IMG/VR virus record: IMGVR_UViG_3300020567_000066
Location: 7,121 to 71,120 of that record
DNA length: 64,000 nt
Reading direction: 5' to 3' (one strand)
Source: a virus
Lineage: Duplodnaviria > Caudoviricetes
Numbering within the stretch: the first letter of the stretch is position 1; the number at the start of each line of letters is the position of its first letter. Shown piece by piece: positions 1 through 64,000 of this stretch. A program made the translations under genes and the position numbers. The notes beneath the pieces are model-generated. The model saw only the letters and a program-made list of their open reading frames with translations, was not told the DNA's origin and did not search any database.

Positions 1-207
1 CTTCCTGATATAAGGAGAACCAGAAGGACTTCTCTTGTCATAGAAAGAATTGTAACAAATCCTCCCAGCAATCTCTACAATTGCTTCAGGAGAATCATCC
101 TTAAAGTAACGTCTCATTTCCATAAATAAATCAGATTTTATGTCGAATAGAAAACTGTCAATATACTTCCACTCTGGAACAGAGTGGGCAATAAGACAAA
201 CATCCAT
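1..207 (-). CDS. thyX: FAD-dependent thymidylate synthase ThyX, N-terminal part (runs off the window edge; not in the ORF track)
   Basis: Manual translation MDVCLIAHSVPEWKY...EAIVEIAGRICYNSFYDKRSPSGSPYIRK; the E.AGR.CY.S motif is typical of the ThyX N-terminus; SD AAAGGGGG before ATG 207. Confidence 0.72.
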   Translation of the reverse strand, partial: MDVCLIAHSVPEWKYIDSFLFDIKSDLFMEMRRYFKDDSPEAIVEIAGRICYNSFYDKRSPSGSPYIRK

Positions 208-218
208 ATTTGCCCCCT

Positions 219-473
219 TTAATTGATTACTTGAACATCATCAATGTCACTGTAGTGCTGTTGTTCCTCATGCTTAGTTTCAAATACAACATACGAAGGC
301 TCATTGCTTACTTCATTATTACCCAAAGACTTGTTAACTTGCTCAAGACAATATGCTATAACATAAGTCTCTGTTACTCTCTTCAACCCAGATTGAGATT
401 TCAAATGCTGAAGGATGTTGTTGAGATTCTCCAGCATTTCATCAGTGAAACGAAAGCACTTGACCTTAGGCAT
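219..473 (-). CDS. putative ribbon-helix-helix DNA-binding protein
   Basis: N-terminal alternating strand KVKCFRFTDEMLENL followed by two predicted helices. Confidence 0.45.
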   Translation of the reverse strand: MPKVKCFRFTDEMLENLNNILQHLKSQSGLKRVTETYVIAYCLEQVNKSLGNNEVSNEPSYVVFETKHEEQQHYSDIDDVQVIN

Positions 474-485
474 GATAGACCTCCT

Positions 486-890
486 TTAGTTATAGATACA
501 AAAAGAACCCCCTTTGAGTTCCTCACAAATAATCTTACAATACCCATCCTCAAAAGACAATATCCTAGCTTTTCCATCCTTGAAAGTTGCATCAAACAAT
601 CCATGTATCCCAACTCTTACAATATCACCATCAACAAAGATCATCATTTGACAGAAATATTCTTCACCATAGACGAAACAATAGGATTTGGCAAGAGCCA
701 TTATATCATTATAATTTATCACCAGGTTAGATGCAGAATCTCTATCAATGGTCCTCCCAAAAACATGAACACACTCTTTGTTTCCTGTCAATTCATGTAT
801 ACATTCAGCAACAATAGAGCCAATTGCCTCTTGAAACTCTTCAAGATTCCTAAACCCATAAAACATAACATATTCTTTTATTTCTGTCAT
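486..890 (-). CDS. hypothetical protein
   Basis: 134-aa ORF with SD GGAGG in a tightly packed minus-strand run. Confidence 0.7.
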   Translation of the reverse strand: MTEIKEYVMFYGFRNLEEFQEAIGSIVAECIHELTGNKECVHVFGRTIDRDSASNLVINYNDIMALAKSYCFVYGEEYFCQMMIFVDGDIVRVGIHGLFDATFKDGKARILSFEDGYCKIICEELKGGSFCIYN

Positions 891-1102
891 TTCTTTTTCT
901 CTCTTTTATTACATTCATCTAAACAATCCTGATATATACAACCAATAATAATTGTATATGTCAGGAACAGAAAAGAAACAGCAGACACAAATGTTGCCAC
1001 AAAAATGTCACCATGAAACAGAAAGTAGGCAGAAGTTACCAGGGTTGCAATGAAGCATAGCAATGCTATCAGAAAAGTAATTATAAGAGTCTTCATGGTC
1101 AC
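887..1102 (-). CDS. small membrane protein (two hydrophobic segments)
   Basis: LIITFLIALLCFIATLVTSAYFLF and IFVATFVSAVSFLFLTYTIIIG; 4-bp overlaps with both neighbours. Confidence 0.7.
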   Translation of the reverse strand: MTMKTLIITFLIALLCFIATLVTSAYFLFHGDIFVATFVSAVSFLFLTYTIIIGCIYQDCLDECNKREKKK

Positions 1103-1284
1103 ACCATTATCGAGTCATCGTCATCGTCATCACCATCCTGATCGCATGGTGAATCCTCAATGCTCTGAAAATGCCCATACGGATCGTATGGGACGAAGTC
1201 CATGCTCCTCAAAAATGTCTCCCATTCCTCATCAGACATGTTGGCCCAACCAGGGAAATCGTCAGGGTCATCGTAGGCTTGCAT
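1099..1284 (-). CDS. small, very acidic protein
   Basis: MQAYDDPDDFPGWANMSDEEWETF...DQDGDDDDDDSIMV; SD GGAGG before ATG 1284. Confidence 0.65.
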   Translation of the reverse strand: MQAYDDPDDFPGWANMSDEEWETFLRSMDFVPYDPYGHFQSIEDSPCDQDGDDDDDDSIMV

Positions 1285-1358
1285 ATTCACCTCCCACACC
1301 ATTTAGAGATACCGGCAATTATTAAACCCCTGAAGCAGCATAAATATAACACAAAATC

Positions 1359-1856
1359 TTATTTTCCAGCTTTGAAAGGATTGCCCTGTCTGCAATGTAT
1401 TATAATCCTGTCAGAAAAGCTATAGAGAATACTATCCAAAATAAACTCTACATTCTCCCTTTTCAAATTACCATTTCCTATTCCTGGAAATGGAATATGG
1501 ACAATTCCTTCATTCTGATCCAACCACTCATACAATCTCCAACAACTAAACTCTATCAATGATTCAGAAGAATCTTCAAAAGGATTGAGTTTAGTCTGAA
1601 ATGCTCCATATTTAATCCCATCACACTCCACAGAAACAAATCCATATTTGTAGAATCCTCTCTCATCATTTTCATGCTTTGTAATCTCTTTAGCAAATAG
1701 ACTAGGCAAAAGATTATCGTACTTTACCAATTCCAATGCAGAACCTTTACCCATTACCAATTCACCATTCTTTTTGATCATACCACAAGTAGTGGCACAG
1801 AAAACATGATTACTGAAATCCAGATAATCAAGGAAGCTTCCAATTACAATATTCAT
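1359..1856 (-). CDS. macro-domain (ADP-ribose binding/hydrolase) protein
   Basis: TTCGMIKKNGELVMGKGSA, AFQTK and HIPFPGIGNGNL match the phage macro-domain pattern (GxG; FPTK; PxPGxGxGGL). Confidence 0.72.
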   Translation of the reverse strand: MNIVIGSFLDYLDFSNHVFCATTCGMIKKNGELVMGKGSALELVKYDNLLPSLFAKEITKHENDERGFYKYGFVSVECDGIKYGAFQTKLNPFEDSSESLIEFSCWRLYEWLDQNEGIVHIPFPGIGNGNLKRENVEFILDSILYSFSDRIIIHCRQGNPFKAGK

Positions 1857-1860
1857 GGCA

Positions 1861-2532
1861 TCAACTCCACTCTGATACAGCATCTACAAGGCAAGATTTC
1901 AAATCTGAGTAAATAATTGAAGAGGAAACATTGCTAAGATCAATGGAGCAATTACTGTCTTTAGGAAAGAAAAGAAGTCTGTAACAATATTGGGATAACT
2001 CCTCATTGTTATTCTGATTCAGCAACACAATGTCTGCCTTCCTAAGACAGACATTTCTTCCTGTCAAGTAACAATATTCAAAGTGATTGTCATAGAAGAA
2101 TACATAATTTATTCCAATAGCATCAAGGAATGAGGAGATAATATACTTCTCCTTTGTTGTAAAAGAGATAACTGAACTACATTTGTTTTGAGCTTCTTCC
2201 TCAATGCTTTTATATTTCTTCAACAATGCTTCCTGCAATGCACAATTGATACACTCTTCCAAAGACTCATAAGAAATCAACTCTTCATTGTTATGAAACA
2301 CAACAAAGTGATTAGTGTTAGAATCTTCATCATATTCTTTAGAGAGATGAAAAACATAGGAATCAAATAGTTTGAAAGAGACGACAGATTTTACACTGTC
2401 ATCAACAACACTACACTTCATCTTACCTTTACTAATCCTGTTCCACTTGTCAAGTGTATCCTTGACAAAACCAATCTCTTCATCAGAAAGAGACAAAGGC
2501 AGATCATCAACCTCCTGAAAAATGTCAGACAT
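1861..2532 (-). CDS. hypothetical protein with two similar domains
   Basis: Both halves end alike (SYESLEECINCAL / IYSDLKSCLVDAV); SD GGAGG before ATG 2532. Confidence 0.65.
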   Translation of the reverse strand: MSDIFQEVDDLPLSLSDEEIGFVKDTLDKWNRISKGKMKCSVVDDSVKSVVSFKLFDSYVFHLSKEYDEDSNTNHFVVFHNNEELISYESLEECINCALQEALLKKYKSIEEEAQNKCSSVISFTTKEKYIISSFLDAIGINYVFFYDNHFEYCYLTGRNVCLRKADIVLLNQNNNEELSQYCYRLLFFPKDSNCSIDLSNVSSSIIYSDLKSCLVDAVSEWS

Positions 2533-2559
2533 AACAAACCTCCTCAAATTGAACAAAAG

Positions 2560-4440
2560 TCAATAGATAAGTTTAGGGTTCTTAGAAACCATCCTTGAAA
2601 CCGCTTTATGGTTATCGATAGACCCAACAACCAGACTTTCATCCACAGAGAAATCAACATACTCTAAACTACCATTATTTCTGTTTGCAGTGTTGAATAG
2701 ATTATCAGCAATGTTGTTCAAATCACTATAATCTATCTCAGAGAGCCAAGATTTTACACTCATTTGTCTAGGTATGCTAATTGTAATCTGTTTGATTCTC
2801 TTTCCAACATTTGTATTCAATATGTCATTGATCATATCATAATACGATGAACTAAAATCTTCAGATACAGAACTAGCATGAGGATAGAAAAGTATAGAAA
2901 GATATTCTAAATTACTCTTATCTCCACTTGAATCAAGCTTCCTCAAATTTTCAACAAATGCCTTCATTGATCTTCTATTCACATAACCAAGTTCTAATCT
3001 TGACAACTTAGGAAACAAACCAGACATGAAAAATGTGTTTACATCATTTCTACTGAGCAAAGGAACAATAAATCTAAAGTCACGCAAATTGGTAAGCCTA
3101 TGCCCAACTAGTCTAATAAATCTATCCAAATCTAACTTATAGTCTGGCAAAAAGGTTTCATCATTGTTTAGGGAAGGAATAGAGACACCAGAATCTTCAT
3201 AATCTTTTCTATCAATATAATCATCTATATTTACTTCTCCTGCATATTCATCATAACTTTCATAAGGACTTAAAGAGGGAGTTACAGAAGGATGTGTACG
3301 TAAATCTGTTATTACAGAATAATCAAATCTCTTCAAACGATCCCAAAAAGCATAATCTTCAAAATCAACAATAGGCTCACTAAAAGAAGGATCAAAACGA
3401 CCTCTTTTAACAACCAACCTAAGTGCCTCTATTGGTCTTTTTCCCTTTGCAATCCTATCATCTAATCTCCTAAATAACTCATGAAAAACATGGTTGACTA
3501 GAGCTGAATAGCTGATTCTTCTTCTATAGGGAAGATTTCTAAACATATTGTTAACGTGAAAATTGGCTTCCAATTTTCTCAAGTTATCAAATGGAAAATA
3601 ATCCAACAAATGAAAAACAGTCCTACCATCAGGATTATTATCCATATGATTAACTCTAGAATTGACATCATAGTACAAATGGCTCACACTACTAAAAGTA
3701 TTTTTGCCTTCAGGAAACACAAGAGCCTTTAATGTGCTCTCAACAAATGCCAAAGGTGTTTCCAATCTAGTATCAGGAGAATACAAATTTGATCTTAGAA
3801 CACCAATAGATGAAAGATTGTGGCCAAGATTATAATCATTTTTCGTTATTACACGAGTCTTACCCTTACGAGCTAAAGTAATAATTCCGTTTTCTGGTGG
3901 ATTGTTGTAATATACAATACCATGCCCGAATATATCTCTTGGGAATCTATAACCATCATAATCAACAGCATACGTTAGGAACTTACCAAAACCAAATCTA
4001 TCATAATCATAATTGCTATAAAGACCTTCCAACAAACCACCATAAAAAACAGGATTTGTAAGATAGCGACCTAATCCAACAATATAATTCTTTTTAGACA
4101 AATCAAAATGACTTCTATATGAACCAAGCACATCATCTAATAAATTGCCAATATAATTATTATTTCTAAATAACTGTCCAATAAAGTAATATTCTCTTGG
4201 TGTAAGATTATGTGATTCTGCTCCAGGAAATGATATTGGCATATTATTTGCCTGATACCTGACAAAAGAGGCATATTTTCCAGCATTATTTTCATCAAGA
4301 GCATCTGCCAAAATCATCCTTGGCAATGCATCTTCTGGGTTGCTTCTAGCCTTATCACCTAAAGACTTAGCAACTGTGTTGCTAAGAAAGATGTGAATCA
4401 ATGGTAATTGCAATTGGTCTAAAATATGTCTCCTAGACAT
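2560..4440 (-). CDS. TIGR02996 repeat-companion domain protein with LRR-like C-terminus
   Basis: NPEDALPRMILADALDENNAGKYASFVRYQ fits the TIGR02996 consensus (P.D..PRL..ADWL.E.G....AEFIR.Q); LRR-like segments FPKLSRLEL and SNLEYLSI. Confidence 0.7.
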   Translation of the reverse strand: MSRRHILDQLQLPLIHIFLSNTVAKSLGDKARSNPEDALPRMILADALDENNAGKYASFVRYQANNMPISFPGAESHNLTPREYYFIGQLFRNNNYIGNLLDDVLGSYRSHFDLSKKNYIVGLGRYLTNPVFYGGLLEGLYSNYDYDRFGFGKFLTYAVDYDGYRFPRDIFGHGIVYYNNPPENGIITLARKGKTRVITKNDYNLGHNLSSIGVLRSNLYSPDTRLETPLAFVESTLKALVFPEGKNTFSSVSHLYYDVNSRVNHMDNNPDGRTVFHLLDYFPFDNLRKLEANFHVNNMFRNLPYRRRISYSALVNHVFHELFRRLDDRIAKGKRPIEALRLVVKRGRFDPSFSEPIVDFEDYAFWDRLKRFDYSVITDLRTHPSVTPSLSPYESYDEYAGEVNIDDYIDRKDYEDSGVSIPSLNNDETFLPDYKLDLDRFIRLVGHRLTNLRDFRFIVPLLSRNDVNTFFMSGLFPKLSRLELGYVNRRSMKAFVENLRKLDSSGDKSNLEYLSILFYPHASSVSEDFSSSYYDMINDILNTNVGKRIKQITISIPRQMSVKSWLSEIDYSDLNNIADNLFNTANRNNGSLEYVDFSVDESLVVGSIDNHKAVSRMVSKNPKLIY

Positions 4441-4528
4441 ATCTATCTCCAATAGACAATATTTTCTCAAACAGTGTTAATATTACGCAACTTCAGTATG
4501 GTATCTGTTTCTTCTTTCATACAACACC

Positions 4529-4834
4529 TCATTTATTATTCACAAAAGAGATACTCTTGAGTATAGTGTCTCGAACTGGTTGCTTTATCCTTGTCTCAAA
4601 TATATCATCATATTTTAGTGGCATATTACAGAGTTCTTCTATGGTGTTTATGAATCTATCCTTATTATCATCATTAACAATTATGCTAAGTATGTCATTA
4701 TACACTAAGACACTATCACCAATAATGGTGTGTCTTAGTAATAAATCCTTGTCGCAGAAATAGAGTTTATACTTCAAATTGAACATCTCGACAATTTCTA
4801 CAATATCTTCAATATCCTTGTTGTTCATTTCCAA
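4529..4834 (-). CDS. hypothetical protein
   Basis: 101-aa ORF, SD GAGG. Confidence 0.65.
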   Translation of the reverse strand: MEMNNKDIEDIVEIVEMFNLKYKLYFCDKDLLLRHTIIGDSVLVYNDILSIIVNDDNKDRFINTIEELCNMPLKYDDIFETRIKQPVRDTILKSISFVNNK

Positions 4835-4846
4835 TCCCTCAATAAA

Positions 4847-5308
4847 TCAAGTATCAAGAAATGTAACAATGTGAAGACTGCACCACTTTCCATACATTCT
4901 TTTCAAATGATCATATAGCTTCTTACCAACATCGTCAAGATCATCATACTTTGCTCTAAAGTATCTCTTGTTTTTGCTATCCCATCCAGACCAACCTGTG
5001 GCTCCTAGAAAAATACTAGCAACTAATGGAATGCTAGTATGCTTTTTGATAATGTCCTCTTCATCCTGAGAATTGTATTTGGGGAAGAAGTATGTTGCTC
5101 TCTTTCCAGTGTCAGAACCAACATAGGCCTCACAAACAACATCATAGCATCCAGTCCAGCAACAAACTGGAATGCCATACTCATCTTCATTTGGAACAAC
5201 AAAGAGCTTTACAAACAATCCACCTTCTTTGGTGTCTCTATACTTCCTACTGTTCACTGGAAAGTGAACATAGCCAGACTGATAGGGAAGTCTACGAACA
5301 GTAATCAT
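4847..5308 (-). CDS. hypothetical protein
   Basis: ORF with SD GAGGTG before ATG 5308. Confidence 0.65.
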   Translation of the reverse strand: MITVRRLPYQSGYVHFPVNSRKYRDTKEGGLFVKLFVVPNEDEYGIPVCCWTGCYDVVCEAYVGSDTGKRATYFFPKYNSQDEEDIIKKHTSIPLVASIFLGATGWSGWDSKNKRYFRAKYDDLDDVGKKLYDHLKRMYGKWCSLHIVTFLDT

Positions 5309-5324
5309 ATCAATCACCTCTTTG

Positions 5325-5951
5325 TCATTTGAAAACAATTCCTGCCAAAGCAACAAATACCTTCAATTCCCCATCACTTGGTTCCTTCTCTAATCCATCT
5401 GTGAAGAAAAGAGCATACTTGCTATTAGGAACAACAAACATTGGCTTACCAACAGACTTAACAACCCTTTTGTTTCCAGTACCTAAATCATAAATATCAT
5501 ACATAAAATCAACAATGTGTTCCCAATATCCAAGATCAAACATCCTATCATTATCAAAGGCTATCATATGCTTATGAAAATTGATGTAAATATTGTGCAT
5601 ATTATCAAGTGGTAGATGATTTCCTTTTTCTATCTCCTTCAACCAATTGTGAATAACTTTGTTTTTATGCTCATTTATAACAGTCTTGCTATTATCAACA
5701 ACCCTACAAGCACCACCATATTCAATAACAGGATACCAAGATTCTTCATTAACAACAGAATAAACATTGTCCATTGTTGCTAAGACAAATACAGAATTAG
5801 ATAAATACAAAAAACTATAGTTGTTAGTGTAAACCCTATCATCACTAGCAAAGTCTTTTTTAGACCATCTAGCCTTCTTTCTAAGGCTTTTGTCTAATTT
5901 GAACAACTTCTTTGCAACATGACTCTTCACTGGTGACAAAATAGTGTCCAT
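5325..5951 (-). CDS. hypothetical protein
   Basis: 208-aa ORF, SD GGAGG. Confidence 0.65.
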   Translation of the reverse strand: MDTILSPVKSHVAKKLFKLDKSLRKKARWSKKDFASDDRVYTNNYSFLYLSNSVFVLATMDNVYSVVNEESWYPVIEYGGACRVVDNSKTVINEHKNKVIHNWLKEIEKGNHLPLDNMHNIYINFHKHMIAFDNDRMFDLGYWEHIVDFMYDIYDLGTGNKRVVKSVGKPMFVVPNSKYALFFTDGLEKEPSDGELKVFVALAGIVFK

Positions 5952-6210
5952 AACTCAATCCTCCTCTGTCAACATGGTTAACACACTATACTGTTCATCT
6001 ACTGGATTGTCATATTGACACTTCCTAAACCCAATTAGTTTAAGAATCTCCAGAACATGAGAAGTGCTCTCTCATTTCATCCACTCTAATAGTTACTGGG
6101 GAGAAGAAACATACACACCCTTCTTGGCAAGTTCTACAGAGCATCTAGTACACAATTAAGTCTTTGATTCACCAGAATCATTTCTATAATAAACCTTTCT
6201 ATCACCTAGT

Positions 6211-6239
6211 ATATTACCTCCTAGCGGGTGAGAAGTCAA
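6211..6239 (-). promoter_or_regulatory. sigma70-type promoter
   Basis: Minus strand TTGACT (6239-6234), 17 bp, TAATAT (6216-6211), with an A/T-tract UP-like element upstream. Confidence 0.55.
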
Positions 6240-6293
6240 CAGGAAAATTCCATTTTCATCATTTTTTCATATTTCCCCTCCCCCGCTGAACAG

Positions 6294-6986
6294 CTAGACA
6301 TCGGTGAAAATAACCGTGCTCTCATACTTGTACACCAAGTCAAATAGCTCCCCATAAGCTCCTAAATCAACCCTCTGCCGCCAAAATAGCACAGCCCTAT
6401 GAACCGGCAACTCCGCCCCCACAGCATGACGTACCCTAACCTTGACACACCCTCCCACCCTATCGTAAAGATACCGCTCAATACCTCCCCAAAAGCCAAC
6501 AAAGCCGCTCCCCTCAACCCTCAGTAAACCACCTACCGGCTTCAACCCCACCTCCTCACCGTCCACTACCCTGCCCTCGTCATAATACTCCACCCTGTCC
6601 AATAACTTCCGCCACACCAACACCCTGCCGTCATAAAGCGTATAATCAGGGATAACCTGAAAGCCTAGCCGCGGACTCCTACACTTCGTCAACTCCAGGC
6701 CCAAACAGTATAAGTCGATCTCGTTCCCCCTCCTAAACCGACAAGCTCTCATAACCGGACCAGTATCACTACGTAAATTGACCCCAAACACCGGAAACGA
6801 CCCGAATGCGGTCATGTACCCCTTGCTCCTATCCGAAAACGGCGGGATAGGCGGCCCCTTATACTTGGTCGAATAAACAAACGTCCAAAAACGATCCGGT
6901 ACCGCCCTCTCCAATAAACCCACCACCTCAAACGGCACCCCTCCAGCAACTCCCTCCGCCTCCCTCACCACCAAGAAACTGTTCAT
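6294..6986 (-). CDS. hypothetical protein (GC-rich island)
   Basis: 230-aa ORF, SD GGAGG, about 55% GC with many CG dinucleotides. Confidence 0.65.
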   Translation of the reverse strand: MNSFLVVREAEGVAGGVPFEVVGLLERAVPDRFWTFVYSTKYKGPPIPPFSDRSKGYMTAFGSFPVFGVNLRSDTGPVMRACRFRRGNEIDLYCLGLELTKCRSPRLGFQVIPDYTLYDGRVLVWRKLLDRVEYYDEGRVVDGEEVGLKPVGGLLRVEGSGFVGFWGGIERYLYDRVGGCVKVRVRHAVGAELPVHRAVLFWRQRVDLGAYGELFDLVYKYESTVIFTDV

Positions 6987-7039
6987 ACCACCACCTCCCT
7001 GTCCCAGGGAAAATTACAACTCAGTAAACCCTCCATCCG

Positions 7040-7069
7040 CTTCACCAAATCTTCACAAAATCTTCACAT
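7040..7069. repeat. three CTTCAC direct repeats at 11-bp period, operator-like
   Basis: cttcaccaaat-cttcacaaaat-cttcacat between the tRNA-Ile 3' end and the next gene. Confidence 0.5.
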
Positions 7070-7076
7070 TACCTAC

Positions 7077-7150
7077 TAGTCCGGCCGGGACTCGAACCCA
7101 GAACCTTCGGCTTATAAGGCCGACGCTCTCGCCTGTTGAGCTACCGGACC
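7077..7150 (-). tRNA. tRNA-Ile, anticodon UAU (no encoded CCA)
   Basis: Reverse complement GGTCCGGTAGCTCAACAGGCGAGAGCGTCGGC-CTTATAA-GCCGAAGGTTCTGGGTTCGAGTCCCGGCCGGACTA; full cloverleaf, GTTCGAG T-loop, discriminator A. Confidence 0.92.
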
Positions 7151-7152
7151 GA

Positions 7153-7926
7153 TTATCGTAAACCAAATACGACTTCGTGCACACCAGCCGGAACGGTTCC
7201 CACAACCTCACCGCTCTCATTCCCTATACGGATTGTCGTAGGATACGGGCTGTTGAGCAAAACGTATCTCATTTTACCATTACCAAGCGGTCGCCATTGA
7301 ATAAACTGCATGTAGTCGTTGACAAGGCAGTAAATGTTCCTCGCCTTCACCCATCTAGGTCGCCGCTTTGGGCTGTTCCAAGAGTTCATTGCCAACTCGT
7401 CAAACTCGCCAACCTTTATAATCCCAATGTCGCCGTCGCTTCCAATACGTTCGTAGTCAACAGAATAGGATCGTTGGTAGGTAATCTCCATGTCCGCACC
7501 ATAGGACCCACCCTCAGCATGCTTCACAAAAAATGCGCTGCGAAACTTGCCGCCGTTCTCATTCCATGCGATGAACCCTGTCCCAAATTGGTCAGCAAGC
7601 TTGCATAGCTCTCCATAGCTGAACCCCGGCTCTCCGCTCTTGCTTTCATACATCGCAACGAGCCGCACAAGACCGGTACCGTACAGGCTCAAGGCTCCCC
7701 TGCCAGAAATCAGAATGGTATCCTTACCGGATAGGAAGTGGGCCTTGGGATAATCGATTACCGTCATAGGCACATGCTCAAAGTCATAGCGCGTCCAGTA
7801 ATGCTCGTAGTACAAGCCATTTACCGTTATGGCTCTGTAGTAGCAGTAATAAGGGCCGCTCCCTCCCACGATCACAGCCGGTTTCCAGGTTGGCAGCTTG
7901 TAGTTTACTGTCAGAACGTTACCCAT
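7153..7926 (-). CDS. hypothetical protein (GC-rich island)
   Basis: 257-aa ORF, SD AGGAG; stop lies 2 bp before the tRNA-Ile. Confidence 0.65.
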   Translation of the reverse strand: MGNVLTVNYKLPTWKPAVIVGGSGPYYCYYRAITVNGLYYEHYWTRYDFEHVPMTVIDYPKAHFLSGKDTILISGRGALSLYGTGLVRLVAMYESKSGEPGFSYGELCKLADQFGTGFIAWNENGGKFRSAFFVKHAEGGSYGADMEITYQRSYSVDYERIGSDGDIGIIKVGEFDELAMNSWNSPKRRPRWVKARNIYCLVNDYMQFIQWRPLGNGKMRYVLLNSPYPTTIRIGNESGEVVGTVPAGVHEVVFGLR

Positions 7927-7995
7927 AGCTAGCTCCTAGGCATGCGTTGCTCTTTTACCTTTGGGATTTCTTCCCAAGATGCCTTGCATAAATGG

Positions 7996-8274
7996 TCATC
8001 CTTGGCAATTCTCCACAATAATCTTTACTTCTTCTTCATCCCAATAGTCTTTCCATCTTTGAAGCATTGTTTGAAGTTGTTCTTTAGTAACCTCAAACAA
8101 CACCTCATGTTTCTCCAGGCTAAAGCTCACTATACCAAGATCATCAAAGTAATCATAGAAATACCCATCGTGAAACATCGCTACTCTCATGCCCTGTTCA
8201 CCATCACGATGAACAAGGTAAAAATTACCAGGAGTAAGATTTACCCTATTCATATTCTCTCCTTTCATATTCAA
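7996..8274 (-). CDS. hypothetical protein
   Basis: 92-aa ORF overlapping the upstream gene by 4 bp. Confidence 0.6.
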   Translation of the reverse strand: MNMKGENMNRVNLTPGNFYLVHRDGEQGMRVAMFHDGYFYDYFDDLGIVSFSLEKHEVLFEVTKEQLQTMLQRWKDYWDEEEVKIIVENCQG

Positions 8275-8909
8275 ATCCTGTAATGCTTTTTAATCTCTTC
8301 AATCTTCTTCTCATGATAGGCAATCAATTCTTCTCCAGTGGGAGGCTCCCAAACATGTTCTCCCTCTTCCACCTTGATTCTACGACCTTCTGGTTCATCA
8401 GAGTAGACAAAGTCTAGAATCCTATTCATTTGCTGTATCTTTGCTTCATATTTTTCCTTCAGCTTCCTGTTTTCTTCCTCTAGTTGACGCATCCCAAGTT
8501 CAACAGTATTTTTGGCAACATAACTGTCAGGATGCCCAACATAAACTTCGTACCATTCAATCCTTGCCCCTTCAGGCAATTCAGTAGCACCTTCTGGTAA
8601 ACGTGGACCAATGTACTGACCAACAAAGATTCTGTCAAGATATTCTGCTTTTACAGATACACGATTGCACTCAACATCATAATCCAAAATCTTGCTGTAC
8701 AATTTAGCTGTGTTTTCATGTCCAACACAACTAACTACCTCAAAATCAAGCCCAATCCATTTAATGTAGTTGGCAGGATCATTGATCTTTTTAACCAGAA
8801 GGACAGCATCACCAGGAATCATACTGAGTGAGAAAGCATTGGAAATATAAACCTTGGAACGGACAACCTTCAGTGGAATGCCAAGGCAGTACTCTTGTGA
8901 GTTACTCAT
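8271..8909 (-). CDS. acrIII-1: AcrIII-1 family (DUF1874/STIV B116-like) cA4 ring nuclease anti-CRISPR with C-terminal coiled-coil extension
   Basis: KVYISNAFSLSMI...SCVGHENT...CNRVSVKAEYLDRIFVGQYIGPRLPEG reproduces the recalled SIRV1 gp29 pattern (KVYLANAFSINM, SIGH, KNRVEIKLE, QRLEEG); SD GGAGG before ATG 8909. Confidence 0.85.
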   Translation of the reverse strand: MSNSQEYCLGIPLKVVRSKVYISNAFSLSMIPGDAVLLVKKINDPANYIKWIGLDFEVVSCVGHENTAKLYSKILDYDVECNRVSVKAEYLDRIFVGQYIGPRLPEGATELPEGARIEWYEVYVGHPDSYVAKNTVELGMRQLEEENRKLKEKYEAKIQQMNRILDFVYSDEPEGRRIKVEEGEHVWEPPTGEELIAYHEKKIEEIKKHYRI

Positions 8910-8946
8910 AGTGACATCCTCCCTTAGGTAAACAAAAGAACCAAAC

Positions 8947-9321
8947 TCAGTTATCCACACAGTTTGAACTATTGCCACAATCTTGCATAACAATCTTCAG
9001 ATAACTGGCGAGAGAGAAGTCAATCACACAATTACAGAGAAACCTAAAAACATTTGGAATATTACCTGTTTTGTAAATCTCTCTTACTTTTGAATCAGAA
9101 GTAATGTAAAAGAGTCTATAAATAATTGGATTGCTTCCCTCCTTTACAAGCATCAAATCCTTCCCAAGCACACTAACCTTGTAGACCAGCCTATTAATAT
9201 CCTTTTCCTCACAGTAATACACAGATAGCAAACCATCAAGATTGGTAGCAATGATGGAAATCAGCCTCTCTTCTTCAGCATCAAACTTGACAAGATTCAG
9301 AGTGTCATTCTGTGGCATCAT
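8947..9321 (-). CDS. hypothetical protein, likely paralog of the 1861-2532 domains
   Basis: VKFDAEEERLISII ~ ISFTTKEKYIISSF; IYRLFY ~ CYRLLF. Confidence 0.55.
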   Translation of the reverse strand: MMPQNDTLNLVKFDAEEERLISIIATNLDGLLSVYYCEEKDINRLVYKVSVLGKDLMLVKEGSNPIIYRLFYITSDSKVREIYKTGNIPNVFRFLCNCVIDFSLASYLKIVMQDCGNSSNCVDN

Positions 9322-9470
9322 AACTAACTCCTGTTCACTCCCGCATTCTCTTGCGTTGCCTACGTCAGCAACGTCACCATTAATAACCTATGGCAACCAA
9401 CCGATATAACGGGAAAATAGAAAAATGAAATGATTTTTCATAAGTCTTTGGAGAAGATGGTGATAAAGAA

Positions 9471-9544
9471 TGCTCCTGGTAGGACTCGAACCTACAACCA
9501 GTTGCTTAGAAGGCAACTGCTCTATCCATTTGAGCTACAGGAGC
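9471..9544 (-). tRNA. tRNA-Arg, anticodon UCU (no encoded CCA)
   Basis: Reverse complement GCTCCTGTAGCTCAAATGGATAGAGCAGTTGC-CTTCTAA-GCAACTGGTTGTAGGTTCGAGTCCTACCAGGAGCA; full cloverleaf. Confidence 0.95.
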
Positions 9545-9551
9545 AGAACTG

Positions 9552-9875
9552 TCAAATCTTGTTGAGTATCTTGATCAGTCCATTGTCATTGAATACAAGA
9601 TATAGAGCATCATTTCTTTCCACACTAGGATATGATACAATAACCTCCTTCTCAGAATTGCCATCAGGAAGAGTTTTGTTGTTTACCTTCACATTAGAAG
9701 GAATATATTTTGTTGCTCTGTAAACAGTTACAATTGAATCAACAACCTTGTCACATAGTTCCAAAGAAATGTTTGATTCATTCAGTTCCTTTACCAACTT
9801 TGCCATTGTGGTACTGAGATAGAGATAGGTGCTCAGCAAATTAACAATCTTCTTCAGGAATTCTTCACTTGTCAT
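9552..9875 (-). CDS. hypothetical protein
   Basis: 107-aa ORF, SD AAGGAG. Confidence 0.65.
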   Translation of the reverse strand: MTSEEFLKKIVNLLSTYLYLSTTMAKLVKELNESNISLELCDKVVDSIVTVYRATKYIPSNVKVNNKTLPDGNSEKEVIVSYPSVERNDALYLVFNDNGLIKILNKI

Positions 9876-9905
9876 AGGTCATTCTCCTTGTTCAAGAGGA
9901 CAGAA

Positions 9906-10490
9906 TCAAACCATTCCCTTGATTATAGAGTCAATGTAAAAGACTCCCCTTTCATTATCTTTTGGTGAAGGAAAAAGACACATAAATGCAGACTCATTCT
10001 TACAAAGATCATAAGACTTTAGCTTTCCAAAAGTAGAGCAAAATGCATTGATTCCTGTCTCTATTGGCAAATAGATGTCATAAATATCCCCCTTTATGAT
10101 TACATCATCCAATTGTGTTGGCACAATAAACCCTATAAATGGCCTAAAGTAATCATTTAGGTCAATTGTTGTCTTATAGATGAAGACAAGTTGCTTCACA
10201 AAGACAATCTCCCCATACTCCCTCTGATCATCAGAAGTCAGTACAGCAAATGGTAGACGAATCTTGTTTGTATTCTGCAAATATTCCATAAGAGTCATAT
10301 TCTCTTTATACTCTTTATCCTGTCTCATGTAGATTTCCTTGAAAAGGATCATAGTGTTATCTGGTCTAAACTCAACAGGGAAGACACAAAGAGAGACAGA
10401 ATTACCTTTGATTGGCAATCCCTTTCTGTTGAAGTAATCAACAATACCAACCTCTTTCTCAACACTATCCAATACCTTGTGTTTATTCAT
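9906..10490 (-). CDS. hypothetical protein
   Basis: 194-aa ORF coupled to the primase-helicase by a 4-bp overlap. Confidence 0.65.
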   Translation of the reverse strand: MNKHKVLDSVEKEVGIVDYFNRKGLPIKGNSVSLCVFPVEFRPDNTMILFKEIYMRQDKEYKENMTLMEYLQNTNKIRLPFAVLTSDDQREYGEIVFVKQLVFIYKTTIDLNDYFRPFIGFIVPTQLDDVIIKGDIYDIYLPIETGINAFCSTFGKLKSYDLCKNESAFMCLFPSPKDNERGVFYIDSIIKGMV

Positions 10491-12196
10491 ATTTCTTCTA
10501 CCTCCTCAGATTCATGAATAAACTGTTCTATCTGCTCATCAGAAATAACATTGTCTGATTCTACAAGTTCTTCACCTATAGAATCAGTAATGTACATATC
10601 ATAAGTGTCAAATAAGAATATCTTATTGTCTGAAGGATAATTTGTTTTTATTACAGAAAGATAAGATTGATTCTCTTCATTCTTGTCTACTCTCAAAACT
10701 ACTCTTGATATACCTGTAAAACCAATACTTCCTAATCCCTGTTGAACTTGATTACCATAACTACTGCCATTCCCATTACCATTCCCATTCCCCTTAGTCT
10801 TTCTCAAGTGTCTAACAACAATTGTGGTCATACCCCTACTTCTACACAAACCAACAAAGAATCCAAGTATCTTTCTGATTTCAACATCTGAATACATTAT
10901 ATTAGAGTCTCTCAAGTAAGATGAGATTGGATCAATAATTACAACACGTACATCATGTCTTTCAATCACTCCTTTTATCTTGTTTATATCATTAGGAAAT
11001 ACTGGAAAGTCATTGTAATACAAAAACTTATTAGGATCAGCTTTCATCTGCTTGATTCTGGTCTTTATGGAGGAGACTGTATCCTCATGAGAGATGATCA
11101 ATACTTTTCCATTATCATACCCAGTAACACCAAGACAATTGTCTAGAGAACATATAAACTTATTTCCAGAAACAAAAGCATAAGACAAGGCTAAGGAAAT
11201 GAAACTCTTTCCACAACCAGGATTTCCTTCAATTAATATCAACTCATTCCTTGGTATCATATTTTCTACAAGCCATATATTACCATCTAGTTCCTTGAAA
11301 TCAGAAATACTCAATACTTCATCTTTGTATAACCAACTGAAGAAGGATTCTAGTGAAACAGAAATATTATTGTCATAAATATGAACAAGAAGATCATCAA
11401 TCTTTTCCTTTTGTATTCCAGTTTTCTTAACCTTCTCCCAGTCAAAGTAATAAATATTCTTTATCTCTGTATAATTCACCAATTCTTTGAGTTCTGTTAA
11501 CACATCAACATCAGAGTCGTAGACTAGAAAGACAATATCTTCTGGTTTGAATAAATTACTCTTATAGCAACTTATTACATCCTTTTCAAGAGTCAATTTA
11601 GATTGACTACCAATAACATTACCAATAATATTCATTCTATCAAACAAAATAGATGTAACAATAGACTTTAAATATCCTTCAATGAAATAAAAAACATTAC
11701 TACCATCACTTCTTACTAATGATGGTAAAGCTGGAGAAAGATTATAATACCTTCCATTTGGACTATCTATTAGTCTCAACTGATAATGATTTGAACCATC
11801 TTGTGAATTAATGGGAATGATAAGACAGTAAGACTGTTGATTATTCTTATCAAATATTCCTGGTTTTATACCATACTTCTTAGCTTCACTCTCTGTTATT
11901 CCCCTTCTAGATAACTCATTCAAGTGTTGAGAGTGAAAGACATAAGCTAATGTTAATGTACCTTTATCATAATTCTTTTCCTTATTCATCCATTTCCTCC
12001 TATCAGGAAAACTAATATCTTCTCCTACCAAATGAGAAATCTTCTCCTCAATCACCTCCTTGTATTCTAATACTTCTGACATAGAACACCCAGCAAAACA
12101 TTTACATTTGACAATCTTCCCATCAGAAACACCAACAGACAAAGAAGGATGAACATCATGGTGAGCAGGACATCTAATGGTGTAATACCTGATCAT
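10487..12196 (-). CDS. primase-helicase: Zn-binding domain, TOPRIM and RepA/AAA_25-type helicase
   Basis: CPAHHDVHPSLSV..CKCFAGC; IEGYLKS and VYDSD; Walker A EGNPGCGKS; Walker B VVIIDPIS; VRHLRK. Confidence 0.85.
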   Translation of the reverse strand: MIRYYTIRCPAHHDVHPSLSVGVSDGKIVKCKCFAGCSMSEVLEYKEVIEEKISHLVGEDISFPDRRKWMNKEKNYDKGTLTLAYVFHSQHLNELSRRGITESEAKKYGIKPGIFDKNNQQSYCLIIPINSQDGSNHYQLRLIDSPNGRYYNLSPALPSLVRSDGSNVFYFIEGYLKSIVTSILFDRMNIIGNVIGSQSKLTLEKDVISCYKSNLFKPEDIVFLVYDSDVDVLTELKELVNYTEIKNIYYFDWEKVKKTGIQKEKIDDLLVHIYDNNISVSLESFFSWLYKDEVLSISDFKELDGNIWLVENMIPRNELILIEGNPGCGKSFISLALSYAFVSGNKFICSLDNCLGVTGYDNGKVLIISHEDTVSSIKTRIKQMKADPNKFLYYNDFPVFPNDINKIKGVIERHDVRVVIIDPISSYLRDSNIMYSDVEIRKILGFFVGLCRSRGMTTIVVRHLRKTKGNGNGNGNGSSYGNQVQQGLGSIGFTGISRVVLRVDKNEENQSYLSVIKTNYPSDNKIFLFDTYDMYITDSIGEELVESDNVISDEQIEQFIHESEEVEEI

Positions 12197-12291
12197 ATAT
12201 ACTCACCACCAGGTTAGGCAGTAATGCTGCCATATTAACCCCTTTCCCAGCAAAAAGGATAACAGAAAAATGGAAATTACCTCTTCCAATT

Positions 12292-12325
12292 CCCCATTCC
12301 CAATTCCCCCATCACCCAATAACCC
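12292..12325 (-). other. G-quadruplex motif on the minus strand
   Basis: Five C-tracts of 3 or more on the plus strand, i.e. GGG-TTATT-GGG-TGAT-GGGGG-AATT-GGG-AAT-GGGG on the minus strand. Confidence 0.55.
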
Positions 12326-12340
12326 AGGATACCCATAATT

Positions 12341-12420
12341 TTTGATTATTTCGCTTATAATCGATTTTCCTACCAAAAGTATATCATTACCCTCCCCAAC
12401 CCAAAATAATCGATTATACG
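12341..12420. repeat. left paired-arm element TATAATCGATT-41 bp-AATCGATTATA
   Basis: Arms at 12356-12366 and 12408-12418, preceded by TTTGATTATTT; second copy at 14321-14403. Confidence 0.8.
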
Positions 12421-12507
12421 CAATCCTATGAGGAAATAAAGGCATTCTCATGGGATTGAGGAAGGAAGAGTGCACCATTAACCATTCGCCATTCGCTGCT
12501 TTCCACC

Positions 12508-12556
12508 GCTCGCTGCTCGCTGCTCACCGCTCACTGCTCACTGCTCGCTGCTCGCC
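12508..12556. repeat. tandem heptamer GCTC(G/A)C(T/C), seven copies
   Basis: gctcgct gctcgct gctcacc gctcact gctcact gctcgct gctcgcc. Confidence 0.85.
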
Positions 12557-12659
12557 ATCAACCATCTCAATTCCCCATTTCACCAGAAAAATAGAAATCT
12601 TGTTAGATTTTACCCCTTTCAGGGGTTAATATAGGGTGAGAGAGAAGGGAAGTAGAAGG

Positions 12660-14280
12660 TAAGAGAGTAATTAATGGGTTAATTAACATAGAATTAATTT
12701 CACTGAATTAATTACATTGAATTAATTCACCTAATTAATCATACACTATTAAGTGTGTTAATAACTTAATTGTATGTGATTAAGTCAATGTAATTAAATG
12801 AAATATTATTCACCATAATTAAAGTCACTGTAATTAATGTAGTGTAAATGTAATGTAATATTATCATATGGTGTTAATACACTAATATACAGTGTAATGT
12901 AATTGAATTGTTAATGTATGGGAAAAAGTATATGCTTATTCTATACTAGTGTATGATATAGTTCATTTAATTGGGTTAATTACATTGACTTTAATTCATA
13001 TGATTTAATTTCACCTAATGAAGTTTTAATTCAATGTATATGAGATATATTCTCTAATCTAGTGAAATATACTCTTAATAGACTTATTCTATTTGGTGAA
13101 TAATATTCACATTAATTTGCACTAACATTAAGAGTATTCTAATATATTATTTATACTGTACACTTTAAGTCTATGTACTATTAACATAGTGTTAATATTG
13201 TGTTAATATTATGTGAGGAAAAGAATATATTCTCTTTACATTAGGTGAATTAATCTAATGTAATTGAAAAGAAATATATTTCTTCTATTCAATTAAATTC
13301 AATTGATATTAATTCATATGATTCTAATGTCAATGTAATTAATTGCACCATAATATGGTGTTAACACACTATATATTCTAGTGTAATGTAATTAAACTAA
13401 TTTATGGTGAGAGAAGATATACTCTTAATTACATTGACTTAATTTATGTGATTTAATTCACCTAGTTTAATTCACCTAATTGAATAGAATTAACACTATT
13501 CTTTCACCCACAATATTAACCCAATTAATAGAAGATATATTGCACTCTAATTAAGTGTTCTATTCAATGTAATTAATTCAATTAGATGAATATCATATAC
13601 ATTAGGTGATTAATACACTTAATAGTCTATTCACATTAATTTCATGTAATTAATTCACCAACTATATGATTCACCTAATAGAGAGTATATTACACTTACA
13701 TTAGATGTATTAATTCACCATAATTAAGTGTATTAATCATATGAAATAAAATAATGTTATACTCCTAAAGTATATGTTAACACTCAATTAAATAATCTAG
13801 TGTATTACATTAAGTGTATGAGAGAAGAATATGATTAACACTATTACTACTCACCTAGTGTTAATAGACTAATGTCTTCTCACATTAATCTCTTCTCATT
13901 AATCTTCTCCCATTAATTTCACCTAATAGAGTATATTAGATTAATCTAGTGTATAGACTATACTAAGTGTATTAGTCTATTAACCCCTAATTAGGGTGAT
14001 AATATTCACCTAATGAATTAACACCTAGTGTAATTAAGGTGCATTAACACTTAGTGTAATTAACACTTAATTACAGTGAAATTAATAGAGTATTAAACTA
14101 AGTGTATTAATCTACTAGGTGAATTAATCTACTAGAGTATATAATACACTTAATTATGGTGCAATTTAATTACATTGAAGAAGATATATACTCTAAAGTA
14201 TATGAAAGAACATATACTCTTAATCATATGAAAAGAATATATATTCCTAAAGTATATGAAAAGTATATGAATAATACAAC
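12660..14280. repeat. AT-rich mosaic of dispersed short repeats and palindromes
   Basis: TTCACCTAAT 6 forward + 1 reverse; TAATTACATTGA 4 forward + 3 reverse; no CG seen; sampled 60-bp lines 15-22% GC. Confidence 0.8.
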
Positions 14281-14320
14281 ATTCCTTGGAAACATTAGAT
14301 TCAGTTGTTACCCTCTATTT

Positions 14321-14403
14321 TTTGATTATTTGCTCTATAATCGATTTTGTGGTCTTGGGAGTATCTTTCATCATTTTGGATAGAGATAATCGATTATAAG
14401 CGA
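14321..14403. repeat. right paired-arm element TATAATCGATT-41 bp-AATCGATTATA
   Basis: Arms at 14336-14346 and 14388-14398, same spacing as the left element, offset 1980 bp. Confidence 0.8.
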
Positions 14404-14461
14404 TTTTAGAAGGAAATAAGGGTGTTATTGGGTGATGAGTGGTGAAGGGTGAGTGGTTATT

Positions 14462-14489
14462 GGGGAGAAGGGTGAGTGGGGAATTGGGG
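14462..14489 (+). other. G-quadruplex motif on the plus strand
   Basis: GGGG-AGAA-GGG-TGAGT-GGGG-AATT-GGGG. Confidence 0.55.
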
Positions 14490-14643
14490 AGTGGTGAGTG
14501 GGCAGTAGTGATTAGCTGTTAATATGCCCTTCTTCTCCTCTTGGTCATAAAAATCTTCCAAAATTCTGTTATCCAATCTTTTCCCCAGGTGTTTAATAAT
14601 GCGACCATAGAATAGTTATGGCAATTACTCACTCGAAAGGAGA

Positions 14644-15240
14644 ATGATCATGCCTTCTGTTTACAAAATCCCAAGGAAGAACAATAATCAAAGTTCTTCT
14701 ACTACTCAGGAGAATAATTCTCCTAAGCAATCTAATGATCAATCTAAGAGAAAGTTTTATCCAAAGAAATATCAGAGTAATAGACAAGAGAATAATAGTG
14801 TCAGAAACTCTATTGTTCTTCTAGGAACATATAAAGTATCTTCTGATGGTAATGTTTATATCTCAAAGAATGGGAAAGGATATATAGTTCTTCTCATTTA
14901 TGGGAAGTATAATAATAGAATAAACATTAGTTATTTCTTTAATCAGAAACAATTAGATAAGATTTTCTATAACATCAGGAATAATTGGAAAATAAATCTT
15001 GATGAAGTAGAAGGTAGTAATGATTTAGAGAAACTTAAGAATTATGTGAAAAGTAAAATGTCTATTGATATTAGTAGTAATAGTGAAGAAGAAATACTCT
15101 TAAGATCTTTATCTTCTCTTCTTACTATTCCAAGATATTGTGATATAATGATCAAGGAAGATAATAAAGGAAAATTCTTATACTTTTGTCATATCAAGGA
15201 AAAGAAATCTTTTTCCTTCAATAAGGGTAATAAGAAGTAA
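14644..15240 (+). CDS. hypothetical protein, paralog of 15260-15757; possibly ssDNA-binding (DUF669-like)
   Basis: N/Q/S/K-rich N-terminus, then DGNVYISKNGKGYIVLLIYGKYN; SD AAAGGAG. Confidence 0.45.
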   Translation: MIMPSVYKIPRKNNNQSSSTTQENNSPKQSNDQSKRKFYPKKYQSNRQENNSVRNSIVLLGTYKVSSDGNVYISKNGKGYIVLLIYGKYNNRINISYFFNQKQLDKIFYNIRNNWKINLDEVEGSNDLEKLKNYVKSKMSIDISSNSEEEILLRSLSSLLTIPRYCDIMIKEDNKGKFLYFCHIKEKKSFSFNKGNKK

Positions 15241-15259
15241 TTTATTAGGAGAATAAACA

Positions 15260-15757
15260 ATGGAAAATGAAAAATACAATAAAAAGAATTGGTTACATAG
15301 AGAAAGATTAGATGAAGAAGATACTCTTTATGCTGGAAAAGCAAAAATATATTGTGATGGAAACATATATAAGTCTAATCATGGAGTAAAGTATTTAAGA
15401 CTATCAATTGAAGGGAATTACAATAAGAAGTATAAGATAAACTATTATTTCCATAATTCTTCTTCTCAAGTGAAGAATATACTAGACAATGCAAGTAAAC
15501 TCTGGTTTAAAGATGTTGACAATAAAAGCAATTTCAATGTCAATGATCTAGTTGGTATAGTAAAGAGAGAAAATAATGATTTAGATATTTCTGATCCAAA
15601 GAGTGATAAGATTGAAGATATTGCTAATTGTTTAGCAGATGTTCTTTCTGTAATTCTTTCTAAACCTAAAGTAGCTCAAATTATTATTACAAGGAAACAA
15701 GATATTTATAAAGTCTATTTCTGTAAGGTGAGGAAAGATAGGAAAAGAAATAAGTAG
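15260..15757 (+). CDS. hypothetical protein, paralog of 14644-15240
   Basis: DGNIYKSNHGVKYLRLSIEGNYN...VYFC aligns by eye with the upstream gene. Confidence 0.55.
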   Translation: MENEKYNKKNWLHRERLDEEDTLYAGKAKIYCDGNIYKSNHGVKYLRLSIEGNYNKKYKINYYFHNSSSQVKNILDNASKLWFKDVDNKSNFNVNDLVGIVKRENNDLDISDPKSDKIEDIANCLADVLSVILSKPKVAQIIITRKQDIYKVYFCKVRKDRKRNK

Positions 15758-15769
15758 TGGAGGTTAGAT

Positions 15770-16762
15770 ATGAATCCAATACTTGTTAAAGATGTTTGTA
15801 ATGTTATCAATGTTCCTCTTCCTTCTAGTTTTTGGAAGGAACAGATTTTACCATTTGTTCCTGATATTTCTATTGATCTCTCTACTGTGATTGAGAAGGA
15901 AAATAATCATTACAGTGAAGTGTCTGAAGTGTTGAATTTCCTTCTAGAGACATTTGACATTAGTATAAACTACATTCATATCATCTACTCAATCTACTCT
16001 TCTATGTGTTCTATTGCCTATCTTCTGAAGGATGATAATATTATCAAGATAGCAGCCAATCAATTCAACTTTATTCACAAGTATTATGAGAAGAGTGAGT
16101 CACTGTATGTTGACATATTACATGGATTGGACTTCATTCAAGATGGATTCTCTAATGAGAAGTTTGAGACTGTTGTTACTCCACCTCACATGAGCAAATT
16201 GTTTAGTAAAATGCTCTATGTGTTTGTGAATATATTTTTCCTAGTAAACTATAGACATTCACAGTATGATTATTACTTCCTGAGTAACTTCAGAGACAGT
16301 ATCAAGGAATTGGGTAATCTAAGTTTTGATGTCTTGGGTAAAGAGATTATTGAGTCTTATAAGAATGCTGATTCTCTGGATGAAACATTGTCTGTAGTTG
16401 AAGAGGTAAAGAAGATTTTCAACCTTCTTCTAAATGATAATGTCACTTTCCTAATCAAAAAGAAGGGTGGTGACTCTGAGGTTATCAACAATGTTGTTCT
16501 GAAAATCAATCCTTTTGTGGAGATTGAAAAGATAAAGCTATTCAGGAACAACCTTACAAAGATGAGACCCTTGAGAGATATGTGCAACCATCTGGTAATC
16601 TATTATCTCTCCTGTGTCAATTGCTTGAAAAAGCCTCAAAATGTTCTTAAATCTGTTGAGGAACTGCATAATTTTGTTATCCAGGACATGGGCAAAGTGG
16701 TTAATGAGGTGATGTCCCTCAATAGGATATTCAAGTCCAAGCTGGTTGATATGCTTGTATAG
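15770..16762 (+). CDS. hypothetical helical protein
   Basis: 330-aa ORF, SD GGAGG. Confidence 0.7.
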   Translation: MNPILVKDVCNVINVPLPSSFWKEQILPFVPDISIDLSTVIEKENNHYSEVSEVLNFLLETFDISINYIHIIYSIYSSMCSIAYLLKDDNIIKIAANQFNFIHKYYEKSESLYVDILHGLDFIQDGFSNEKFETVVTPPHMSKLFSKMLYVFVNIFFLVNYRHSQYDYYFLSNFRDSIKELGNLSFDVLGKEIIESYKNADSLDETLSVVEEVKKIFNLLLNDNVTFLIKKKGGDSEVINNVVLKINPFVEIEKIKLFRNNLTKMRPLRDMCNHLVIYYLSCVNCLKKPQNVLKSVEELHNFVIQDMGKVVNEVMSLNRIFKSKLVDMLV

Positions 16763-16777
16763 TTGGAGGTATTAGAT

Positions 16778-17596
16778 ATGGACATTTTACTTGAGAAGTT
16801 TTGTGAGAAGAAGTATCCAATCCCTTCAGATTTTGTTAAGGGATGGTTTGAACTTGTTGCACAGGTTGATTTATTTTATGATCTGTGCAATTTGAAAGAT
16901 GATGAAATTAAAGAGTTTCAAGATGAAAATAGTGTATTGGAGTTCTTATCAAAAGCTTATCTCTCCATCAACTCCATATGCTTCTCTATTCTTTCTGCTA
17001 ATGATCTTTATGAAGAATTGTCCTATATTTCTTCCAACCTCTGTGAGGATGAAAATGATATTGTCAGATTGTTTTTTGACCTGAAGAAATTGTATGATAA
17101 AATGGTAGATAATTATGAAAGAAATTATCGTTATCCTCACAACTACTGGTTTACCTTTGAACCTAATTTTCATAGGTTTATGATGGAGAAGATTGAAGAA
17201 TTGTTTAGTGTTATTCTTAGTTCTGGTGATTTGAAATCTGGTAAACTCTATGATTCTTATAGAGAGTATGTGAAAGAATTACTTGACAGAAATATAGCTG
17301 AAATATTTCGTATGAGAACAAATCTTGATTATGATGTGATAATTTATCGTAAAGATTATCAGGACAACATAGATTTTGTCTACACAAAGTCTGATGATAA
17401 TGAAAGCATTCATAAGCCAGACATTTATGTTGGTGTTTTGGCTAAGTTCAAATATCCAATTGTGGGAAGGAATACAGTTTTGCACAAGTGTATGATGTGC
17501 TCTGAGTATTACTTTAAGAAAGCTGTTGGCCATCATTATGCTTTGTTGACTGGTCAACCTAATAACTTCCTTTTTGTCAATCCTGAGGCACCATAA
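16778..17596 (+). CDS. hypothetical helical protein
   Basis: SD GGAGGT before ATG 16778. Confidence 0.7.
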   Translation: MDILLEKFCEKKYPIPSDFVKGWFELVAQVDLFYDLCNLKDDEIKEFQDENSVLEFLSKAYLSINSICFSILSANDLYEELSYISSNLCEDENDIVRLFFDLKKLYDKMVDNYERNYRYPHNYWFTFEPNFHRFMMEKIEELFSVILSSGDLKSGKLYDSYREYVKELLDRNIAEIFRMRTNLDYDVIIYRKDYQDNIDFVYTKSDDNESIHKPDIYVGVLAKFKYPIVGRNTVLHKCMMCSEYYFKKAVGHHYALLTGQPNNFLFVNPEAP

Positions 17597-17607
17597 CGGA
17601 GGATTTT

Positions 17608-18237
17608 ATGCAACAAGGTAGTCAAGAGTGGCTTGAGTTCAGGATGGGCAGAATAGGCTCATCTGACATTCCTTCTATACTCAATCTTTACCCCTTTTGT
17701 TCCCGCTCTATGCTTTTATGTCAGAAAGCAGGATTGGTAAAGCCAAAGAAGAAGAACAAGTATATGATTCAGGGTAGTGCTTTTGAATGTATTGCAAGAC
17801 AAAAGGTATCCAAGATACTTGGAGAGTATGAGCCATATGTGTTTACTGGACACAAAGACTATAGTTTTCTCATGGCTTCTGTTGATGGTGTTTCTAAGGA
17901 TAAGAGTAGTTTCATTGAAATAAAATGTCCCTCTGAATCATCCCACCTAATGTTTAAGGAATCAGTGCCAATCTACTATCGTCTTCAGATGTCACACATA
18001 ATGTTTGTTAGTGGAATAAAGAAGGGTTATTTTGTCTCTCTGTTTCAAGATGATGTTTACATCAAAGAGTTTGGTGAAGAATTATCCTCTTTCTTCCCAG
18101 ACATTCTTTCTTCATCTACGGACTTTTACAATGAGCTTGTGGAACTAAAAGACTTTATGAGCAAAAATGAGAGTAAATTGAAAGAGATTATTGAAATCAT
18201 CAAAAGCAAAGAGCACAAGGAGCTTGTTGATGTATAA
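17608..18237 (+). CDS. YqaJ-like (lambda exonuclease family) recombination nuclease
   Basis: QGSQEWLEFRMGRIGSSD, ASVDG, IEIKCP, YRLQMSHIM. Confidence 0.9.
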   Translation: MQQGSQEWLEFRMGRIGSSDIPSILNLYPFCSRSMLLCQKAGLVKPKKKNKYMIQGSAFECIARQKVSKILGEYEPYVFTGHKDYSFLMASVDGVSKDKSSFIEIKCPSESSHLMFKESVPIYYRLQMSHIMFVSGIKKGYFVSLFQDDVYIKEFGEELSSFFPDILSSSTDFYNELVELKDFMSKNESKLKEIIEIIKSKEHKELVDV

Positions 18238-18655
18238 CAGAATAAGAGGTGTAATTAACTTGGAAAGCTTGAATATTGTTGATTTTCGTAATATGCTTAT
18301 TTATGTCTATGACTTCACTTATGAAGTGAACAATAATTTTGTTACTGACAAAGCTTTTTTGATTTCCTATAAGGATGTTGCAATAGATACTCGTTGTAGC
18401 TCAATTATAAGGTCTTTACAGAAGCTAAAGGAAAATAGAAGTGTTATTATTCAATGCTTTGTAGTTGATTGCAAGGATTATTTATTTGCTCATGAGTTTT
18501 ATTTTGACAATATGCCAAGATATTATATTGTCAGCTTACTTCTCACTAAGGAGCAGAGAAATGAATTATCAAAAAGTGGAATCAGAATTGACACAATCAA
18601 AAGGCTTAAAGAAGAATACTGTAAAGATACGAATCCTGAGTATGCTATCAAGTAA
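18230..18655 (+). CDS. hypothetical protein
   Basis: SD AAGGAG before ATG 18230. Confidence 0.65.
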   Translation: MYNRIRGVINLESLNIVDFRNMLIYVYDFTYEVNNNFVTDKAFLISYKDVAIDTRCSSIIRSLQKLKENRSVIIQCFVVDCKDYLFAHEFYFDNMPRYYIVSLLLTKEQRNELSKSGIRIDTIKRLKEEYCKDTNPEYAIK

Positions 18656-19022
18656 GTTTAAGGGATTTTTTCCAGATTCCAATATTAGTAGGAGATTATA
18701 CATTGGAGAGTCTTCTGGTGAGAAATTGTATGTTGTTTATATTCCCTTTGGATTTAATTGTCAATTTGGAACAGATTATATTGGATTGACAGTTAATTGC
18801 ATTAGGACTGAGATTGATGGCTTCCTTGTTGCTGATCATATTGACAGAATTGATGATGATGCTGATCCACCAGTCAAGAGTTGTGGGTATATTATTGAAA
18901 AGAAGGATAATGGGGTTTATATTATTGACAATACTGGTCACACAATATTTGAAGAATGTGACAAGGAGCTTCTGGACACAATAAAGGATGAAGATATTCC
19001 CTTGTATGTTGAGTTTGAATAA
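18642..19022 (+). CDS. hypothetical protein (start uncertain)
   Basis: C-terminal part of track ORF 18465-19022; ATG 18642 overlaps the upstream stop region. Confidence 0.55.
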   Translation: MLSSKFKGFFPDSNISRRLYIGESSGEKLYVVYIPFGFNCQFGTDYIGLTVNCIRTEIDGFLVADHIDRIDDDADPPVKSCGYIIEKKDNGVYIIDNTGHTIFEECDKELLDTIKDEDIPLYVEFE

Positions 19023-19034
19023 GGAGGCACCATC

Positions 19035-19976
19035 ATGACCAAGACTAAGAGTTCTGTGTTTGAGTTCAAGAGCTGGAGTGACTTCTTTGAGAAGAAGAAG
19101 TTTACTCCTCCATCCAAACTACTTGACATTGTTTTATCTGGATGTAAGTTAGTTGATGTTCATTTCCACTTCAATGATGTAAAGGCTTTTGAGAAGTCTT
19201 ACATCAATTCTAATGATTTTGAAAATAAGATTCTTGACCTGTCTAATTTCTATTATTGCATTGAGAGAGTAGCAAGCACTATAAATAAACTATCTATGTT
19301 GCTGTTTAGTTTTGAGAGTTCAGTGATTAGTTTTATCAATAGCAAATATATGGATGTTAGAGACTTGATTATGTTCAAATTACATGTCAATGATTTTTAT
19401 GATGAGCTTTATGAGGAAAAGGTTGTCAATCGTTTCAAGTATTCTGTAGCTCCAGATCGTGCTTATTCCAACATAGAAGACTTGTTCAATTACACACTTT
19501 ATCATCTTGAGAAGATTATCTATAAGAAGTCAAATGATGTCTTTTGTAGTGGGAAAATAAAAAACTCTTTCCTTTGTGAGAAGGTGTCGTTGGAAGATAT
19601 AGCATCTGTGTCAAAGGCAGTAAAGGCATTGATTGATAGGAGTGAGATTATTGTTTATGTTTATGGTGTAAATTACAATTGGGCTAAAGGTACATTTGTT
19701 GATTGCTTTGATCAAAAAGTCTATTCCAAGCCTGAGAAGTATTTCAAAAATGCTAATGTGAACAAAAGGAATCCCATTGATTTCAGTGATGGCTTTATCT
19801 TTGTGTATAAGCCTTTGTATCGTCAGGTTGATAACAGTAATTCCAGACTACTAAAGGATGATCTTGCTGCTCTCTCAATTATTGGAGACTTTGACAAATA
19901 TGTTTTTACACTTGAGACAATTGTTTCTCTTTGCAGAGAATATGTATCCTCTTTGAATAAAATGATCAAAAGATAA
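19035..19976 (+). CDS. hypothetical helical protein
   Basis: 313-aa ORF, SD AAGGAGG. Confidence 0.7.
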   Translation: MTKTKSSVFEFKSWSDFFEKKKFTPPSKLLDIVLSGCKLVDVHFHFNDVKAFEKSYINSNDFENKILDLSNFYYCIERVASTINKLSMLLFSFESSVISFINSKYMDVRDLIMFKLHVNDFYDELYEEKVVNRFKYSVAPDRAYSNIEDLFNYTLYHLEKIIYKKSNDVFCSGKIKNSFLCEKVSLEDIASVSKAVKALIDRSEIIVYVYGVNYNWAKGTFVDCFDQKVYSKPEKYFKNANVNKRNPIDFSDGFIFVYKPLYRQVDNSNSRLLKDDLAALSIIGDFDKYVFTLETIVSLCREYVSSLNKMIKR

Positions 19977-19998
19977 GTGATTTTGTATTGGAGGAATT

Positions 19999-21135
19999 GT
20001 GTTAATGAGGAGGAAAAGTAATATTGAAGACACTATTGGAGAAAGTCCTGGTTATTTGTCTAGTCAAATCATTACTTACCTTGGAAACAAGAGGAGTATT
20101 TTGCATTATATAAATGATGCTGTTTGTAAGGTAAAGGAGAAACTAGGAAAGGAAAAGCTAAATATGCTTGATGCCTTTTCTGGTTCTGGAATTGTTTCTC
20201 GCCTGTTTAAGTCTCATGCTTCTTTCCTTATTAGCAATGATATTGAAGATTATTCTGTAGTTGTCAACAAATGTTACTTGAGCAATAGAAGTGAAGTTGA
20301 TATGAAGGAACTGAGTGATATTGTTGATGATCTCAATAAAAAGGTTGACTCTGTTGATTTACCAATTGGTTTTATTGAAGAACTTTATTCTCCTAAGGAT
20401 GAAAACAACATCACTCTAGATGATAGAGTTTTCTACACAAAGAAAAATGCACGTCGATTAGATAACTATCGCAGATTGATAGACACTCTACCGAAGAAGT
20501 TTCATCATCTCTTATTAGCTCCTCTTCTCAGTGAGGCTTCTATTCACGTTAATACTTCTGGCAGCTTCCATAGCTTCTATAAGAATCGCCATACAGGAAT
20601 TGGTCAGTTTGGTGGAACTAAATCTCATTGTTTGTCACGCATTATGGGAGAAATTACTCTCAAAGTTCCAGTTTTGAGTAACTTTGAGTGTGAATATCTT
20701 GTTACTCAAGAGGATGCAAATTCTCTTTGTAAAAAGATTTCAAATCTTGATCTTGCTTATTTTGATCCACCTTATAATTATATTCCATATGGTTCAAGAT
20801 ATTTCATGCTTAATTTATTGGTCAGTTATAATCGTCCAGAACAGATTAGTAAGGTGAGTGGTGTTCCAAATAATTGGAATCATTCTGATTACATCATAAA
20901 ATCTAAACATGTTTCTGTCTTTAAGGACATTATTCATAGTATTGATTCAAAATTCATTTTAGTTTCTTACAGCAATGAGGGTTTCACTCCAGTTGAACAG
21001 ATGAAGTCTATTCTTGGTGAGGTTGGACATGTTGAGACAATAGAAATACCGTACACTGTGTATAAAGCTTCCAGGAGTATTTGTGATCGTCCTATTCGTG
21101 TCATTGAATACTTGTTCCTTGTTATGAAAAAGTAG
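19999..21135 (+). CDS. adenine-specific DNA methyltransferase (D12 class; M.NlaIII/M.FokI-like)
   Basis: TYLGNKRSIL, motif I DAFSGSGIVS, motif IV YFDPPYN, LVSYSNEG. Confidence 0.88.
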   Translation: MLMRRKSNIEDTIGESPGYLSSQIITYLGNKRSILHYINDAVCKVKEKLGKEKLNMLDAFSGSGIVSRLFKSHASFLISNDIEDYSVVVNKCYLSNRSEVDMKELSDIVDDLNKKVDSVDLPIGFIEELYSPKDENNITLDDRVFYTKKNARRLDNYRRLIDTLPKKFHHLLLAPLLSEASIHVNTSGSFHSFYKNRHTGIGQFGGTKSHCLSRIMGEITLKVPVLSNFECEYLVTQEDANSLCKKISNLDLAYFDPPYNYIPYGSRYFMLNLLVSYNRPEQISKVSGVPNNWNHSDYIIKSKHVSVFKDIIHSIDSKFILVSYSNEGFTPVEQMKSILGEVGHVETIEIPYTVYKASRSICDRPIRVIEYLFLVMKK

Positions 21136-21171
21136 GTTCATGTGTTTTAATTGATAGACAAGGAGAAAAAT

Positions 21172-23829
21172 ATGAAAAAAGTATGTCTTCATGGTCACAG
21201 CATCTATTCCAAGGATGGAATTGCATATCCTGATGAGATATTCAAAATTATGGATATTGCTGCTATTACTGATCATGGAACTCTTGGGTCACATTATTAT
21301 GTTCCAGAAGATGGAAAGAAAATAATTCGTGGCATTGAGATGTACATCGATATGCCAGTTGAATATCAACCAATCTTTAAGAAGGCAAGAGAAAAGAGAG
21401 GAAAAGCACATCATCTCACCATACTTGCTGATGGTGAGCAGGGATGGTTATCTCTTGTAAGGCTTAGTGCAGAATGCTGGAATGGCTTTTACCATTTTCC
21501 AAGAGTTACTTTTGAAAAGTTTATGGATATGGATTTACCAGGAATTATTGTATTGTCTGGGTGTCCTGCTAGTGTAATTTACAAGCTTTGGGAATCAAAT
21601 AATCTTAAGCTTGCAGTTGATGTCTTTTTGAGATTGAAGGAGAAGTTTAGAGGAAGATTTTATGCTGAGGTTATGCCAAGCATGGATATACAGTATGTTG
21701 AATTTATTGCCGATGTTGCTAAGAATTACAATGTCCAAGTGGTTATGACTCAGGATGCCCATTACACTAGTGATTTATTCAATGCTTGGGTTGTCTACAA
21801 AGCATTAGATGAAGAGGCTAAATATGATTTGTCTTATGAAATGAGCATACCAGATAATCTATTGAGCTATTACAGAAATAGCATATCTCTTGCTGAGGAC
21901 ATTAATGAATATACTCTAAAGTTTTCTTACAAGGATTATGATGTCAATAACGATATTTATTATCTTCGTAAGATAGCTATTGATCGTGCAGATAAGTATA
22001 ATTTTGATATTGATTATTCAATTTTGGATAAGGAGATTGAAGTAATAAAAGACATTGGCATGTCCTGGTATATGACTATCATTTATGACATATTCCAAAT
22101 AGCCAACAATCTTTCTGGTGGCCATGTTACTTTACGTGGTAGTGCCTCGTCTTCCTATCTCCTTTATCTCCTTGGAATGACAAGATTCAATCCTTTGAAG
22201 CATGGTTTGATGTTTGAGAGGTTTATGTCAAGAGATAGGAAAGAATTACCAGATGTTGATATTGATGTTCCTGCATCTAAAAGGGATGAGATTATAAAGG
22301 AAATTGAGTCAATGGGAAACTTTGTTGTAATACACACATCAACAGAAGTAAATTATGAAGAGAGAAGTGCAAAGAATCGTTATGATAAGTTCATAAAAAG
22401 TGTTGGTGGCAATAAGGTTTATGATAACAGTGTTATTGACATAATGAAGGGAAGAATGATGAGTTATGGAACACATGCATCTGGATTAACATTAATTCCA
22501 AAGTCTTTGAGCCAATATGTTCCAACCAGAATTGATAATAATGACAATGTTTGCATAGAGTATTCTTATGAAAACTGTGGTTTTCTGAAGGTTGATATAC
22601 TTGGACAAGATATTATGGATGTTATAAAAGATTGTTCTAGTGGTTGTAGTGTTGAAATGTCTCTACCATTTGATCAGAGTGTGTTTTATGACACAGTAGA
22701 GGATTGTACTGGAGTATTTCAGCTTACTGGAAAAATGAGAAGATATTGGCGTTGTTATGCTTTGAAGAAGAAGCCAGACTATTTTGATGTTGAGGACTAC
22801 TCTTATGTTTCGGCAGTTTATCGACCTGCCATTCTAGAGTCTGGATATTTTGAAAAGATATTTGAGTTTGACAATAGCTTTATTCCAGAATCTGTTAGAA
22901 AACTATTGAATAATGGCAGCATTGTCTATCAGGAAGATTTGCTAAGATTGTTGGCAAACTATATTCCATTGGAAAACTCATACAGTGTAATGAAGAAATT
23001 GGCTAAGAAAGACATTGATGGTGCTAATAAGATTCTCGATAGTCTCAATGCTAAGATTCCAACATTTGTATTAAACTTCATTCAATCTTTTGGCTCATAT
23101 GGATTCAATAAGAGTCACTCAGTTTCTTATGCTTATAGAACCTATCAAAGTGCTTGGTGCAGAAAGTATGTTTGGTGGAAGTATTACCCTGCAATTATTG
23201 ATCGTGAGAATGGAATTGATAGAGCTTGGTATGTGATGAATTTCTGTCGTAGACATGGAAATGTTTTGCCACCAGATTTGAAGTCTTTGAAAACTAGAGT
23301 TGATCAGAATGGCAATCTTGTCCTTGGTGCTAGTCTGATAAAGGGGTTTGGTGTTGCAGAACCAATGTCTGATGATATGAGTGTTGACAAATATGTTGCA
23401 AGGCTTAATAAAAAGAAAAGAGATATATTGTTTGAGAGCACAATTTATTATTATTTGTCTGGTGATTTAGATAAGTTTAATGTAAAGATTGCATCATCAT
23501 TTTTATCCTGCCCAATAGTCTCAAGAGATGAAATGATTCTCAACAATTCTTTATTCAAATCAATTTGTGACAGTATACTGTATAATGTAAGCAGTGTGAA
23601 AGAGTACATTTTATGGTGTTCAGAACCAGATGAGTATGGAAAGTGTCTTTGCACTGATGGTACCGATGTTATATTCTTATATAATGTCAAACCTGGTCTT
23701 GGAAAGTATAAAATCAATATTACACCACTGAAGAGCAAAGGAATCTTGCTAACTAATCAGAGAATTGTGGGGGACAACATATGGCAAAAACGACAAGGAA
23801 GTACAAATCAAGCAATATACGAAACATAG
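21172..23829 (+). CDS. dnaE: DNA polymerase III alpha subunit (PHP plus family C polymerase)
   Basis: LHGHSIYS..DG, AITDHG, RGSASSS, FERFMSRDRKELPDVDID, HASG, LKVDILG, GVFQ, IVYQE, YGFNKSHS. Confidence 0.93.
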   Translation: MKKVCLHGHSIYSKDGIAYPDEIFKIMDIAAITDHGTLGSHYYVPEDGKKIIRGIEMYIDMPVEYQPIFKKAREKRGKAHHLTILADGEQGWLSLVRLSAECWNGFYHFPRVTFEKFMDMDLPGIIVLSGCPASVIYKLWESNNLKLAVDVFLRLKEKFRGRFYAEVMPSMDIQYVEFIADVAKNYNVQVVMTQDAHYTSDLFNAWVVYKALDEEAKYDLSYEMSIPDNLLSYYRNSISLAEDINEYTLKFSYKDYDVNNDIYYLRKIAIDRADKYNFDIDYSILDKEIEVIKDIGMSWYMTIIYDIFQIANNLSGGHVTLRGSASSSYLLYLLGMTRFNPLKHGLMFERFMSRDRKELPDVDIDVPASKRDEIIKEIESMGNFVVIHTSTEVNYEERSAKNRYDKFIKSVGGNKVYDNSVIDIMKGRMMSYGTHASGLTLIPKSLSQYVPTRIDNNDNVCIEYSYENCGFLKVDILGQDIMDVIKDCSSGCSVEMSLPFDQSVFYDTVEDCTGVFQLTGKMRRYWRCYALKKKPDYFDVEDYSYVSAVYRPAILESGYFEKIFEFDNSFIPESVRKLLNNGSIVYQEDLLRLLANYIPLENSYSVMKKLAKKDIDGANKILDSLNAKIPTFVLNFIQSFGSYGFNKSHSVSYAYRTYQSAWCRKYVWWKYYPAIIDRENGIDRAWYVMNFCRRHGNVLPPDLKSLKTRVDQNGNLVLGASLIKGFGVAEPMSDDMSVDKYVARLNKKKRDILFESTIYYYLSGDLDKFNVKIASSFLSCPIVSRDEMILNNSLFKSICDSILYNVSSVKEYILWCSEPDEYGKCLCTDGTDVIFLYNVKPGLGKYKINITPLKSKGILLTNQRIVGDNIWQKRQGSTNQAIYET

Positions 23830-24209
23830 GAATTATTCATGTTGATGAAGTGTTAAATGAGTATATTCCCTTGTATAATACCAGAATAAATGTTAACGAT
23901 ATTGGCATTCTATTGAAAAACCCTGTTCCTATGTGCTGCATGCAATTTGATGATGATTATTCACCATTTGTGTTTAGGATCAAGGGGAGGCTGTATGACA
24001 CAAAAACCCATTGGGTGAGATTGGGGAGTAGGCCAGTAATACCATTTTCCTTCATCTGGATACCAATCCCAATTGTTGCTTGCAACAAAAACAGTGATAT
24101 GGGGGCATTTGATGTCTATTTTGTTCCCTCGTATGTGAATGAGCCAACGACATCGCAAATACTGGTTGTTGGGTATATCGATAACCATAAAAACGTTATC
24201 TATGCATAA
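23781..24209 (+). CDS. hypothetical protein
   Basis: 142-aa ORF overlapping the dnaE end. Confidence 0.6.
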   Translation: MAKTTRKYKSSNIRNIGIIHVDEVLNEYIPLYNTRINVNDIGILLKNPVPMCCMQFDDDYSPFVFRIKGRLYDTKTHWVRLGSRPVIPFSFIWIPIPIVACNKNSDMGAFDVYFVPSYVNEPTTSQILVVGYIDNHKNVIYA

Positions 24210-24301
24210 AACAAAAAAATTGTGTTATGGATTCTTTTGGAAAAAGGTTATTATTAATGGGGTGACACTCCCATAATGTGCTTTATCAAGGAGTGATCGT
24301 T

Positions 24302-24946
24302 ATGTTTCTCTCTGGAAAACACTTGAAGGATAGTGGAGCTATACTGAATGGTGTTGATAGAACAAGATATGGAGTAGATCAGAAAACATCATTTGGTTAT
24401 TCCTATGCTGGATATGATCTTAGACTTGGCCCAAAGATCATAGTAGATGAAACCTATGAAGTGGAATCTAGACAAATTGGTTACACAGTTGATGGAGTGT
24501 ACCAGATTCACAATATTCTTGTTGTTCGTCCAAGCTATGCTGTTGATTTTATTTATCATCAGTATGTTATTCCTGATAGCAAGAATTATGATAATGATAG
24601 GTTTTATAGGATGATCAACATGGATGATGGTGACAGTATGTTGGCAATTGCTCCATTAACAACAATTCTCGTGGAAACAGTAGAAGAATTCTCTGTTCCT
24701 AATGATTTGGTTGGTATTGTGCTTGGTAAGAGCACATATGCCAGACATGGCTTACTGATCAATGCAACACCACTTGAGCCAGGATGGAGAGGAATCTTGA
24801 CTCTTGAGGTGACCAATTTATCTCGTTATAAGACAATTTGCTTGAAGAGGGGGCATGGTATTGCCCAAGTCCTTTTTGCCAAGATTACTTCTCCAGAATA
24901 TTATGATGGGAATTATCAGGATCAAGTTGGTGTTCGTGTATCCTAG
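24302..24946 (+). CDS. dcd: dCTP deaminase
   Basis: YAGYDLRL, GKSTYARHGL, LEPGWRGILTLEVTN, IAQVLF; SD AAGGAG. Confidence 0.92.
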   Translation: MFLSGKHLKDSGAILNGVDRTRYGVDQKTSFGYSYAGYDLRLGPKIIVDETYEVESRQIGYTVDGVYQIHNILVVRPSYAVDFIYHQYVIPDSKNYDNDRFYRMINMDDGDSMLAIAPLTTILVETVEEFSVPNDLVGIVLGKSTYARHGLLINATPLEPGWRGILTLEVTNLSRYKTICLKRGHGIAQVLFAKITSPEYYDGNYQDQVGVRVS

Positions 24947-24961
24947 TGTGAGGTTATAAGC

Positions 24962-25801
24962 ATGAAAATGTATAAGGTTCGTGATGTTCAGAAGTTGTTG
25001 TCAGGTGTAGAGCTTGTCAATGACATATTCAGTCCATCTATTAATTTCTTCTTTGGTATGCATGGCACTGGGAAGAGCACCAATGCGAAGCAGATTGTTG
25101 AATATGTTGAGAAGCATTTTCCACAATTTCATGTTGTTGTCAATGAATTGTCTTTTGATTACAACAAAAGAAACATATTTGGTGATAGCTATTTTAGCAG
25201 CAAGTGGATTGTAGATTTCCTCAATTACACAAATAAAGACAAGGTTTGCAACAATATACTTCAAAATGTTTTGTATGTCCTTGGCTCTTATGAAACGTTT
25301 TATAGTCTTGGAGTTAGTTTACTTTATGATTTTATCATGAAGGAAGACAGTAATGATGTGATTGTCTTTACGAGATCATATGATTATATATGTTATTTAC
25401 TTGCAAGGATAATTTTCCTTATCAGGAAGAACAGGATAGGTTATAATCTTAATGTAAGGAAGATTATCAGGGAGATGTTTTATAACTCTCCAATTACCAG
25501 GTATATTTATGATTGCTCTTATAACAAGAGAATAAACTTTATCATCAAAACTACAGATCAAAATTATGCACTAACCAATGAAATCATTGAAAGATTGATG
25601 AATAGCTTCTCTGCACTAGAGGATATGGAGGATGTTATAGAGTATCATAACATTTGCAATAGTTTATTCAGAATGTTGAGTAAAATGATATACAGACATT
25701 TTATGTTTTGTCTTGATGTTTTTGTAAATGTGTTTGATGGATATGATTTTGATCCATCATGGGTTGTTGGTAAGAAATTGGAGAGAGAAGATGTCGGATA
25801 A
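24962..25801 (+). CDS. P-loop nucleotide (thymidylate-like) kinase
   Basis: N-terminal FFGMHGTGKST P-loop and FTRSY (DR-like motif); directly follows dcd. Confidence 0.5.
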   Translation: MKMYKVRDVQKLLSGVELVNDIFSPSINFFFGMHGTGKSTNAKQIVEYVEKHFPQFHVVVNELSFDYNKRNIFGDSYFSSKWIVDFLNYTNKDKVCNNILQNVLYVLGSYETFYSLGVSLLYDFIMKEDSNDVIVFTRSYDYICYLLARIIFLIRKNRIGYNLNVRKIIREMFYNSPITRYIYDCSYNKRINFIIKTTDQNYALTNEIIERLMNSFSALEDMEDVIEYHNICNSLFRMLSKMIYRHFMFCLDVFVNVFDGYDFDPSWVVGKKLEREDVG

Positions 25802-26003
25802 AATACTTAGAAGCTATAAGTTCTCAGAGGAATCACTGAAAAAATTGAAGAAATGTTCAGAACTATTAACTTGGAAAATGAGAAGAACAATATACTTGAA
25901 TCAAGCTATTGAAATTGCTATTGATAAACTGTATGAATGGATAAGAAAGGAAATTTTACTTGATCCAAGTGTTGATAAACCCAATTTAGATTTTGAGAGA
26001 TAG
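25791..26003 (+). CDS. ribbon-helix-helix-like protein
   Basis: RSYKFSEESLKKLKKC...LNQAIEIAIDKL. Confidence 0.5.
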   Translation: MSDKILRSYKFSEESLKKLKKCSELLTWKMRRTIYLNQAIEIAIDKLYEWIRKEILLDPSVDKPNLDFER

Positions 26004-26191
26004 ATACTGGATATGTCCTGTTTGCAAGACAGAGCATGATAGAGATGTGAATGCATCTAAAAATTTATTAAAGTATGGGATTGCTCACCTTACGAGCAGT
26101 AGGGCAGGAACTGTCCAAACTAAAGCCTGTGGAGAGGCTAAAAGCCTCGTAGAAGCAGGAAGCCTCTCAATTTATTGAGAGGTAAGTTCAC
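25993..26191 (+). mobile_element. tnpB: IS200/IS605-family TnpB C-terminal remnant with right end (omegaRNA 3' region)
   Basis: RDRYWICPVCKTEHDRDVNASKNLL (Zn ribbon plus RuvC-III), tail RAGTVQTKACGE, hairpin CCTCTCAAT/ATTGAGAGG (26163-26182), terminal GTTCAC. Confidence 0.85.
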
Positions 26192-26212
26192 ATGAAGAAT
26201 AGGAGGTGTTCT

Positions 26213-26995
26213 ATGATTTTTTCTTCTGTCAATGGAAAGTATAACATTATTATCGACTTTGCAGCTTATCTTAGTAGAAGCAAGTATAGGAAACTCTATG
26301 AGTTTACTATGAACCTTGATGAAGAAAACAAAAACAGGCTTGTTGCTAACGTCAATGAGCTTAGAGAGCATTACAACAATGCCAAAGAACCACTTGTTGT
26401 TGTGTCTTTTGAGAAATTTGATGTGTCAGAAAAGAATGGTTGCAGATATAACTGCTGTATGAGAGTTGCTTTGCTACAAATGGAGGATAAAAAGCCAGTA
26501 TTAGGGTTCCAATTTGTTTGTTTTGGAAGAATTTATCCTGTTTATATTCTTGAAAGATATGTCTATACCCTTCGTTCTAAGATGAGATTTCATGGCATTA
26601 TGTTGACTTCTTTTGCCATGATTACAAAGCCATACGTTTATAGATTCTTAGACAACTTGGCCAATGTATATCCTGGCAACAATTATATCTATAATAATTT
26701 TAGAAGATACCTTGACATGGAAGAAGCTAGCGTAAAGTATCGTACTGGTAAGAAATTGGAGAGTATTTATGATAATAAACAACTTACACAAGGAAGAGTT
26801 GAATATATTTACAAAAGTGCTTTTGCAGGATTAGAAAGGTATCATGAAGTAGACAAGATAAATTGGGATTATGTTGCTACTGATCAAAGGATATTAACAT
26901 TTGGCTTTACTAAGAAAGAAGATCATAATAACGAAAATCATTCTGAACAACAAAACTATGAAATAAAACAGGAGGAGAAAACCAATGTTCCGTAA
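26213..26995 (+). CDS. hypothetical protein
   Basis: SD AGGAGGT before ATG 26213. Confidence 0.7.
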   Translation: MIFSSVNGKYNIIIDFAAYLSRSKYRKLYEFTMNLDEENKNRLVANVNELREHYNNAKEPLVVVSFEKFDVSEKNGCRYNCCMRVALLQMEDKKPVLGFQFVCFGRIYPVYILERYVYTLRSKMRFHGIMLTSFAMITKPYVYRFLDNLANVYPGNNYIYNNFRRYLDMEEASVKYRTGKKLESIYDNKQLTQGRVEYIYKSAFAGLERYHEVDKINWDYVATDQRILTFGFTKKEDHNNENHSEQQNYEIKQEEKTNVP

Positions 26996-28061
26996 AATTA
27001 TTTTCTCTGTTCTTTTCTTTCATTTGATATTTTTCAATCCAACATCATATGCAGAAGAAGCCATTACTAAGGTTCCAGAATATAAAGATAAGAAGGTTCA
27101 AATTTATCATCACTTCCCAATTCTTCACAACAAGGCTGGTTATGATGGTCTTGGGTTGTGTGTCTTCACTTCTATTGAAAATACAGCAATTCCTCAGGCC
27201 ATTTATCCTCTTTATGGTCTTCGTGATTGGATGACTAGGAAACAAGGTGGTGGTTGGCCTGAGAAGGTAGATCGTATACTCAGAGAATATAAAGCTAATG
27301 TCAAGTATGTGCATTTTGAAGGTTCTTCTGTGGATAAATATGAGAAGGTATTTCGAGATGCTCTTGATGTTGGCTTTGTTCCCTGTATCACCTGGGGAAC
27401 AGATGTCAGTCATTATGGTGGCAGACAGATTGCCCATATGATTAATGTTGTTTACTGGGATGATGATTATGTCTGTGTTGTTGACAATAACTTTCCTAGA
27501 GAATATCTTTGGGTTGATACTCCTACAGCCAAGAAGTATATGAGCTTGGGTGGTTTTTGGGGAATGATATTCTATGATCAACCCGCTATTCTACTTCACA
27601 GGGTAAGACCAAAATATGAAGACAATTTTACTTTCGTTGATACTCATAAAAATAATTTTGGTCTTGACAGATTAAAACTAAAGCTTGATGACCATGTCAG
27701 AGGAGGAAAATGGGGAGATGATGTAGAACTTCTGAGAACTATCAATGAGCTTAAGAACAAGATTGTGATTGTTTGCATTGGTAAGACAAATCTTAAGAAT
27801 GATCCAGATTTCAAAGATTTTGTAGTTCACCACAGAGACAAGATGGAAGATTGGATGAGAGATTTTGTTGGTGAAGGATTATACTTCATACAAGGGAATC
27901 AAGTTTTTGGTCCATTTCCTGACAAAGATTCTCTCCTCAACAAACTTAAACCAAAACCTAAATCACCTGTAATTGTGTTTGATAAGGAATTAATTCTCAT
28001 TATTGTGAATATAATTATAATAATACTATTCATATATTTTATATTTTTCAGACAAAAATAA
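26985..28061 (+). CDS. secreted, C-terminally membrane-anchored papain-like (C39-type) cysteine peptidase
   Basis: Signal peptide ending TSYA/EE; Cys in GLCVFTS, His in AHMINV, Asp in VDNN; C-terminal TM LILIIVNIIIIILFIYFIFF. Confidence 0.6.
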   Translation: MFRKIIFSVLFFHLIFFNPTSYAEEAITKVPEYKDKKVQIYHHFPILHNKAGYDGLGLCVFTSIENTAIPQAIYPLYGLRDWMTRKQGGGWPEKVDRILREYKANVKYVHFEGSSVDKYEKVFRDALDVGFVPCITWGTDVSHYGGRQIAHMINVVYWDDDYVCVVDNNFPREYLWVDTPTAKKYMSLGGFWGMIFYDQPAILLHRVRPKYEDNFTFVDTHKNNFGLDRLKLKLDDHVRGGKWGDDVELLRTINELKNKIVIVCIGKTNLKNDPDFKDFVVHHRDKMEDWMRDFVGEGLYFIQGNQVFGPFPDKDSLLNKLKPKPKSPVIVFDKELILIIVNIIIIILFIYFIFFRQK

Positions 28062-28066
28062 AATGA

Positions 28067-28879
28067 ATGGAGAATGTCATGGATGACGATGCAAAAAGAC
28101 TGAGGTACAACAAATCTGCTATAGGATGTTTGTTCATTTTGATATTCTTTTTTGTTATTGCCAAATTACTTGGGAGTTACTGTGACTCCCTTACAGAAGA
28201 CAAACCCAGCAAATCAAATCACAATAACGTTTACAGAAGTCCATATCTGATTCTCAAAAGTCACACAGGTGTTGGTTCTGGATTTGTAGCCAAATACAAA
28301 GATTTTGCTTTTGTAATGACTGCTGCCCATGTGGTTGAAGATGGCAGTGGTCTTTTTGTTTATGATTCTAAGAATCAGTTTCTTGGTGCTATCAAACCAT
28401 TACACATAGATAAAGATAGAGATTTGGCTATTTGTGTAGCAACATATAAGGTTTATAAAAATAATGAAAAGTGGAACTTTATGGAGTTCCAGGATTATTC
28501 TCTTGAAGAATTGGAGCATATTGTTGGAGAGGATGTATTCTTTCATGGTTTGACTAATGTTGGCTGGTGGTTTACTGATAGACCCTTCCTTCCCTTTACA
28601 GAAAGAACCAATCTTGCCAGAGTTACAAGGACCAAAATAAAACTGAATCCTGAGCACAGTAATGCCAAAGAATGTACCATATTGACAGCAAAAGGCTCTG
28701 GTTATTATGGTTGTAGTGGAGGTCCATTATTATATAAAGGAAAGGTAATTGGTGTTTGTTCTATGATGGAACAATTTCCTAATCAGTATCCAAAGGCTGG
28801 AACACTTTTTATATATCCATTTGACACATTGAAAGAGTTTTTTGAATCTGAGGATATGATCAATGCCTCTAAATGGTAA
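28067..28879 (+). CDS. membrane-anchored trypsin-like (S1) serine protease
   Basis: N-terminal TM; GSGF, TAAHVV (His), DLA (Asp), GCSGGPL (Ser). Confidence 0.88.
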   Translation: MENVMDDDAKRLRYNKSAIGCLFILIFFFVIAKLLGSYCDSLTEDKPSKSNHNNVYRSPYLILKSHTGVGSGFVAKYKDFAFVMTAAHVVEDGSGLFVYDSKNQFLGAIKPLHIDKDRDLAICVATYKVYKNNEKWNFMEFQDYSLEELEHIVGEDVFFHGLTNVGWWFTDRPFLPFTERTNLARVTRTKIKLNPEHSNAKECTILTAKGSGYYGCSGGPLLYKGKVIGVCSMMEQFPNQYPKAGTLFIYPFDTLKEFFESEDMINASKW

Positions 28880-28907
28880 AATATGGTACACTTTGGAGGG
28901 TGATAGC

Positions 28908-29096
28908 ATGGATGCTGATAAATTCATTCAAGGATTGCAAACACTTCTCAAGGTTGCTTCTGTATTAAGCAAGTTTACACCCAATAAGGCTGATGATACT
29001 GTGGTTGTTGTTCTGGAAAATATTCTGGAAGTGCTGAAGCAGAACAAGGATTTGGTTAACTTTATTCTTGATCTTTTTGGCAAGAAGAACAATTAA
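28908..29096 (+). CDS. small holin-like protein
   Basis: 62 aa, amphipathic, ASVLSKFTPNKADD motif of small phage membrane proteins, basic C-terminus; SD GGAGG. Confidence 0.35.
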   Translation: MDADKFIQGLQTLLKVASVLSKFTPNKADDTVVVVLENILEVLKQNKDLVNFILDLFGKKNN

Positions 29097-30523
29097 CCAA
29101 AAAGTCTCTTTTCATTATTGAATGAAGAACCAAAAGGATTATATTTTTCCCTTATAATATACTGTTGCTCTATATTACCAACAGTTATGATCTCATATCT
29201 TGGAGTTTCTGATAATCCCTCTATAGCATAACATAAAGACATTATTCTATCCTTGTTTTTTGTATTCTTATTGAATGATACAAGACCACTTTCTTCTCCA
29301 ACAAATATGTTTTCCATTTCATATGAAAGAGATTTTCCCTTACATAATCCTGTTACAATTGGAAAGTATATTCTTTCTGTCATAATAAGAGACACCAACT
29401 GGTTTAATACTCTTTTGTTGTATTCTGATGATGGTTTGACTATTCTTACCTTCTTTCCCTCTTTTGATAGCTTTTCTATTATGAATAGAGTTTGATATGG
29501 ATCAATAGTAATAACACAGTTTGGAAATCTTGCTATAAGATCATATAGTTTGTTCTCAAAATCTCTTGATTGTAAGCTGGAGTATGCTTCTATACAATCA
29601 ACAATTACATTTTCACCTTGATCAATATGAACAACTGACATTGCTGTTAATGATTTTGAATATCCAAAGTCTACACCTATTGAATACCAGCGATTAGATG
29701 ATCCATACTTGTTCTCTGGATATTTACACAACTTTAGATACTCACTGACAATTCTAGATGAAGACCTGGTTACCCATTCATTGTAGAATACTCTTCTTAT
29801 TTCCTTATCATCCATACCTTTTGATGCTAGAGCAATATCTTCATCATTCATCCATGTATTTGGTCTTCCCGGCTCATCATAAACATACCACTCTTTGGTA
29901 TTCTTAAGCTCACTAATAAGGTTGTATTGCCATGTATCTTTATATCCTGCGTTAGATATGATAATACAACAGCTCTTTGGGTTTTTGGGTATTGAGGAAA
30001 ACATTGCATCAAAGAATCTCTTGCTTCTATCTGATTCCCAGTGTGTCAATTCATCGAATATAATAAGGCTTGGTCTTTTACCCCAAGCAGATGCAGCATC
30101 TGAGGACATGATTTTGACATATCCATTATCACCAATAACTTTTGAATTAGATTTTGATCTGTAAATCTTTACTCTCTTTTGTAACTCTGGATTGAGGATG
30201 AGTATTTCTGTTATTGCCTCTTGTATGAGTTTTGCTTGATCCTGGTCTACTGCACAGGCAAATCCATGAATAATGCTGTCCTTTCTATCTAGAATTGACC
30301 ATAATACAGCTCTTGCTATTGAAGATGTTTTATCACATCCTCTTGGTCTTATGAAACATGCATGTCTGTAGGGATACTCAAAGTTATTTGTTGTTGCTCT
30401 CATTAGTATACCATTGAGTATGGCAGAATCATGTTTCTGCCAGTCTTTTGCAACTTCCTTAAACAGTTGAGGCTCTGGAGTTGGAATATAGATGTTGTTG
30501 ACAAAGTCAATGTATGATTTCAT
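29093..30523 (-). CDS. terL: terminase large subunit
   Basis: Walker A-like RPRGCDKT, Walker B IIFDELTHW, IISNAG, nuclease SIGVDFGY and DRIMSLCYA. Confidence 0.88.
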   Translation of the reverse strand: MKSYIDFVNNIYIPTPEPQLFKEVAKDWQKHDSAILNGILMRATTNNFEYPYRHACFIRPRGCDKTSSIARAVLWSILDRKDSIIHGFACAVDQDQAKLIQEAITEILILNPELQKRVKIYRSKSNSKVIGDNGYVKIMSSDAASAWGKRPSLIIFDELTHWESDRSKRFFDAMFSSIPKNPKSCCIIISNAGYKDTWQYNLISELKNTKEWYVYDEPGRPNTWMNDEDIALASKGMDDKEIRRVFYNEWVTRSSSRIVSEYLKLCKYPENKYGSSNRWYSIGVDFGYSKSLTAMSVVHIDQGENVIVDCIEAYSSLQSRDFENKLYDLIARFPNCVITIDPYQTLFIIEKLSKEGKKVRIVKPSSEYNKRVLNQLVSLIMTERIYFPIVTGLCKGKSLSYEMENIFVGEESGLVSFNKNTKNKDRIMSLCYAIEGLSETPRYEIITVGNIEQQYIIREKYNPFGSSFNNEKRLFG

Positions 30524-30726
30524 AGTGTATCAATAAGCCCCTTGTCTTCTTTTTCTTCAAGTCTTCTGAGAACATCAACTGCTTTGAGAAGTCTGTCGAT
30601 AACTCTTAGTTTAAGGTTTCTCTTGTAGTCAATTTTGCTTGCATCTTCTTCTAGTGACTCTTCAATCTCTATTTTTTCAATTAATTCCTTCAGGTCTGAA
30701 ATAATTTTGTTGACTTCTTCTTGCAT
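30520..30726 (-). CDS. small helical protein, terminase small subunit candidate
   Basis: Directly upstream of terL with 4-bp overlap; SD GGAGG. Confidence 0.35.
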   Translation of the reverse strand: MQEEVNKIISDLKELIEKIEIEESLEEDASKIDYKRNLKLRVIDRLLKAVDVLRRLEEKEDKGLIDTL

Positions 30727-31447
30727 GGATGATTTCCTCCAGATCAGAAAGCATTTTAGGTTTATTGTATGATCTTGGTACACTAATTATAGTCTTTGTG
30801 TTTTGTGCGATATTCTTGATGTTGTTTTGTGTTTTGTTTTCTATTTCGATATTGAAGAGACTATTCAGTATACTTGCAACGTCTTTATTTCCTTTTCTTT
30901 CTACTATTGCCTCATATAAATCTTGTGGTTGAATGATTTTGATCTCATTATACTTGTCTAGAATCTTGAGTATTCTCCTTTTAATCTCCTGACAACAGTC
31001 CTCTGTAATTGGTTTTTTCTTTTCTACTTTGAATTGACATCCACAACTTCTGTCTCTTTCATAAAGATTTTCTTTTAGCCCCTGGAAAAAGGACATGAGA
31101 ATTATTGTATTGGATAAGTCTTTTTGAAAGCTGTTTATGATTTGCTGGTTATCATGGTATAACAAAAATATTACCTTATTTAGCTCAAGATATGATCTTA
31201 TACTTTGACCCAGATTCATGTCTATAATATGATGTATGGTGTGTTTGAATACATGAAATAAAGGATGTTTTTCATAAATTGGAGGTATATAATGTCCCGA
31301 TACGTTGGAATTATTAGACATACAAACATCTCCTTCATGAAATCCATAAAGAGCATGATAGACCTGGTTATCAAGTATATCAGGAATACTATTGACTACA
31401 AGTTTAATTATCTTCCTGACATTCGCTACAACCTTACAGAAATCCAC
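30677..31447 (-). CDS. hypothetical protein (true start probably downstream of 31290)
   Basis: Long ORF whose annotated 5' end overlaps the divergent gene at 31292. Confidence 0.5.
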   Translation of the reverse strand: MDFCKVVANVRKIIKLVVNSIPDILDNQVYHALYGFHEGDVCMSNNSNVSGHYIPPIYEKHPLFHVFKHTIHHIIDMNLGQSIRSYLELNKVIFLLYHDNQQIINSFQKDLSNTIILMSFFQGLKENLYERDRSCGCQFKVEKKKPITEDCCQEIKRRILKILDKYNEIKIIQPQDLYEAIVERKGNKDVASILNSLFNIEIENKTQNNIKNIAQNTKTIISVPRSYNKPKMLSDLEEIIHARRSQQNYFRPEGIN

Positions 31448-31774
31448 AATAATTATATGTCAATTATGCTTGAAATTGTTGGAAAATATTCAGATTTGGT
31501 TGTCTGTATGTTTTCCAGGATTACTGACATACCAATGGTGATGCTTGGTACTGGAAAGAAGATTTATAGAAGATATTGTGATGAGGTTATAAGAAGATAC
31601 AAGATTTTTCACCTTCCAGTAATCAAGAGAGCACCTTCTGGAGGAGTAACTATTTGGGTCCTAAGATATAAGGGAGGGCAATTCTTACCACAACGTATTT
31701 TTGGTCATGGCAAGGATATAGAGGAGAATAAGAATAATGAACAAAAGCAACCAAGAGAACAATATTCTTTTTGA
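31292..31774 (+). CDS. hypothetical protein
   Basis: SD GGAGGT before ATG 31292. Confidence 0.65.
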   Translation: MSRYVGIIRHTNISFMKSIKSMIDLVIKYIRNTIDYKFNYLPDIRYNLTEIHNNYMSIMLEIVGKYSDLVVCMFSRITDIPMVMLGTGKKIYRRYCDEVIRRYKIFHLPVIKRAPSGGVTIWVLRYKGGQFLPQRIFGHGKDIEENKNNEQKQPREQYSF

Positions 31775-32294
31775 TGTCAAGAAGCTAATTATTGAAGAAT
31801 CAATAAAGCATTTTCAAAATGATGGTTTTCTGTTTCTAAAAAGCTGTAGTAAAGAGATTAGTTCAGATGAGTATATAAAATGCACAAAGTCTTTCTTTAC
31901 CAACTTGCAGATGCTCAATTCAATCGCATCTTGTGTAATACACATTATAAACTCTGAAATTGTAGGTCCAAGTTATTATTGTATTGAAAGTCTTCATGAT
32001 TTTATAGAGTCTCTTTCCAAACACAATGTTTATATTCTTGAGGAACAGAATAAGAAAACTGGTTGTTTTGCCATAATCCATATAAAGGACAATATTGTTG
32101 TCAATGATGGCAAATATGTTCTTTCTGAACTTCTTGGGTCAATAGTTTATTACCACACTCGACTCATTAATGCACTAAACTATTATGATAGAACAAAAAA
32201 TATTGATGAGGTGATTAAGATTATTAGGACATTTTTTGTCAATAGTGAGAATATAAATAGGGTGAATAGCTCTGTTAAAGCTGGAGCACATTGA
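31737..32294 (+). CDS. hypothetical protein
   Basis: 185-aa ORF ending 1 bp before the protease gene. Confidence 0.65.
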   Translation: MNKSNQENNILFDVKKLIIEESIKHFQNDGFLFLKSCSKEISSDEYIKCTKSFFTNLQMLNSIASCVIHIINSEIVGPSYYCIESLHDFIESLSKHNVYILEEQNKKTGCFAIIHIKDNIVVNDGKYVLSELLGSIVYYHTRLINALNYYDRTKNIDEVIKIIRTFFVNSENINRVNSSVKAGAH

Positions 32295-32295
32295 T

Positions 32296-33612
32296 ATGGA
32301 AAAGGTAAGAAGTCTTGTGAGAAAATTAGAGCTTGGTGATGATGGATATTTTGTTGTCAGAAGCATTCCTGTTCTTGATGAGCACAAAAATGGTGATGTT
32401 ATTGTAGATAGAAATAGACTTGAGAAGATAATGCAAGTTATGAATAGTAGACCACCTGCTGCCATTATTATTGGTCACACTAAAGATGGATCAGAGGAGG
32501 AGATGCCAGTTGTTGGTTATGCAGATAATTGGAAAATTGAAGATGGACATCTGTGTTGTGATTTTCATGTTTATGATAAGGAGGTAATTAAGAAGTATCC
32601 AAGGAGATCAGTTGAGCTATGGGTTGAATATAATATTATTGATCCTATAGCTTTATTAGGATCAAGCGCTCCTCAAAGGCCATTACCACATTTAATTATT
32701 CGTGACGATACATTTGATGATGAGTTATTGATTGATACAAGTGACAATAAGGCTACTGTTGTATTACCAACATCATATAAGTATAGCAGAAAAGAAGGAA
32801 AGTGTATTTGTTACAGCATAGAAAATATAATAAAATACAGGAGAAGCAAAGATATGGCTGACAAGAAGAACAAAAAGTACAAAGAGAAAGAAAAGGAAAA
32901 CGAAGATTTTATAAAGTTTGAAGACACTGTAGATGAACTTGAGGATACCTCTGAGAAAGAGGAAAAGGAAAAAGAACCTAAAGAGAATAAAACTACTGGT
33001 GATTCACAAGTTGACAAGATTGTTGAAGCTGTATTGTCTGCCCTGTATGAAACACCTGAGTGGCAGCTTCTTTCTCAAATTACTGATGAATACTTTGCTC
33101 TACAAGAGGAAATGCAGAATCAAGGTGCGCAAATGGGTGGTGGTGCTGAAGGTGAGGCCGCAGAAGGACAAGGAGGTCCGCCACCCACTTCTCCTGAACA
33201 GGCTCCTCCTGGTGGTGTTATGAAACAAGACTTGTCTTCTGGTCAAACTTTTGTTCCCAAAGCAAGATTTGATCTCTCACATCTGGAGAATGAAGTGAAG
33301 AAGCTTTCTATTGAGAACAAGCTTATTAAGAGAAAGTATGAATTGAGCAAACTTGTGGCTGAGGGCTATCCTATTGATGTTGATGAAGAAGCAGAGATGA
33401 CACTTGATTTGCCTGATGAAAAGTTCAATAAATATTTGTATTCTCTCAGATTGAGAGGTAAGAAACCTGCTGAATATTGGATTCCTGTAAGAGATTCTAT
33501 TGAAGACAAACCCATTGATAAGGAAACGATGCAGAAGATTATAAGATATTCTATGGAAAATAATGTTACATATGATGAAGCTAAGGCTAAGATTCTTGGA
33601 AAGCTCAAATAA
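32296..33612 (+). CDS. Mu gpI-like prohead protease with C-terminal scaffold
   Basis: IIIGHT, VVGYADNW, YPRRSVEL, PIALLGSSAP; acidic and coiled-coil C-terminal half; upstream of the capsid genes. Confidence 0.75.
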   Translation: MEKVRSLVRKLELGDDGYFVVRSIPVLDEHKNGDVIVDRNRLEKIMQVMNSRPPAAIIIGHTKDGSEEEMPVVGYADNWKIEDGHLCCDFHVYDKEVIKKYPRRSVELWVEYNIIDPIALLGSSAPQRPLPHLIIRDDTFDDELLIDTSDNKATVVLPTSYKYSRKEGKCICYSIENIIKYRRSKDMADKKNKKYKEKEKENEDFIKFEDTVDELEDTSEKEEKEKEPKENKTTGDSQVDKIVEAVLSALYETPEWQLLSQITDEYFALQEEMQNQGAQMGGGAEGEAAEGQGGPPPTSPEQAPPGGVMKQDLSSGQTFVPKARFDLSHLENEVKKLSIENKLIKRKYELSKLVAEGYPIDVDEEAEMTLDLPDEKFNKYLYSLRLRGKKPAEYWIPVRDSIEDKPIDKETMQKIIRYSMENNVTYDEAKAKILGKLK

Positions 33613-33642
33613 ACTAATATCGAATAAGGAGGATGAATAAAT

Positions 33643-34053
33643 ATGTTTCAATCACCTTCTTTTGTAGCTGGTGGAAATATCAGTCCTGGCCGTGTTGTAT
33701 TTATTAGTGGTGACTTCACTGTGAGCCAGGTTACTGCTGATGCTGCCAATGCTAATGCTAGAAAAGTCGTTGGTATTGCGACGACAGGATTTAGACGGCC
33801 TCAGGGTTTTGCTGATTATCAATATGCTGCAATAGCTGGCGAACCTATTCGTGTATATGGAACTGGTGAGGTTTGCCTTGCTGAGGCTGGTGAAGACCTT
33901 GCGGCTGGAGACAGACTTGCTTTCAATGCTAATGGTCAAGTTGTTAAGGTGACCAGCGTAACTGGTGCTCTTGTCTCTGTTGGTATTGCCTTGGCTGGAG
34001 CAAATGCTGGTGAATATGCAAGAGTGTATGTAGATGTTGATGTTATTGCCTGA
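33643..34053 (+). CDS. capsid decoration/cement protein
   Basis: A/G/V-rich: AGGNISPGRVV, AGEDLAAGD, ANGQVV, VGIALAGANAGE; between protease and capsid genes. Confidence 0.75.
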   Translation: MFQSPSFVAGGNISPGRVVFISGDFTVSQVTADAANANARKVVGIATTGFRRPQGFADYQYAAIAGEPIRVYGTGEVCLAEAGEDLAAGDRLAFNANGQVVKVTSVTGALVSVGIALAGANAGEYARVYVDVDVIA

Positions 34054-34092
34054 TACTAACTAAAAGAAAGGAATCTATATAGGAGGTAAGGA

Positions 34093-35247
34093 ATGCCTGC
34101 TTCTTTTAATGCACATCAAACATTTGTACCTAATTTTGATGCTTCTGGGAAGCTAGTTGTTGCATTCTCTCGCAACATAAAAGACTTCCCCATCAATAAG
34201 TGGATAACTTTGACTCCTGTCAAGCAGATTGCAGGGTACTATCTCAGAATTGTGCCCGAAAATGCTGCTAGAATTGTCAATGCCAAGGTTGAGGATTCTA
34301 TCTGGCCTGATGGTCAGCCTGCTCCTATTGGCCAATTCAACACAGAAGTGTTGGATTGGAAACAGTTTGTCTGCTTCCGTTATGTGTCTCCCTATGCCAT
34401 TGGCAAGTTAGCTGTTGACTCTGCTGACTTTGATGTTATGACTTTACATCAAAGACAGGCAGCTCAGCAAAGAATGACTGGTAGAGCGCAACTGGTCTTC
34501 AAGAAACTGGTTCCTGGAAGCCAGGCAGAAGCTCAGAGCATGTGGTTAAATCACTGGGCTTATGGTCCTAATACAGCTAATCTAAGCCTTGGATTGAAAG
34601 AGGGTAATGGTACGCCTGCTGGTGGTACTAATCCTGGTAATGCGTATAATGGTGATGCTTTCCAGCCAAACTTCAAGAAGATTCTTCAAACGATTGCTGT
34701 GAAGATTAACCAAGATACTTTTGGTGTTGTGTCTACTAAGAATCTTTGTGTAGTTGTGAATCCTAATACTGCTGTTAGGTTATCTCAATCTGCTGAAGTC
34801 CATGCCTATCTGAAAGAGTCTCCTTATGCTCTTGCCCAGATTCGTGGTGATGAAAAGAACCAGAATGCTATCTGGGGCTTACCTGAAAGACTGTATGGAT
34901 TTGAAATTGTCGTAGATGATACTGTTATGGTTGGTGATAATCCTCTGGTTCAGACTGACCCCAATAAGTCTCCTTTCGAGTATATGCAGACTAAGAGCTA
35001 TGTGCTTCCTGATAATGCCTTGCTGGTTGTGGCTAAACCTAATAGCCTTGTGTCTCCTATTGGTCCTAACTTTTCTACTGCGACAATCTTTGCTTATGAG
35101 GAAATGGTTGTTGAAGAAAAGTATGATGAAGACAATAGACTCTATAGAGGTCGTGTAATTGATACAATCGGTGTGGAATTGACTGCTCCTGTCAGTGGAT
35201 ACTTTGTAAAGGATATTAGTTATACTAATACAACCTTTACCTGGTAA
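34093..35247 (+). CDS. major capsid protein (HK97 fold inferred)
   Basis: 384 aa after scaffold and cement genes; strong SD; followed by a terminator; Mu gpT-like context. Confidence 0.8.
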   Translation: MPASFNAHQTFVPNFDASGKLVVAFSRNIKDFPINKWITLTPVKQIAGYYLRIVPENAARIVNAKVEDSIWPDGQPAPIGQFNTEVLDWKQFVCFRYVSPYAIGKLAVDSADFDVMTLHQRQAAQQRMTGRAQLVFKKLVPGSQAEAQSMWLNHWAYGPNTANLSLGLKEGNGTPAGGTNPGNAYNGDAFQPNFKKILQTIAVKINQDTFGVVSTKNLCVVVNPNTAVRLSQSAEVHAYLKESPYALAQIRGDEKNQNAIWGLPERLYGFEIVVDDTVMVGDNPLVQTDPNKSPFEYMQTKSYVLPDNALLVVAKPNSLVSPIGPNFSTATIFAYEEMVVEEKYDEDNRLYRGRVIDTIGVELTAPVSGYFVKDISYTNTTFTW

Positions 35248-35268
35248 TGGATTATAGTAATCACTGAG

Positions 35269-35311
35269 TCCTGCCTTCAAGAGTTCTATGCTTTTGGAGG
35301 CAGGATTTTTT
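35269..35311 (+). terminator. intrinsic terminator after the major capsid gene
   Basis: TCCTGCCTTCAA ... TTGGAGGCAGGA stem followed by TTTTTT. Confidence 0.8.
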
Positions 35312-35324
35312 GTTGGGGAATAAT

Positions 35325-35837
35325 ATGGCAGACATTACTTCTACAAGTACTGGTTATTGTACACCACAAGAAATGTTAATTCGTTATGATAGAAGATTGA
35401 TTGGCATGTTGGTTTCTGATAGTGGAACTCCTGTAACAACTGGATTAGAGACTGATCCTGTCTTATTAACAATGCTTAGACAGGCATCTGGTGAAGTTGA
35501 GAGTGCTTGTTTGAGAGGAAGAAGGTATAGTAAAGAAGATTTAGATGATATATATCAGAGTGATACTGCTGCTAAAGATTTTCTTGTGTGGCTTGTTGCT
35601 TCTATTGCCTTATACAGACTGTGGCAAAGAAGAGGTGATCCTTCTATCAATATTGGAGACTTCAACCAAGCTTTAGCTTATTTGGAAATGTTGGAACAGG
35701 GAAAGAGGATATTTCCAACCTCTGAACATGCTAGAGCTGGTACACATACAGAGTTTTTGAGTGTGCAACAAATACCATTTAATGATCTCAGAATCAAATA
35801 CAATAGGCTTCTTGGAGATGCTGGTCTTGTGGAGTAA
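35325..35837 (+). CDS. head-tail adaptor, Mu gp36/DUF1320-like
   Basis: YCTPQEMLIRY, LRQASGEVES..RY, IALYRLWQRR, ALAYLEML..GK. Confidence 0.8.
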   Translation: MADITSTSTGYCTPQEMLIRYDRRLIGMLVSDSGTPVTTGLETDPVLLTMLRQASGEVESACLRGRRYSKEDLDDIYQSDTAAKDFLVWLVASIALYRLWQRRGDPSINIGDFNQALAYLEMLEQGKRIFPTSEHARAGTHTEFLSVQQIPFNDLRIKYNRLLGDAGLVE

Positions 35838-35840
35838 AAT

Positions 35841-36437
35841 ATGAGCACATTTAATACATTAGGTCCTGCTGAAATACATGTTACATACTTCAATGGAATA
35901 AATATATTTCTTGGATGGGCTGAGAGGTCTCCTGATATTAATTATCAAGTAACTTCTCAACCTACTGCTAATGCCACAAGTGGTGTTAGACTTGGTGGTC
36001 ATTATTGCTATCAGGGTACTGAAGCTCTTGTAGAGTGTGTGTTTACCAGGTTTGATTTGAATAATATGAAAAACTATATTAGACCATTTATTTCCAGCAC
36101 ATTGCACAACAATGCAAGAGTTGATTGGCTTCCTGTTGGTGCTGTATTTACTCCAGAAGTAAGTAATTTGCCTGCTGTAATGAACTTTGGTAGTTCTGCT
36201 GTTAGATTTGATGCAAGAACATTATTGACTATAACCTATCCATATGTTGGTAGAAGTATAACCTTTCTTTCAGCTATACCAGAGGGAATAAGAGTTATTG
36301 ATATTGCCTCTGTACCAGTGAAAGTAGCTATTCGATGGCATGCTGTGAGAATAATTGGCAATCTGCAACTTGGCTTCCCATCTCATTGGGGTTTGTATCA
36401 GGTTACTACTGGTACTACTAGTCAGGATGTGTTGTAA
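35841..36437 (+). CDS. tail-tube-like protein 1
   Basis: GPAEIHV...FLGWAERSPDI...G..A.VEC.FTRFD; beta-rich; position after the adaptor. Confidence 0.5.
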   Translation: MSTFNTLGPAEIHVTYFNGINIFLGWAERSPDINYQVTSQPTANATSGVRLGGHYCYQGTEALVECVFTRFDLNNMKNYIRPFISSTLHNNARVDWLPVGAVFTPEVSNLPAVMNFGSSAVRFDARTLLTITYPYVGRSITFLSAIPEGIRVIDIASVPVKVAIRWHAVRIIGNLQLGFPSHWGLYQVTTGTTSQDVL

Positions 36438-36439
36438 TT

Positions 36440-37033
36440 ATGATTGACCCAATTGTACCAACAATATTTCCAAGTAGACATTCTGCAACACCGATTTACT
36501 TCATATCCAATTGGAATAGGTTTGTTTTTATGCTTGGTTTTGCAGAAGATAATCCAGTTATTACAGTAAAGGAAAGGGAAGCTACATTTAAAACTGCTTT
36601 TGGTCCAGATCATGGAAGATTCTTTGCTGGTTCAAAAGGTTTTCTAGAAGTAACATTGACAAGAGTCAATTTATTCTCTGTGAGAATGTTTATTGCTTCA
36701 CAGTTGCATGATAGGTCTTATTATCAGTATTCTGTTGGCAGAAGTGATATGAGAAGACCGTTTTATAATGTGTTTTTCAACAATGGCTTTTCTGGTGCAT
36801 CTATTTCAACTCCTTTCACAACATTTATTGTTGGTAGACATGTTCTACACAATTGCAAGGTAGAGGAGTTTTCTGTTATTGGTTCTGGTATTGTTCCATA
36901 CAGAATTAGGATTGTTGCAAGTGCAAGTCCTGTATTTGAACTTGGAACATTTTCTCATACTCTTGTTCAGGATGTGTATCAAATGAATCCTATGTTTCCT
37001 ATCTTTAACATAATTGATCCACTTCTGATATGA
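36440..37033 (+). CDS. tail-tube-like protein 2 (paralog)
   Basis: MLGFAEDNPVI...FFAGSKGFLEVTLTRVN aligns with 35841-36437. Confidence 0.45.
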   Translation: MIDPIVPTIFPSRHSATPIYFISNWNRFVFMLGFAEDNPVITVKEREATFKTAFGPDHGRFFAGSKGFLEVTLTRVNLFSVRMFIASQLHDRSYYQYSVGRSDMRRPFYNVFFNNGFSGASISTPFTTFIVGRHVLHNCKVEEFSVIGSGIVPYRIRIVASASPVFELGTFSHTLVQDVYQMNPMFPIFNIIDPLLI

Positions 37034-38056
37034 TTATGGCCAGAATACTTTTTCAATGATTGGACAGATTACAATTTTCTGAGACATTCTAAAAATCTCT
37101 TCTGCTTGAACAGGATCACTCTCTATAAACACTTTACAACAAGATTGAACAAAGTGTTTCACTTTGTGATCAATTATTGCTTTTATATCTAGTGGACTGT
37201 AATTATCTGGAAGCATATATAGTTTGCTATACTTTATTCCTAATTGTCTTAGCATATCTTCTGTTACTTTTCTTTCACACTCTCTTCTTCCAGTACATAT
37301 TTCAATTGCATGCTTTCCTCTTGGTGCAATGTATGGAAATCTTCCATAAGGAATATTATGCTTTCTAGTAAATGGCTCATCAACAATAATTATTCCATCA
37401 AGATCAAACATTATGCCACAGTTTACTAATCCTCTTGATATTGTTCCATCAACAATTGGGCTGTTGGCAAGATTCCACTCCAGGAAGTGAACAACATCTA
37501 GTATCTGGTAACAGAAGTCAATAAACCTTGTTCCTGGAGTTGAGGAATATATTGCACAATAATCTGCTTGTATTCCTTTACTATGAAGAAGTGGCTTCAA
37601 TCCACTAATTGTTCCACCACTACCAACTGTATCATCAACTACAAGAAGTTTACCATAATTACTTCTATGTAAGAAGAATCCTCTATAATTGAAATTGTTT
37701 AGTTCTCTGAGTTGATTATCTCTTCTGTCAAAGACAAACAGTGGGATATTAGTAATCGTTGAAATAATTGATGCTGGCATTAACCCTGATCTTGGAATAC
37801 CAATAATACCAGCATAATTTCTTGATGCAGCATATGTGGCTAATGCAACAGAATCTTGAGCTAATTTTCTGATACTTACCCATTCACCAATCATTCTATT
37901 TGGATTTAGAACAGTGCAAGATTCACTTTGATATGAGTTTTGATTTTTTTGATTGAGTTGTTGAATTGTGTCTTTTGATTGTTCTAAGATTTTCTCAATG
38001 AGCTTGACTTTATCTATGTCTTTTAGTAGGCTTTCTAATGCAGTGCTCATAAGCAA
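37034..38056 (-). CDS. type I phosphoribosyltransferase fused to a HAD-like domain
   Basis: GIPRSGL, PRPP loop LVVDDTVGSGGT; HAD motif MFDLDG, CTGR, VFIESD. Confidence 0.8.
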   Translation of the reverse strand: MLMSTALESLLKDIDKVKLIEKILEQSKDTIQQLNQKNQNSYQSESCTVLNPNRMIGEWVSIRKLAQDSVALATYAASRNYAGIIGIPRSGLMPASIISTITNIPLFVFDRRDNQLRELNNFNYRGFFLHRSNYGKLLVVDDTVGSGGTISGLKPLLHSKGIQADYCAIYSSTPGTRFIDFCYQILDVVHFLEWNLANSPIVDGTISRGLVNCGIMFDLDGIIIVDEPFTRKHNIPYGRFPYIAPRGKHAIEICTGRRECERKVTEDMLRQLGIKYSKLYMLPDNYSPLDIKAIIDHKVKHFVQSCCKVFIESDPVQAEEIFRMSQKIVICPIIEKVFWP

Positions 38057-39831
38057 GGATTCTCTATTCTTGCTTCAAATCTTGCATCTTCTATATTTCC
38101 GCTCGCTATTATTATAGTAGAGTCACTGCCCTTTTTCATTAGAAATGTTTTGATAATAGAGTGATAATTTAGAGTCAGTATTACACCTTGACCATTCTGT
38201 AGATTGACATTGACAGCAAGCTGTTCTCCTCTAGACATCAATACTGATGCCCAAACTTGTGTGTCAACTCTTTGAATATTTCCAGCAAAGTCTAGTCTTC
38301 CATTGTGATCATAAACTGTTATAAGTGTTGCTAGATTTGTTTTGTTAGAGTTTGTGCAATAAACTCCTACTTCACTTCCCATTGTTGATTGTCCTCCATA
38401 TATACTTGTTGATTTTTGTCTCTCTTCTTTTTCTTTTCTGCTTATAGTTTTTGTGGCAAAATTGAGTCTTGTTGAGAATGCAGATAGTTTGTCTTTTAGA
38501 TAAACATCATATATGTTTTTTCTTTCAATGTTGTCTATGTCAATAAGATTATCCGAAAACATTTCTGTGACTGTAACAAATAGTGGTTGTTTGAAGACTG
38601 GATTCAACAAATCATCTGCAATGATTATTTTGTTATTGTTTGCAATTAGGAATTTGTTTCTGTTTCTTTCTGATCCTATAAACTTATAGGAGTTATTTGA
38701 TTGCACCATTTTTCCATATTCTAATCTTTCATCATGAATTTGATCTTTTGCTATTGCTTCTATGTTACCAAAGTTATCAACTACAAACATTGGAGATAAA
38801 TAACTTCCTGGAGAGTTGTTGTATTTAGATGCTACAAAAATATTTGCTGAGTAAGATGAATCAAATTCATTTATAAAAGCAACACTTTTGGAAACATTGT
38901 TGATGTCCAATTTATATGTTTCATCAACAATTTCTGTTGAGTTTATAAAACTGGCCTCTTTATTCCAGTATGAAGGAAAACCTTCTGAAAGATTATCATA
39001 CTGAGAAAATGCTGATCTTCTATAATCAACACTGTTTCTTCCAGTTGATTCTATGATTTCGTATATTGGAACCATGATATGTGGACTTAGAGTAGTTTGA
39101 TTGTTTTCTGGTAAATATCCTATGATTAATGGTATTGGAGAAAATGTTTGAAGTGTTCCATTAGACAATCTTCTTGATATTGATACAAAGGTTGGAACAG
39201 TAATATACTCTAATCCAGACATTGGAATAAACTTATATTCCTGTTCATTTTCATATGATACAAACAATATAGATGGTCTTTGCGCTGTTAGGTTGAAGTC
39301 TGTGTTGTATAGAACACTCTGTTCTTTTATGTTTAGTTTTGAGACATGTGATAGTGGAGAATCTTGACTGACAAAGCTTGCCATTGTTGGTAAATACTTT
39401 TCTATTCCCCAATGAAGGTTTCTAACATTGTCATTTGCTCTTCTTATTTCTTCTGATTTGTTGTATTCTTCAATCCATTGGTTTAGTTCATCTCCCCTTC
39501 TGTTAGAGACAAGATTTCCATTCTCAAAAGATACATCTGTTTTCTTGATTACAAATGGTTCTACATTTGTTTTTCCTAATCTTTTTGCATCATCAATAAT
39601 TCTAAGGATATGTCCCTGTTTTTCTTTGTCATTGGTGAGTATATTGACAAAAATAGAATCATCTAATTTTATTGGTGCAAGGAAATATGTTTTATTCTTA
39701 TAGTTTAGTTTTGTTTTGAGATTGCTAATTATTTGTTCAGCTATATTCCTTTCGTTTGATCTTGATCGTTTAAATGGTTTATCACTATCAAGTCTTACTT
39801 GTCTTCTCAGTAGTCTAAATGAAGCCCTCAT
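38047..39831 (-). CDS. hypothetical protein downstream of the portal (minor head/ejection protein candidate)
   Basis: 594-aa ORF; function inferred from position only. Confidence 0.5.
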   Translation of the reverse strand: MRASFRLLRRQVRLDSDKPFKRSRSNERNIAEQIISNLKTKLNYKNKTYFLAPIKLDDSIFVNILTNDKEKQGHILRIIDDAKRLGKTNVEPFVIKKTDVSFENGNLVSNRRGDELNQWIEEYNKSEEIRRANDNVRNLHWGIEKYLPTMASFVSQDSPLSHVSKLNIKEQSVLYNTDFNLTAQRPSILFVSYENEQEYKFIPMSGLEYITVPTFVSISRRLSNGTLQTFSPIPLIIGYLPENNQTTLSPHIMVPIYEIIESTGRNSVDYRRSAFSQYDNLSEGFPSYWNKEASFINSTEIVDETYKLDINNVSKSVAFINEFDSSYSANIFVASKYNNSPGSYLSPMFVVDNFGNIEAIAKDQIHDERLEYGKMVQSNNSYKFIGSERNRNKFLIANNNKIIIADDLLNPVFKQPLFVTVTEMFSDNLIDIDNIERKNIYDVYLKDKLSAFSTRLNFATKTISRKEKEERQKSTSIYGGQSTMGSEVGVYCTNSNKTNLATLITVYDHNGRLDFAGNIQRVDTQVWASVLMSRGEQLAVNVNLQNGQGVILTLNYHSIIKTFLMKKGSDSTIIIASGNIEDARFEARIENPCL

Positions 39832-39840
39832 ATTTGTTCC

Positions 39841-41355
39841 TTACCTCAATTGCTGCATTGGAACCTGCTGTTGTTCTAATTGTTGTTCTTCTTCTGTTTG
39901 CTCCTGTTGTCCCTGCATTGCCTGTTCTTGCATTGCAATTTGCTGTAGCAATGCTTGCATATCTGGTGTTAGTCCTTTAGACTGATTACCAGATGCTGAA
40001 GTGTATTCATCTTCTCTTGGCTTTATCAAGCCAGCAATATCACGAATCTGATTCTCATCAACTGCAATACCCATTTGAACCAGAGCAGAAGCAAATTGCA
40101 ACATTTGATTGGCATTTGATGGAGAGATAATAAACTTAAATGAAGGGTAGTATTCTTCTGGAAGTGTTGGCATTGTGTATCTACACATTGGATGAACAAT
40201 TTCTTTTGTAATTGTCTCAGAGATATTCTCTGCATCATACTTTATAACTCTTGTCATTGATTCATAATGAAGCTGGTAATTTGCCACAGAAGCCATTCCA
40301 CCTCTTACAATGAGTGGTTGCCCCAATATACAAGCTTGTATTACTGAGTCAAAGTATTCATTTACCATTGCCTCAAATAAGGATATTCCTGCTCCAGATG
40401 GTGGTATATGCATAATTCCAGGACCACCTTGTCCACCATCTCTTCTTCTTGGGAAGAGAAGTATATGTTGATTTTGTTGAGTTTTTACTGCTGTTTTAAC
40501 TTCTTCCATTGATGTTGGGTTTCCTTCCTCATAGAAGAATACTGTTAGACCATTGCTTCCAGTTAGTTGCAAATAGTCAATCATATAAGACAAGATTGTA
40601 GCCTTGAGATGCCATAACCAATATAATCTTGATCTTAGACCAACACCATGCACTACACCAGCTAATTCTCCATCAAAGAAGTCAGCATCTTCCTGTTCAT
40701 ACTTGGAAATAGCAAATTGAAGCCTATCTTGTGGGTCTTCTAACCAATAAACCATTCCCAAGTCTGTCTGTGATATTCTTGGATGTTCTGCTGGAAAGGC
40801 AGAATAGTTTATCATTATTCCAGGTGTTCCATCCCACTTGAATCTTATTTTATCTCCATTGACAGGAAGCCAGTGATGTATAGACAAAACTTTCATTCCA
40901 TTTCTTGATACAGTTTTCCACCCTATCTGTACTGCTGACTTTCCATACCAAATACACTCATCTAAAGCTAATATCATATTATTGAATCTTGGAAAGTCCT
41001 TGATTGCATTAGATATTGCTTTGAGGAAATTGTTATACTTTTCTATCAAGTTGGCAGGAATATCTTGAGCAGGCTCTAATTTCCAGGGCAATTGACTGAG
41101 AGCAATTTGTCTCATTCTAAGAGAGTAGTATACAATAGGGTCTCTTCTCATTGCCAAAGCATTAACCCTATTGTTTCTTAGTGCCTCATCAAATGTATAG
41201 CGATATGTTCTAGTGCCTAGGTTTACTAACTGTGAAAATGTTACATAGTGTGGAAGTGTGTGCAGAGTGGTAGGAATCTTATTGTCAATTTCCTTGACAT
41301 TTGGTGTTCTTAAACCATGTTCAAGTGGTTCTGGTGATATAGAATTATTGATCAT
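39841..41355 (-). CDS. portal protein, Mu gp29/DUF935 family
   Basis: MRRDPIVYYSLRMRQIAL..LPW, ECIWYGKSAVQIGW, GVGLRSRLYW, ACILGQPL, YDAENISET. Confidence 0.88.
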   Translation of the reverse strand: MINNSISPEPLEHGLRTPNVKEIDNKIPTTLHTLPHYVTFSQLVNLGTRTYRYTFDEALRNNRVNALAMRRDPIVYYSLRMRQIALSQLPWKLEPAQDIPANLIEKYNNFLKAISNAIKDFPRFNNMILALDECIWYGKSAVQIGWKTVSRNGMKVLSIHHWLPVNGDKIRFKWDGTPGIMINYSAFPAEHPRISQTDLGMVYWLEDPQDRLQFAISKYEQEDADFFDGELAGVVHGVGLRSRLYWLWHLKATILSYMIDYLQLTGSNGLTVFFYEEGNPTSMEEVKTAVKTQQNQHILLFPRRRDGGQGGPGIMHIPPSGAGISLFEAMVNEYFDSVIQACILGQPLIVRGGMASVANYQLHYESMTRVIKYDAENISETITKEIVHPMCRYTMPTLPEEYYPSFKFIISPSNANQMLQFASALVQMGIAVDENQIRDIAGLIKPREDEYTSASGNQSKGLTPDMQALLQQIAMQEQAMQGQQEQTEEEQQLEQQQVPMQQLR

Positions 41356-41683
41356 TTTGTTCTCCAACAAGTAGTGCAGCTATTATTGGTTCTATTGTTC
41401 TATATGCCTTGAATACCTTTTTTACACAACTATTAAGCTCTGCTCTTGCCTCTGTTAGTAGTTTGTCTACTTCCTCTTTCATCTCTCCACTGATCATGTT
41501 CAGTGCATCTTTCACTTTACTTTCTGGAAAATGTCTTGCTTTGTTGGTTGTTATCCATTTTGCAAATCTTATTGCAGTTTCTTCATCAACAGATGAATCA
41601 TCAACAAAACATTCAAGTAGTATCATCATAATTTTGGTGTTTTTTAGTATGTTTTTCAGATATTCCTCGTATTTATCAATCAT
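41345..41683 (-). CDS. hypothetical helical protein
   Basis: 112-aa ORF overlapping the portal start. Confidence 0.65.
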   Translation of the reverse strand: MIDKYEEYLKNILKNTKIMMILLECFVDDSSVDEETAIRFAKWITTNKARHFPESKVKDALNMISGEMKEEVDKLLTEARAELNSCVKKVFKAYRTIEPIIAALLVGEQNDQ

Positions 41684-42669
41684 ATTTCCTGGTACTCCAT
41701 TTCAATTCTTTTGGTAAAAGGATTAGCAAACCAAACACCCAGAAGATTTTCATCATTCTGGTTGCATGCACAATCAAAGTGTTTTAGTTCAAACATTGAT
41801 CTTTCTATTTCTGGAAGAACTTTTATGCTGCTTTTTCCTCTGAACATCATTGTCACTACTCTTCCCATGTCTTCTACTAGACATCTTCCCTTGATTCTTA
41901 CACTTGCATTGTTCATTCTTACTGTTATAACACAGTTCTTATTTTGAAACTTTCCTTTGGGTATACAGTCTGGGTATAGTCTATAGTGAAGTATTTGGTA
42001 TCCTCCATGATTATTATAATTTAGTATATGCTCTGGCATATATGATGGATATTGGTCAATAGTTTCTTTTGTGGTTATCCCAAACTCTGGCTTTTGATTT
42101 GATAGGAAACATGGTGAGGCTACAAACTTTCCAGATATTATTACATCAATTCTGTTTCTAAGCTCACTGTATCTGGCAAGTGAAGAGCAAAAATAAACTT
42201 TCCACTTGGTTATATCCTCAATCTTGAGTGCTTTTCTGTCTATATTTTCAATCTTGAATGCAAAGAAATTTGTGTTGTAAAATGCATTTTTGTTGATCAT
42301 AATCATTACATTTCCCAAATCTGATCTGAAGAAATTGCATTCATTGTCGTCAATATTTATTTTCTCAATTTGTTTCTTAGACAGAACAATGTAATTGTCT
42401 GGGTATATATTTCCAGATTCTGCATCAATTTGGATATTCTTTATTTTGTATATATTTATGTCAGATATGTTGTAAATAACTGGTGTAATATATATGTTTT
42501 TGTTATATTCAATAATCCATTTTGGTTTATCGTTGATGTAACTATAATAAATTGTGAGATTACTTTGTTTTCCCTTTGCTATTGGTTTTATATTTAGTTT
42601 ATTGACATCAATATTCTTGCTTTGAACTGTATCAAGAATTGTCTTGATGTAATCAGAAGGGATGTACAT
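41680..42669 (-). CDS. hypothetical protein
   Basis: 329-aa ORF, SD GGGAGGGG. Confidence 0.7.
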   Translation of the reverse strand: MYIPSDYIKTILDTVQSKNIDVNKLNIKPIAKGKQSNLTIYYSYINDKPKWIIEYNKNIYITPVIYNISDINIYKIKNIQIDAESGNIYPDNYIVLSKKQIEKINIDDNECNFFRSDLGNVMIMINKNAFYNTNFFAFKIENIDRKALKIEDITKWKVYFCSSLARYSELRNRIDVIISGKFVASPCFLSNQKPEFGITTKETIDQYPSYMPEHILNYNNHGGYQILHYRLYPDCIPKGKFQNKNCVITVRMNNASVRIKGRCLVEDMGRVVTMMFRGKSSIKVLPEIERSMFELKHFDCACNQNDENLLGVWFANPFTKRIEMEYQEI

Positions 42670-42717
42670 GATTACCCCTCCCCTTTATTAGAATTATAGG
42701 AAAATAATGGAGGAAAC

Positions 42718-44238
42718 ATGTCGCTATCCAATCCAAACTTCTTTCTGGAAATTGATTCTCCTTGTGTTGCTTTTTGGATTGCTATAAAGTCTGATGACTT
42801 CTTCTCCATTTTTGCCAATGCTTTGCTTCAGAGTTATACTTCTGGATTGAATACAGGTGAGTTTATAACAGAAACAACTAGACTTACTCAACTTGATTCT
42901 GAAATTAAGAGGATTCAAGGGGAGATAGAGAATCTGATGAATGAAAAAAAGGCACTGGAGAAGCAGTATTCTGAGGCAATACAATATAGAAGAACAATTC
43001 AACAGTATTATGATTCTGCATTTTATTATGTGGAGGGGTTGAAGAAGGAAGAAACTAAGATTTGGGAACAAATACAGAATGTAAATTGGAACATCACCAT
43101 TAACCAAAAACAATTACAAAATTACCAGAATCAATTTAATCAAATTGAAAGACAGTTGTTTGGAGATCGTGCATCTGGTTTACCATATTCTCCTTCTGGT
43201 ACATCAGCACCTGGCATCATAGAAACAAATCCTGGACCCAATTTATCTATTCCCGTGTACTCACAATTTGGTATTCCTCCAGGAAAGCCTCCTGGTTTGT
43301 ACAATGCTGATTATAACTTTGTAAACTTTGTGAAAAGTGCTATTTTCAGTTCAAGATATATATCAAGGAGTGGTTTTATAGGATTTTGTACAGAAGGAAT
43401 AAATGTTCAAATACATAATGGAATGAATGTTGAACATAAATATGGAATTGCTGATTATGAGTTTCCAACAATGAATAGGTTCTATAACAAGGGAAACAAA
43501 ATAATGGTAGAGTTTCATTGTAATATAGTTTCTTATAATGGTGTTTCTCAGTTTGTAGACCTGGTACAGAATAATGGTTTTCCTGTTCCAAGAAGATATA
43601 TGCCATATTATTCTGGTTCATCTATATTTGGTACTGGAGAATATCCTGCTGTCAAGTCAAATCTTGCTAGTGTTGTAGAGCCTATTGCAATGAAGACTAC
43701 ATCAACAGAATTAGATTACTTACCAAACTTTGGTGGAAATAGAAGGTTTGTTGTTGTGTTGTGTTTTAGTCTAATAAACAGAAGGTATAGTGGTGATAAT
43801 ATAAACAAATCTTGGGATGTTGTTCCAAAGTCTATTCCACCTCTTGACATTGATATAGCTCTCATTGATGTAAAGCCAGCTAATCCTATGAATTTCAAAG
43901 CAGGAGATTTTGAGCCAACATCTTTAGAGTGGATGATGTATACTGATGGAATAAATCTAGAACAATCTAGGATTGGTGTCCTGAGACAAAATAATAACAC
44001 AGTGATTGTTAATAATAAACATTTTGAGGTCAGAGAAAAGTTTAGGCCAAATATTGCTATCAAAGAGTTCAATGAACCAAACAAACATCAATATTCTGTT
44101 GTCTCTTCTAGCAACACTGAAGATCATCACATACTAAAACTAACATCAGGCAATACTCCACTTTACTTCCTTCTTAGAAACAAAACACCATTTTCTCTCT
44201 ATGGGTTTGTTGGCCAAAGACTAGCAAGCATGATATAA
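42718..44238 (+). CDS. tail-tube-like protein 3 with a coiled-coil insertion
   Basis: FIGFCTEGINV...YNKGNKIMVEFH resembles the two tube paralogs; heptad-rich segment at about aa 50-145. Confidence 0.45.
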   Translation: MSLSNPNFFLEIDSPCVAFWIAIKSDDFFSIFANALLQSYTSGLNTGEFITETTRLTQLDSEIKRIQGEIENLMNEKKALEKQYSEAIQYRRTIQQYYDSAFYYVEGLKKEETKIWEQIQNVNWNITINQKQLQNYQNQFNQIERQLFGDRASGLPYSPSGTSAPGIIETNPGPNLSIPVYSQFGIPPGKPPGLYNADYNFVNFVKSAIFSSRYISRSGFIGFCTEGINVQIHNGMNVEHKYGIADYEFPTMNRFYNKGNKIMVEFHCNIVSYNGVSQFVDLVQNNGFPVPRRYMPYYSGSSIFGTGEYPAVKSNLASVVEPIAMKTTSTELDYLPNFGGNRRFVVVLCFSLINRRYSGDNINKSWDVVPKSIPPLDIDIALIDVKPANPMNFKAGDFEPTSLEWMMYTDGINLEQSRIGVLRQNNNTVIVNNKHFEVREKFRPNIAIKEFNEPNKHQYSVVSSSNTEDHHILKLTSGNTPLYFLLRNKTPFSLYGFVGQRLASMI

Positions 44239-44253
44239 CAGGAGGAAAACAAT

Positions 44254-44556
44254 ATGAATAAATTTGAACTGTTCTATGAAAGAAATGGAAAGAAATATGA
44301 TCCTTTGGTATTGTGGTCAGGTCTTCTTCAATTGAGTAATGGAAATATTGAATTGTGGATAAAGAAGTGCATGGAGTTGAAGATGAAGCATGATAAAAAA
44401 GAGTGCACAAATGAAGAGTATGTTGACTTAAACAATCTCATAAAGAATATTGGAGAGATTGGAAAGGAAATATTCGCTGATGATGAAGAGAAGACGTTAT
44501 TTGTGTACTATAAGGATGTACTTGATTTTGTTTCCTGGTTGTCAAAAAAAGATTAG
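44254..44556 (+). CDS. tail assembly chaperone (gpG-like)
   Basis: 100-aa gene ending TCA-AAA-AAA-GAT-TAG, with the -1 frame open downstream. Confidence 0.65.
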   Translation: MNKFELFYERNGKKYDPLVLWSGLLQLSNGNIELWIKKCMELKMKHDKKECTNEEYVDLNNLIKNIGEIGKEIFADDEEKTLFVYYKDVLDFVSWLSKKD

Positions 44557-44807
44557 AGGGCAGAGCATTGGCCATTATGTCAGTGTTCTGCCCACACTTG
44601 GTTAATGAGGAGAATATGTGGCAATGTCTTATAAACATAGATGTTATGTTTCTTATATATGCTGCAAGAGAGAAACTATGCAATATAATTAATTTGAACA
44701 GTATTTCTAAAGTTGTAGAAAAAATCAATCCAAAATTAGCAAGTATACTTGTTGAAGCAGGAGAAAAAGTAAATGGAAGAAGAAAACATAATAACAGCAA
44801 TCAATGA
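44544..44807 (+). CDS. -1 frameshift extension of the tail assembly chaperone (gpT-like; track ORF 44568-44807)
   Basis: A-AAA-AAA heptamer at 44544-44550 leads without a stop into RLEGRALAIMSVF... Confidence 0.6.
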   Translation, partial: KKRLEGRALAIMSVFCPHLVNEENMWQCLINIDVMFLIYAAREKLCNIINLNSISKVVEKINPKLASILVEAGEKVNGRRKHNNSNQ

Positions 44808-45309
44808 ATCTTTATTCCACAATTTTGATTTTATAGAACCAATTGATTATCAGGATTCTGGTATTCAAGATGGTCTTTTGGAGGATGTTGACATAGTTAG
44901 ACCCTGGCTTTCTCATAGTCAAAGTGAAATGACATTTGTGAGTGAAATTATGACAAAAGATTTTATTACTGAAGTAAATATTACTCCTGTTGAGTTTTCT
45001 GATATTGTGGAGGATGTAGAGTTTTCAGAAGGAGGTCTTGGTCCAATGAATATTGAGGATGTTGGTTTTACTGATAGCAACATCCAATATCCTGAAAGTG
45101 AGATTAATGTTGATTATGCTTCTTCATCAGACAATTTTGTAAAAGATGTTGAGTATAGTGATGTTGTTATCCCAAACAAAATTGTTGAAGATGTTGATTT
45201 TCATAGACCAAATCATTCATTCCAGGAATCTGTATACAGAATTATGGGAAACTATTCTTATGTAGAATCAAGGATAACAAGAAAGAGAAACTTCAAGACT
45301 AATTATTGA
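44773..45309 (+). CDS. acidic protein with repeated (E/K)DV(E/D/G)(F/Y) motifs
   Basis: EDVDI, EDVEF, EDVGF, KDVEY, EDVDF. Confidence 0.65.
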   Translation: MEEENIITAINESLFHNFDFIEPIDYQDSGIQDGLLEDVDIVRPWLSHSQSEMTFVSEIMTKDFITEVNITPVEFSDIVEDVEFSEGGLGPMNIEDVGFTDSNIQYPESEINVDYASSSDNFVKDVEYSDVVIPNKIVEDVDFHRPNHSFQESVYRIMGNYSYVESRITRKRNFKTNY

Positions 45310-45318
45310 GGAAACAAC

Positions 45319-48123
45319 ATGATAGGAACAAGAACATATAAACATGTTATATCTTCAGAAGTTTACAACATAGCTGGTGCTGTTGGTATTGGTAATGTTT
45401 TAATTGAATGCAGTAAGTTGACTATGAAGAGAAAACCGATGTACAGTAAAGATGTGTTTACAAGTTTATACACTCATACAGATATAGAGATTGAAGGTGA
45501 GTGTCAAACAATTATGGGTTGGAATGATGATTATACTGGAGTTGACTCTGGCATTTTGCTAAAAGCAATATTGATGGGGACACACTTCAAAGAAGCAATA
45601 AGTTGGGAGAATAAAGTAATTGAAAAATCACAACAACAAATAGCACTATCGCAATACAATGTAGCAGATATTGATAAAATTACCAATCCATTCAATAGAA
45701 TTAAAATTCCAGAAACCACAGAAGCAAAACAATACTATCACAATAAGGAGTTTGAGAATATACCATTCTTAGAAAAGATGATATATGAGGTTATTAAAGA
45801 AAATGCTTCTGGTGGTGCGTATAGATTGTTTAATGTTCCTGTTTGTGTCTATTTTGGGAAAATTACTGATGAGAAAGAAGGCTTTGTGTTTGAAACTCTT
45901 GGTTTTCTTACACCTGTTGAAATACAAGTTTCTATAACATCGTCAGAGAACAATAAGCTTTTAATTCAATTTAAGATTGAGTTCTCATACAGAGAAAGAG
46001 CAAAAACACTGAGTAAATCATTGGACCCAAATAATAAGGATGTTTCAGATTATGTCTACAGATATACAGTTAGATATGATGTTAACTCTATGTGGACAAA
46101 AGCAGGCATTTACACAATTATTTACATCACAGTAAGACAATTGTTTAGGAACGCTGGAACTCTAACTGATTCAACTCTTGTTGGTGCTTCTCATTTTATA
46201 CCCAATCTTGGGCTTTATCTTGGGTATATTGAGTCTATAGAGACATTGCAACATGAAGATGGTATGGGATTTAAAGTAGTTGTAAGAATAAAGCATGAGA
46301 ACTTTGTTCTTTGTCATCCAATTGACAAAAGTGTTGCATATGTAAATGTAATTGAAAACTCTCAGTTTGTTCCTCCACAAGGATCATATGCCTTTGGTTC
46401 AGCAAGGTATAATGCCAAGATAATCACTCAAGGCATAGAACAGGCTGGAGCACACATATCCACCGTCCAAAATATCACAAACACAGCACTACAAACTTTC
46501 TTTGCAGATTATACAAAACCAGAAGAGTTGGTAAGAAAGACAATTTATGAAAGCTATCCATTAGCTTCTGCAATGGTGGAGTCACAAAAAGTTCATGATA
46601 TGATGAGAATTGAAAGAGCAGATGCAGTATTTTCTGGTGCTCCATCAATTACAACAAAGCTTATAAGATCACTGAAAATATCTGTAAAAGGATTACCAAA
46701 CTCACATCCTGCTGTTTTAGCAGCATATGCTGCAAATATCATAGACTACTACATGTTTCACTGGATAAGAATGTATCTTAAAGCAGTTAGCCCATTAATC
46801 AATGGAAATAATTTCTTCAACCTTATGTTTTATGTGTTTGGTAATTTCAACAGAGCCTTTGCCAATAATGATATATTTTTAGCTCATGAAATCAAAAGGA
46901 TGGGAAATGTTGGTAATGTGTTTCAACTTATAAAGACAATTGCTGATTTTGCTGAAAAGAATCCATACTTTACCCTTTGGATTGGTTCACCAGAAGTTAG
47001 AGCACTTGGTAGGAATATTGGTGATTTCCAGAAAAAGAAATACTTCCTTACATTTTTGAGACAAAACTTTTCTGGTCTTATTTTGAATTTAATAAATCAA
47101 GCAAAAGATAAATTTAAACAAGCAGAAGGAATACTTGGTAATATTTCTGGTGCTGCTCTTGGTTTAATTCAAAAGGTTATTGGCTGGATACAAAACAGTG
47201 CTGGTGAATTTAGCTGGTATATTCCAGATTATCTTTTCTCATCTCTGATGCAAAATTATTACAACATCAATGTAAAACATGTGGATGAAAATAGCTTCTT
47301 CAATTCTGGAATTACTTATAGACTATTTCTTGCAATGTATATGCTCAATGGTATCAAAGAAATAACTTATAGCACATCATACAATGTCAATGAGAATACC
47401 TATGAAATTGACTTTGCCTGTACATTTGATGATTGGGATAATGGTGCATTTTCCTACTATACTTCACCAATCCTATCACATTCATTGTTCTTCAATAATT
47501 GCTATCCATATTCTGCTATTCCTTATGCAAAGGATAATTATTATATATTCAGAACATCTGGTTTCAATGATAAATATCCTTTTGACATTGATGATACTTT
47601 GAAACATTTCTTAGGGCAAAACTTCAGTTGGCCGATCTATAGCAGCTCACTACTTATAACAACTCCAGTTGTTCCACATTATAATGTTTATGAAGTGGAT
47701 TCTGATGGTAAAATGCTAACTGGTGGATATGCATACACTGGAGGTGCTAATAACATATTCAATAGCTCAAAACAAAAATCACCACCTAGATTTCCAGGAT
47801 TCAACATAATCCTTGATCCAGATAAAAAGAAATATAGGGTTTATAAAGTATTTTCAGGTGATGGTAGCTTAATGCAATATGAAATCAATGTACAAGAAGA
47901 TTATAGTTTTTATGATCATCAAATTCCTTATAACTCTTTGCAGGAAATAGTTGACATTATTGGTCCTTGTTCATATACATTCACAACATTTGAAAATGGT
48001 CCTTATAATAAGTTAGCAAGATTTAGAGATTTCTATGATGAGAAACGTGAACAAACAGTTAGCGGAATGAATATACTTGTTTCTCCCATTGTCTCATTCT
48101 TAAAATATTACTCTGGAAAATAA
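45319..48123 (+). CDS. large tail protein (tape-measure/baseplate candidate)
   Basis: 934 aa; central helical A/G/L-rich stretch (NLINQAKDKFKQAEGILGNISGAALGLIQKVIGWIQ) flanked by beta-rich regions. Confidence 0.4.
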   Translation: MIGTRTYKHVISSEVYNIAGAVGIGNVLIECSKLTMKRKPMYSKDVFTSLYTHTDIEIEGECQTIMGWNDDYTGVDSGILLKAILMGTHFKEAISWENKVIEKSQQQIALSQYNVADIDKITNPFNRIKIPETTEAKQYYHNKEFENIPFLEKMIYEVIKENASGGAYRLFNVPVCVYFGKITDEKEGFVFETLGFLTPVEIQVSITSSENNKLLIQFKIEFSYRERAKTLSKSLDPNNKDVSDYVYRYTVRYDVNSMWTKAGIYTIIYITVRQLFRNAGTLTDSTLVGASHFIPNLGLYLGYIESIETLQHEDGMGFKVVVRIKHENFVLCHPIDKSVAYVNVIENSQFVPPQGSYAFGSARYNAKIITQGIEQAGAHISTVQNITNTALQTFFADYTKPEELVRKTIYESYPLASAMVESQKVHDMMRIERADAVFSGAPSITTKLIRSLKISVKGLPNSHPAVLAAYAANIIDYYMFHWIRMYLKAVSPLINGNNFFNLMFYVFGNFNRAFANNDIFLAHEIKRMGNVGNVFQLIKTIADFAEKNPYFTLWIGSPEVRALGRNIGDFQKKKYFLTFLRQNFSGLILNLINQAKDKFKQAEGILGNISGAALGLIQKVIGWIQNSAGEFSWYIPDYLFSSLMQNYYNINVKHVDENSFFNSGITYRLFLAMYMLNGIKEITYSTSYNVNENTYEIDFACTFDDWDNGAFSYYTSPILSHSLFFNNCYPYSAIPYAKDNYYIFRTSGFNDKYPFDIDDTLKHFLGQNFSWPIYSSSLLITTPVVPHYNVYEVDSDGKMLTGGYAYTGGANNIFNSSKQKSPPRFPGFNIILDPDKKKYRVYKVFSGDGSLMQYEINVQEDYSFYDHQIPYNSLQEIVDIIGPCSYTFTTFENGPYNKLARFRDFYDEKREQTVSGMNILVSPIVSFLKYYSGK

Positions 48124-48124
48124 T

Positions 48125-48817
48125 ATGGAAGAATTAAAACAATACATATATGAGACTTGTAGAACAATGGTGGAATATGCTCTAATTGACAGGGGCAAAA
48201 ACTATAATATTTACTACGCTCCTGTAAAGAATTACTTCATTGTTAATACTTTTGCTGGAAATGTAAAAATAACAAATGGAACAGTTACTGGGAAAATTGT
48301 TGTTCAGTCTTCAAATACTGGTTCTCAGTATCCTTTCATATTGCCTCTTGTCTTTAGTAATGGTGTTGAATATATGGAAGATGAATCATTTGACAATAAT
48401 ACAACAACTGTTGTCAGTGGTTCATATCAGAGCAATGCCAACATGTTTCCCAAACTACAAACTTCTAGCTTTAGACATTCATTCCTTGTGACAAGACCTC
48501 TTTCATCTTTTAGTTTTGAAGGATTCTTAATTGACTGGTATGCATTGGCAAGAGGAACAGATTTATTACTGCAAGAAAGAACTGAAACATTTTCTCTATC
48601 TCAAGCTAATCAGGATTTTATAGAAGAAGCCACAAGTGTTGCCTTTGACAAGATTATAAATGCTATGGAAATGAAACATAAAGCCATAATAGGACCACCA
48701 ATACTTACCTACATTATAAATCAGAACTATTATGATAAGTATAAACAGTTAGCAGCCAATTTTGATGAGTTCTTTAGGAGTCAATTTGGATATATGAATA
48801 CCTACAACATCCTATAA
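48125..48817 (+). CDS. putative tail protein
   Basis: 230-aa ORF in the tail operon. Confidence 0.5.
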   Translation: MEELKQYIYETCRTMVEYALIDRGKNYNIYYAPVKNYFIVNTFAGNVKITNGTVTGKIVVQSSNTGSQYPFILPLVFSNGVEYMEDESFDNNTTTVVSGSYQSNANMFPKLQTSSFRHSFLVTRPLSSFSFEGFLIDWYALARGTDLLLQERTETFSLSQANQDFIEEATSVAFDKIINAMEMKHKAIIGPPILTYIINQNYYDKYKQLAANFDEFFRSQFGYMNTYNIL

Positions 48818-48836
48818 TAATTTAGGAGATTGACAA

Positions 48837-50255
48837 ATGGCTATGGATATTAACCTGTTATTTGATCGTCTGAGAAAGATAAAGCTATCTATGAAGAAGT
48901 TTAATGACTTCTTCAACAGGAAAACTAACAATCCAGCAAGTAATACTGATTGGTTTAATCTTGGTGCAATTGCTAACAGTATTTCCACATCGTATGTAGA
49001 TAATTTTGAACTTATTGAAAATCTTGGCTCATTCATTAATAAGTTCAAAGATGACAACAATTCTCTTGTCTTTAATACTCTGGTTGATATTGCAAGAAAA
49101 ACTCTTATTGAAATGACATCTTCTGCTTTCAAGATTGTCAATCCAAATCTTGGTGAGGCATTAGAGTTTCTTGTTGATTATATGGTTACCAACTCTCCAA
49201 GCTATTATGTTAGTAGTGGATTCACAGATATAAATACACAATTTTTGTCACAAAACAACAAGGCAAATAATAATCTCAACATAAACGATGTTTTCATTAG
49301 AAGATATGTTGGTGACTCTGGTTATTGGTTCAGAAATGGACAAACAGTCCCTAGGCTTACTGTTTATCCAGAATCATTTGACTTTATCTGTACAAGACCA
49401 GGAACCAGGTCTACATCCGCAGAGTATCTGATAAAAGGCAATGCTTCTGTTCCCAAATATGATTGCAACTTTCCAACTGGTTCAGAGATAGACACTACTC
49501 TTTATCCTTCTGGTTCTGGTGTCTCTTTGACCTTAAATACCATTCTTCCCAATGACACAAACAGAAACATTATTAGAAATGCTAGTTTTGATAATTGGAC
49601 AAATGGATTACCCAATGATTGGGTTGTTGCTTCTGGTGGTGCAGATGTAGATTTTTCAATGGAGACTGGGACAAACAATGTCTATTGGGGTGATGTGTCG
49701 TTGAAACTCAATGCTAATGGTGGGACTGTTGTGTTCTACCAGGATATAACAAATGTTGTTGTTCCAAATCAACTATATCTTATTGGTTTCTTAGTAAGAA
49801 AAGATGCCAATGCTTCTGGATCAAGCACTGTCTCCTTTGATGTGGTCAATGAGAGTGATATGAGAATACAGGATAGTGGTGATCCTCCTCTTGAGGAAAT
49901 CTCTTATCAGAACATGAGAAATGATTTTGCCTTTGACTTTTATGGCAGAATCATTAGATTCCCAAGAATTGGGTTTAGAGTAGCAAGGGCAAGACTTATA
50001 TTCCAATCTAGAGCAGCGTTCAATATCTATTGTGATGGTGTCTTTCTTGTTCCTGTGCAACCACTTTACAACGGTGGACCTGCTTTTGCTCTTATCCAAA
50101 AGTCTTTACCACCCAAATTCAATGATAAGTTCTCTATCAATATTACCAATGAAACAAAAACATGGAATTGGTTCTTTGAAAGAGTGTTTAACTCTGTTTC
50201 AGATTATGGTATTTATTTACCAATACAAGGCAACACACTTATAGCTTATGACTAA
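48837..50255 (+). CDS. tail protein with a carbohydrate-binding-like (CBM4/9-type) domain
   Basis: NIIRNASFDNWTNGLPNDW...SLKL...FYQDI...YLIGFLVRK...YCDGVFL pattern. Confidence 0.5.
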   Translation: MAMDINLLFDRLRKIKLSMKKFNDFFNRKTNNPASNTDWFNLGAIANSISTSYVDNFELIENLGSFINKFKDDNNSLVFNTLVDIARKTLIEMTSSAFKIVNPNLGEALEFLVDYMVTNSPSYYVSSGFTDINTQFLSQNNKANNNLNINDVFIRRYVGDSGYWFRNGQTVPRLTVYPESFDFICTRPGTRSTSAEYLIKGNASVPKYDCNFPTGSEIDTTLYPSGSGVSLTLNTILPNDTNRNIIRNASFDNWTNGLPNDWVVASGGADVDFSMETGTNNVYWGDVSLKLNANGGTVVFYQDITNVVVPNQLYLIGFLVRKDANASGSSTVSFDVVNESDMRIQDSGDPPLEEISYQNMRNDFAFDFYGRIIRFPRIGFRVARARLIFQSRAAFNIYCDGVFLVPVQPLYNGGPAFALIQKSLPPKFNDKFSINITNETKTWNWFFERVFNSVSDYGIYLPIQGNTLIAYD

Positions 50256-50257
50256 TT

Positions 50258-50878
50258 ATGCCTAATTTTTCTGATGGTAATTCAATACCTGCTGCTCTTT
50301 ATGACATTATACCAAGATTGAGGACTAGACTATCAGAAACAACTGGTATCAGTCCTCATGCTATTTATTTGTCTGTTTATCCAGAAAGACTAAAGGCTCC
50401 AGAAACAACAGCATTCATAATAAATATTGATCAAATATCACCAATTGGTACAACATATACTGCTGGTGGTCCATATGGACAACTATATCTTCTAAGGGGT
50501 AATGTAACAGTCAGAACAGAGAAGGTTCTTGATGTCGTTGGTGGAGATATTTATGGTCTTTATGATATTGCCATTGGACACTATGAAATGGTTGAAAAAG
50601 TATTTGCCTCAATCCATTACTTTTGGCCTTTCATAAGAATGAGTTCCCCAAATGGTGACCTTAATGTTCCAATCACTGCATGTCCATTTCATGCTGAAAA
50701 GATTTCTGATACAGAAAGACCTGGAAAAACTGACAAGCTTTATCTCATCAATGCTATAAGTTTTTGGGTTCAGTATAACCCAAGAATGTTTGATCTGTTT
50801 GACCAAACCACACTCAATGCATTTCTAGAGAAGCCTGATGTTGTGATACATTGGGCAAAAGCAACTCTTCCTCTATAA
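50258..50878 (+). CDS. putative tail completion/structural protein
   Basis: 206-aa ORF in the tail operon. Confidence 0.45.
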   Translation: MPNFSDGNSIPAALYDIIPRLRTRLSETTGISPHAIYLSVYPERLKAPETTAFIINIDQISPIGTTYTAGGPYGQLYLLRGNVTVRTEKVLDVVGGDIYGLYDIAIGHYEMVEKVFASIHYFWPFIRMSSPNGDLNVPITACPFHAEKISDTERPGKTDKLYLINAISFWVQYNPRMFDLFDQTTLNAFLEKPDVVIHWAKATLPL

Positions 50879-50916
50879 TAATTTGAAGACATTTTAAACA
50901 AAGGAAGGGGAATCAT

Positions 50917-53900
50917 ATGATAACCATTTTTGGATTTCCTGTTATTAATATTGGACCCAATACACCATCAAATATGCATAATTGGGTTCTAACGAATAAA
51001 AACATTGGAAAGGTTATAAAAGATTTGCTTACAGACTCTGGTGGTCAACTTTTATCATATGTTACCAGTGGTCACCTTATAAGCAATACATTGTCTTTGT
51101 TTCCAGATATTGGTATAAATGAATTGTATTGGCCAACTGGTGCATCAAGATTTGGTTGTTGTTATCTATTGGTTCAGGAAAAGGTTGCTTCTGCTATATT
51201 TGATCTTTCAGATGTTGTTGACTTAGAAGAACGTGGTGATTCAGGTAGCTCTGAAGAAGATGACGAAGATAGTAATCCAGAAGGACAAAAGAAAATCAAG
51301 TGTCCATCTTTTACCTGTCCATTGTTTTCTAGCTATACAGAAAGTTGCAATAAGAAAAACAAGCAAAATAGAAGCTATTTCTCTGGTGAGAATGCTGTAA
51401 CTGCTTTCCCATTGTTGCAGAATCTAAACAACATTTCTCTTCCCTTGGTTAGAAGGTTGAAGCCAGTTATCATTGGTTTTATGATGAATGATAAAGTAGA
51501 AACTATGCTTTATGGTGGTTTTGTGAAAGTTTACATGTATCCACTTCTCTATATACCAATTGGACAGTTTGAACAAATGCCATTGCCAGACTTTGAAGGT
51601 TGCGGCATCCTTGTTTGTGTTGATCAAAGATTCTTGTGGAATTATATGATTGTGAAGGATGAGTATATAGAAAGGGATTCTGAAAAGGATTATTTCAACT
51701 GGTATAACGTTGTCAACAATGTCCTAAGTGATCACCTTCATGATTGGCAATATTTACAGGATTATGCATCAACAATTTATGATAGGGTTTGGTGTGATTA
51801 TGTTAACAACAAATCTGAGCAAGACTATGAGATGACATTTACCAACTCAATAGAAGGATCAATATCATTCTTTGACTCATTTGGTAAGAGTAAAGAAGAG
51901 GAAAATAGTTCTTCTGTTAGTGTTCCATCAATTCCTGGAAGTAATAATCTTGGAGGTTCTGGTGGAATAAGCTATAATCAAGACAATAATCAGAATATCA
52001 GCTTTGAAGATAATAATAGCCAATGGTCTGAGTATGTTGATAGTAGGAATAGAGAAGAAGACAATACAGAAGAAAGTGATGATGATTATCAGTGTTTTTA
52101 TGATGATAGAGACTTTCTTGGACCATCATTCAATATCAAGTCTTTTGGTGCAAACTACTCTCTTGCACAATTTCTTTCCATTGTTGAACAATCTCTTCTA
52201 AAGAGACTTGTATTCAACTTTAACTGGAGAATATCATTCAGGAATGGAATAACAGCAAGAACATTGTGGCTTGAATCAATTCTCACTTATGTTCCAACAG
52301 TAATATATCAGAATGATAAAAGAATTGCTGAGCTAACTGTAGACAAGAGTAAACATAATTATAAAGAGCTTCCTCTGTTTCAAGGCGGTATTGCAATTTA
52401 TGAGAATAGGTTCAAATACTATTCCAATGAGATGATTCAATCTATAAAGGACAAGTCTTTACACTTAGACCCAGGTTCTTCTATTGTTCTGCCAGAAAAA
52501 ATAACCATTTATGGTGATGAATACTTTACTTATGGTGACAACTTAAGAAAGGATATTCCAGGTGGTTGGGATAATCTTGTTCCATTTGGTGGTGTTCACT
52601 ATACTCAAGACATTATTGATTACAGAAGTGGAACACTCAAGTTTCCAGATGATTTGCCAATGGTGAATGAGTATGGCCAGTTTTCTATACCAACAGTAAA
52701 AAGATTTATATCTGGACCTAAAGGAAAACTAGAACTTAGACTTTACACAACAGCTACCAAAAGAATACACATCAAAAATGGATCAAAAAGAGAATTAAAT
52801 AAGAATAAAATCGAGTGCTTCTGCAAAAATGTTGTAAGGAATGCCCTTTATTGGTTTATTGTACCATCAACATTTCAATTTGCAGGATATTATGAATGGC
52901 CATTCTCTGGATTTGAGGATTATATTACCATTGATACAAAGACAGGAATTACAAGTGTAATTACCAAGTCTCATCAACTATTGTTTCCTGGAAGTAGTAG
53001 CTCTGGATTTGGAATCATATATGGTGGTGAATCTTCTCCAACAGAGGAATTGAAGATAAGACATGCCTTATTGAGTAATTTTCATAAAGACACACCAGAA
53101 GAACCACCTGCAAAGAATGCTATCATTGTTGGAAGGAATAAAAACACTGATCTAGGAACCAACAATAAGCTTCCTCATGAATCTGATGTATATTGGCACA
53201 AGTTATTACCACATGAACATGCAGAAAACCTATTTGCTATAGGAAATTATGGTGTTGATCATGGTTTTACAGGATTACCAGATGAATCACCAGACAAATA
53301 CATAGCTTTTATTCCAGTGTCAAATAAGGAAGATTGTACTGTTGAGTGGTGGTATTCAGTTATGAAGGCAACAAAGTATGATCCTTCACCACATCTTGGA
53401 TTCTATAAGTTTGATCAATCACTGTGTGCTAGAGGTTGGGATGATGTTCCCAATAGAAACCCATCTGCCAATCAGGGAACAATATCACTGTTGAATGATA
53501 ACACATTATATGATGAGCTTGGTTTTTATCAACCTTTCAAATGCTATGGTTTTCATCCCACACTTACTAAAGCTTGGATTGATGTTCCTATTGTGAAAGA
53601 TGGATTTGGTACTCATAAGCTGTTAGATAGTCTATTCCACCTATATGGTAGTGGAGAAAGTCCTACATCTAATGAGATTATTGTAGTAGAGCTTGTAAAT
53701 AGACCAGAAGCATTCAATTTACCACTACCAGTGTTTAGAAAGTTTAATATGATGAACTCACAAACAGCTCTTCTAACTGCTGTTCTTGATAACAACACTA
53801 TTTTCTCTCAACCTTTGTTCAACACTCTGAAGTTTGTTCTTGATAATAAGTTTTCTGACCTAAGTGTAAAGATGGAAAACCTAATACTTTCTCTCAAAGG

Positions 53901-56900
53901 AGATGAAGATAATCTTGGACCCAGAAAGTTCTATGCCAATAAAGAATATAAAGGATTCTATGATCTTGATGAAGAAACTCACAGTTTTGATGATGGTGGT
54001 GGAAATCCAGACTCTAATCCTTGTAGTGTTGAATCTTATTACCAGGAGTATTGTAATGAAACTCCATCTTTACCATGCAATCAAATGGCATTAATGTATA
54101 AGCTCTATGCCAAAGAAACAGAAGACTTGCATAATTCTTGTGATTGTACTCTCTTAACATCTTGTGCTATTATTCTTGCTTTAGACTTTAGTGACAGCAA
54201 TTCTGGTCAATGTGTATATAAGACAGCTCACAATGGTTCAAGTTTCCTTGGTTCTCCTAATCCTTGTGGTGAAGAGAATGGAAACTATACAGCGGAAATG
54301 AGAGTAGTTGGAGACAACATTGTTGTATCTGTGTATAGAGGTGTTCAATATCTTGGTCAGCTAACCTATACTGGTGACATCACATTAGGAACAATACCTT
54401 TATCTGGAACATTACTAGACAGTAATTGCAATACTTCAGAATGGGTATTGCAAAAACATAGATGTTTATCTCCCAATAGCAACAATTATGTTCCATGTGA
54501 TGGATGTGCACAACAACAATCCAGATGGTGCTTGGAAATTGAAGAGGGCAATCCATCTTATGTGGCTGATAATGAAGGAGAGAACAATGATTGCTTCAAT
54601 GCTTATGAAATGTATGCAGTGGATTTTCAACCAACTTCTAATGTTCTATGTGCAGATGCAAATAACATTGAACACGGAGTTAATATTCATAACTACTGTG
54701 ATTTTTCAATACTTCAATGTAATACTGCCACAACTGGAAAATCTGTTGTAATCTATAGAGTTCCAGAGACATGTGTATGGACAAGTAGATTCTTATACAG
54801 AGATGAAAATAAGAATAAGGAATACTTATATGGTGTTGTTTATATCTGCAACTGTCCTCACTACTTCATTGCTTTTGGTAGTAATGAGACATTTCTCCTT
54901 GCTCTTGTAAGAGGAGGAGCAAATAAGAACACTGCTCTTAATTTCAACATTGTTGCTTTCTGGTTTGGAGAGCACAATGGTGCACAGAGTTTTTCTCTTG
55001 AGTTGGTTCAAGTATTTGATGAGGCTTATAGTATGATTTTGCCTCCTTTTGTTGAATTGACTGCTATCAAAGGAATCAAAATTAATGACAATTCCTATGA
55101 TCCAACTTCACCATACAAGTTTGCTGATCTTGTTGATGAAGTAGAAGTTACTCTTACAGGAGAAGATGGAATCTCAGTATTCTCAGAAACAATTATGCAT
55201 TATCGACCTTCAATTTTCCCAATGCCTGTATTCATGACCTATCAGATTAGTGATGTATTTACCAAAGGAACTCAGGCTTATTTGAGTATGGAGTATGGTA
55301 AGAAGATTCCTTGCCCCAATGATCCATGTCCTGATCGTGGTAATGATCCTTGTGATCCAAGAATACTAATTCCTTGTGAAACAAAGCCAGAGGATTATGA
55401 TGGTAATCCCTGTCTTCCAAATGATACAAGAAGCTCTCCTTATCGTACTAAAGATACTGGTTTTGCTTATTTCCCCAATATCTATGCTAAGGCAGATTGG
55501 ATTTATGATGTTCTTTGGACACCATGTGAATTGATGGAATACTATGGTGTTGATTTATTCAACTGTAACAGCAATGAAAGAGGTTGCTGTGTTTACAGGA
55601 GAACATATTTACCTCTTCTGGAAGCAGAGTCTAATCATGAAATTAGAGGGGTTATAAGCTATAGAAGAGGATTTTACAATGTTGATGATGAAACATATAG
55701 GAGATTAACAGGACATTCATTCAAAGATACTCTTTTTTATAAGGTGATGCATGAAGTATTTGATATTGATCTCAACCAAAGCAACTTAAAGCCTGCTGTA
55801 TTCAACCATGACAAAGTATTTGCTATATCTGAGTCTGTTTATCCTTGTTATAATAACGATTCTCTTACATCAAATCAAGTTGGTGAGTATTATCTTGTCA
55901 GCAACTCTAAGAAGATTGATGTATATGCTGAAACACCAATTGGAAGAACTATTGGACCTGATTATGAAGGTCCAGAAGGGAATAGACAAATTGATTTTCA
56001 AATGACTAATTTTGATAATCCATTCTTTATTAATCAAGTTAATTGTCCTCCTGGTGACATTGATTTTTACAATATACCAGCATATCCCTCTGCAATTGTA
56101 AAGAAGTGTAATGATGGAACATTGAAACTATTTATGGTAAAATATCCAGTTTATTCTTCTGATATTGGTGGCAATTACAATGTGTTTCCTAAGAGTGATT
56201 TTAGTTTTACAGGAAGTGGAGAAGAGTTGAAGGGAATTATGTCTTGTGTTTGTTCTAATACATTCATTGTTACTGACTTCTCTGCTGGATGGAATGGAGA
56301 TAGAAGTGAGTGTATTAGTGTGTTGGATGGAAACAATAACCTAAATCTTGGTTGGACTTTATCTGGCAATAGTTATGAAGTGTCTGAAAAGATACAAATT
56401 ATAAAATCTTTAGTTTCTAGAGGGCATTATGTTGATTGGACTCCATTCCAATATGATGATTTATCACAGATGATTAGCTCTTTAGACTTTATTACAGCTC
56501 AAGATTTGAGAGGTCCAGCAGTTAATGTGGTGAGAAAGATGTTGGATATTTATGGAAGAAATATACGAATAATATTGACTTTCCTGAGAAGAGTATTCAA
56601 TACAGCATTTTTACCAGAAATTACTGACTGTGCCTTTGTTCCAGAGAACAGTTTGCCAGAGTCTATAGGCTTTTCTGGTGTTGATGTTAATACTCTTGCT
56701 CGTCTAATGGTGAGTGGCAATTGTAACCCATTCTGTTCTAAGGGAACATCAGATATGAATGTTTTCTGTAGTGATCCAACCTCAGAAGATGTGGTAATGA
56801 TCAATGCTGCTGTAAGATTAGCAACATATTTCCACATTTATATGCCAGTAAACAGATATGAGACTTATCCATCCTTTGATATTGTCAGTTATGGACTAAT

Positions 56901-56970
56901 GAGTCATGGAAGTCTTAGAGTCAAGATTCACAATGATTGGCCTTTGAGAGAGCAAGGAGGACAACAGTAA
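50917..56970 (+). CDS. giant Cys-rich tail/baseplate or fibre protein
   Basis: 2017 aa; acidic S/N linkers; many Cys in the C-terminal half (PCPNDPCPDRGNDPCDP...NPCLPND). Confidence 0.55.
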   Translation: MITIFGFPVINIGPNTPSNMHNWVLTNKNIGKVIKDLLTDSGGQLLSYVTSGHLISNTLSLFPDIGINELYWPTGASRFGCCYLLVQEKVASAIFDLSDVVDLEERGDSGSSEEDDEDSNPEGQKKIKCPSFTCPLFSSYTESCNKKNKQNRSYFSGENAVTAFPLLQNLNNISLPLVRRLKPVIIGFMMNDKVETMLYGGFVKVYMYPLLYIPIGQFEQMPLPDFEGCGILVCVDQRFLWNYMIVKDEYIERDSEKDYFNWYNVVNNVLSDHLHDWQYLQDYASTIYDRVWCDYVNNKSEQDYEMTFTNSIEGSISFFDSFGKSKEEENSSSVSVPSIPGSNNLGGSGGISYNQDNNQNISFEDNNSQWSEYVDSRNREEDNTEESDDDYQCFYDDRDFLGPSFNIKSFGANYSLAQFLSIVEQSLLKRLVFNFNWRISFRNGITARTLWLESILTYVPTVIYQNDKRIAELTVDKSKHNYKELPLFQGGIAIYENRFKYYSNEMIQSIKDKSLHLDPGSSIVLPEKITIYGDEYFTYGDNLRKDIPGGWDNLVPFGGVHYTQDIIDYRSGTLKFPDDLPMVNEYGQFSIPTVKRFISGPKGKLELRLYTTATKRIHIKNGSKRELNKNKIECFCKNVVRNALYWFIVPSTFQFAGYYEWPFSGFEDYITIDTKTGITSVITKSHQLLFPGSSSSGFGIIYGGESSPTEELKIRHALLSNFHKDTPEEPPAKNAIIVGRNKNTDLGTNNKLPHESDVYWHKLLPHEHAENLFAIGNYGVDHGFTGLPDESPDKYIAFIPVSNKEDCTVEWWYSVMKATKYDPSPHLGFYKFDQSLCARGWDDVPNRNPSANQGTISLLNDNTLYDELGFYQPFKCYGFHPTLTKAWIDVPIVKDGFGTHKLLDSLFHLYGSGESPTSNEIIVVELVNRPEAFNLPLPVFRKFNMMNSQTALLTAVLDNNTIFSQPLFNTLKFVLDNKFSDLSVKMENLILSLKGDEDNLGPRKFYANKEYKGFYDLDEETHSFDDGGGNPDSNPCSVESYYQEYCNETPSLPCNQMALMYKLYAKETEDLHNSCDCTLLTSCAIILALDFSDSNSGQCVYKTAHNGSSFLGSPNPCGEENGNYTAEMRVVGDNIVVSVYRGVQYLGQLTYTGDITLGTIPLSGTLLDSNCNTSEWVLQKHRCLSPNSNNYVPCDGCAQQQSRWCLEIEEGNPSYVADNEGENNDCFNAYEMYAVDFQPTSNVLCADANNIEHGVNIHNYCDFSILQCNTATTGKSVVIYRVPETCVWTSRFLYRDENKNKEYLYGVVYICNCPHYFIAFGSNETFLLALVRGGANKNTALNFNIVAFWFGEHNGAQSFSLELVQVFDEAYSMILPPFVELTAIKGIKINDNSYDPTSPYKFADLVDEVEVTLTGEDGISVFSETIMHYRPSIFPMPVFMTYQISDVFTKGTQAYLSMEYGKKIPCPNDPCPDRGNDPCDPRILIPCETKPEDYDGNPCLPNDTRSSPYRTKDTGFAYFPNIYAKADWIYDVLWTPCELMEYYGVDLFNCNSNERGCCVYRRTYLPLLEAESNHEIRGVISYRRGFYNVDDETYRRLTGHSFKDTLFYKVMHEVFDIDLNQSNLKPAVFNHDKVFAISESVYPCYNNDSLTSNQVGEYYLVSNSKKIDVYAETPIGRTIGPDYEGPEGNRQIDFQMTNFDNPFFINQVNCPPGDIDFYNIPAYPSAIVKKCNDGTLKLFMVKYPVYSSDIGGNYNVFPKSDFSFTGSGEELKGIMSCVCSNTFIVTDFSAGWNGDRSECISVLDGNNNLNLGWTLSGNSYEVSEKIQIIKSLVSRGHYVDWTPFQYDDLSQMISSLDFITAQDLRGPAVNVVRKMLDIYGRNIRIILTFLRRVFNTAFLPEITDCAFVPENSLPESIGFSGVDVNTLARLMVSGNCNPFCSKGTSDMNVFCSDPTSEDVVMINAAVRLATYFHIYMPVNRYETYPSFDIVSYGLMSHGSLRVKIHNDWPLREQGGQQ

Positions 56971-58361
56971 TGCCTTTTCAGGAGAAGCACAAACTATTGG
57001 ATGGTGATGTACACTATGATACACAGGAATATACCATATTGGAATATGGTGCTATTGTTATTGGATTGAGTGATTCCTTATGGGGAACTCTTCCTCCTCC
57101 AGGAATTAGTCTTTATCCTAATGCCTTGTATTATGAGGAGAAATCAAAATCTGTTATCTGGCAACCATATTTGATAAGATGGGGTACTGAGCAATACAAG
57201 TTATATGATGCCAGGAGTATATTTGTTGGTTCAATTGTGTATGATAACCAATTGGGAAAGATTCATCTTGAAAATGATCAGGATGAACCAGGACCACTAA
57301 AGTATTATGGTACAAGTGTTGATGGTGAAAAGGGTTGGTGGGATATAGAAATAGAGACTGGACTAGAGCCTGAGAACCACAATCTTTCTTCTAATCAATG
57401 GCATATTGATGTCAATGGTTCATTTCCTCCTCAAACAGGAAGAGCAATAACATCTTTTGGTAGTTTATGGACTTATGTTCAAGGTGATTATGATAGTGTT
57501 GGCTGTCCTTCTTATCTAGGTTTCTCTACAATCAATAATCAGGTAGAGTTTTTAGAATTGAGAGGAGAGAAACATATAGAGAAGAACAATACTTGTCAAT
57601 TCCAATTGGTTGGTGATCCTTATCAAGTGAAAGCATATACCAATATCTTTGGTTTTGATTGTAATGCCCTTATGTATTATGGCACACTAAAAGGTAGAGA
57701 TGATGGTTGGCATAGTTTACCAATGTATTTGTGTGATGATGGATCAGTAGAGAACTGGTGTAATACAAGTGTTGATAGTGGACAACCAAGTGTTTATAAC
57801 AATCTTAATTATCCAGAGAATCCTGTCTATGTAGACAACCAGGGAGTAGAAGATCATTGTTTGAATCCTAATGACAACATATATAACCTTTGTGATACTA
57901 TCAAGGGATGGGGATTTGGTGAACTTGGTGCTGATCCTGGTTGTGATATGGTTCTAGATTGTCCTTATGTTGATTACAAGGGACATATTCTAGAAACTAC
58001 ACTGGAATCTATTAGAAGAAAGTATGATAGACTTGTCTTATTTGCTGATAGAATTGGCTTTGATCTCATACCAGCAGAAACTATGGATGTTCCATTTGGT
58101 AGAGTTCGTTATCAGATTTCTGGTAGATTGAACTCTTTAGCTTCATTATTGGTTAAAGCAAATCTTATATATCAAGAAGTAGTTGTTCAACCTTCTCCTT
58201 CTGGATATTTAGTAGCTCCAGGACAATTTTATGATTATGCAAGACCAATAGTATTTTCTCAGACTATGTATGAACCATTTGTTGTTATACACCATGTAAA
58301 ATATAATAAAGCCAGTGTAGAGAATGTACGAATAAAAGACTTTGGAATATCGAAATATTGA
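56970..58361 (+). CDS. tail fibre-like protein
   Basis: TAATG-coupled start with SD AAGGAGG; module LENDQDEPGPLKYYGTSVDGEKGW. Confidence 0.55.
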   Translation: MPFQEKHKLLDGDVHYDTQEYTILEYGAIVIGLSDSLWGTLPPPGISLYPNALYYEEKSKSVIWQPYLIRWGTEQYKLYDARSIFVGSIVYDNQLGKIHLENDQDEPGPLKYYGTSVDGEKGWWDIEIETGLEPENHNLSSNQWHIDVNGSFPPQTGRAITSFGSLWTYVQGDYDSVGCPSYLGFSTINNQVEFLELRGEKHIEKNNTCQFQLVGDPYQVKAYTNIFGFDCNALMYYGTLKGRDDGWHSLPMYLCDDGSVENWCNTSVDSGQPSVYNNLNYPENPVYVDNQGVEDHCLNPNDNIYNLCDTIKGWGFGELGADPGCDMVLDCPYVDYKGHILETTLESIRRKYDRLVLFADRIGFDLIPAETMDVPFGRVRYQISGRLNSLASLLVKANLIYQEVVVQPSPSGYLVAPGQFYDYARPIVFSQTMYEPFVVIHHVKYNKASVENVRIKDFGISKY

Positions 58362-58369
58362 GGTGAGCT

Positions 58370-60757
58370 ATGCCACAAGCAGCACCAAATAAACTGTTCA
58401 AAGACAATGACATAGACTTTGGTAATCTTATATTTCGTTCTATTCATAGCGATACCTTTACCAAAAGTAGTGCTTTTAGTGTTTTATCTGTTATTAGAAG
58501 TAGAGAATCACCATATGCTTCTAAGAAAGGATTTGTATTCTATACAAGATACCAGCATGTTAATAATATCCTTGTATCAGTGGGAGAAAGAGTAGTAGCA
58601 GGACAACAGATTGCTTCTATTGCTCCTTATGCAGCTAGTGAACCACATCTTCACTTTGTTATTTCAGACTCTGATGGACCATACAATTGGCAGGGACAAG
58701 AGTTACCAATTGGTGGTGTTGCTTTGTTTGTTGATGATTGGTTTGGGTTTCCTACAGATGGATCAAGAGTTGGTAAACCTGCTCATAGAAATGCTAACTT
58801 TCCTGAAGAGATTATTTCCTTTATTAGACAAAGATTCTACTTACCAGTAGAAGGTTCTGATTGGAAGATTATACTTTCTTCTCCATTTCACACTCTTTAT
58901 GACTATTACGCAATTGACATAGAAAGGGCAAGCACCACTTCTCTTGGTGAACCAGTTTATGTGGCTTTTGGAGATGATAGAATTGAGAGTATTGTTGACT
59001 CTATAACACCAAACTGGGAAGCCTACAGTGTTCTTGTAAGGCACAGAATTAAACCAGAAGATGAAAAGGATGACGATAAATACTACTTCTGGGGTCCTGG
59101 AGGTTTTGTTGGTGTTATTCAACCAGATGCCAGTGAGTTATCTAATCTACCTTCAGATCAAGCTTTTGTATTGTCTCAATCTGCTGCTACTGGTAATAAA
59201 AGCAACTTGACACCAGAAGACTCAGAATATCCTATCACACCCTATTGCATATATACACAAAGCAACATTTATGGTAAAGGATTATTCAATAGAAAAATTG
59301 GTTGGTATCAACCAAGATTTGCTCTATTCAATGGAGAGATAGTACCAGATGAAGATAGAAGAGAGGAATCTGTAGAGAATCTTGGTTTACTGGAGGACAA
59401 AGTTTCTGGTTCTATTGTTGTGAGGCAAATTCCTTTACATGAATCCTGGTTCCAATTTACAGCAAAATATGGGTTGAAGTATCCAATTATTGTTGCTACT
59501 CTTGAGAATGATGTTTTACTTCCCAAACCAGGACAAATCTACTGTACTGATCCTAATGGTATAAAAGGATGGCACAATCCACAAGATTTCTTCAATGTTT
59601 ATGTACATCCAATTATTCCTACTGGATTGGGAGAAGAGTGTAGCAATGATTTAGAAGCAGAAGCTCCATGTTACAACATGCATACAGATGTTCAAGAGAA
59701 TCCAGACTCTCCAGTACCAGCAATTGTAGCAGGATTGGGAAACAAGTGGACTTATATTGGTCCAACAAAGCAATATCAATTGTTTAGTAATGAATCTGAG
59801 TGGGTTAATATACAGACTTATGGTAGTTTGACTACAGAAGAAAAGGATGGAAAAGTAACTCTTGTTAATGATGAAGATTCTGATGATACATTTTATGGTG
59901 GGAGAGAGAATAAACCCAAATGGGTAGAAATCCATGATTTGACTGGAGAAGAAGAGTCAGAAGAAGAAGGTGAAAAAAGTAGTGGTGAATCAGGAGGTGA
60001 AGGAGGGAGTAATCCAGACAATATAGGTACAACTCCAGGACAGAATCCTAGTCAAAAGTATAAACCTGGATTCAATGAGTTTGGTAATACAGTATGCAAA
60101 CCTGTTGTCAATGTAAAAGACAGAGGAAAGTTTAGAGTTGTTGCTTATCGTTATTATCCTATTGGTTTCTTTGGTATTTCACCACCATACATATACTATA
60201 ATGGTTGCACTGCTAAAGGAAGAGTATATGCAGATTATGATTTCCTATCAGAGTTTATTAGTACAGACTTTCAAGCATACAATGCAGAGCTAGATTGTGT
60301 AAGAAGCTCAGATTACTATAGCTATTGCAAGATAGCCAAGAGGAATTGGTTAGCTTCTTATCCACAATCATTTTCTATAAAAGCTCTAGTAAAAGGTGCT
60401 TCCTATAATCTGGTTCCACAGAATTATAACAATAGAGCAGTAATTGGGCACATAGTAACACTTGGTAACAGAACATGCAAAGACCTAACAATTGGTTCTG
60501 GATACTTGTGTTTTAAGAGAGTTTCTGGTTCTTGTAATATCAATGTTATATTGACAATGAAAGCATCTAATGGAAAGATTGTTGTATATGAATTACAGCC
60601 AGAACCTATTAGTAATCCTCAGTATGATTATCAGCTTATTATTAGACCAAAGATGTTTCACTTTATGGAAATATCTGTTGTACCAGAAGGTTGTGATGTA
60701 AGAGTAGAAGGAAAGTTCTTCATATATACATTGACAAGAGAGGAATTAGGGCCATGA
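58370..60757 (+). CDS. tail protein with an N-terminal, circularly permuted M23 peptidase-like domain
   Basis: YQHVNNILVSVGERVVAGQQIA...PHLHF precedes PFHTLYDYYAID...GEPVYVA; fibre modules follow. Confidence 0.6.
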   Translation: MPQAAPNKLFKDNDIDFGNLIFRSIHSDTFTKSSAFSVLSVIRSRESPYASKKGFVFYTRYQHVNNILVSVGERVVAGQQIASIAPYAASEPHLHFVISDSDGPYNWQGQELPIGGVALFVDDWFGFPTDGSRVGKPAHRNANFPEEIISFIRQRFYLPVEGSDWKIILSSPFHTLYDYYAIDIERASTTSLGEPVYVAFGDDRIESIVDSITPNWEAYSVLVRHRIKPEDEKDDDKYYFWGPGGFVGVIQPDASELSNLPSDQAFVLSQSAATGNKSNLTPEDSEYPITPYCIYTQSNIYGKGLFNRKIGWYQPRFALFNGEIVPDEDRREESVENLGLLEDKVSGSIVVRQIPLHESWFQFTAKYGLKYPIIVATLENDVLLPKPGQIYCTDPNGIKGWHNPQDFFNVYVHPIIPTGLGEECSNDLEAEAPCYNMHTDVQENPDSPVPAIVAGLGNKWTYIGPTKQYQLFSNESEWVNIQTYGSLTTEEKDGKVTLVNDEDSDDTFYGGRENKPKWVEIHDLTGEEESEEEGEKSSGESGGEGGSNPDNIGTTPGQNPSQKYKPGFNEFGNTVCKPVVNVKDRGKFRVVAYRYYPIGFFGISPPYIYYNGCTAKGRVYADYDFLSEFISTDFQAYNAELDCVRSSDYYSYCKIAKRNWLASYPQSFSIKALVKGASYNLVPQNYNNRAVIGHIVTLGNRTCKDLTIGSGYLCFKRVSGSCNINVILTMKASNGKIVVYELQPEPISNPQYDYQLIIRPKMFHFMEISVVPEGCDVRVEGKFFIYTLTREELGP

Positions 60758-63336
60758 CAGTACCACAAAACAATAGATACCAGCAAACACCAAGAAGTAT
60801 GGTAAGAGCTGGTATTAGTACATATTTCCCTGATGATGCAAAACCATATGAACTCTTATTTGCAGAGGATGAAGGATGTTTGTATATCTATGTTCCAAAG
60901 TATGGATTTCAGAAGATAGGGTGTTTTGATATACAAGCTGCACTAGAGGAACAGAGAGAAAGACCAGTTCCTTCTTCACAACCATCATCTCAACCATCTT
61001 CACAACCAGAACCTGGTTCTCAACCACCAGAACAACCACCACCTGAATCTTATTGTGCAGTAATGGAAGATGGTACTGGAAGAATTGATGTTGATTGTAA
61101 GCTTACTGGATATATTAGGTTTGGCAATATAAATGATGCTACAGCATTTGAATTTGTTATCTGTTTGACTTATAACCCTGATTTTGGTTATTGGTATGGT
61201 CAGTATGATGTTAGCAGATTAATGAGTGGTTATATAGTTCCTGGATGCAATAATTGGCAATTCTATTTTTATACAGATGGAAGAATGAGAATTGTGTTTG
61301 GTAATAATTCTAGTATTGTTAAGAACAACTTTTATAGCTTTGGTACAAGAGAATTGTGGACTTATAATTTTCGTTATTTCTCTGATGAGCTTTATAGTGC
61401 TAATTTTCTTAGCAATTGTATGGTAAGAGAAAAAGCATTTTTTGATAATGGAGTTTTTCAGGATTGGGGCATAGACGCAAGAATTGAAAATACAACAACT
61501 GGTTGTGATGATTATGAATCTTCAGAAGATTATTATAATTGTGATGCTATACCAGAGGTTCATATTAATGAGATTAATTTTCGTTGTAAAATACTTGATC
61601 AATATGGTATGCCAATTTGTAATCTTGTTCCTGTTGATGCCACTTCTCCTGATGGAGTGAAGAGTTTTACTGGCAAACTATCAACACATCTTCTCTTTTA
61701 TCCCTATTGGACATATCAACATTACTGCTATGATACAAACACATCAAATACAAGATTTTATGAGACATATTCTATATATACACAGAACATTGAGTGTGTC
61801 AATAACTATCTGAATGAGTTGTATGCAAGGAAACAATTGTCTGTAGAAGACTATAGATTTGATCTTTGTAACCCTATTGTTCTTTATTGGAGAGAAGATT
61901 ATGGATATTGGATAAGTAAACCATTTTATAGGTTTTCTATTCTTTCCAATAGAAAGCAAGATATTTATGTCATAGTTACTGGTATTTTTGTTATGAGGAG
62001 AAATCTTCAGGTTTATATAATACCAATCAATTGGTCTATTATTCCAGACAATCAGAGTATTAAGAATGATCCTTTTCTTCCTCTTGATAATTCCTGTGAT
62101 ATTTTGGATAAGCAATTCATAGATGATTATATAACTAGGCTAATAAGATATTATGCATATCGTTACACAGATCATTTTGTAGTCAATAATTCCAATCTAG
62201 TTATTGACATGAATATGTATAGAAGAGTTGGTCCAGAGTATCCAATTGGATATTACAATCATTTTGGTTTTATAGTTGATCCTTGTAATCTTTCTACACC
62301 AAATATACCTCATGATATAAGCCACAACATACCTCATGATTTACCAGATGTAATTCCATTTGATTTTCTTCCTCATGATATTGATCTGTATTACAGTCAT
62401 CATAATATACAACCATGTGAAATACTTCTAAGTGTTTATATTACTAAAACAGTCGATCAGGAGGGCACATATAAACATTCAAGAGACAATGTAGTTATGA
62501 GTTGGGACTCTAGTACAAAGGAATGGGTGTATAGTGATTACACACAGAAAGCATATAATACACAGTGCAACTATTATGAGATAAGAGCAAAAGGTACTTA
62601 TAATAATGGAGTAGTTGATATAACCATCAAGATTACATTTGATGGAAGAACTATAGAACAAACATTTTCCAAGATGCTTAATGAAGCATTCTTTATTGTC
62701 TGGGATTTCACATATCCAGATTTGTTTCCTAGTGATTGTAATACAGGAAATTATTTCTTAGTTGCTGGAAGAATAACACTGAGTGATCAAGGAAAATGCA
62801 TATATATTGATCCTACTTCATCAAATCAGGGTGGTTCATCAGGTAATAATCCTTGTAAATCTGGATGTAGAGATGAGATGGATGAAGATGAAGACTATAA
62901 CACTGATCCATCTAGAGTATGTGCAAGAATGACTGATGGTACTGACAGATATGATGGTGATTGTGCAGTAATGGCCAAATATAATGTCTGGTATATAGAT
63001 GGAACAAGAGGAGAACCATATAAGAGGAAGTTGTTGTGGAATCCAACAGCAAGAACTTGGGCAAGAGACTTTGCAATTCAAGAGATTCCTTGTGGTTCAT
63101 CATCTGGTGGTTTGATTGCTTCTAGTAAAAGAATGATCTTCTCCACTTCTGGTGTTATAAGGATTCGATGGAAGAGTGATTTGGTCACTACTCATACACC
63201 ACAAAAAACTGTTGGTAGTGGAAACACATGGAGATATTACTACTTTATTGAAGTTCCAATAGGGTGTTTATCTGGAAGAAATACTTCAGGATTATCGGCA
63301 AGATATATGGAAGTGCTTGTATATAACAATGTGTAA
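60754..63336 (+). CDS. receptor-binding/tail fibre protein with internal repeats
   Basis: P/S/Q linker (PSSQPSSQPSSQPEPGSQPPEQPPP); repeated CA.M.DGT.R.D.DC domain at both ends; IPHD repeats. Confidence 0.55.
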   Translation: MTVPQNNRYQQTPRSMVRAGISTYFPDDAKPYELLFAEDEGCLYIYVPKYGFQKIGCFDIQAALEEQRERPVPSSQPSSQPSSQPEPGSQPPEQPPPESYCAVMEDGTGRIDVDCKLTGYIRFGNINDATAFEFVICLTYNPDFGYWYGQYDVSRLMSGYIVPGCNNWQFYFYTDGRMRIVFGNNSSIVKNNFYSFGTRELWTYNFRYFSDELYSANFLSNCMVREKAFFDNGVFQDWGIDARIENTTTGCDDYESSEDYYNCDAIPEVHINEINFRCKILDQYGMPICNLVPVDATSPDGVKSFTGKLSTHLLFYPYWTYQHYCYDTNTSNTRFYETYSIYTQNIECVNNYLNELYARKQLSVEDYRFDLCNPIVLYWREDYGYWISKPFYRFSILSNRKQDIYVIVTGIFVMRRNLQVYIIPINWSIIPDNQSIKNDPFLPLDNSCDILDKQFIDDYITRLIRYYAYRYTDHFVVNNSNLVIDMNMYRRVGPEYPIGYYNHFGFIVDPCNLSTPNIPHDISHNIPHDLPDVIPFDFLPHDIDLYYSHHNIQPCEILLSVYITKTVDQEGTYKHSRDNVVMSWDSSTKEWVYSDYTQKAYNTQCNYYEIRAKGTYNNGVVDITIKITFDGRTIEQTFSKMLNEAFFIVWDFTYPDLFPSDCNTGNYFLVAGRITLSDQGKCIYIDPTSSNQGGSSGNNPCKSGCRDEMDEDEDYNTDPSRVCARMTDGTDRYDGDCAVMAKYNVWYIDGTRGEPYKRKLLWNPTARTWARDFAIQEIPCGSSSGGLIASSKRMIFSTSGVIRIRWKSDLVTTHTPQKTVGSGNTWRYYYFIEVPIGCLSGRNTSGLSARYMEVLVYNNV

Positions 63337-63343
63337 TAATGAA

Positions 63344-63433
63344 ATGAATTGGATACATGATGAAACAGAAGCAGAGATTGATGAGATAGAAGAGATTGTT
63401 GACACTCTTCTACATGATTGGGATTTTGATTAA
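63344..63433 (+). CDS. possible 29-aa acidic peptide
   Basis: MNWIHDETEAEIDEIEEIVDTLLHDWDFD; no strong SD. Confidence 0.25.
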   Translation: MNWIHDETEAEIDEIEEIVDTLLHDWDFD

Positions 63434-63484
63434 TGATTTATGGTGTATCGTGAAAGGTGTATGAAGCATCGTGAGAGGTATATG

Positions 63485-63520
63485 AAAAAGGACGACGCTA
63501 CACACCACACATAGCGTCGT
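63485..63520 (-). terminator. intrinsic terminator for minus-strand transcription
   Basis: 9-bp stem ACGACGCTA/TAGCGTCGT (63492-63520) followed on the minus strand by CCTTTTT. Confidence 0.6.
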
Positions 63521-63594
63521 TGTCTATACTCCGCCAGCCTATGCTGGACTGCTGCTCTGACATCCTTCTCAGGCAGCTGTTCCCAGGCAGCTGT

Positions 63595-63867
63595 TCATCG
63601 ACTGCCCTCACCAGTGCCCTCACCAGGATCATCCTTCGCCAACAGGCTCAGCAACTCCCACGGCTCTCCGAAATGAGCCTTGCCTGAGCTGTCCAGGACT
63701 TTCCACAGCCCGTTTCGCTGGTTATATGTAAGCAGCCCCCTATAGCCATCAGTACCCCAGACATGCCAGCTGCTGCTGTCTGAACGCTCGACAGTCAAGC
63801 CGAGCAACGCTGCCATCTGGATTACTTTATTGTGCCTCTCTTGCCTCGTCTTACCAGTCAGACGCAT
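63595..63867 (-). CDS. hypothetical protein (GC-rich segment)
   Basis: 90-aa ORF, SD GGAGG, high GC. Confidence 0.65.
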   Translation of the reverse strand: MRLTGKTRQERHNKVIQMAALLGLTVERSDSSSWHVWGTDGYRGLLTYNQRNGLWKVLDSSGKAHFGEPWELLSLLAKDDPGEGTGEGSR

Positions 63868-63947
63868 AGTAGTGCCTCCGGATTAGGTTAAAAGGAAGGG
63901 AGGCCATCCATGGCCAATATGTTACTGCTACTGCCGTCATTCAGTCG

Positions 63948-64000
63948 TCAAATTGTTGGTTTCTGCAGCGCAATCAACTGCTGGTACTTCAGGTTGTTAC
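63948..64000 (-). CDS. 3' end of a gene entering from beyond the window
   Basis: ...NNLKYQQLIALQKPTI-stop. Confidence 0.3.
   Translation of the reverse strand, partial: NNLKYQQLIALQKPTI

Follow-up and report, generated by a model that had tools for sequence, protein, structure and literature searches.

A Caudoviricetes gene for an AcrIII-1-type ring nuclease homolog with a rare helix-and-knob extension at its C-terminus

We describe a bacteriophage gene in which a complete DUF1874/AcrIII-1 domain is continued, in a single reading frame, by a long C-terminal extension with very few relatives. Judged by its strong homology, the protein is a member of the AcrIII-1-type family with the functional residues kept. 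Our favored reading, held with moderate confidence, is that it acts as a cA4 ring nuclease with an oligomerization or docking tail and shuts off a type III CRISPR system in its host. The gene occupies positions 8271..8909 on the minus strand of the window, which is the 64,000-nt stretch analyzed here (7,121-71,120 of the record IMGVR_UViG_3300020567_000066, an uncultured Caudoviricetes virus), and its translation gives 212 aa followed by a stop codon. The whole virus record comprises 71,120 bases, was judged 99% complete, and contains DNA polymerase, large terminase, and portal genes, which places the ring-nuclease gene in a virus.

The protein had been assigned to DUF1874/AcrIII-1 from its motifs in the initial annotation, and the HMM, sequence, and fold evidence bore this assignment out. 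The DUF1874 profile PF08960 matched residues 21-107 with 31.5 bits (gathering score 26, E 2e-7) and scored 32.1 bits for the same protein in the genome-wide search, while phrog_5063 matched at 4.7e-15. A phmmer search of PDB sequences retrieved SIRV1 gp29 (1e-7), together with AFV3-109, the gp29 H47A crystal chain, and STIV B116. The strength of these matches is well above anything that chance would give. The AlphaFold2 monomer model, built from an alignment of 102 homologs, had a mean pLDDT of 89, with values of 95-98 across most of the core, and Foldseek matched it to 6scf with an E value of 7e-9. The model has the alpha/beta fold of B116, AFV3-109, gp29, and Crn2, and in the structural alignment the entire known fold maps to residues 18-125 (8535..8858, minus strand). 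The four motifs reported as intact, NAFS, GH, NRV, and RLPEG, were found at residues 24-27, 63-64, 82-84, and 103-107, respectively. The domain is preceded by a short leader (residues 1-17; 8859..8909, minus strand) of low model confidence, with a pLDDT of 54-73 in the first two ten-residue blocks, which lies outside all structural alignments.

The residues that matter in characterized relatives are conserved in the domain. In gp29, cA4 is contacted by N8, S11, N13, H47, S49, T50, R66, Q81, and R85, and H47 is the general acid, whose replacement by Ala costs more than 2500-fold in activity (10.1101/778746). According to the phmmer alignment, N8, S11, H47, T50, R66, Q81, R85, and E88 of gp29 correspond to N24, S27, H64, T67, R83, Q98, R103, and E106, all of which are kept. 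Two lesser contacts are changed, N13 to S29 and S49 to N66, and S29 agrees with the consensus NAFSLSM of related phage and bacterial sequences. In the cellular protein Csx1-Crn2, cA4 cleavage falls markedly when N451A, H495A, R514A, or E536A is introduced (PMC11317161). The equivalent residues N24, H64, R83, and E106 are invariant in the alignment of 102 homologs, and H64 stands in the place of the catalytic His of both gp29 (H47) and Crn2 (H495). By homology, two domains would pair and form the cA4 pocket at their interface, where H64 would serve as the general acid and N24, R83, R103, and E106 would hold both the ligand and the lid loop. Cleavage would convert the ring to linear A2>P, and the cA4-activated effectors of a type III CRISPR system in the host would thereby be switched off.

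Since canonical members of the family end at about residue 125, the possibility was considered that the long ORF is an artefact, with a frameshift or an assembly error joining a ring-nuclease gene to a small downstream gene. The ORF runs on the minus strand from an ATG at 8909 to a stop codon at 8271-8273, and a Shine-Dalgarno-like sequence, AGGGAGGA (8917..8924, minus strand), precedes the ATG at a distance of 7 nt. A longer reading from an alternative TTG start at 8993 would run into the preceding 124-aa gene and overlap it. The contig L003, assembled independently from a sequencing run, shares 98% DNA identity over 4.6 kb with unchanged gene order, and the gene was also called at 212 aa there (L003:2755-3393), with an identical tail. 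The protein cluster of the gene holds 16 member sequences. Because the same 212-aa gene is present in this 98%-identical independent assembly and in a 16-member cluster, the fusion is not an assembly or frameshift artefact. Three further results argue against such an artefact: the GC contents of the two halves of the gene are equal (0.403 and 0.398), the BLASTP alignment with the 160-aa DUF1874 protein P0018 crosses the junction unbroken from residue 21 to 152, and the profile search for a stand-alone version of the tail (50-170 aa) found none. We regard the artefact explanation as scarcely credible. Between the two assemblies, the gene shows five base differences in four codons, all of them nonsynonymous (Y7C, G10A, I31V, and L91C); these lie within the first 91 residues, with none in the tail, and are too few to be read as evidence of selection (dN/dS) on the tail.

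The gene belongs to a leftward block of small genes that runs from 12478 down to 1359 and diverges from a gene-free region at about 12.5-14.6 kb. It is the sixth gene, approximately 3.6 kb into this operon, and follows a primase-helicase gene (AAA_25, phrog_239). Its immediate neighbors are ORFans with respect to Pfam and PHROG, and it is bracketed by two tRNA genes on the operon strand, tRNA-Ile(UAU) at 7077-7150 (minus strand) and tRNA-Arg(UCU) at 9470-9545 (minus strand). The scan for sigma-70 promoters gave hits at chance level. The ten neighboring genes (phage ORFans, tRNA genes, and the primase-helicase) yielded no cas-related Pfam or PHROG match, and the gene is neither located in nor fused to a type III CRISPR-Cas locus, as a Crn2 would be. 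Just downstream of the ring-nuclease gene lie two adjacent ORFans of 230 aa and 257 aa (6294-7926, minus strand), separated from each other by tRNA-Ile(UAU), with a GC content of 50-53% in a phage of 35% GC. Both are kept in L003, and neither had a match in Pfam, PHROG, NCBIfam, or the phage tblastn search; the pair looks like a recently acquired island. Farther along, a 636-aa protein (2560-4470, minus strand) matched TIGR02996 below threshold, with 24.2 bits against a cut-off of 29.05, and the planctomycete link that this match might suggest was set aside as weak.

The location of the gene also bears on whether the protein, while cleaving or binding cA4, serves primarily as an anti-CRISPR. 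Late expression, another cA4 signaling system, or a moonlighting function would each give it a different main role. The position near replication genes is not obviously that of an anti-defense island, and SIRV2 gp37 is reported in a preprint to be expressed too late for an anti-CRISPR role in its native infection and to interact with a host methyltransferase (10.1101/2023.01.10.523387). The methyltransferase interaction is, however, confined to Crenarchaeota (10.1101/2023.01.10.523387), and ring nucleases of the DUF1874 family occur far more often in phages than in cells (PMC12409355). Moreover, when the homolog of the Thermoanaerobacterium bacteriophage THSA-485A was examined by plasmid challenge, it abolished type III immunity that depends on cA4 but not that which depends on cA6. 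A primary role other than anti-CRISPR is therefore quite unlikely in our estimation, and silencing of type III CRISPR is the function that we continue to prefer. A host with cA4-signaling type III CRISPR, as the initial annotation had supposed, would be a reasonable expectation. In the scan of genomic contigs, the clade with the GPRLPEG motif appeared in Clostridia, Patescibacteria, Hydrogenedentota, and other groups, from which no clear host emerges.

Since the known fold lies entirely within residues 18-125, the extension comprises 87 residues (126-212), close to the earlier estimate of about 85. Its description as an addition to the canonical family also held, as the structural alignment sets it apart from proteins of 102-122 aa, among them that of THSA-485A, which ends where the phage protein has reached about residue 125. 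In the full AlphaFold2 model, the tail had a pLDDT of 76-96 per ten-residue block and consisted of a 43-residue helix (127-169), a hairpin (176-188, with strands at 176-179 and 185-188), and a second helix (192-209). Folded alone together with its two relatives, it was also predicted with good confidence (mean pLDDT 82). The first part, residues 126-169 (8403..8534, minus strand), is a long amphipathic helix with a pLDDT of 85-96 and a heptad pattern, which makes it a candidate coiled coil; the string named as coiled coil in the initial annotation, LEEENRKLKEKYEAKIQQM, corresponds to residues 143-161. The second part, residues 170-212 (8274..8402, minus strand), is a hairpin-and-helix "knob" defined by the model and by the alignment with the protein P0125, with conserved DEP, KVEEGEH, and PT blocks and a conserved His.

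In its best heptad register, the long helix places eight hydrophobic residues at the a and d positions and N147 at an a position. An Asn at the a position of a coiled coil favors parallel dimers. Given the heptad pattern and this Asn, oligomerization through the tail is plausible, and most likely the helices of the two subunits would zip together as a parallel coiled coil. The knob, in turn, may present a surface for contacts with other proteins, in higher-order assembly or in the docking of a partner. It is acidic (pI 5.3) and devoid of Cys, and a nucleic-acid-binding or zinc-ribbon role is consequently unlikely.

The initial annotation had proposed a second anti-defense activity as the other option for the extension. 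The structure and family searches of the tail (Foldseek against the PDB and BFVD, and Pfam) returned nothing pointing to one. The Foldseek comparison gave no match at an E value of 1e-3 or better, and at E 10 the whole tail showed only a sub-threshold similarity to Med21 (14.9 bits, cut-off 37.3), which was rejected as its family. A more specific form of the idea is that a second activity, catalytic or metal-binding, resides in the knob, for instance at a minimal beta-beta-alpha metal site to which EEGEH and the helix His contribute; the protein would then be a two-enzyme anti-defense fusion. Its hairpin-plus-helix topology would suit such a site, and E180, E181, E183, H184, and H199 are invariant between the two carriers of the knob. 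The knob nevertheless has neither a conserved Asn nor a Cys pair, and by itself it matched no Pfam family even at E 10. We consider this two-enzyme fusion very improbable and retain oligomerization or docking as the preferred role of the tail.

The tail is rare. An exhaustive HMMER phmmer search with residues 122-212 against 1.84 billion representative proteins produced two real matches, namely the cluster of the phage's own 98%-identical lineage and P0125. Seven further matches (E up to 0.001) were judged spurious, several of them being repeat-rich proteins; the three that were retrieved were WD40-type repeat proteins matching the VWEPPTGEEL stretch. A profile search found no stand-alone forms of 50-170 aa and, among longer forms, only the same two proteins. 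Scans of IMG/VR with the tail profile, the whole protein, and P0125 revealed no relatives. No second tail carrier was obtained by tblastn of the tail against plasmids or of P0125 against phages, and tblastn of the whole protein against phages gave no match past residue 133. The best score in the ESM Atlas features, 0.85, was within the range of shuffled sequences. In the phage's own genome, the tail sequence is present in a single copy.

P0125 is a protein of 212 aa (L002:2734-3372, plus strand) encoded on a 23-kb contig of 52.8% GC that consists entirely of ORFans. By BLASTP, residues 157-212 of the phage protein align with it at 41% identity (E 5e-12), and the DEP, KVEEGEH, and PT blocks and the helix His are invariant between both carriers. 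The first 125 residues of P0125 gave only sub-threshold matches in Pfam, PHROGs, NCBIfam, PDB sequences, and the Atlas. A degenerate DUF1874 domain was considered for this N-terminus and rejected on the sequence comparisons, as its scores against the DUF1874 profile, with hhalign and with hmmsearch alike, were those of shuffled sequences. P0018, by contrast with P0125, shares the beginning of the helix, and its own tail is homologous to residues 126-152. Because P0018 shares residues 126-152 and P0125 shares residues 157-212, the tail looks composite in terms of sequence: its proximal helix recurs in at least one more member of the family, and its distal part, the end of the helix with the knob, is carried by an unrelated protein. 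The P0018 gene is divergent from a gene for an XRE-type HTH protein (HTH_31/HTH_3; L054:916-1888), which resembles a repressor or Aca-like arrangement.

This distribution raises the alternative that the tail serves for docking and not for self-association. As a portable adaptor, it would bind a specific partner from host or phage, and different phage enzymes of a community, here the ring nuclease and the unrelated N-terminal domain of P0125, would reach the same target with it. The recurrence of residues 157-212 behind an N-terminal domain no closer to DUF1874 than shuffled sequences suits such an adaptor, as do the acidic character of the knob, which fits binding to protein better than to nucleic acid, and the failure of the profile search to find the module alone. 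Both carriers, moreover, come from one sample, SRR27730019, since L002 encodes P0125 and L003 belongs to the near-identical relative of the phage. Against this, the modularity rests on a single pair of carriers in 1.84 billion representatives, and the ORFan contig of P0125 makes its context uninformative. An adaptor acting in docking instead of self-association is, in our judgment, rather unlikely. The more specific proposal that the helix end and acidic knob (157-212) form a portable module not described before, put on different enzymes by unrelated phages of one community to deliver or anchor them to a common partner, is unlikely. We keep to the reading of a ring nuclease whose tail may either oligomerize or dock.

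Extensions as such proved to be frequent in the family. Among 119 related proteins, including the phage protein, within a length window of 116-371 aa, the core was exceeded by a median of 3 residues, and 35 of the 119 had more than about 20 extra residues at the C-terminus. The long C-terminal tails are mutually unrelated (Cys-rich, coiled-coil, or basic amphipathic), and N-terminal additions occur in many other members. Only the tail of P0053 is longer than the one described here. Alignments with 50 genomic loci from the same clade never passed residue 132. The initial description of a "novel" C-terminal fusion thus stands for the tail itself, which has no relatives but P0125; it does not stand for the principle, as unrelated N- and C-terminal add-ons are common and the start of the helix is shared with P0018. 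P0018, P0036, the Cys-rich-tailed P0051 and P0096, and the P0077 group resemble the phage protein in joining the same core to C- or N-terminal pieces, and they differ from it in their shorter tails (32-56 aa), which are without the knob and mutually unrelated. Two recurrent types were noticed in the survey: P0051, P0055, P0056, P0096, and P0117 have a tail of approximately 32 aa with at least four Cys in paired CxxC-type motifs and the ending WLSG(A/T)P, and the P0070-P0109 group combines a Cys-rich N-terminal leader with a basic tail containing RPWRKKLADF.

AcrIII-1-type ring nucleases are the main known viral means of silencing cyclic-oligoadenylate signaling. In the phage version described here, a complete and apparently active domain is continued by a coiled coil, predicted with confidence, and by a very small conserved knob, which an unrelated protein also has. 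Should the tail tune the oligomeric state, stability, or location of the enzyme, it would show phages adapting a generic signal-destroying enzyme. If it docks, it would offer a handle for finding the partner and further cargo proteins, and if the module is portable, it may point to other anti-defense cargo such as the N-terminal domain of P0125. On the other side, many members of the family have additions of some kind, the present tail hardly occurs outside a single phage lineage, and what the core does is already known. The finding is useful, not surprising.

Compared with known ring nucleases, the closest relative from a cultured phage is the AcrIII-1 of THSA-485A (102 aa), with 39% identity over the whole domain. 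Like the present protein, it is of bacteriophage origin and has the NAFS, GH, NR, and RLPEG..LP.G lid motifs, whereas the helix and knob are absent from it. The archaeal-virus proteins SIRV1 gp29 (2x4i, 6scf), STIV B116 (2j85), and AFV3-109 (2j6b) are 25-28% identical to the phage protein. They have the lid RLEEG in place of RLPEGATELPEG and, unlike it, comprise 109-116 aa with no extension. The only fusions described in the AcrIII-1 and Crn2 literature cited here are those of the cellular Csx1-Crn2 type (10.1101/778746, PMC12409355, PMC11317161). Marinitoga Csx1-Crn2 (8y6z, 8y7f, 8y7g) is cellular and encoded in a type III CRISPR locus, in contrast to the phage origin of the present gene. Its DUF1874 domain is C-terminal, behind CARF-HTH-HEPN, whereas in the phage protein it comes first, with a small unrelated tail behind it.

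Follow-up and report, generated by a model that had tools for sequence, protein, structure and literature searches.

What role does a long gene-free stretch have in a phage genome that is otherwise tightly packed? The viral genome studied here (IMG/VR record IMGVR_UViG_3300020567_000066, 71,120 bp) is covered by ORFs nearly throughout, and a gap survey identified a single large exception, 12197-14643, a gap of 2447 nt that is devoid of any ORF of at least 100 aa. The next largest gap is 342 nt. The window analysed, to which all coordinates refer, is the stretch of 64,000 nucleotides from position 7,121 to position 71,120 of the record.

Genome setting and neighbouring genes

The gap is located at a divergent strand switch, between a leftward primase-helicase gene and a series of rightward genes (Table 1). 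Both of the flanking operons carry replication genes, the rightward one being a replication/recombination operon. The ORF and gap survey therefore agrees with the initial annotation, which had described a gene-free locus beside the primase-helicase at such a switch. An assembly artefact, which that annotation had named as an outcome that would overturn its proposal, is not what we see: independent assemblies from other studies cross the locus colinearly, and it is therefore not an artefact. Near-identical phage sequence was found in the sequencing runs of many studies, mostly of hot-spring or microbial-mat samples. The listed runs containing the phage include no RNA dataset; X17, which is RNA by guess only, covers coding and non-coding parts alike.

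The helicase domain of the primase-helicase can be assigned firmly by sequence comparison, as a RecA-type domain (Pfam AAA_25, E=2.4e-22; PHROG 239 DNA primase/helicase, E=6e-19). The primase part is indicated by PHROG 6088 primase (E=2e-4) and by an N-terminal Cys/His motif read by eye, and the translation ends in an acidic C-terminal tail. The protein has no significant sequence match in the PDB. To the right of the locus are a YqaJ exonuclease, a Dam-type methylase and a Pol III alpha-like (DnaE-type) polymerase. The first two rightward proteins are paralogous (BLASTP E=5e-11), and among 1.8 billion representatives they match only themselves. The AF2 model of the first has a pLDDT of 53, too poor for a structure search, and the Atlas leads for the pair (OB-fold/DUF669) are weak, all being below 0.9 or with a TM of 0.5 or less. 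No Rep/O/DnaA-like initiator family was recognised in the flanking ORFs. The phage encodes an ECF-type sigma factor, and no phage RNA polymerase was found in the genome.

Table 1 Coordinates of the locus features and adjoining genes in the window.
Feature	Position	Strand	Description and basis
Primase-helicase gene, 569 aa	10487..12196	-	First gene of leftward operon
G-rich tract, heptamer-like	12286..12325	-	C-rich on + strand; TRF period 7
Left G4 motif	12292-12317	-	Inside G-rich tract; G4 census
GTTATTGGGTGATG, left copy	12310-12323	-	Outward of left G-rich tract
Left module	12335..12445		TTTTGATTATTT, site O_L1, O_L2 49 bp on, then GGAAATAAAGG
Site O_L1	12351-12372		TCGCTTATAATCGATT...; left module
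Site O_L2	12400-12423		12-bp perfect palindrome ATAATCGATTAT; left module
Heptamer microsatellite	12480..12556	+	CCATTCG / GCTCRCT units; TRF
G+C hairpin ACCCCT TTC AGGGGT	12612..12626		Left core edge; read from sequence
A/T-rich repeat mosaic (core)	12640..14290		About 24% GC, 1.65 kb
Indel point	14309..14318		518-bp extra segment elsewhere, bounded by duplicated ACCCTCTAT
Right module	14315..14425		TTTTTGATTATTT, site O_R1, O_R2 49 bp on, then GGAAATAAGGG
Site O_R1	14331-14354		Right module
Site O_R2	14380-14403		...ATAATCGATTATAAGCGA; right module
GTTATTGGGTGATG, then G-rich heptamer/23-mer repeats	14424..14511	+	Rightward-operon leader region; TRF, alignment
Right G4 motif	14462-14489	+	In G-rich heptamer/23-mer repeats; G4 census
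First two rightward genes, 198 aa + 165 aa	14644..15757	+	Orphan-family paralogues

Architecture of the flanks and the core

The two flank modules, each of about 110 nt, are direct repeats of one another 1980 bp apart (81% over 37 nt), and are also partly inverted. Each carries two palindromic ATAATCGATT sites. The locus had been annotated as mirror-symmetric, and the inverted pairs on which this was based (12351-12366 with 14388-14403, and 12311-12322 with 14425-14436) are exact. The symmetry does not go further, however, since the core has no mirror plane, inverted pairs inside it having many different centres, and the flanks are also direct repeats. Similarly, the "arm pairs" of the initial annotation are present, but are really a single near-palindromic site centred on ATCGAT, which occurs four times (12360, 12409, 14340 and 14389) and is placed in the two modules. 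The 16-mer is an exact inverted copy because the core of this site is itself palindromic.

The modules are kept in strains that differ by 1.7% overall, the right module being identical in L073 and having one change in L072. The sequence AATCGATT has five copies in the window, four of which are in the two modules, and CpG is depleted five-fold genome-wide. Alignment also shows that each operon has, upstream of its first gene, a unit facing outward, and that the two units share one order: site, GTTATTGGGTGATG, G-rich repeats. The palindromic sites overlap -10-like elements, TATAAT or TATAAG. At 12356-12361 a perfect TATAAT points towards the core; it has no properly spaced consensus -35, by a consensus that may not be that of the host. 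A sigma-70 promoter scan found promoter-like sites to be no commoner than in shuffles, with none at the modules, and a terminator scan of the locus gave no enrichment over shuffles. It is worth adding that the half-sites TTATAAT / ATTATAA were considered as a Fur/PerR-type box. Such boxes have a 7-1-7 layout, and the reading was rejected, the spacer here being 2 nt.

A census of canonical G4 motifs found exactly two in the whole 71-kb genome, one in each flank. The G4 motifs and heptamer arrays of the initial annotation are thus real, but the arrays and the right G4 are not conserved among strains that are 98-99% identical. Other strains have only a few units of the heptamer microsatellite at 12480-12556; in L009, X7 and X17, 9 nt stand in place of 12496-12579. 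The right repeats (14424-14511) have 23/24-nt deletions and a 7-nt insertion in other strains, and a 24-nt repeat deletion destroys the right G4 motif in X7, X17, L072 and L073. A conserved G-quadruplex element should keep its four short-looped G-runs in relatives. This is not what is found, and we infer that the heptamer tracts are hypervariable microsatellites in leaders. In a scan of genome collections the GCTCACT-type array matched Pyrinomonadaceae, Chloroflexia, cyanobacteria and others, so that no host can be called from it.

The 1.6-kb A/T mosaic between the flanks had been recognised correctly. At its left edge is the G+C hairpin, which is conserved in L009 and is not terminator-like by the scan. 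A 14-mer of ATTAGGTGAATTAA type recurs about 35 times in the core, in either orientation (19 plus, 16 minus; a runs test by hand gives z of about -1.5). The spacing of the copies varies between 12 and 177 nt, the only regular stretches being short tandem runs with a period of 14, 17 or 26. The core also holds TATAT-centred near-palindromes (GARNATATAYTC). A PWM for the 14-mer, trained on the core region itself, has 26 matches of at least 12 bits in the 71 kb, of which 25 are in the core, and 0.3 would be expected in composition-matched sequence. Exact 10-mers of the motif occur 7-9 times in the core and 0-1 times elsewhere in the genome, and the 14-mer is absent from the other promoter regions. 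By nearest-neighbour energy the core is the least stable duplex of the genome: three of the four least stable 500-nt windows fall in it, at over 3 sd from the mean. Neither AA/TT nor GTG is helically phased in the core. DnaA boxes (TTATCCACA, at most 1 mismatch; again a consensus that may not be the host's) number 0 in the locus against 36 genome-wide, so the box cluster expected of a host DnaA-dependent origin is not seen.

TTAA content and strain variation

In the genes of the phage, TTAA is the most avoided palindromic 4-mer, with 188 occurrences against 450 +/- 13 expected from synonymous-codon shuffles (z = -20). It is nearly absent from two distant relatives: one has 0 copies in 15.9 kb, and the other has 2 copies in 9.7 kb. 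In contrast, the core contains 72 TTAA, a 15-fold higher density, and 50 AATTAA/TTAATT. Clusters of GATC methylation sites occur at E. coli oriC and P1 oriR, and the likeness is that here too a short palindromic word is concentrated in a candidate origin, in a genome that encodes several adenine methyltransferases. The differences are that the word is TTAA, which the genome otherwise avoids, that GATC is absent from the locus, and that methylation is putative. It is conceivable, if rather unlikely, that the core is a "TTAA island", whose approximately 70 TTAA-containing sites are a functional array, TTAA itself being the word by which it is recognised. Such an island could be a methylation-gated origin, by analogy with GATC/SeqA control but acting on TTAA. 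Another possibility is that it serves a TTAA-directed enzyme, of host or phage, as a designated target or sink, the enzyme triggering or protecting replication.

Strains that are 98-99% identical differ in copy number at every heptamer array and at 11/26-nt repeats, and the 518-bp segment that is missing here at 14309/14318 is carried by L009, X7, X17, L072 and L073. Neither this segment nor the locus has a match to an Rfam family. The core itself is colinear, with no large deletions, in all of the assemblies examined, which come from several studies, and the joints listed include no deletion joint between the two modules. Strains differ in the core at 12 positions in 1650 nt (0.73%). The synonymous rate of the neighbouring genes is about 0.86%, so that purifying selection on the core cannot be demonstrated. 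By hand count, strain SNPs are not depleted in the motif sites (3 of 14, about 4 being expected). In X1/X2 the core contig has a depth of 9.8 and the flanks 32-34, but these are single figures per contig and hence not interpretable.

DNA searches with the locus found nothing in phage and plasmid collections, and neither IMG/VR nor the JGI metagenomes yielded a usable locus when queried with the primase-helicase, DnaE and TerL proteins. An IMG/VR scan for two adjacent 14-mer cores returned 25 contigs that are unrelated, share no proteins and lack any cluster of the motif. These searches thus gave no relative in which the locus is present. The distant relatives L010 and L011, found via DnaE, are rearranged fragments without the primase-helicase region.

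Candidate functions of the locus

It is quite possible that the locus is a central replication and early-control region, and we tentatively adopt this assignment. The support is circumstantial, and consists of its position in the middle of the replication module, its possession of the least stable DNA, and the confinement of an iteron-like motif to it. The initial annotation had proposed a bidirectional origin with a large unwinding element. An origin and control hub is still the best single reading, but the cumulative-skew analysis that was suggested as a check is uninformative. The GC-skew minimum, at 12620, coincides with the strand switch and is explained by it and by the direction of transcription. 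Early genes have a sense-strand skew of about 0.24 if leftward and about 0.19 if rightward, compared with about 0.07-0.10 for structural genes, whichever strand they are on. The skew therefore tracks gene class and not the side of the locus, which puts the replication-linked component at about 0.015.

As a replication and control region, the locus would work as follows. One or more DNA-binding proteins would coat the 14-mer field, candidates being the primase-helicase or the products of unannotated flanking genes, for example the paralogues at 14644-15757. The nucleoprotein complex would open the A/T-rich DNA, perhaps aided by transcription entering from the left module, and this would allow the T7 gp4-like primase-helicase and the DnaE-type polymerase to start. 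A dimeric regulator would use the four palindromic sites, one pair per side with a 49-bp distance inside each pair, as operators, and the sites, which overlap the -10-like elements, would gate the two outward operons.

Known origins provide partial parallels. The primary origin of T7 has tandem promoters, phi1.1A/1.1B, followed by an A/T-rich segment, and T7 uses the gp4 primase-helicase. The likeness lies in an A/T-rich non-coding segment beside promoter-like elements, here two similar upstream modules, and in a replicative helicase fused to a putative primase-type zinc motif, with an acidic tail. Unlike the A/T cluster of T7, which is 61 bp (PMC12839067), the segment here is 1650 bp, some 27 times longer, and is built from repeated 14-mers; the phage has an ECF-type sigma factor with no phage RNA polymerase found, and its polymerase is DnaE-like and not of family A. 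The Vibrio PLE non-coding region, which serves as an origin, contains four repeat classes, one of them bound by RepA (PMC7145576), and several repeat classes coexist here also. With iteron origins (lambda ori/O, P1 oriR/RepA, P4 ori-crr/alpha) the locus shares confined short repeats, easily melted DNA and adjoining replication genes. Classical iterons are present in 3-10 copies of 17-22 bp, in the same direction and phased. Of the features of an iteron-type theta origin, the adjacent A/T-rich unwinding element is found here by nearest-neighbour energy, but regularly spaced repeats of about 17-22 bp in the same direction are not; there are instead about 35 14-mers in both orientations, irregularly spaced and with no cognate initiator recognised. 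Finally, origins of the lactococcal phage c2/sk1 type lie in a non-coding region between divergent early and late genes and are likewise repeat-rich, A/T-rich and at a divergent strand switch. They have a length of a few hundred bp, however, whereas the present locus is longer, and there is no sequence or protein relationship.

A purely transcriptional function is unlikely. The palindromes with TATAAT/TATAAG would then be an early promoter/operator switch for the divergent operons, the A/T field would be an upstream binding platform (for an activator, a nucleoid protein or a silencer) or a long untranslated leader, and replication would start elsewhere or by recombination, which the recombination functions (YqaJ) could support independently of an origin. 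The two similar modules, their palindromes 49 bp apart and the outward units upstream of both operons all fit such a switch, as does the phage's own ECF-type sigma factor, from which it follows that the phage runs a transcription programme. Against it, the sigma-70 scan is not above shuffles and gives nothing at the modules, 1.65 kb with about 35 sites far exceeds the needs of a switch, and the 14-mer is missing from the other promoter regions. We regard it as distinctly unlikely that the locus is a protein-sequestering or scaffold array, in which the TTAA/TTAATT field is methylation-gated or, as a binding site of high capacity, draws a host factor off the remaining A/T-rich genome, the factor being for example a minor-groove nucleoid or silencing protein or a TTAA-directed enzyme. 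The avoidance of TTAA in genes and distant relatives, set beside its 72 copies in the core, and the several phage adenine methyltransferases are in keeping with this. However, we know of no phage in which DNA acts in cis as a decoy, the genome would still be broken if the decoy were cut, the analysis turned up no binding factor, and TTAA may simply belong to a functional origin motif that is tolerated through phage methylation.

The variability of the locus could also mean that it is non-functional, fast-evolving filler, a recombination-prone junction gathering short duplications, inversions and microsatellites. The array copy-number changes and 518-bp indel between near-identical strains, a core divergence close to the synonymous rate, and the TTAA-free relatives, where nothing similar can be present in the 25 kb examined, are all compatible with this; but the rest of the genome is tightly packed, the core is colinear in all assemblies and its motif vocabulary is highly non-random, and we consider filler improbable. 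Repeat-rich non-coding DNA can serve for binding of the small terminase, but a packaging (pac/cos) or genome-terminus region is very improbable, with the genes for the terminase large subunit and Mu-type portal 15-20 kb away, and with a 43-kb contig from another study crossing the locus and, to judge by its length, passing the left end of the record. This contig suggests that contig ends are arbitrary, that is, that the genome is circular or permuted. The exact inverted 16-mers and 12-mers flanking the core might point to an invertible segment, as the initial annotation had considered, or to misassembly. Either is scarcely credible: all independent contigs are colinear and in one orientation, no strand-changing joints are reported, the same flanks are also direct repeats, and the best 25 of the 29 Pfam families matched by the 65 ORFs include no invertase or integrase. 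ParA/ParB are likewise missing from these 25 families and the palindrome ATAATCGATTAT is, we presume, unlike the parS consensus; nothing speaks for the partition anchor that had also been suggested.

Genome-wide avoidance of TTAA, set against a core saturated with it, is an unusual and quantifiable signal that is new here, and could link restriction or methylation pressure to the design of an origin. Hardly any uncultivated phage has a mapped origin or early switch. As a possible replication and early-control region, this locus is a concrete and bounded candidate, and it supplies defined motifs: the 14-mer, the 22-bp palindrome and TTAA.

The gene-free locus and its flanks

The locus between the leftward primase-helicase gene and the rightward replication/recombination operon is real, and it is unusual in both size and composition. 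It had been described as gene-free in the initial annotation, and the gap indeed lacks any credible gene over 2447 nt, the second largest gap in the genome being 342 nt. The few ORFs within it run through repeats, and their length or frame differs among strains that are 99% identical. Three Logan runs supplied the strain contigs L009, L072 and L073, and sequencing run X7 a contig of 43 kb; as these independent assemblies are colinear with the locus at 98-99% identity, it is neither an assembly artefact nor an inversion, two possibilities raised earlier. In runs X1 and X2, which look like a single data set filed twice, the contig covering the core has a word depth of 9.8, against 32-34 in the flanking contigs; A/T bias or population heterogeneity may possibly lie behind this, and contig depth does not discriminate.

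Features in and around the locus (window positions unless stated)
Feature	Position	Strand	Remark
23-nt word TTCATCAWTTTTTCATATTT	6252-6274; L009 ~150-130	minus (L009)	heptamer-type repeats follow at both places, C-rich in one, G-rich in the other
G+C-rich ORFs	6294-6986; 7153-7926		50-53% GC
Gene-free gap	12197-14643
Stretch with the GCTCRCT heptamer array	12286-14511
Left module	12335-12445		~110 nt
ATCGAT-centred sites	12360; 12409; 14340; 14389		near-palindromic
Heptamer tract	12496-12579		collapsed in L009, X7 and X17
Core contig in X1/X2	12633-14318
Core	12640-14290
518-bp segment	L009:70-589	minus	insertion point 14309/14318
Right module	14315-14425		~110 nt
Tandem paralogues	14644-15240; 15260-15757	rightward	29% identity, E=5e-11

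Each flank carries two copies of the ATCGAT-centred site, spaced 49 bp apart. The idealised site is TCGCTTATAAT-CG-ATTATAAGCGA, and every real copy retains the core together with one good half. The window has just five copies of AATCGATT, four of them in the flanks, and CpG is five-fold depleted across the genome. Over about 110 nt, from TTTTGATTATTT to GGAAATAARGG, the flanks repeat each other directly at a distance of 1980 bp. The palindromic nature of the sites means that the outer-left site (minus strand) also matches the inner-right site, and each is followed outward by GTTATTGGGTGATG and by G-rich heptamer repeats toward the first gene of its operon. These matching layouts form a mirrored pair of outward units, yet the whole modules point in the same direction and the core has no single mirror plane. 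The mirror symmetry first proposed is partial; the two inverted pairs reported with it are both exact.

Directly to the right of the locus lie two genes that are tandem paralogues. Their orphan family had no members outside this phage in a set of 1.8 billion representatives, and leads to an OB-fold are weak.

It is worth adding that in five other assemblies the core is separated from the right module by a further 518 bp, a segment absent from this genome and bounded by the duplicated word ACCCTCTAT. A 71-aa ORF inside it is frameshifted in L072. On either strand, the segment's G+C-richer stretch of ~230 nt has a better fold than shuffled sequence (z = -3.5). The stretch has no match in Rfam; it or the whole segment may be an unknown small RNA.

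Repeats of the core and the heptamer tracts

The core, at ~24% GC against 34% for the genome, is the genome's least stable duplex. With a PWM refined from ATTAGGTGAATTAA, 35 non-overlapping sites score at least 8 bits there (19 plus, 16 minus). When the cut-off is raised to 12 bits, the genome has 26 matches, 25 of them inside the core, where composition-matched random sequence would give 0.3. This PWM is circular, and exact 10-mers give the same result: ATGTAATTAA occurs nine times in the core and GGTGAATTAA seven times, against none elsewhere for either. Short tandem runs have periods of 14, 17 and 26, and there are five TATAT-centred near-palindromes in the core against three elsewhere. Helical phasing was absent from the core, and a runs test by hand gave no significant blocks of motif orientation. 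Its single strands fold somewhat better than shuffles (mean z -1.4 to -1.8), as is expected given opposed motif copies.

Period-7 arrays are confined to the locus within this genome. The genome has exactly two canonical G4 motifs. One lies in each flank, on the strand that is sense for the outward operon; the right-hand one is missing in X7, X17, L072 and L073. In other strains the right-hand tract has lost 23- or 24-nt units and gained a 7-nt unit. Since the tracts are strain-variable microsatellites, the G4 motifs are read, from these sequence comparisons, as by-products of G-rich repeats rather than conserved elements. In X1/X2, many contigs from other organisms align to the heptamer array (summed depth ~840), and Pyrinomonadaceae, Chloroflexia, cyanobacteria and others have the same 25-nt array in their genomes. 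Heptamer microsatellites of this type are thus common in the community and may be host-like.

The phage and its TTAA content

The 71,120-bp IMG/VR virus record, whose positions 7121-71120 make up the window, has an estimated completeness of 99% (CheckV) and showed no terminal repeat. It represents a tailed phage encoding a terminase large subunit, a Mu-type portal, a Pol III alpha-like polymerase, a primase-helicase, a YqaJ exonuclease, ribonucleotide reductase, ThyX, dCTP deaminase, several DNA methyltransferases, an ECF-type sigma factor and two tRNAs. The nearest cultured phages are no closer than ~25% identity in DnaE or TerL. Near-identical sequence occurs in runs from many studies, mainly hot-spring and microbial-mat metagenomes. 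For a 6-kb stretch, runs containing at least 75% of sampled words are labelled hot spring, microbial mat, freshwater, landfill and marine, with two organism assemblies. Given that the phage is near-clonal, this is a very wide spread, and the runs may therefore have contaminated one another. CpG is extremely depleted genome-wide (432 observed, 2147 expected), the remainder clustering in two G+C-rich ORFs, the tRNAs and the locus.

Outside the locus TTAA is the most avoided palindromic 4-mer, at 0.48 of Markov expectation. Genes contain 188 copies against 450 +/- 13 by synonymous-codon shuffling (z = -20), with other tested words nowhere near. The core holds 72, a density of 44 per kb where the rest of the genome has 2.9 per kb; AATTAA/TTAATT occurs 50 times in the core against 39 across the remaining 69 kb. 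DnaE led to two distant relatives, L010 and L011 (37% and 34% identity), which also have TerL, YqaJ and a protease in common with the phage. They have no TTAA in 15.9 kb and two in 9.7 kb, and no GATC against 39-113 expected, whereas the present phage has normal GATC counts and two D12-class (Dam-type) methylases; GATC is absent from the locus. This contrast is consistent with a relaxation of site avoidance through the gain of methylases. A simple reading would have the lineage exposed to TTAA-directed restriction, against which one of the phage's adenine methyltransferases would give it partial protection. On that view the avoidance would be in decay, leaving room for a functional array rich in TTAA. 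The relatives have 47-49% GC and near-normal CpG, implying that the composition of the present phage has shifted strongly.

Possible functions of the locus

A bidirectional origin was the original proposal. The cumulative GC-skew minimum, at 12620, coincides with the strand switch. Sense-strand skew is 0.19-0.24 for early and 0.07-0.10 for structural genes, independent of side or strand, with a replication-linked remainder of ~0.015. Skew thus follows gene class and lends an origin no support. No DnaA boxes occur in the locus, and no recombinase or partition genes are among the 25 Pfam families listed of the 29 matched.

Three rivals merit weighing. The locus might be fast-evolving filler: between L009 and the window, 12 of the 1650 positions in the core are different (0.73%), and the adjoining genes have five synonymous and eight non-synonymous differences (dS ~0.86%, dN ~0.4%), a divergence at which constraint on the core is not demonstrable. 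It might be a purely transcriptional switch; promoter and terminator consensus scans gave no enrichment. It might also be a binding-site sink tied to TTAA, the word so concentrated in the core. The best explanation, held tentatively and at slightly less than an even chance, makes the locus a hub for replication origin and early control. In combining a repeat field, meltable DNA and adjoining replication genes it resembles phage and plasmid origins already known; it differs from classical iteron origins and from the T7 origin in lacking the layout that defines each. What is new about the locus is its TTAA island and its scale.

Follow-up and report, generated by a model that had tools for sequence, protein, structure and literature searches.

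Both G-quadruplex (G4) motifs of this phage locus are the G-richest stretches of imperfect 7-nt tandem arrays and not stand-alone elements. In our judgment, the best explanation, with a probability of roughly 55%, is that these heptamer arrays sit in the inverted control arms of divergent replication operons, where they bracket a candidate origin and act in cis on outward transcription. The window that we analyzed is a stretch of 64,000 nt from the 71,120-bp phage genome. The two arms would be the upstream control regions of a primase-helicase gene on the left and of gp196, YqaJ, and DnaE on the right, and the arrays within them would influence, in cis, the transcription that leaves the locus on either side. 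An array could be an element upstream of the promoter, or it could form a G-rich leader and so favor RNA:DNA hybrids or, on the displaced strand, a G4. Slippage would then alter the length of the array and hence its strength.

When we searched both strands of the whole genome with a regular expression for canonical G4 motifs (four runs of G3+ with N1-7 loops), only two were returned, at 12292-12334 on the minus strand and at 14462-14489 on the plus strand, and GGGGAATTGGG is present in both G-rich tracts. This agrees with the earlier note, which had described G4 motifs with a common core on opposite strands of a genome in which such G runs are otherwise rare. A G4Hunter scan of the 71 kb bore this out, as the two motifs ranked highest, with scores of 2.08 (left) and 1.92 (right), and no equally strong motifs were scattered elsewhere. 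The third-ranked peak (1.60) falls within a GC-rich, foreign-looking gene. Across 100 simulated first-order Markov genomes, the mean was 0.03 canonical motifs per genome versus the two observed.

The tracts themselves have an extreme base composition, with 45 G and 1 C per 85 nt on the right and 25 C and 2 G per 52 nt on the left (plus strand). Because of this local composition, the presence of a canonical motif comes as no great surprise, and mononucleotide shuffling of the tracts gave one in 37% of cases for the right tract and 5.6% for the left. The non-random feature is the G-rich, C-free heptamer array and not the four-run motif specifically. Using RNAfold with G-quadruplex energies, we obtained a predicted G4 for the isolated cores only (-16.0 versus -11.4 and -16.5 versus -4.7 kcal/mol), as ordinary hairpins beat the G4 in a context of 150-400 nt.

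Tandem Repeats Finder (TRF) assigned a period of 7 to all four arrays, even to those that have no G or C runs, at 12286-12308, 12482-12496, 12508-12555, and 14432-14501. The units found at the locus are GGGGAAT, GGGGAGT, GGTGAGT, GCGAATG, and GCTCGCT. The left outer G-rich array (12283-12334, minus strand) holds the left canonical motif, and the right outer array (14426-14510, plus strand) holds the right one. In both, the G residues are on the sense strand, with respect to the primase-helicase gene on the left and to the rightward operon on the right. The left inner arrays (12470-12590), with two copies of CCATTCG and seven of GCTCGCT (6.9 copies according to TRF), have a C-rich plus strand and neither G4 nor i-motif potential.

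Heptamer repeats of heterocystous cyanobacteria have historically gone by the name STRR. Heptameric simple sequence repeats (SSRs) with the unit GGGAATC in Xanthomonas and GGGGA(C/T)T in Nostoc were described by Rehm et al. (2015; PMC4692102) as mostly intergenic, different in length between close strains, and able to fold into G4 in K+ by CD, with their function unknown. Nostoc heptamer repeats near promoters or start codons influence the expression of recF and recO (bioRxiv 10.1101/2022.06.06.494920). Judging by their sequence, the phage arrays are probably a new member of this STRR-like class of quadruplex-forming heptameric SSRs. They have a 7-nt tandem unit with a G3-4 run in at least four units, they are intergenic and near gene starts, their length and sequence vary between close relatives, and they are paired in inverted orientation, as the SSRs of Rehm et al. 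sometimes are. The phage units do not match the consensus GGGNATC/GGGGAYT of that study, and we regard the phage arrays as a sister variant of the class because the same groups of bacteria abound in identical (GGGGAAT)n arrays. Exact (GGGGAAT)3 occurred in more than 120 genome contigs, with 57 cyanobacteria, 7 Xanthomonadales, and 2 Planctomycetota among the 80 matches listed, and in 9 of 2.9 million viral contigs. Host-type (GGGGAAT)n arrays in Nostoc, Tolypothrix, Microcoleus, Xanthomonadales, and planctomycetes are mosaics of GGCGAAT, GGGTAAT, and GGGGAAT, as in the phage. Several features set the phage arrays apart from the SSRs of Rehm et al. The latter are dispersed, whereas the phage arrays are confined to one locus, where each of two inverted arms has its arrays set around a palindromic module. 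Furthermore, the phage arrays are placed between divergent genes, a position in which Rehm et al. found the SSRs to be under-represented. Upstream of the ORF, the phage arrays have their G residues on the sense strand, whereas the SSRs were reported to prefer the antisense strand. In this compact phage, a type of repeat that occurs abundantly in cyanobacteria, Xanthomonas, and several further phyla has been kept at a single place only.

The two arms, each of ~350-400 nt, are diverged inverted copies with an identity of ~54%. The arm alignment, which scored 120 in inverted and 80 in direct orientation, spans the outer array, the module, and the inner array, and blocks common to both arms reach as far as the start codons. 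Within each arm, heptamer arrays lie on either side of a dyad-symmetric module, except that the window's right arm has no inner array. In the left module (12339-12445), TATAATCGATT at 12356-12366 (plus) faces TATAATCGATT at 12408-12418 (minus), and a perfect 12-bp palindrome, ATAATCGATTAT, is found within the module. The right module (14319-14425) has TATAATCGATT at 14336-14346 (plus) and 14388-14398 (minus), and these four sites are the only exact matches to TATAATCGATT in the 64 kb. Of the nine ATCGAT sites that the genome contains, four likewise fall within the dyad-symmetric modules, although TCGA has an observed/expected ratio (O/E) of 0.19. Closer to the genes, the exact 11-mer TTCTGTTATCC recurs on opposite strands, at 12257-12267 (minus) in the left leader/promoter-proximal segment (12197-12282, minus), with a TAATAT box ~19 nt beyond, and at 14564-14574 (plus) in the mirrored right segment (14511-14649, plus), together with a TAATAA box and an RBS. 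Since the arms are inverted copies, the G4 motifs come to lie on opposite strands and to face outward. The earlier note had read this geometry as a sign of symmetric G4/R-loop-assisted priming or fork control. The mirror-image arrangement stands, and it does flank a good origin candidate, but the symmetry follows from the inversion of the arms and the tracts are ordinary heptamer repeats that are not specific to origins.

Both G4 tracts lie inside the single large gene-free gap of the genome (12197-14643), which measures 2,447 nt, the second largest being 426 nt. Most of this gap is taken up by a 1.7-kb AT-rich repeat field (12600-14300) with 24% GC and 0 CpG, a candidate origin/DUE or protein-binding field. 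Its vocabulary consists of TTAATT, TTAATTAC, GTGTTAAT, and TTCACCTA, in either orientation, and it contains mini-arrays of 14, 17, and 26 nt. TTAATT occurs 50 times in the field versus 43 times in the remaining 68 kb, and 8-mers of the field are enriched 60-220-fold. The leftward operon begins with the primase-helicase gene (10487-12196, minus; 569 aa), whose product has an N-terminal zinc-finger-like CPxH...C motif and an AAA_25/RepA-type ATPase, and matches Pfam AAA_25 (E = 2.4e-22) and PHROG 239 DNA primase/helicase (E = 6e-19). The rightward operon begins with the gp196 gene (14650-15240, plus; 196 aa), followed downstream by a YqaJ exonuclease, a D12 methyltransferase, and a DnaE-type polymerase. 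For gp196, we obtained no match in family searches, Atlas scores at noise level, and an AlphaFold model with a pLDDT of only 39. The cumulative GC-skew minimum is at the locus, in the same place as the switch in gene orientation. Coding-strand GC skew is +0.25 and +0.14 for the genes directed away from the locus, whereas right-arm genes directed toward it have +0.04 rather than +0.14, and -0.06 rather than +0.085 at third positions. GC skew is largely due to gene orientation, and a small orientation-independent component remains.

As in iteron origins, an AT-rich region with repeated words adjoins the gene of an AAA_25 primase-helicase here, and the 1.7-kb field is our best candidate for the phage origin. 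In its sequence, the locus resembles lambda ori, P1 oriR, and P4 ori/crr (with the alpha primase-helicase) in being non-coding, AT-rich, repeat-dense, and beside an initiator or helicase gene, with short words running both ways. In contrast to those origins, the phage field is far larger, has several mini-arrays instead of one iteron family, and is flanked by inverted control arms with heptamer arrays. TTCACC-containing words in the field recall the type I iterons of P4, a resemblance that serves as a lead only.

We then compared the locus between strains, and all relatives recovered were at least ~99% identical to the window phage. The left canonical motif, with the four G3+ runs typical of the repeat class, is kept in 12 of 12 genomes, which carries little weight because the relatives are so similar. 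The right outer motif is canonical in just 3 of 13 strains, and in the window strain it arose by a 22-24-nt unit expansion. Nonetheless, the right flank scores at least 1.72 with G4Hunter in 13 of 13 strains, and both flanks reach at least 1.7 in every strain. Indels of 14-76 nt are restricted to the arrays, which in the relatives are heptad mosaics of variant units. The modules are nearly invariant, and in strain L147 the second box of the right module reads ATTGAT in place of ATCGAT. The left inner array of the window is ~73 nt longer than in the relatives, and its indel blocks are at 12492-12550 and 12564-12577. The right inner array (G4Hunter 2.12), which in most relatives is G4-capable if one loop of 10 nt is allowed, has been deleted in the window strain with ~520 nt around it. 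Selection appears to retain G-rich heptamer repeats on both flanks and not one exact four-run motif. We considered that the right outer canonical G4 was gained as compensation for the lost right inner array, and rejected this idea since L150 has both. The natural alleles, namely the window, L150, and common short types of the right outer array, presence or absence of the right inner array, and a long and a short left inner array, make the phage a small, tractable system for the effects of arrays on transcription, R-loops, and replication. More distant relatives with the locus were not found in viral contigs (by protein and by module pattern), among 5.8 billion proteins, or in metagenome contigs (by a two-sequence profile), and these searches returned, aside from the ~99% strains, just one protein with 28% identity.

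The same variation is what neutral microsatellites would produce, a reading that we take seriously but think doubtful. The arrays would then be slippage products tolerated in the sole sizeable non-coding stretch of the genome, with their symmetry stemming from duplication and inversion of an arm and their strand bias from a genome-wide excess of G on the sense strand. Extreme indel polymorphism among ~99% identical strains, a drifting mosaic of units, the G-rich skew of coding strands genome-wide, and the canonical motifs in 6-37% of tract shuffles are all consistent with this, as is the fact that a repeat class that has been studied is without known function. However, the rest of this 92%-coding genome is free of comparable arrays, whereas they occupy all four module-flanking positions despite the divergence of the arms to ~54% identity. 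CpG-bearing units have also survived at a genome CpG O/E of 0.20, and both flanks have stayed G-rich in all strains. Should the arrays be inert, the locus would still show a host repeat-generating process acting on a phage genome.

ColE1 RNA II and phage T4 oriF-oriG are transcription-primed origins. At mitochondrial CSB II, a hybrid G4 or persistent R-loop has been proposed to turn a transcript into a primer (PMC3488243, PMC4176368). By analogy, the arrays could be functional G4/R-loop elements from which outward transcripts prime the leading strand or open the DNA for the primase-helicase, giving symmetric bidirectional initiation on the flanks of the AT field, which we consider unlikely. 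The phage locus does share with CSB II, ColE1, and T4 oriF-oriG a G-rich non-template strand past a possible promoter, next to easily melted DNA and replication genes. On both sides, the G-rich tract is the non-template strand for outward transcription into the adjacent operon, the tracts adjoin the 24% GC field and the primase-helicase gene, the G4Hunter scores hold in every strain, and related heptamers form G4 in K+. The modules hold perfect TATAAT boxes that aim through the outer arrays, and gene-proximal TTATCC-N19-TAATAT/A is conserved in both arms. A sigma-70 pattern scan gave 19 sites versus 20 expected, which is the chance level in AT-rich DNA. The phage has two mirrored tracts instead of one, its promoter and origin are only putative, and its tract sequence is hypervariable where CSB II has a conserved block. 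Unlike such a block, the right motif is canonical in few strains, and the right inner array can be lost. Sister (GCTCGCT)n arrays in the same arms are without G runs, the repeat class is dispersed in host-type genomes with no link to origins, and the G-rich zones span just 52 and 85 nt and are not followed by a G-rich elongation zone. Priming through an R-loop or G4 is geometrically possible, but it is neither supported nor favored over simpler readings.

A stronger version, in which the arrays are working parts of a new type of phage origin, strikes us as improbable. Transcription would run outward from the palindromic modules, R-loops or hybrid quadruplexes would load the primase-helicase or prime both flanks, and firing would be tuned by slippage of the arrays. 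If so, it would be the first demonstrated function for a widespread class of bacterial heptamer repeats. Lastly, we give the least credence to phased heptad iterons for a phage protein (e.g., the primase-helicase or an unknown ssDNA initiator) or to polar fork barriers, in which G4s on the template of inward-moving forks would shield the central field from replication or transcription coming in. In both arms, period-7 arrays do lie around a conserved palindromic module, and their polarity is inverted between the sides, as in Ter-like barriers, but the units (GGGGAAT, GCGAATG, GGTGAGT, GCTCGCT) are too diverse for iterons of a single protein, array copy number and presence vary among viable-looking strains, and no candidate binder was found among the phage proteins by family, Atlas, and structure searches.

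Several other assignments at the locus were considered and set aside. An ORF at 12203-12478 (minus), called as a gene in relatives, crosses an array and a module, and in L004 a 1-nt indel shifts its frame. Another ORF, of 63-75 aa, where the AT field ends on the right, is a product of the 26-nt tandem repeat. We regard neither as a gene. The palindromes were rejected as att, parS, or tel sites, given that the annotated ORFs include no integrase, partition, or protelomerase genes, and hairpin promoters for an N4-like virion RNA polymerase were rejected since the large proteins have no polymerase domain. Rfam returned no match in 12000-14800 at E <= 1, and on relative L001 it returned only a chance-level hairpin-ribozyme match.

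With regard to the host, neither a gene of a GC-rich island nor the TIGR02996-like protein had an informative match when 200-300 genomes were sampled from each of Planctomycetota and Cyanobacteriota, and an Atlas search was equally uninformative. The array type itself hints at a host lineage. This type of repeat is commonest in filamentous cyanobacteria and also occurs in planctomycetes and others. The phage is present in the public runs SRR27730017/25/28/47/49, SRR6986817, SRR23854656, SRR34265294/96, SRR35364754, and DRR082460, and in the HiFi run DRR290133. The phage-carrying sample DRR290133 is a hot-spring metagenome.

We searched both strands of the whole phage genome for four runs of at least three G residues with loops of 1-7 nt, and only two canonical matches emerged, at 12292-12334 (minus) and 14462-14489 (plus); first-order Markov simulations gave a chance expectation of 0.03 such motifs per genome. 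A G4Hunter scan of the genome placed its two top peaks at these sites (2.08 and 1.92), with the third-ranked value, 1.60, falling within a gene of the GC-rich island. The earlier observation that G-quadruplex (G4) motifs lie on opposite strands here, are rare elsewhere and share a core was thus borne out, the sequence common to both G tracts being GGGGAATTGGG. G outnumbers C by 45 to one across the 85 nt of the right tract, and on the plus strand C outnumbers G by 25 to two across the 52 nt of the left tract. It is the sense strand of the adjoining operon that is G-rich and nearly C-free in both arms. RNAfold with quadruplex energies predicted a G4 for the isolated cores only; in a context of 150-400 nt, the G runs were predicted to pair with downstream pyrimidine tracts, outcompeting the G4.

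Analysis with Tandem Repeats Finder gave a period of 7 for both G tracts. It also returned two period-7 arrays devoid of G or C runs, CCATTCG x2 at 12482-12496 and GCTCGCT x7 at 12508-12555, and no comparable heptamer arrays elsewhere in the window. Adjoining each G tract is a module of ~105 nt in which a plus-strand 11-mer, TATAATCGATT, faces a minus-strand copy 52 nt away (12356 and 12408 in the left module, 14336 and 14388 in the right). These four sites are the only exact copies in 64 kb, and the inner copy forms a perfect palindrome, ATAATCGATTAT. Despite a genome-wide depletion of CpG (O/E 0.20; CGCG 0.05; TCGA 0.19), four of the nine ATCGAT sites in the genome lie in the modules. CpG O/E is 0.74 and 0.43 in the two control arms.

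When the left element was locally aligned with the right element of a relative whose right side is complete, the inverted orientation scored 120 and the direct orientation 80, and the inverted alignment spanned the outer array, the module and the inner array. Read in the sense of the neighboring genes, the arms share blocks that reach the start codons. The exact 11-mer TTCTGTTATCC is common to both (12257-12267, minus; 14564-14574, plus) and is followed after ~19 nt by TAATAT or TAATAA. Because of the inverted alignment and the shared blocks, we conclude that the locus consists of two diverged inverted arms (~350-400 nt, ~54% identity) with a 1.7-kb field between them. It is this inversion that places the G4 motifs on opposite strands, facing outward. 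The AT field has 24% GC, lacks CpG altogether and draws on a small set of words used in both orientations: it holds 50 copies of TTAATT, versus 43 in the other 68 kb, and several 8-mers show 60-220-fold enrichment.

With each prokaryotic species represented by a single genome, searching for exact (GGGGAAT)3 gave at least 120 stretches. Among the 80 matches listed, 57 were in named cyanobacteria (Nostoc, Microcoleus, Stigonema, Tolypothrix, Symploca, Rivularia, Planktothrix and others), seven in Xanthomonadales or Lysobacterales and two in Planctomycetota. The variant units in the prokaryotic arrays (GGCGAAT, GGGTAAT, GGCTAAT, GGGGAAT) form a mosaic matching that of the phage arrays. Only nine of 2.9 million viral contigs contain (GGGGAAT)3, none of them a relative of this phage. 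The G-rich heptamers GGGAATC (Xanthomonas) and GGGGA(C/T)T (Nostoc) have been described as a repeat class that favors four units, is mostly intergenic and under-represented between divergent ORFs, varies strongly in length among close relatives and forms K+-dependent G4 by CD, with no function assigned (Rehm et al. 2015, PMC4692102). According to a preprint, recF and recO expression in Nostoc is influenced by contiguous heptamer repeats lying close to promoters or start codons (bioRxiv 10.1101/2022.06.06.494920). Given the published description and the shared unit mosaic, the phage tracts, as judged by sequence, belong with their variant units to a known, widely dispersed and non-origin-specific class; they are new members whose position is unusually informative.

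Contigs of relatives, drawn from at least 12 public runs, were obtained by looking up the exact sequences of the flanking proteins; all are ~99% identical to the window. The GCTCGCT array (12492-12577) is ~73 nt longer in the window than in relatives, and the right outer array has undergone a unit expansion of 22-24 nt, which gives the window its canonical right-hand G4. Besides the window, only the strain contigs L150 and L151 have this motif (3 of 13 genomes); the other 10 have loops of 10-14 nt there and still score 1.72 in G4Hunter. The left motif is kept in 12/12 genomes, a constancy that carries little weight because all strains are so close. In most relatives, a further G-rich array flanks the right module on its inner side (G4Hunter up to 2.12, one 10-nt loop), within a ~466-520-nt segment that is absent from the window strain and bounded by direct copies of TACCCTCTAT (3390-3860 of strain contig L003, whose minus strand corresponds to the window orientation; insertion point at window ~14309-14318). 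Since L150 carries the expanded right outer array together with the inner array, the two are not simple substitutes. The modules are near-invariant, with one SNP, one 1-nt spacer indel and, in a single strain, ATTGAT in place of ATCGAT. What is common to every strain's flanks is a fixed-polarity G-rich heptamer array, not a particular four-run motif.

In strain L147, the palindrome ATAATCGATTAT in the second box of the right module reads ATAATTGATTAT (CpG to TpG), the only change seen in any TATAATCGATT box. A ~240-nt core of the missing segment has 44-50% GC versus 24% around it, and folds significantly better than shuffles on both strands in relatives (z -3.4, -4.0). Rfam gave no match for this candidate structured RNA or DNA element, which appears dispensable.

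The phage is a single contig of 71,120 bp (34.8% GC), of which the window is bases 7121-71120. Its annotated genes identify a tailed phage (large terminase, Mu-type portal, a weak match to a major head protein) with sets for replication (DnaE-type polymerase, AAA_25 primase-helicase, YqaJ exonuclease, two DNA methyltransferases) and nucleotide metabolism (ThyX, ribonucleotide reductase, a dCTP deaminase-like protein); no integrase, partition or RNA-polymerase genes were recognized in this annotation. The genome is ~92% coding, and the gap at 12197-14643 (2,447 nt) is its largest non-coding stretch, the second largest being 426 nt. This gap is origin-like in being AT-rich and repeat-dense, adjoins the primase-helicase gene between two operons holding replication genes, and coincides with the cumulative GC-skew minimum. 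Because the skew switch is also the gene-orientation switch, we compared coding-strand skew gene by gene. Genes pointing away from the locus gave +0.25 in the left arm (third positions +0.23) and +0.14 in the right arm (+0.085), and the eight right-arm genes pointing toward it gave +0.04 (-0.06). The values leave a small orientation-independent component that fits rightward replication over the right arm, which is supportive, not decisive. Unlike Dam-regulated origins, the gap is free of GATC (181 in the genome, ~6 expected in the gap; Poisson P ~0.003), despite a D12-class (Dam-like) methyltransferase gene in the phage genome.

We favor, with a probability of roughly 0.55, a composite reading in which the arrays would be repeats of the heptamer class carried by control arms that were duplicated and inverted, would act, if at all, most likely in cis on outward transcription, and would generate expression variants by slippage. 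Indels among the strains cluster in the arrays, with substitutions evenly spread, and the arrays may instead be neutral microsatellites, which we consider unlikely. G4/R-loop priming at the tracts, as proposed in the earlier note, is more doubtful still; the interpretation gains partial support, in that the symmetry and origin-like context behind it are real. The geometry that priming requires is present: outward transcription would have a G-rich non-template strand, beside easily melted DNA, and module TATAAT boxes would direct transcripts through the outer arrays. ColE1 and T4 oriF/oriG offer precedents, and mitochondrial CSB II is a documented one (PMC3488243, PMC4176368). However, the right motif is poorly conserved, the right inner array is deletable, sister arrays lack G runs, the class is dispersed in cellular genomes with a non-origin distribution, the G-rich zones are short, and a sigma-70 scan, at 19 sites versus 20 expected, singled out no promoter, all of which argue against a G4-specific role. 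That the arrays serve as protein-binding sites or fork barriers seems very improbable.

Insertions of IS605 OrfB/TnpB (Cas12f-like) genes occur in the left or right operon of some strains but not of the window (strain contigs L003:9312-10058, L142:4830-5930, L146:5064-6011); a mobile element appears to be active in this population. The block at window ~4900-7900 (CpG O/E 0.74, 49-50% GC) looks like recent foreign DNA. Phage-encoded tRNA-Ile(UAU) and tRNA-Arg(UCU), at 7077-7150 and 9470-9545, fit the AT-rich codon usage. A 240-aa protein (8271-8993), represented in relatives by versions of 212 and 303 aa, has a STIV B116-like domain (AcrIII-1 ring-nuclease family). Lastly, a (CCATTC)n hexamer repeat at 10751-10798, within the primase-helicase gene, codes for a (Gly-Asn)n linker; outside the GC-rich island, no other site in a coding region exceeds a G4Hunter score of 1.5.

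Follow-up and report, generated by a model that had tools for sequence, protein, structure and literature searches.

The founding member of the AAA_25 family is RepA of RSF1010, and the IncQ oriV consists of iterons, an AT-rich stretch and hairpin priming sites. The primase/helicases of phage P4 and of the staphylococcal SaPIs act on iterons beside their own genes. Iteron origins (RSF1010 oriV, P4 ori/crr, SaPI ori and lambda ori) share clustered short sites, meltable AT-rich DNA, hairpins and an adjoining primase/helicase gene. In E. coli oriC and P1 oriR the 4-bp palindrome GATC is concentrated many-fold, and the centromeres parC of R1, tubC and the omega heptads of pSM19035 are head-to-tail arrays of a short unit in fixed register. 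Repeat Region 3 of phage T5, a putative injection stop signal, spans 1.2 kb of untranslated DNA in which direct repeats, inverted repeats and palindromes are nested (bioRxiv 10.1101/866236). It is located within the long terminal repeat, at the end that is injected first, has DnaA boxes that are paired in conserved inverted repeats, and is distant from the T5 origins.

The DNA analyzed here, hereafter the window, is a 64-kb stretch covering bases 7121–71120 of a single 71,120-bp virus record, and coordinates are those of the window. The virus is a tailed phage with a genome of 34.8% GC, whose genes are mostly ORFans. The structural and packaging genes that were recognized encode the large terminase, a Mu-like portal, a cement protein and Mu gp36. 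Also encoded are an ECF-type sigma factor, ribonucleotide reductase, ThyX, a dCTP-deaminase-like protein and two DNA methyltransferases, one of the D12 class and one of the N6_N4 class. A Pfam search of ∼71 ORFs gave no integrase, Rep initiator, partition gene or single-subunit RNA polymerase. The contig ends show no mutual similarity and no terminal repeat, and the contig may be incomplete. At 19.8–21.4 kb of the 71-kb contig lies the sole stretch of the window longer than 400 bp that is ORF-free, defined as without an 80-codon open frame. It is an AT-rich mosaic of repeated words. Rfam at the gathering threshold gave only two tRNAs of the phage, Ile-UAU and Arg-UCU, both outside it. On balance, we consider it probable that bidirectional replication of the phage starts here, with the mosaic as the origin core and its words forming a field of sites for protein binding. 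Its features are as follows.

12660–14280, no strand assigned: AT-rich word mosaic, 23% GC, with 72 TTAA centers and 93 TTAAT anchors (both strands counted); the words are TTAATTACATTGA, TTAATTCACCTAAT, TAATACACTTAAT and GTGTTAATA, plus purine-TATA-pyrimidine palindromes of the AGAGTATAT type
12694–12752, no strand assigned: TTAA array, five centers at 13–14 bp spacing
12766–12797, no strand assigned: TTAA array, three centers at 14 bp spacing
12976–13008, no strand assigned: TTAA array, three centers at 14–15 bp spacing
13425–13470, no strand assigned: TTAA array, four centers spaced exactly 14 bp
13885–13916, no strand assigned: TTAA array, three centers spaced exactly 14 bp, with TAATCTCTTCTCAT units
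13329–13438, no strand assigned: large imperfect palindrome of ∼110 bp, with arms TCAATGTAATTAA and TTAATTACATTGA and an inner palindrome of the GGTGTTAACACC type
14176–14268, plus strand: 26-bp direct tandem repeat, 3.4 copies (TGAAAAGAATATATACTCTAAAGTATA), at the right edge of the mosaic
12203–12478, 12450–12629 and 14156–14383: small ORFs built of repeats and treated as non-coding

Like the iteron origins, the mosaic combines clustered short sites, meltable AT-rich DNA and hairpins with an adjoining primase/helicase gene, and the phage helicase belongs to the AAA_25 family, as does RSF1010 RepA. However, the mosaic is five to ten times longer, and it is composed of 14-bp TTAA units in both orientations, whereas the iteron origins contain 17–22-bp direct iterons. 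No Rep, O or alpha-type domain and no DnaA boxes were found, and the likeness to these origins is one of sequence. Analogous to the GATC clusters of oriC and oriR, a 4-bp palindrome is concentrated many-fold in what is here a candidate origin, and the two DNA methyltransferases of the phage provide a parallel to clusters of methylation sites at origins. In contrast to GATC, which is not avoided in E. coli, TTAA is strongly avoided in the rest of the phage genome.

The closest described look-alike in form is T5 Repeat Region 3, which is likewise untranslated, longer than 1 kb and composed of nested repeats and palindromes. The head-to-tail arrays of a short unit in fixed register also recall the partition centromeres; the 14-bp unit corresponds to two heptads, and ATTCACC and TTTCACT bear a putative, loose resemblance to the omega heptad WATCACW. 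The mosaic might accordingly be read as another kind of DNA-handling signal, be it a T5-like injection-stop or terminal repeat region, a packaging site or a partition centromere: the T5 region is a repeat nest without translation, and parC and tubC are regular short-repeat arrays resembling the 14-bp arrays. We consider this scarcely likely. Unlike the T5 region, the mosaic is internal, is free of DnaA boxes, is located at a switch in strand bias and has replication genes on either side, in a contig without a terminal repeat. Unlike the partition centromeres, its arrays are interrupted and of mixed orientation, and no gene for a partition NTPase or adaptor was found in the genome, where Pfam gave no match to ParA, ParM, TubZ, ParB or ParR among the ∼71 ORFs. 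The terminase genes are 15 kb from the mosaic, and a signal for DNA handling would leave the switch in strand bias unexplained.

The vocabulary of the mosaic is small and strictly local. The word TAATTACATTGA is present seven times (12709+, 12785−, 12977+, 13330−, 13426+, 13564− and 14167+), and its orientation alternates strictly along the mosaic. Seven copies of TTCACCTAAT and two of TTCACCATAAT were also found, with GTGAATAATATTCAC at position 13096; all four have zero copies elsewhere in the 64-kb window. An earlier note on this DNA had reported seven copies of each of two words and a palindrome at 13096, and these observations are borne out. According to the same note, word counts matching those of a shuffled sequence would speak against its description. 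The counts far exceed this level: the commonest 12-mer has seven copies in the mosaic and at most two in 200 dinucleotide-preserving shuffles, and 87 positions lie under 12-mers with at least three copies, compared with 0 in the shuffles. Overall, the density of the vocabulary is 100–600 times that of the other 69.5 kb of the genome.

Other parts of that description needed qualification. The duplications described at ∼450–490 bp are real as offsets of 450–500 bp, but only in the form of short matches of 20–45 nt (12863/13350/13850, 12961/13424/13912 and 13222/13682). All quarters of the mosaic align pairwise in either orientation (z 4.5–14.7), which indicates a word mosaic and not clean duplicates. 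A clean higher-order repeat of ∼470 bp was rejected because the offsets are inconsistent, and the mosaic has no global dyad symmetry, only local palindromes. The region had been described as not tandem; indeed no one tandem repeat makes it up, although it contains short tandem arrays whose periods are 11, 14, 17 and 26 bp. The statement that long A-tracts are missing holds, with one AAAAA in the mosaic. CG is likewise absent (zero copies), as had been noted, but this is not specific to the region since the CpG observed/expected ratio (O/E) is 0.03–0.3 along nearly the entire genome. The only periodicity signals are a broad one at ∼5 bp and one at 14 bp; a helical periodicity of 10–11 bp is absent from the mosaic, 3-base periodicity was not seen, and the small ORFs at 12203–12478 and 14156–14383 have no Pfam match.

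A region in which every part aligns with every other in both orientations, and which contains short tandem arrays of several periods, could be a functionless repeat expansion that arose through slippage, local duplication and inversion in a non-coding gap. We regard this as improbable. The genome is compact and the mosaic is its sole long gap, and both the exact 14-bp register and the symmetric flanks point to constraint.

The anchor that unifies the mosaic is TTAA, with 72 copies in ∼1.6–1.66 kb. The spacing between successive copies is exactly 14 bp in 14 of the 71 intervals, compared with 1.7 expected at random and a maximum of 9 in 2,000 trials, and this register yields five arrays of three to five units. 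The unit of the lattice is TTAA followed by ∼10 nt of the form TTNCAYNTGA. Each AATTAATT core thus has CAY/RTG half-sites on its flanks and forms a quasi-palindrome of the type read by dimeric DNA-binding proteins. Other palindromes in the mosaic include ATTAAT (24 copies) and TAATTA (21 copies); together with the 72 TTAA these contradict the suggestion, made in the earlier note, of a zone free of restriction sites. A second class of element comprises the purine-TATA-pyrimidine palindromes, for example AGAATATATTCT, which turn into the 26-bp repeat at the right edge.

The large palindrome at 13329–13438 has predicted cruciform or hairpin potential. Local palindromes of ∼90–110 bp result in strongly negative fold z-scores on both strands; the values, −4 to −7.7, are alike for the two, as DNA palindromes predict. 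Negative fold scores of this kind could also reflect one or more non-coding RNAs, regulatory or primer, transcribed inward from the units that flank the mosaic. Since these units are direct repeats, any internal promoter would fire into the mosaic from one side, which favors such transcripts. A structured RNA had indeed been among the functions proposed in the earlier note, but we find it unsupported, and transcripts of either kind appear very improbable: Rfam gave nothing in 12100–14750 even at E ≤ 1, the fold excess is the same on both strands, and no intrinsic terminators were found in the locus. In addition, the words occur in both orientations, which is better suited to sites on double-stranded DNA than to RNA. 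The duplex itself is weak here, and of the 25 least stable 50-bp windows of the 64 kb, 13 are inside the mosaic. The DnaA box TTWTNCACA does not occur in the mosaic; the window contains 12 copies, compared with 12.1 expected by chance.

The mosaic is bracketed by two 105-bp direct-repeat units, exactly 1980 bp apart, and by GC-rich heptad repeats.

12286–12335, minus strand: outer heptad repeats, G-rich on the minus strand; leader of the leftward operon and an inverted copy of 14470–14501
12339–12445, plus strand: left flanking unit, with box A, TTTTTGATTATTT..TATAATCGATTTT, and box B 49 bp on, ATAATCGATTATA..AGGAAATAAAGG
12482–12565, minus strand: 6.9 tandem copies of the GC-rich heptad GCTCGCT, the minus strand being the G-rich one; separates the left unit from the mosaic
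14319–14425, plus strand: right flanking unit, repeating the left unit directly at a distance of 1980 bp and with identical 49-bp geometry
14430–14517, plus strand: G-rich heptad repeats, the right clamp; leader of the rightward operon

Each flanking unit contains the palindrome core ATAATCGATT(AT) twice, 49 bp apart, and its boxes were found nowhere else in the genome. The 12-bp palindrome ATAATCGATTAT carries some of the few CpGs of the locus. Box A provides a top-strand TATAAT and box B a bottom-strand TATAAT, and a conserved CCYTTATTTCCT is positioned at −35 distance from the latter. The GC-rich heptad blocks are the most stable DNA at the locus, with the mosaic between them; the block at 12482–12565 is the most stable of all and forms the left clamp. 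The proposal of a protein-coating or melting platform, also made in the earlier note, fits the quasi-palindromic TTAA sites, the low stability, the GC clamps and the position at the strand switch.

This arrangement is open to a reading without replication, in which the mosaic is a transcription-control or nucleoprotein platform and provides operators for a phage regulator, or for a host nucleoid protein or silencer, that times both early operons, comparable with lambda OL and OR bracketing the immunity region. In particular, the unique flanking units 1980 bp apart have paired ATAATCGATTAT palindromes and TATAAT in both directions and are located upstream of both G-rich leaders, the quasi-palindromic sites suit dimeric regulators, and TTAA is avoided elsewhere, as if stray sites were harmful. 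As a substitute for an origin, however, we consider such a platform possible but unlikely. No HTH or RHH regulator was recognized beside the locus, sigma-70-like promoters are not enriched in it (19, versus 22.9 in shuffles), and the ∼70 sites are far above the number in any known operator region. The switch in strand bias, which is independent of gene orientation, would also be left unexplained. The two readings are not mutually exclusive.

The genes on either side of the locus belong to two divergent replication operons.

10487–12196, minus strand: primase-helicase of 569 aa, with an N-terminal zinc finger and an AAA_25/RepA-type ATPase; heads the leftward operon
14644–15757, plus strand: two ORFan paralogs (198 and 165 aa) sharing 29% identity, at the head of the rightward replication/recombination operon
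17608–18237, plus strand: YqaJ/RecE-like recombination exonuclease
21151–23829, plus strand: DnaE-like DNA polymerase (PHP and Pol III alpha)

The start of the primase-helicase gene is 464 bp to the left of the mosaic and that of the rightward operon 364 bp to the right; the latter operon also contains the D12 methylase together with the YqaJ exonuclease and the DnaE-type polymerase. Searches of Pfam, PHROGs and NCBIfam found no origin-binding family of the Rep, O or DnaA-like type among the neighbors. Neither of the first two proteins of the rightward operon has a relative among 1.84 billion representative proteins. Further ORFans of the neighborhood are located at 9906–10490 and 15770–17596. 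In the work on the neighboring proteins, an AF2 model had a low pLDDT of 51, the only leads from the ESM Atlas, to OB-fold and DUF669 proteins, were weak, and sequence searches of the PDB returned no matches.

To what extent the base composition of the two arms reports on replication depends on separating the bias of the DNA strand from that of the coding strand. The minimum of the cumulative GC skew falls at 12620 and that of the keto excess at 12597, but overall GC skew mostly tracks gene orientation in this phage. Four-fold degenerate sites were therefore used to separate the two kinds of bias. At these sites the G/C bias follows the coding strand and the T/A bias follows the DNA strand, so that only the T/A signal counts as independent evidence for an origin. 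The top-strand value of (T−A)/(T+A) is −0.22 in the left arm (A-rich) and +0.24 in the right arm (T-rich). The seven minus-strand genes of the right arm give +0.30, all of them positive (p = 1.3e-4), compared with +0.23 for their plus-strand neighbors; sharing the sign irrespective of orientation, they indicate that the bias follows the DNA strand and not transcription. Accumulated over 7,502 sites, the T/A bias traces a V whose lowest point, at 12167, is the last four-fold site before the mosaic, and the curve climbs on through both blocks of minus-strand genes. The left arm has only two genes on the opposite (plus) strand, and these disagree with each other; the arms are also unequal, ∼20 kb versus ∼51 kb. 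An orientation-independent bias that switches sign is the pattern expected from replication-associated mutation around a bidirectional origin. Leading strands made by DnaE-type replicases are generally T-rich.

The distribution of TTAA in the genome is paradoxical. The genome total is 278, of which 72 copies are in the mosaic, equivalent to 44 per kb compared with 3.0 per kb outside. A quarter of the copies are thus found in 2.3% of the DNA, an enrichment of ∼15-fold, and no other 500-bp bin of the genome holds five or more. In coding sequences, TTAA is the most avoided of the 256 tetramers. The 181 copies there compare with ∼444 expected from a synonymous-codon shuffle (O/E 0.41, z about −19) and with 519 from a codon-order shuffle (z −18). 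The one-step neighbors TCAA, TTGA, CAAT and ATTG are among the most over-represented tetramers. Such a pattern in the genes is classically left by selection against a short palindrome, restriction avoidance being an example. Duplex melting was rejected as its cause, since TATA is less stable and yet scarcely avoided, with an O/E of 0.83.

With TTAA purged from the genes, a 15-fold enrichment in non-coding DNA is difficult to attribute to drift. Under gene-like pressures, the functionless expansion considered above should have depleted TTAA rather than enriched it 15-fold. The data suggest that the tetramer itself is recognized by some factor and that it became concentrated in the mosaic through selection, not drift. 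A bolder proposal, which we think decidedly doubtful, is that TTAA itself is the working unit of a new kind of origin or nucleoprotein organizer. The TTAA-recognizing factor, possibly a restriction or nicking enzyme of the host, a methylase of the phage acting with a reader protein, or a lattice protein of the minor groove, would do such damage at stray sites that TTAA had to be purged from the genes. The phage would deliberately gather this factor on a 72-site lattice in 14-bp register, where it would fire or license bidirectional replication.

Several features favor the mosaic as the core of the origin. It is positioned between divergent replication operons and is the only gap longer than 400 bp in the window, and the T/A bias flips sign there irrespective of gene orientation. 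Its repeated sites are above chance and confined to it, with a high TTAA density and a 14-bp register. The low duplex stability with GC clamps on both sides and the potential for hairpins or cruciforms also favor an origin. Other observations count against it. No initiator or origin-binding protein was recognized among the ORFan neighbors, DnaA boxes are absent from the mosaic, the two plus-strand genes of the left arm disagree, and the arms of ∼20 and ∼51 kb are without a terminal repeat. Moreover, with 1.6 kb and ∼70 sites the mosaic is several times the size of characterized phage and plasmid origins, so part of it may serve another role.

If the mosaic is the core of the origin, a dimeric DNA-binding protein, of phage or host, may coat the TTAA lattice. 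The protein coat, supercoiling and the local palindromes would together open the duplex, the adjacent RepA-type primase-helicase would load onto the opened DNA, and forks would leave in both directions. The two 105-bp units, with their ATAATCGATTAT pairs and TATAAT, may act as the operator-promoters of both divergent replication operons, in which case the flanks would couple gene expression to the origin.

Relatives of the locus were sought in several collections. A blastn search of the locus against phage and plasmid collections gave nothing, and scans of IMG/VR and GTDB genomes with peptide patterns from the helicase and the polymerase gave no close relative. In a profile scan of metagenome contigs, helicase relatives had at most 31% identity, and none of them showed a gap or TTAA cluster like that of the phage. 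Searching viral and genome contigs for exact words and word pairs returned only chance matches. Public assemblies contain ten near-identical variants of the helicase, the longest contig reaching 56 kb; the variants P0008 and P0013 are encoded on Logan contigs of 43 kb and 56 kb.

Replication origins have been mapped in very few phages and in almost none from uncultivated lineages. The origin is called here by purely computational means and, through the skew at four-fold sites, independently of gene orientation. The build of the element is unusual, a 1.6-kb TTAA lattice in 14-bp register between two units that resemble promoter-operators, and the TTAA paradox is relevant to how phages reconcile avoiding restriction with keeping the cis-acting sites that they need. 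Should TTAA prove to be the working unit, restriction-site avoidance and origin function would be linked in one element. If the origin reading is confirmed, the mosaic would provide a portable origin for engineering phages of this little-known lineage.

The mosaic, a 1.6-kb AT-rich, gene-free region of TTAA words (window 12660-14280) and a candidate replication origin, is bracketed by two direct-repeat units of 105 bp, with GC-rich tandem repeats of heptads acting as clamps beside them. The features are as follows:

12339-12445, left direct-repeat unit
14319-14425, right direct-repeat unit, at a spacing of exactly 1980 bp
12286-12335, heptad tandem repeat
12482-12565, heptad tandem repeat
14430-14517, heptad tandem repeat
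14644-15240 and 15260-15757, pair of paralogous genes in tandem (29% identity) at the start of the rightward operon

Each unit carries two ATAATCGATT(AT) palindromes spaced 49 bp apart, and the TATAAT hexamers in the units lie on opposite strands, face-to-face. The units are in direct orientation despite the divergence of the operons downstream of them. The heptads are of the types CCAATTC, GCTCGCT and GGTGAGT, and through these repeats the transcribed strand is G-rich in both divergent leaders, where R-loops or G-rich structures could be favored. For the tandem paralogues, no relatives were found among 1.84 billion representative proteins, and comparison with the ESM Atlas gave weak leads only, pointing to OB-fold proteins and to the phage SSB-like DUF669 proteins.

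Domain matches were obtained for four other genes, the first located in coordinates of the whole virus record:

1467-1988 (genome), minus, phage-encoded ECF-type sigma-70 family factor (TIGR02937, 43.5 bits; cut-off 42.9)
8271-8993, minus, protein of 240 aa whose residues 49-135 match the STIV_B116-like domain of the AcrIII-1 ring nuclease family (E 2.6e-7)
25993-26178, plus, 61-aa ORF matching Cas12f/TnpB (E 4.7e-8)
2560-4470, minus, protein of 636 aa matching the TIGR02996 domain below threshold (E 2.1e-5)

The 240-aa protein is longer than its STIV_B116-like domain. The match of the 61-aa ORF is limited to the C-terminal zinc-ribbon (TNB) domain, and the ORF is a TnpB remnant. The TIGR02996 match, at 24.2 bits, lies below the cut-off of 29.05 and gives no more than a weak hint as to the host lineage.

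Across the genome (the window and the whole record), CpG is extremely depleted, with an observed/expected ratio (O/E) of 0.03-0.3 in almost all 2-kb bins, and 17 6-bp palindromes, the majority containing CG, are wholly missing. The exceptions to the depletion are one GC-rich island and the final 1.1 kb of the contig. The island (6001-8000) has ∼50% GC and a near-normal CpG O/E of 0.76. It looks like a recent acquisition from a GC-richer source and contains:

6294-6986, minus, ORFan gene
7077-7150, tRNA-Ile(UAU)
7153-7926, minus, ORFan gene

The final ∼660 bp of the contig (63337-64000) are 44% GC and richer in CpG; their sole ORF encodes 90 aa, and no overlap with the contig start was found. 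Within all coding sequences, TTAA is the most avoided of the 256 tetranucleotides (O/E 0.41; z −19 relative to synonymous-codon shuffles), and TCAA, TTGA, CAAT and ATTG, each one step from TTAA, are over-represented. Together, the avoidance of TTAA and the excess of its neighbors in genes form a restriction-avoidance-like footprint.
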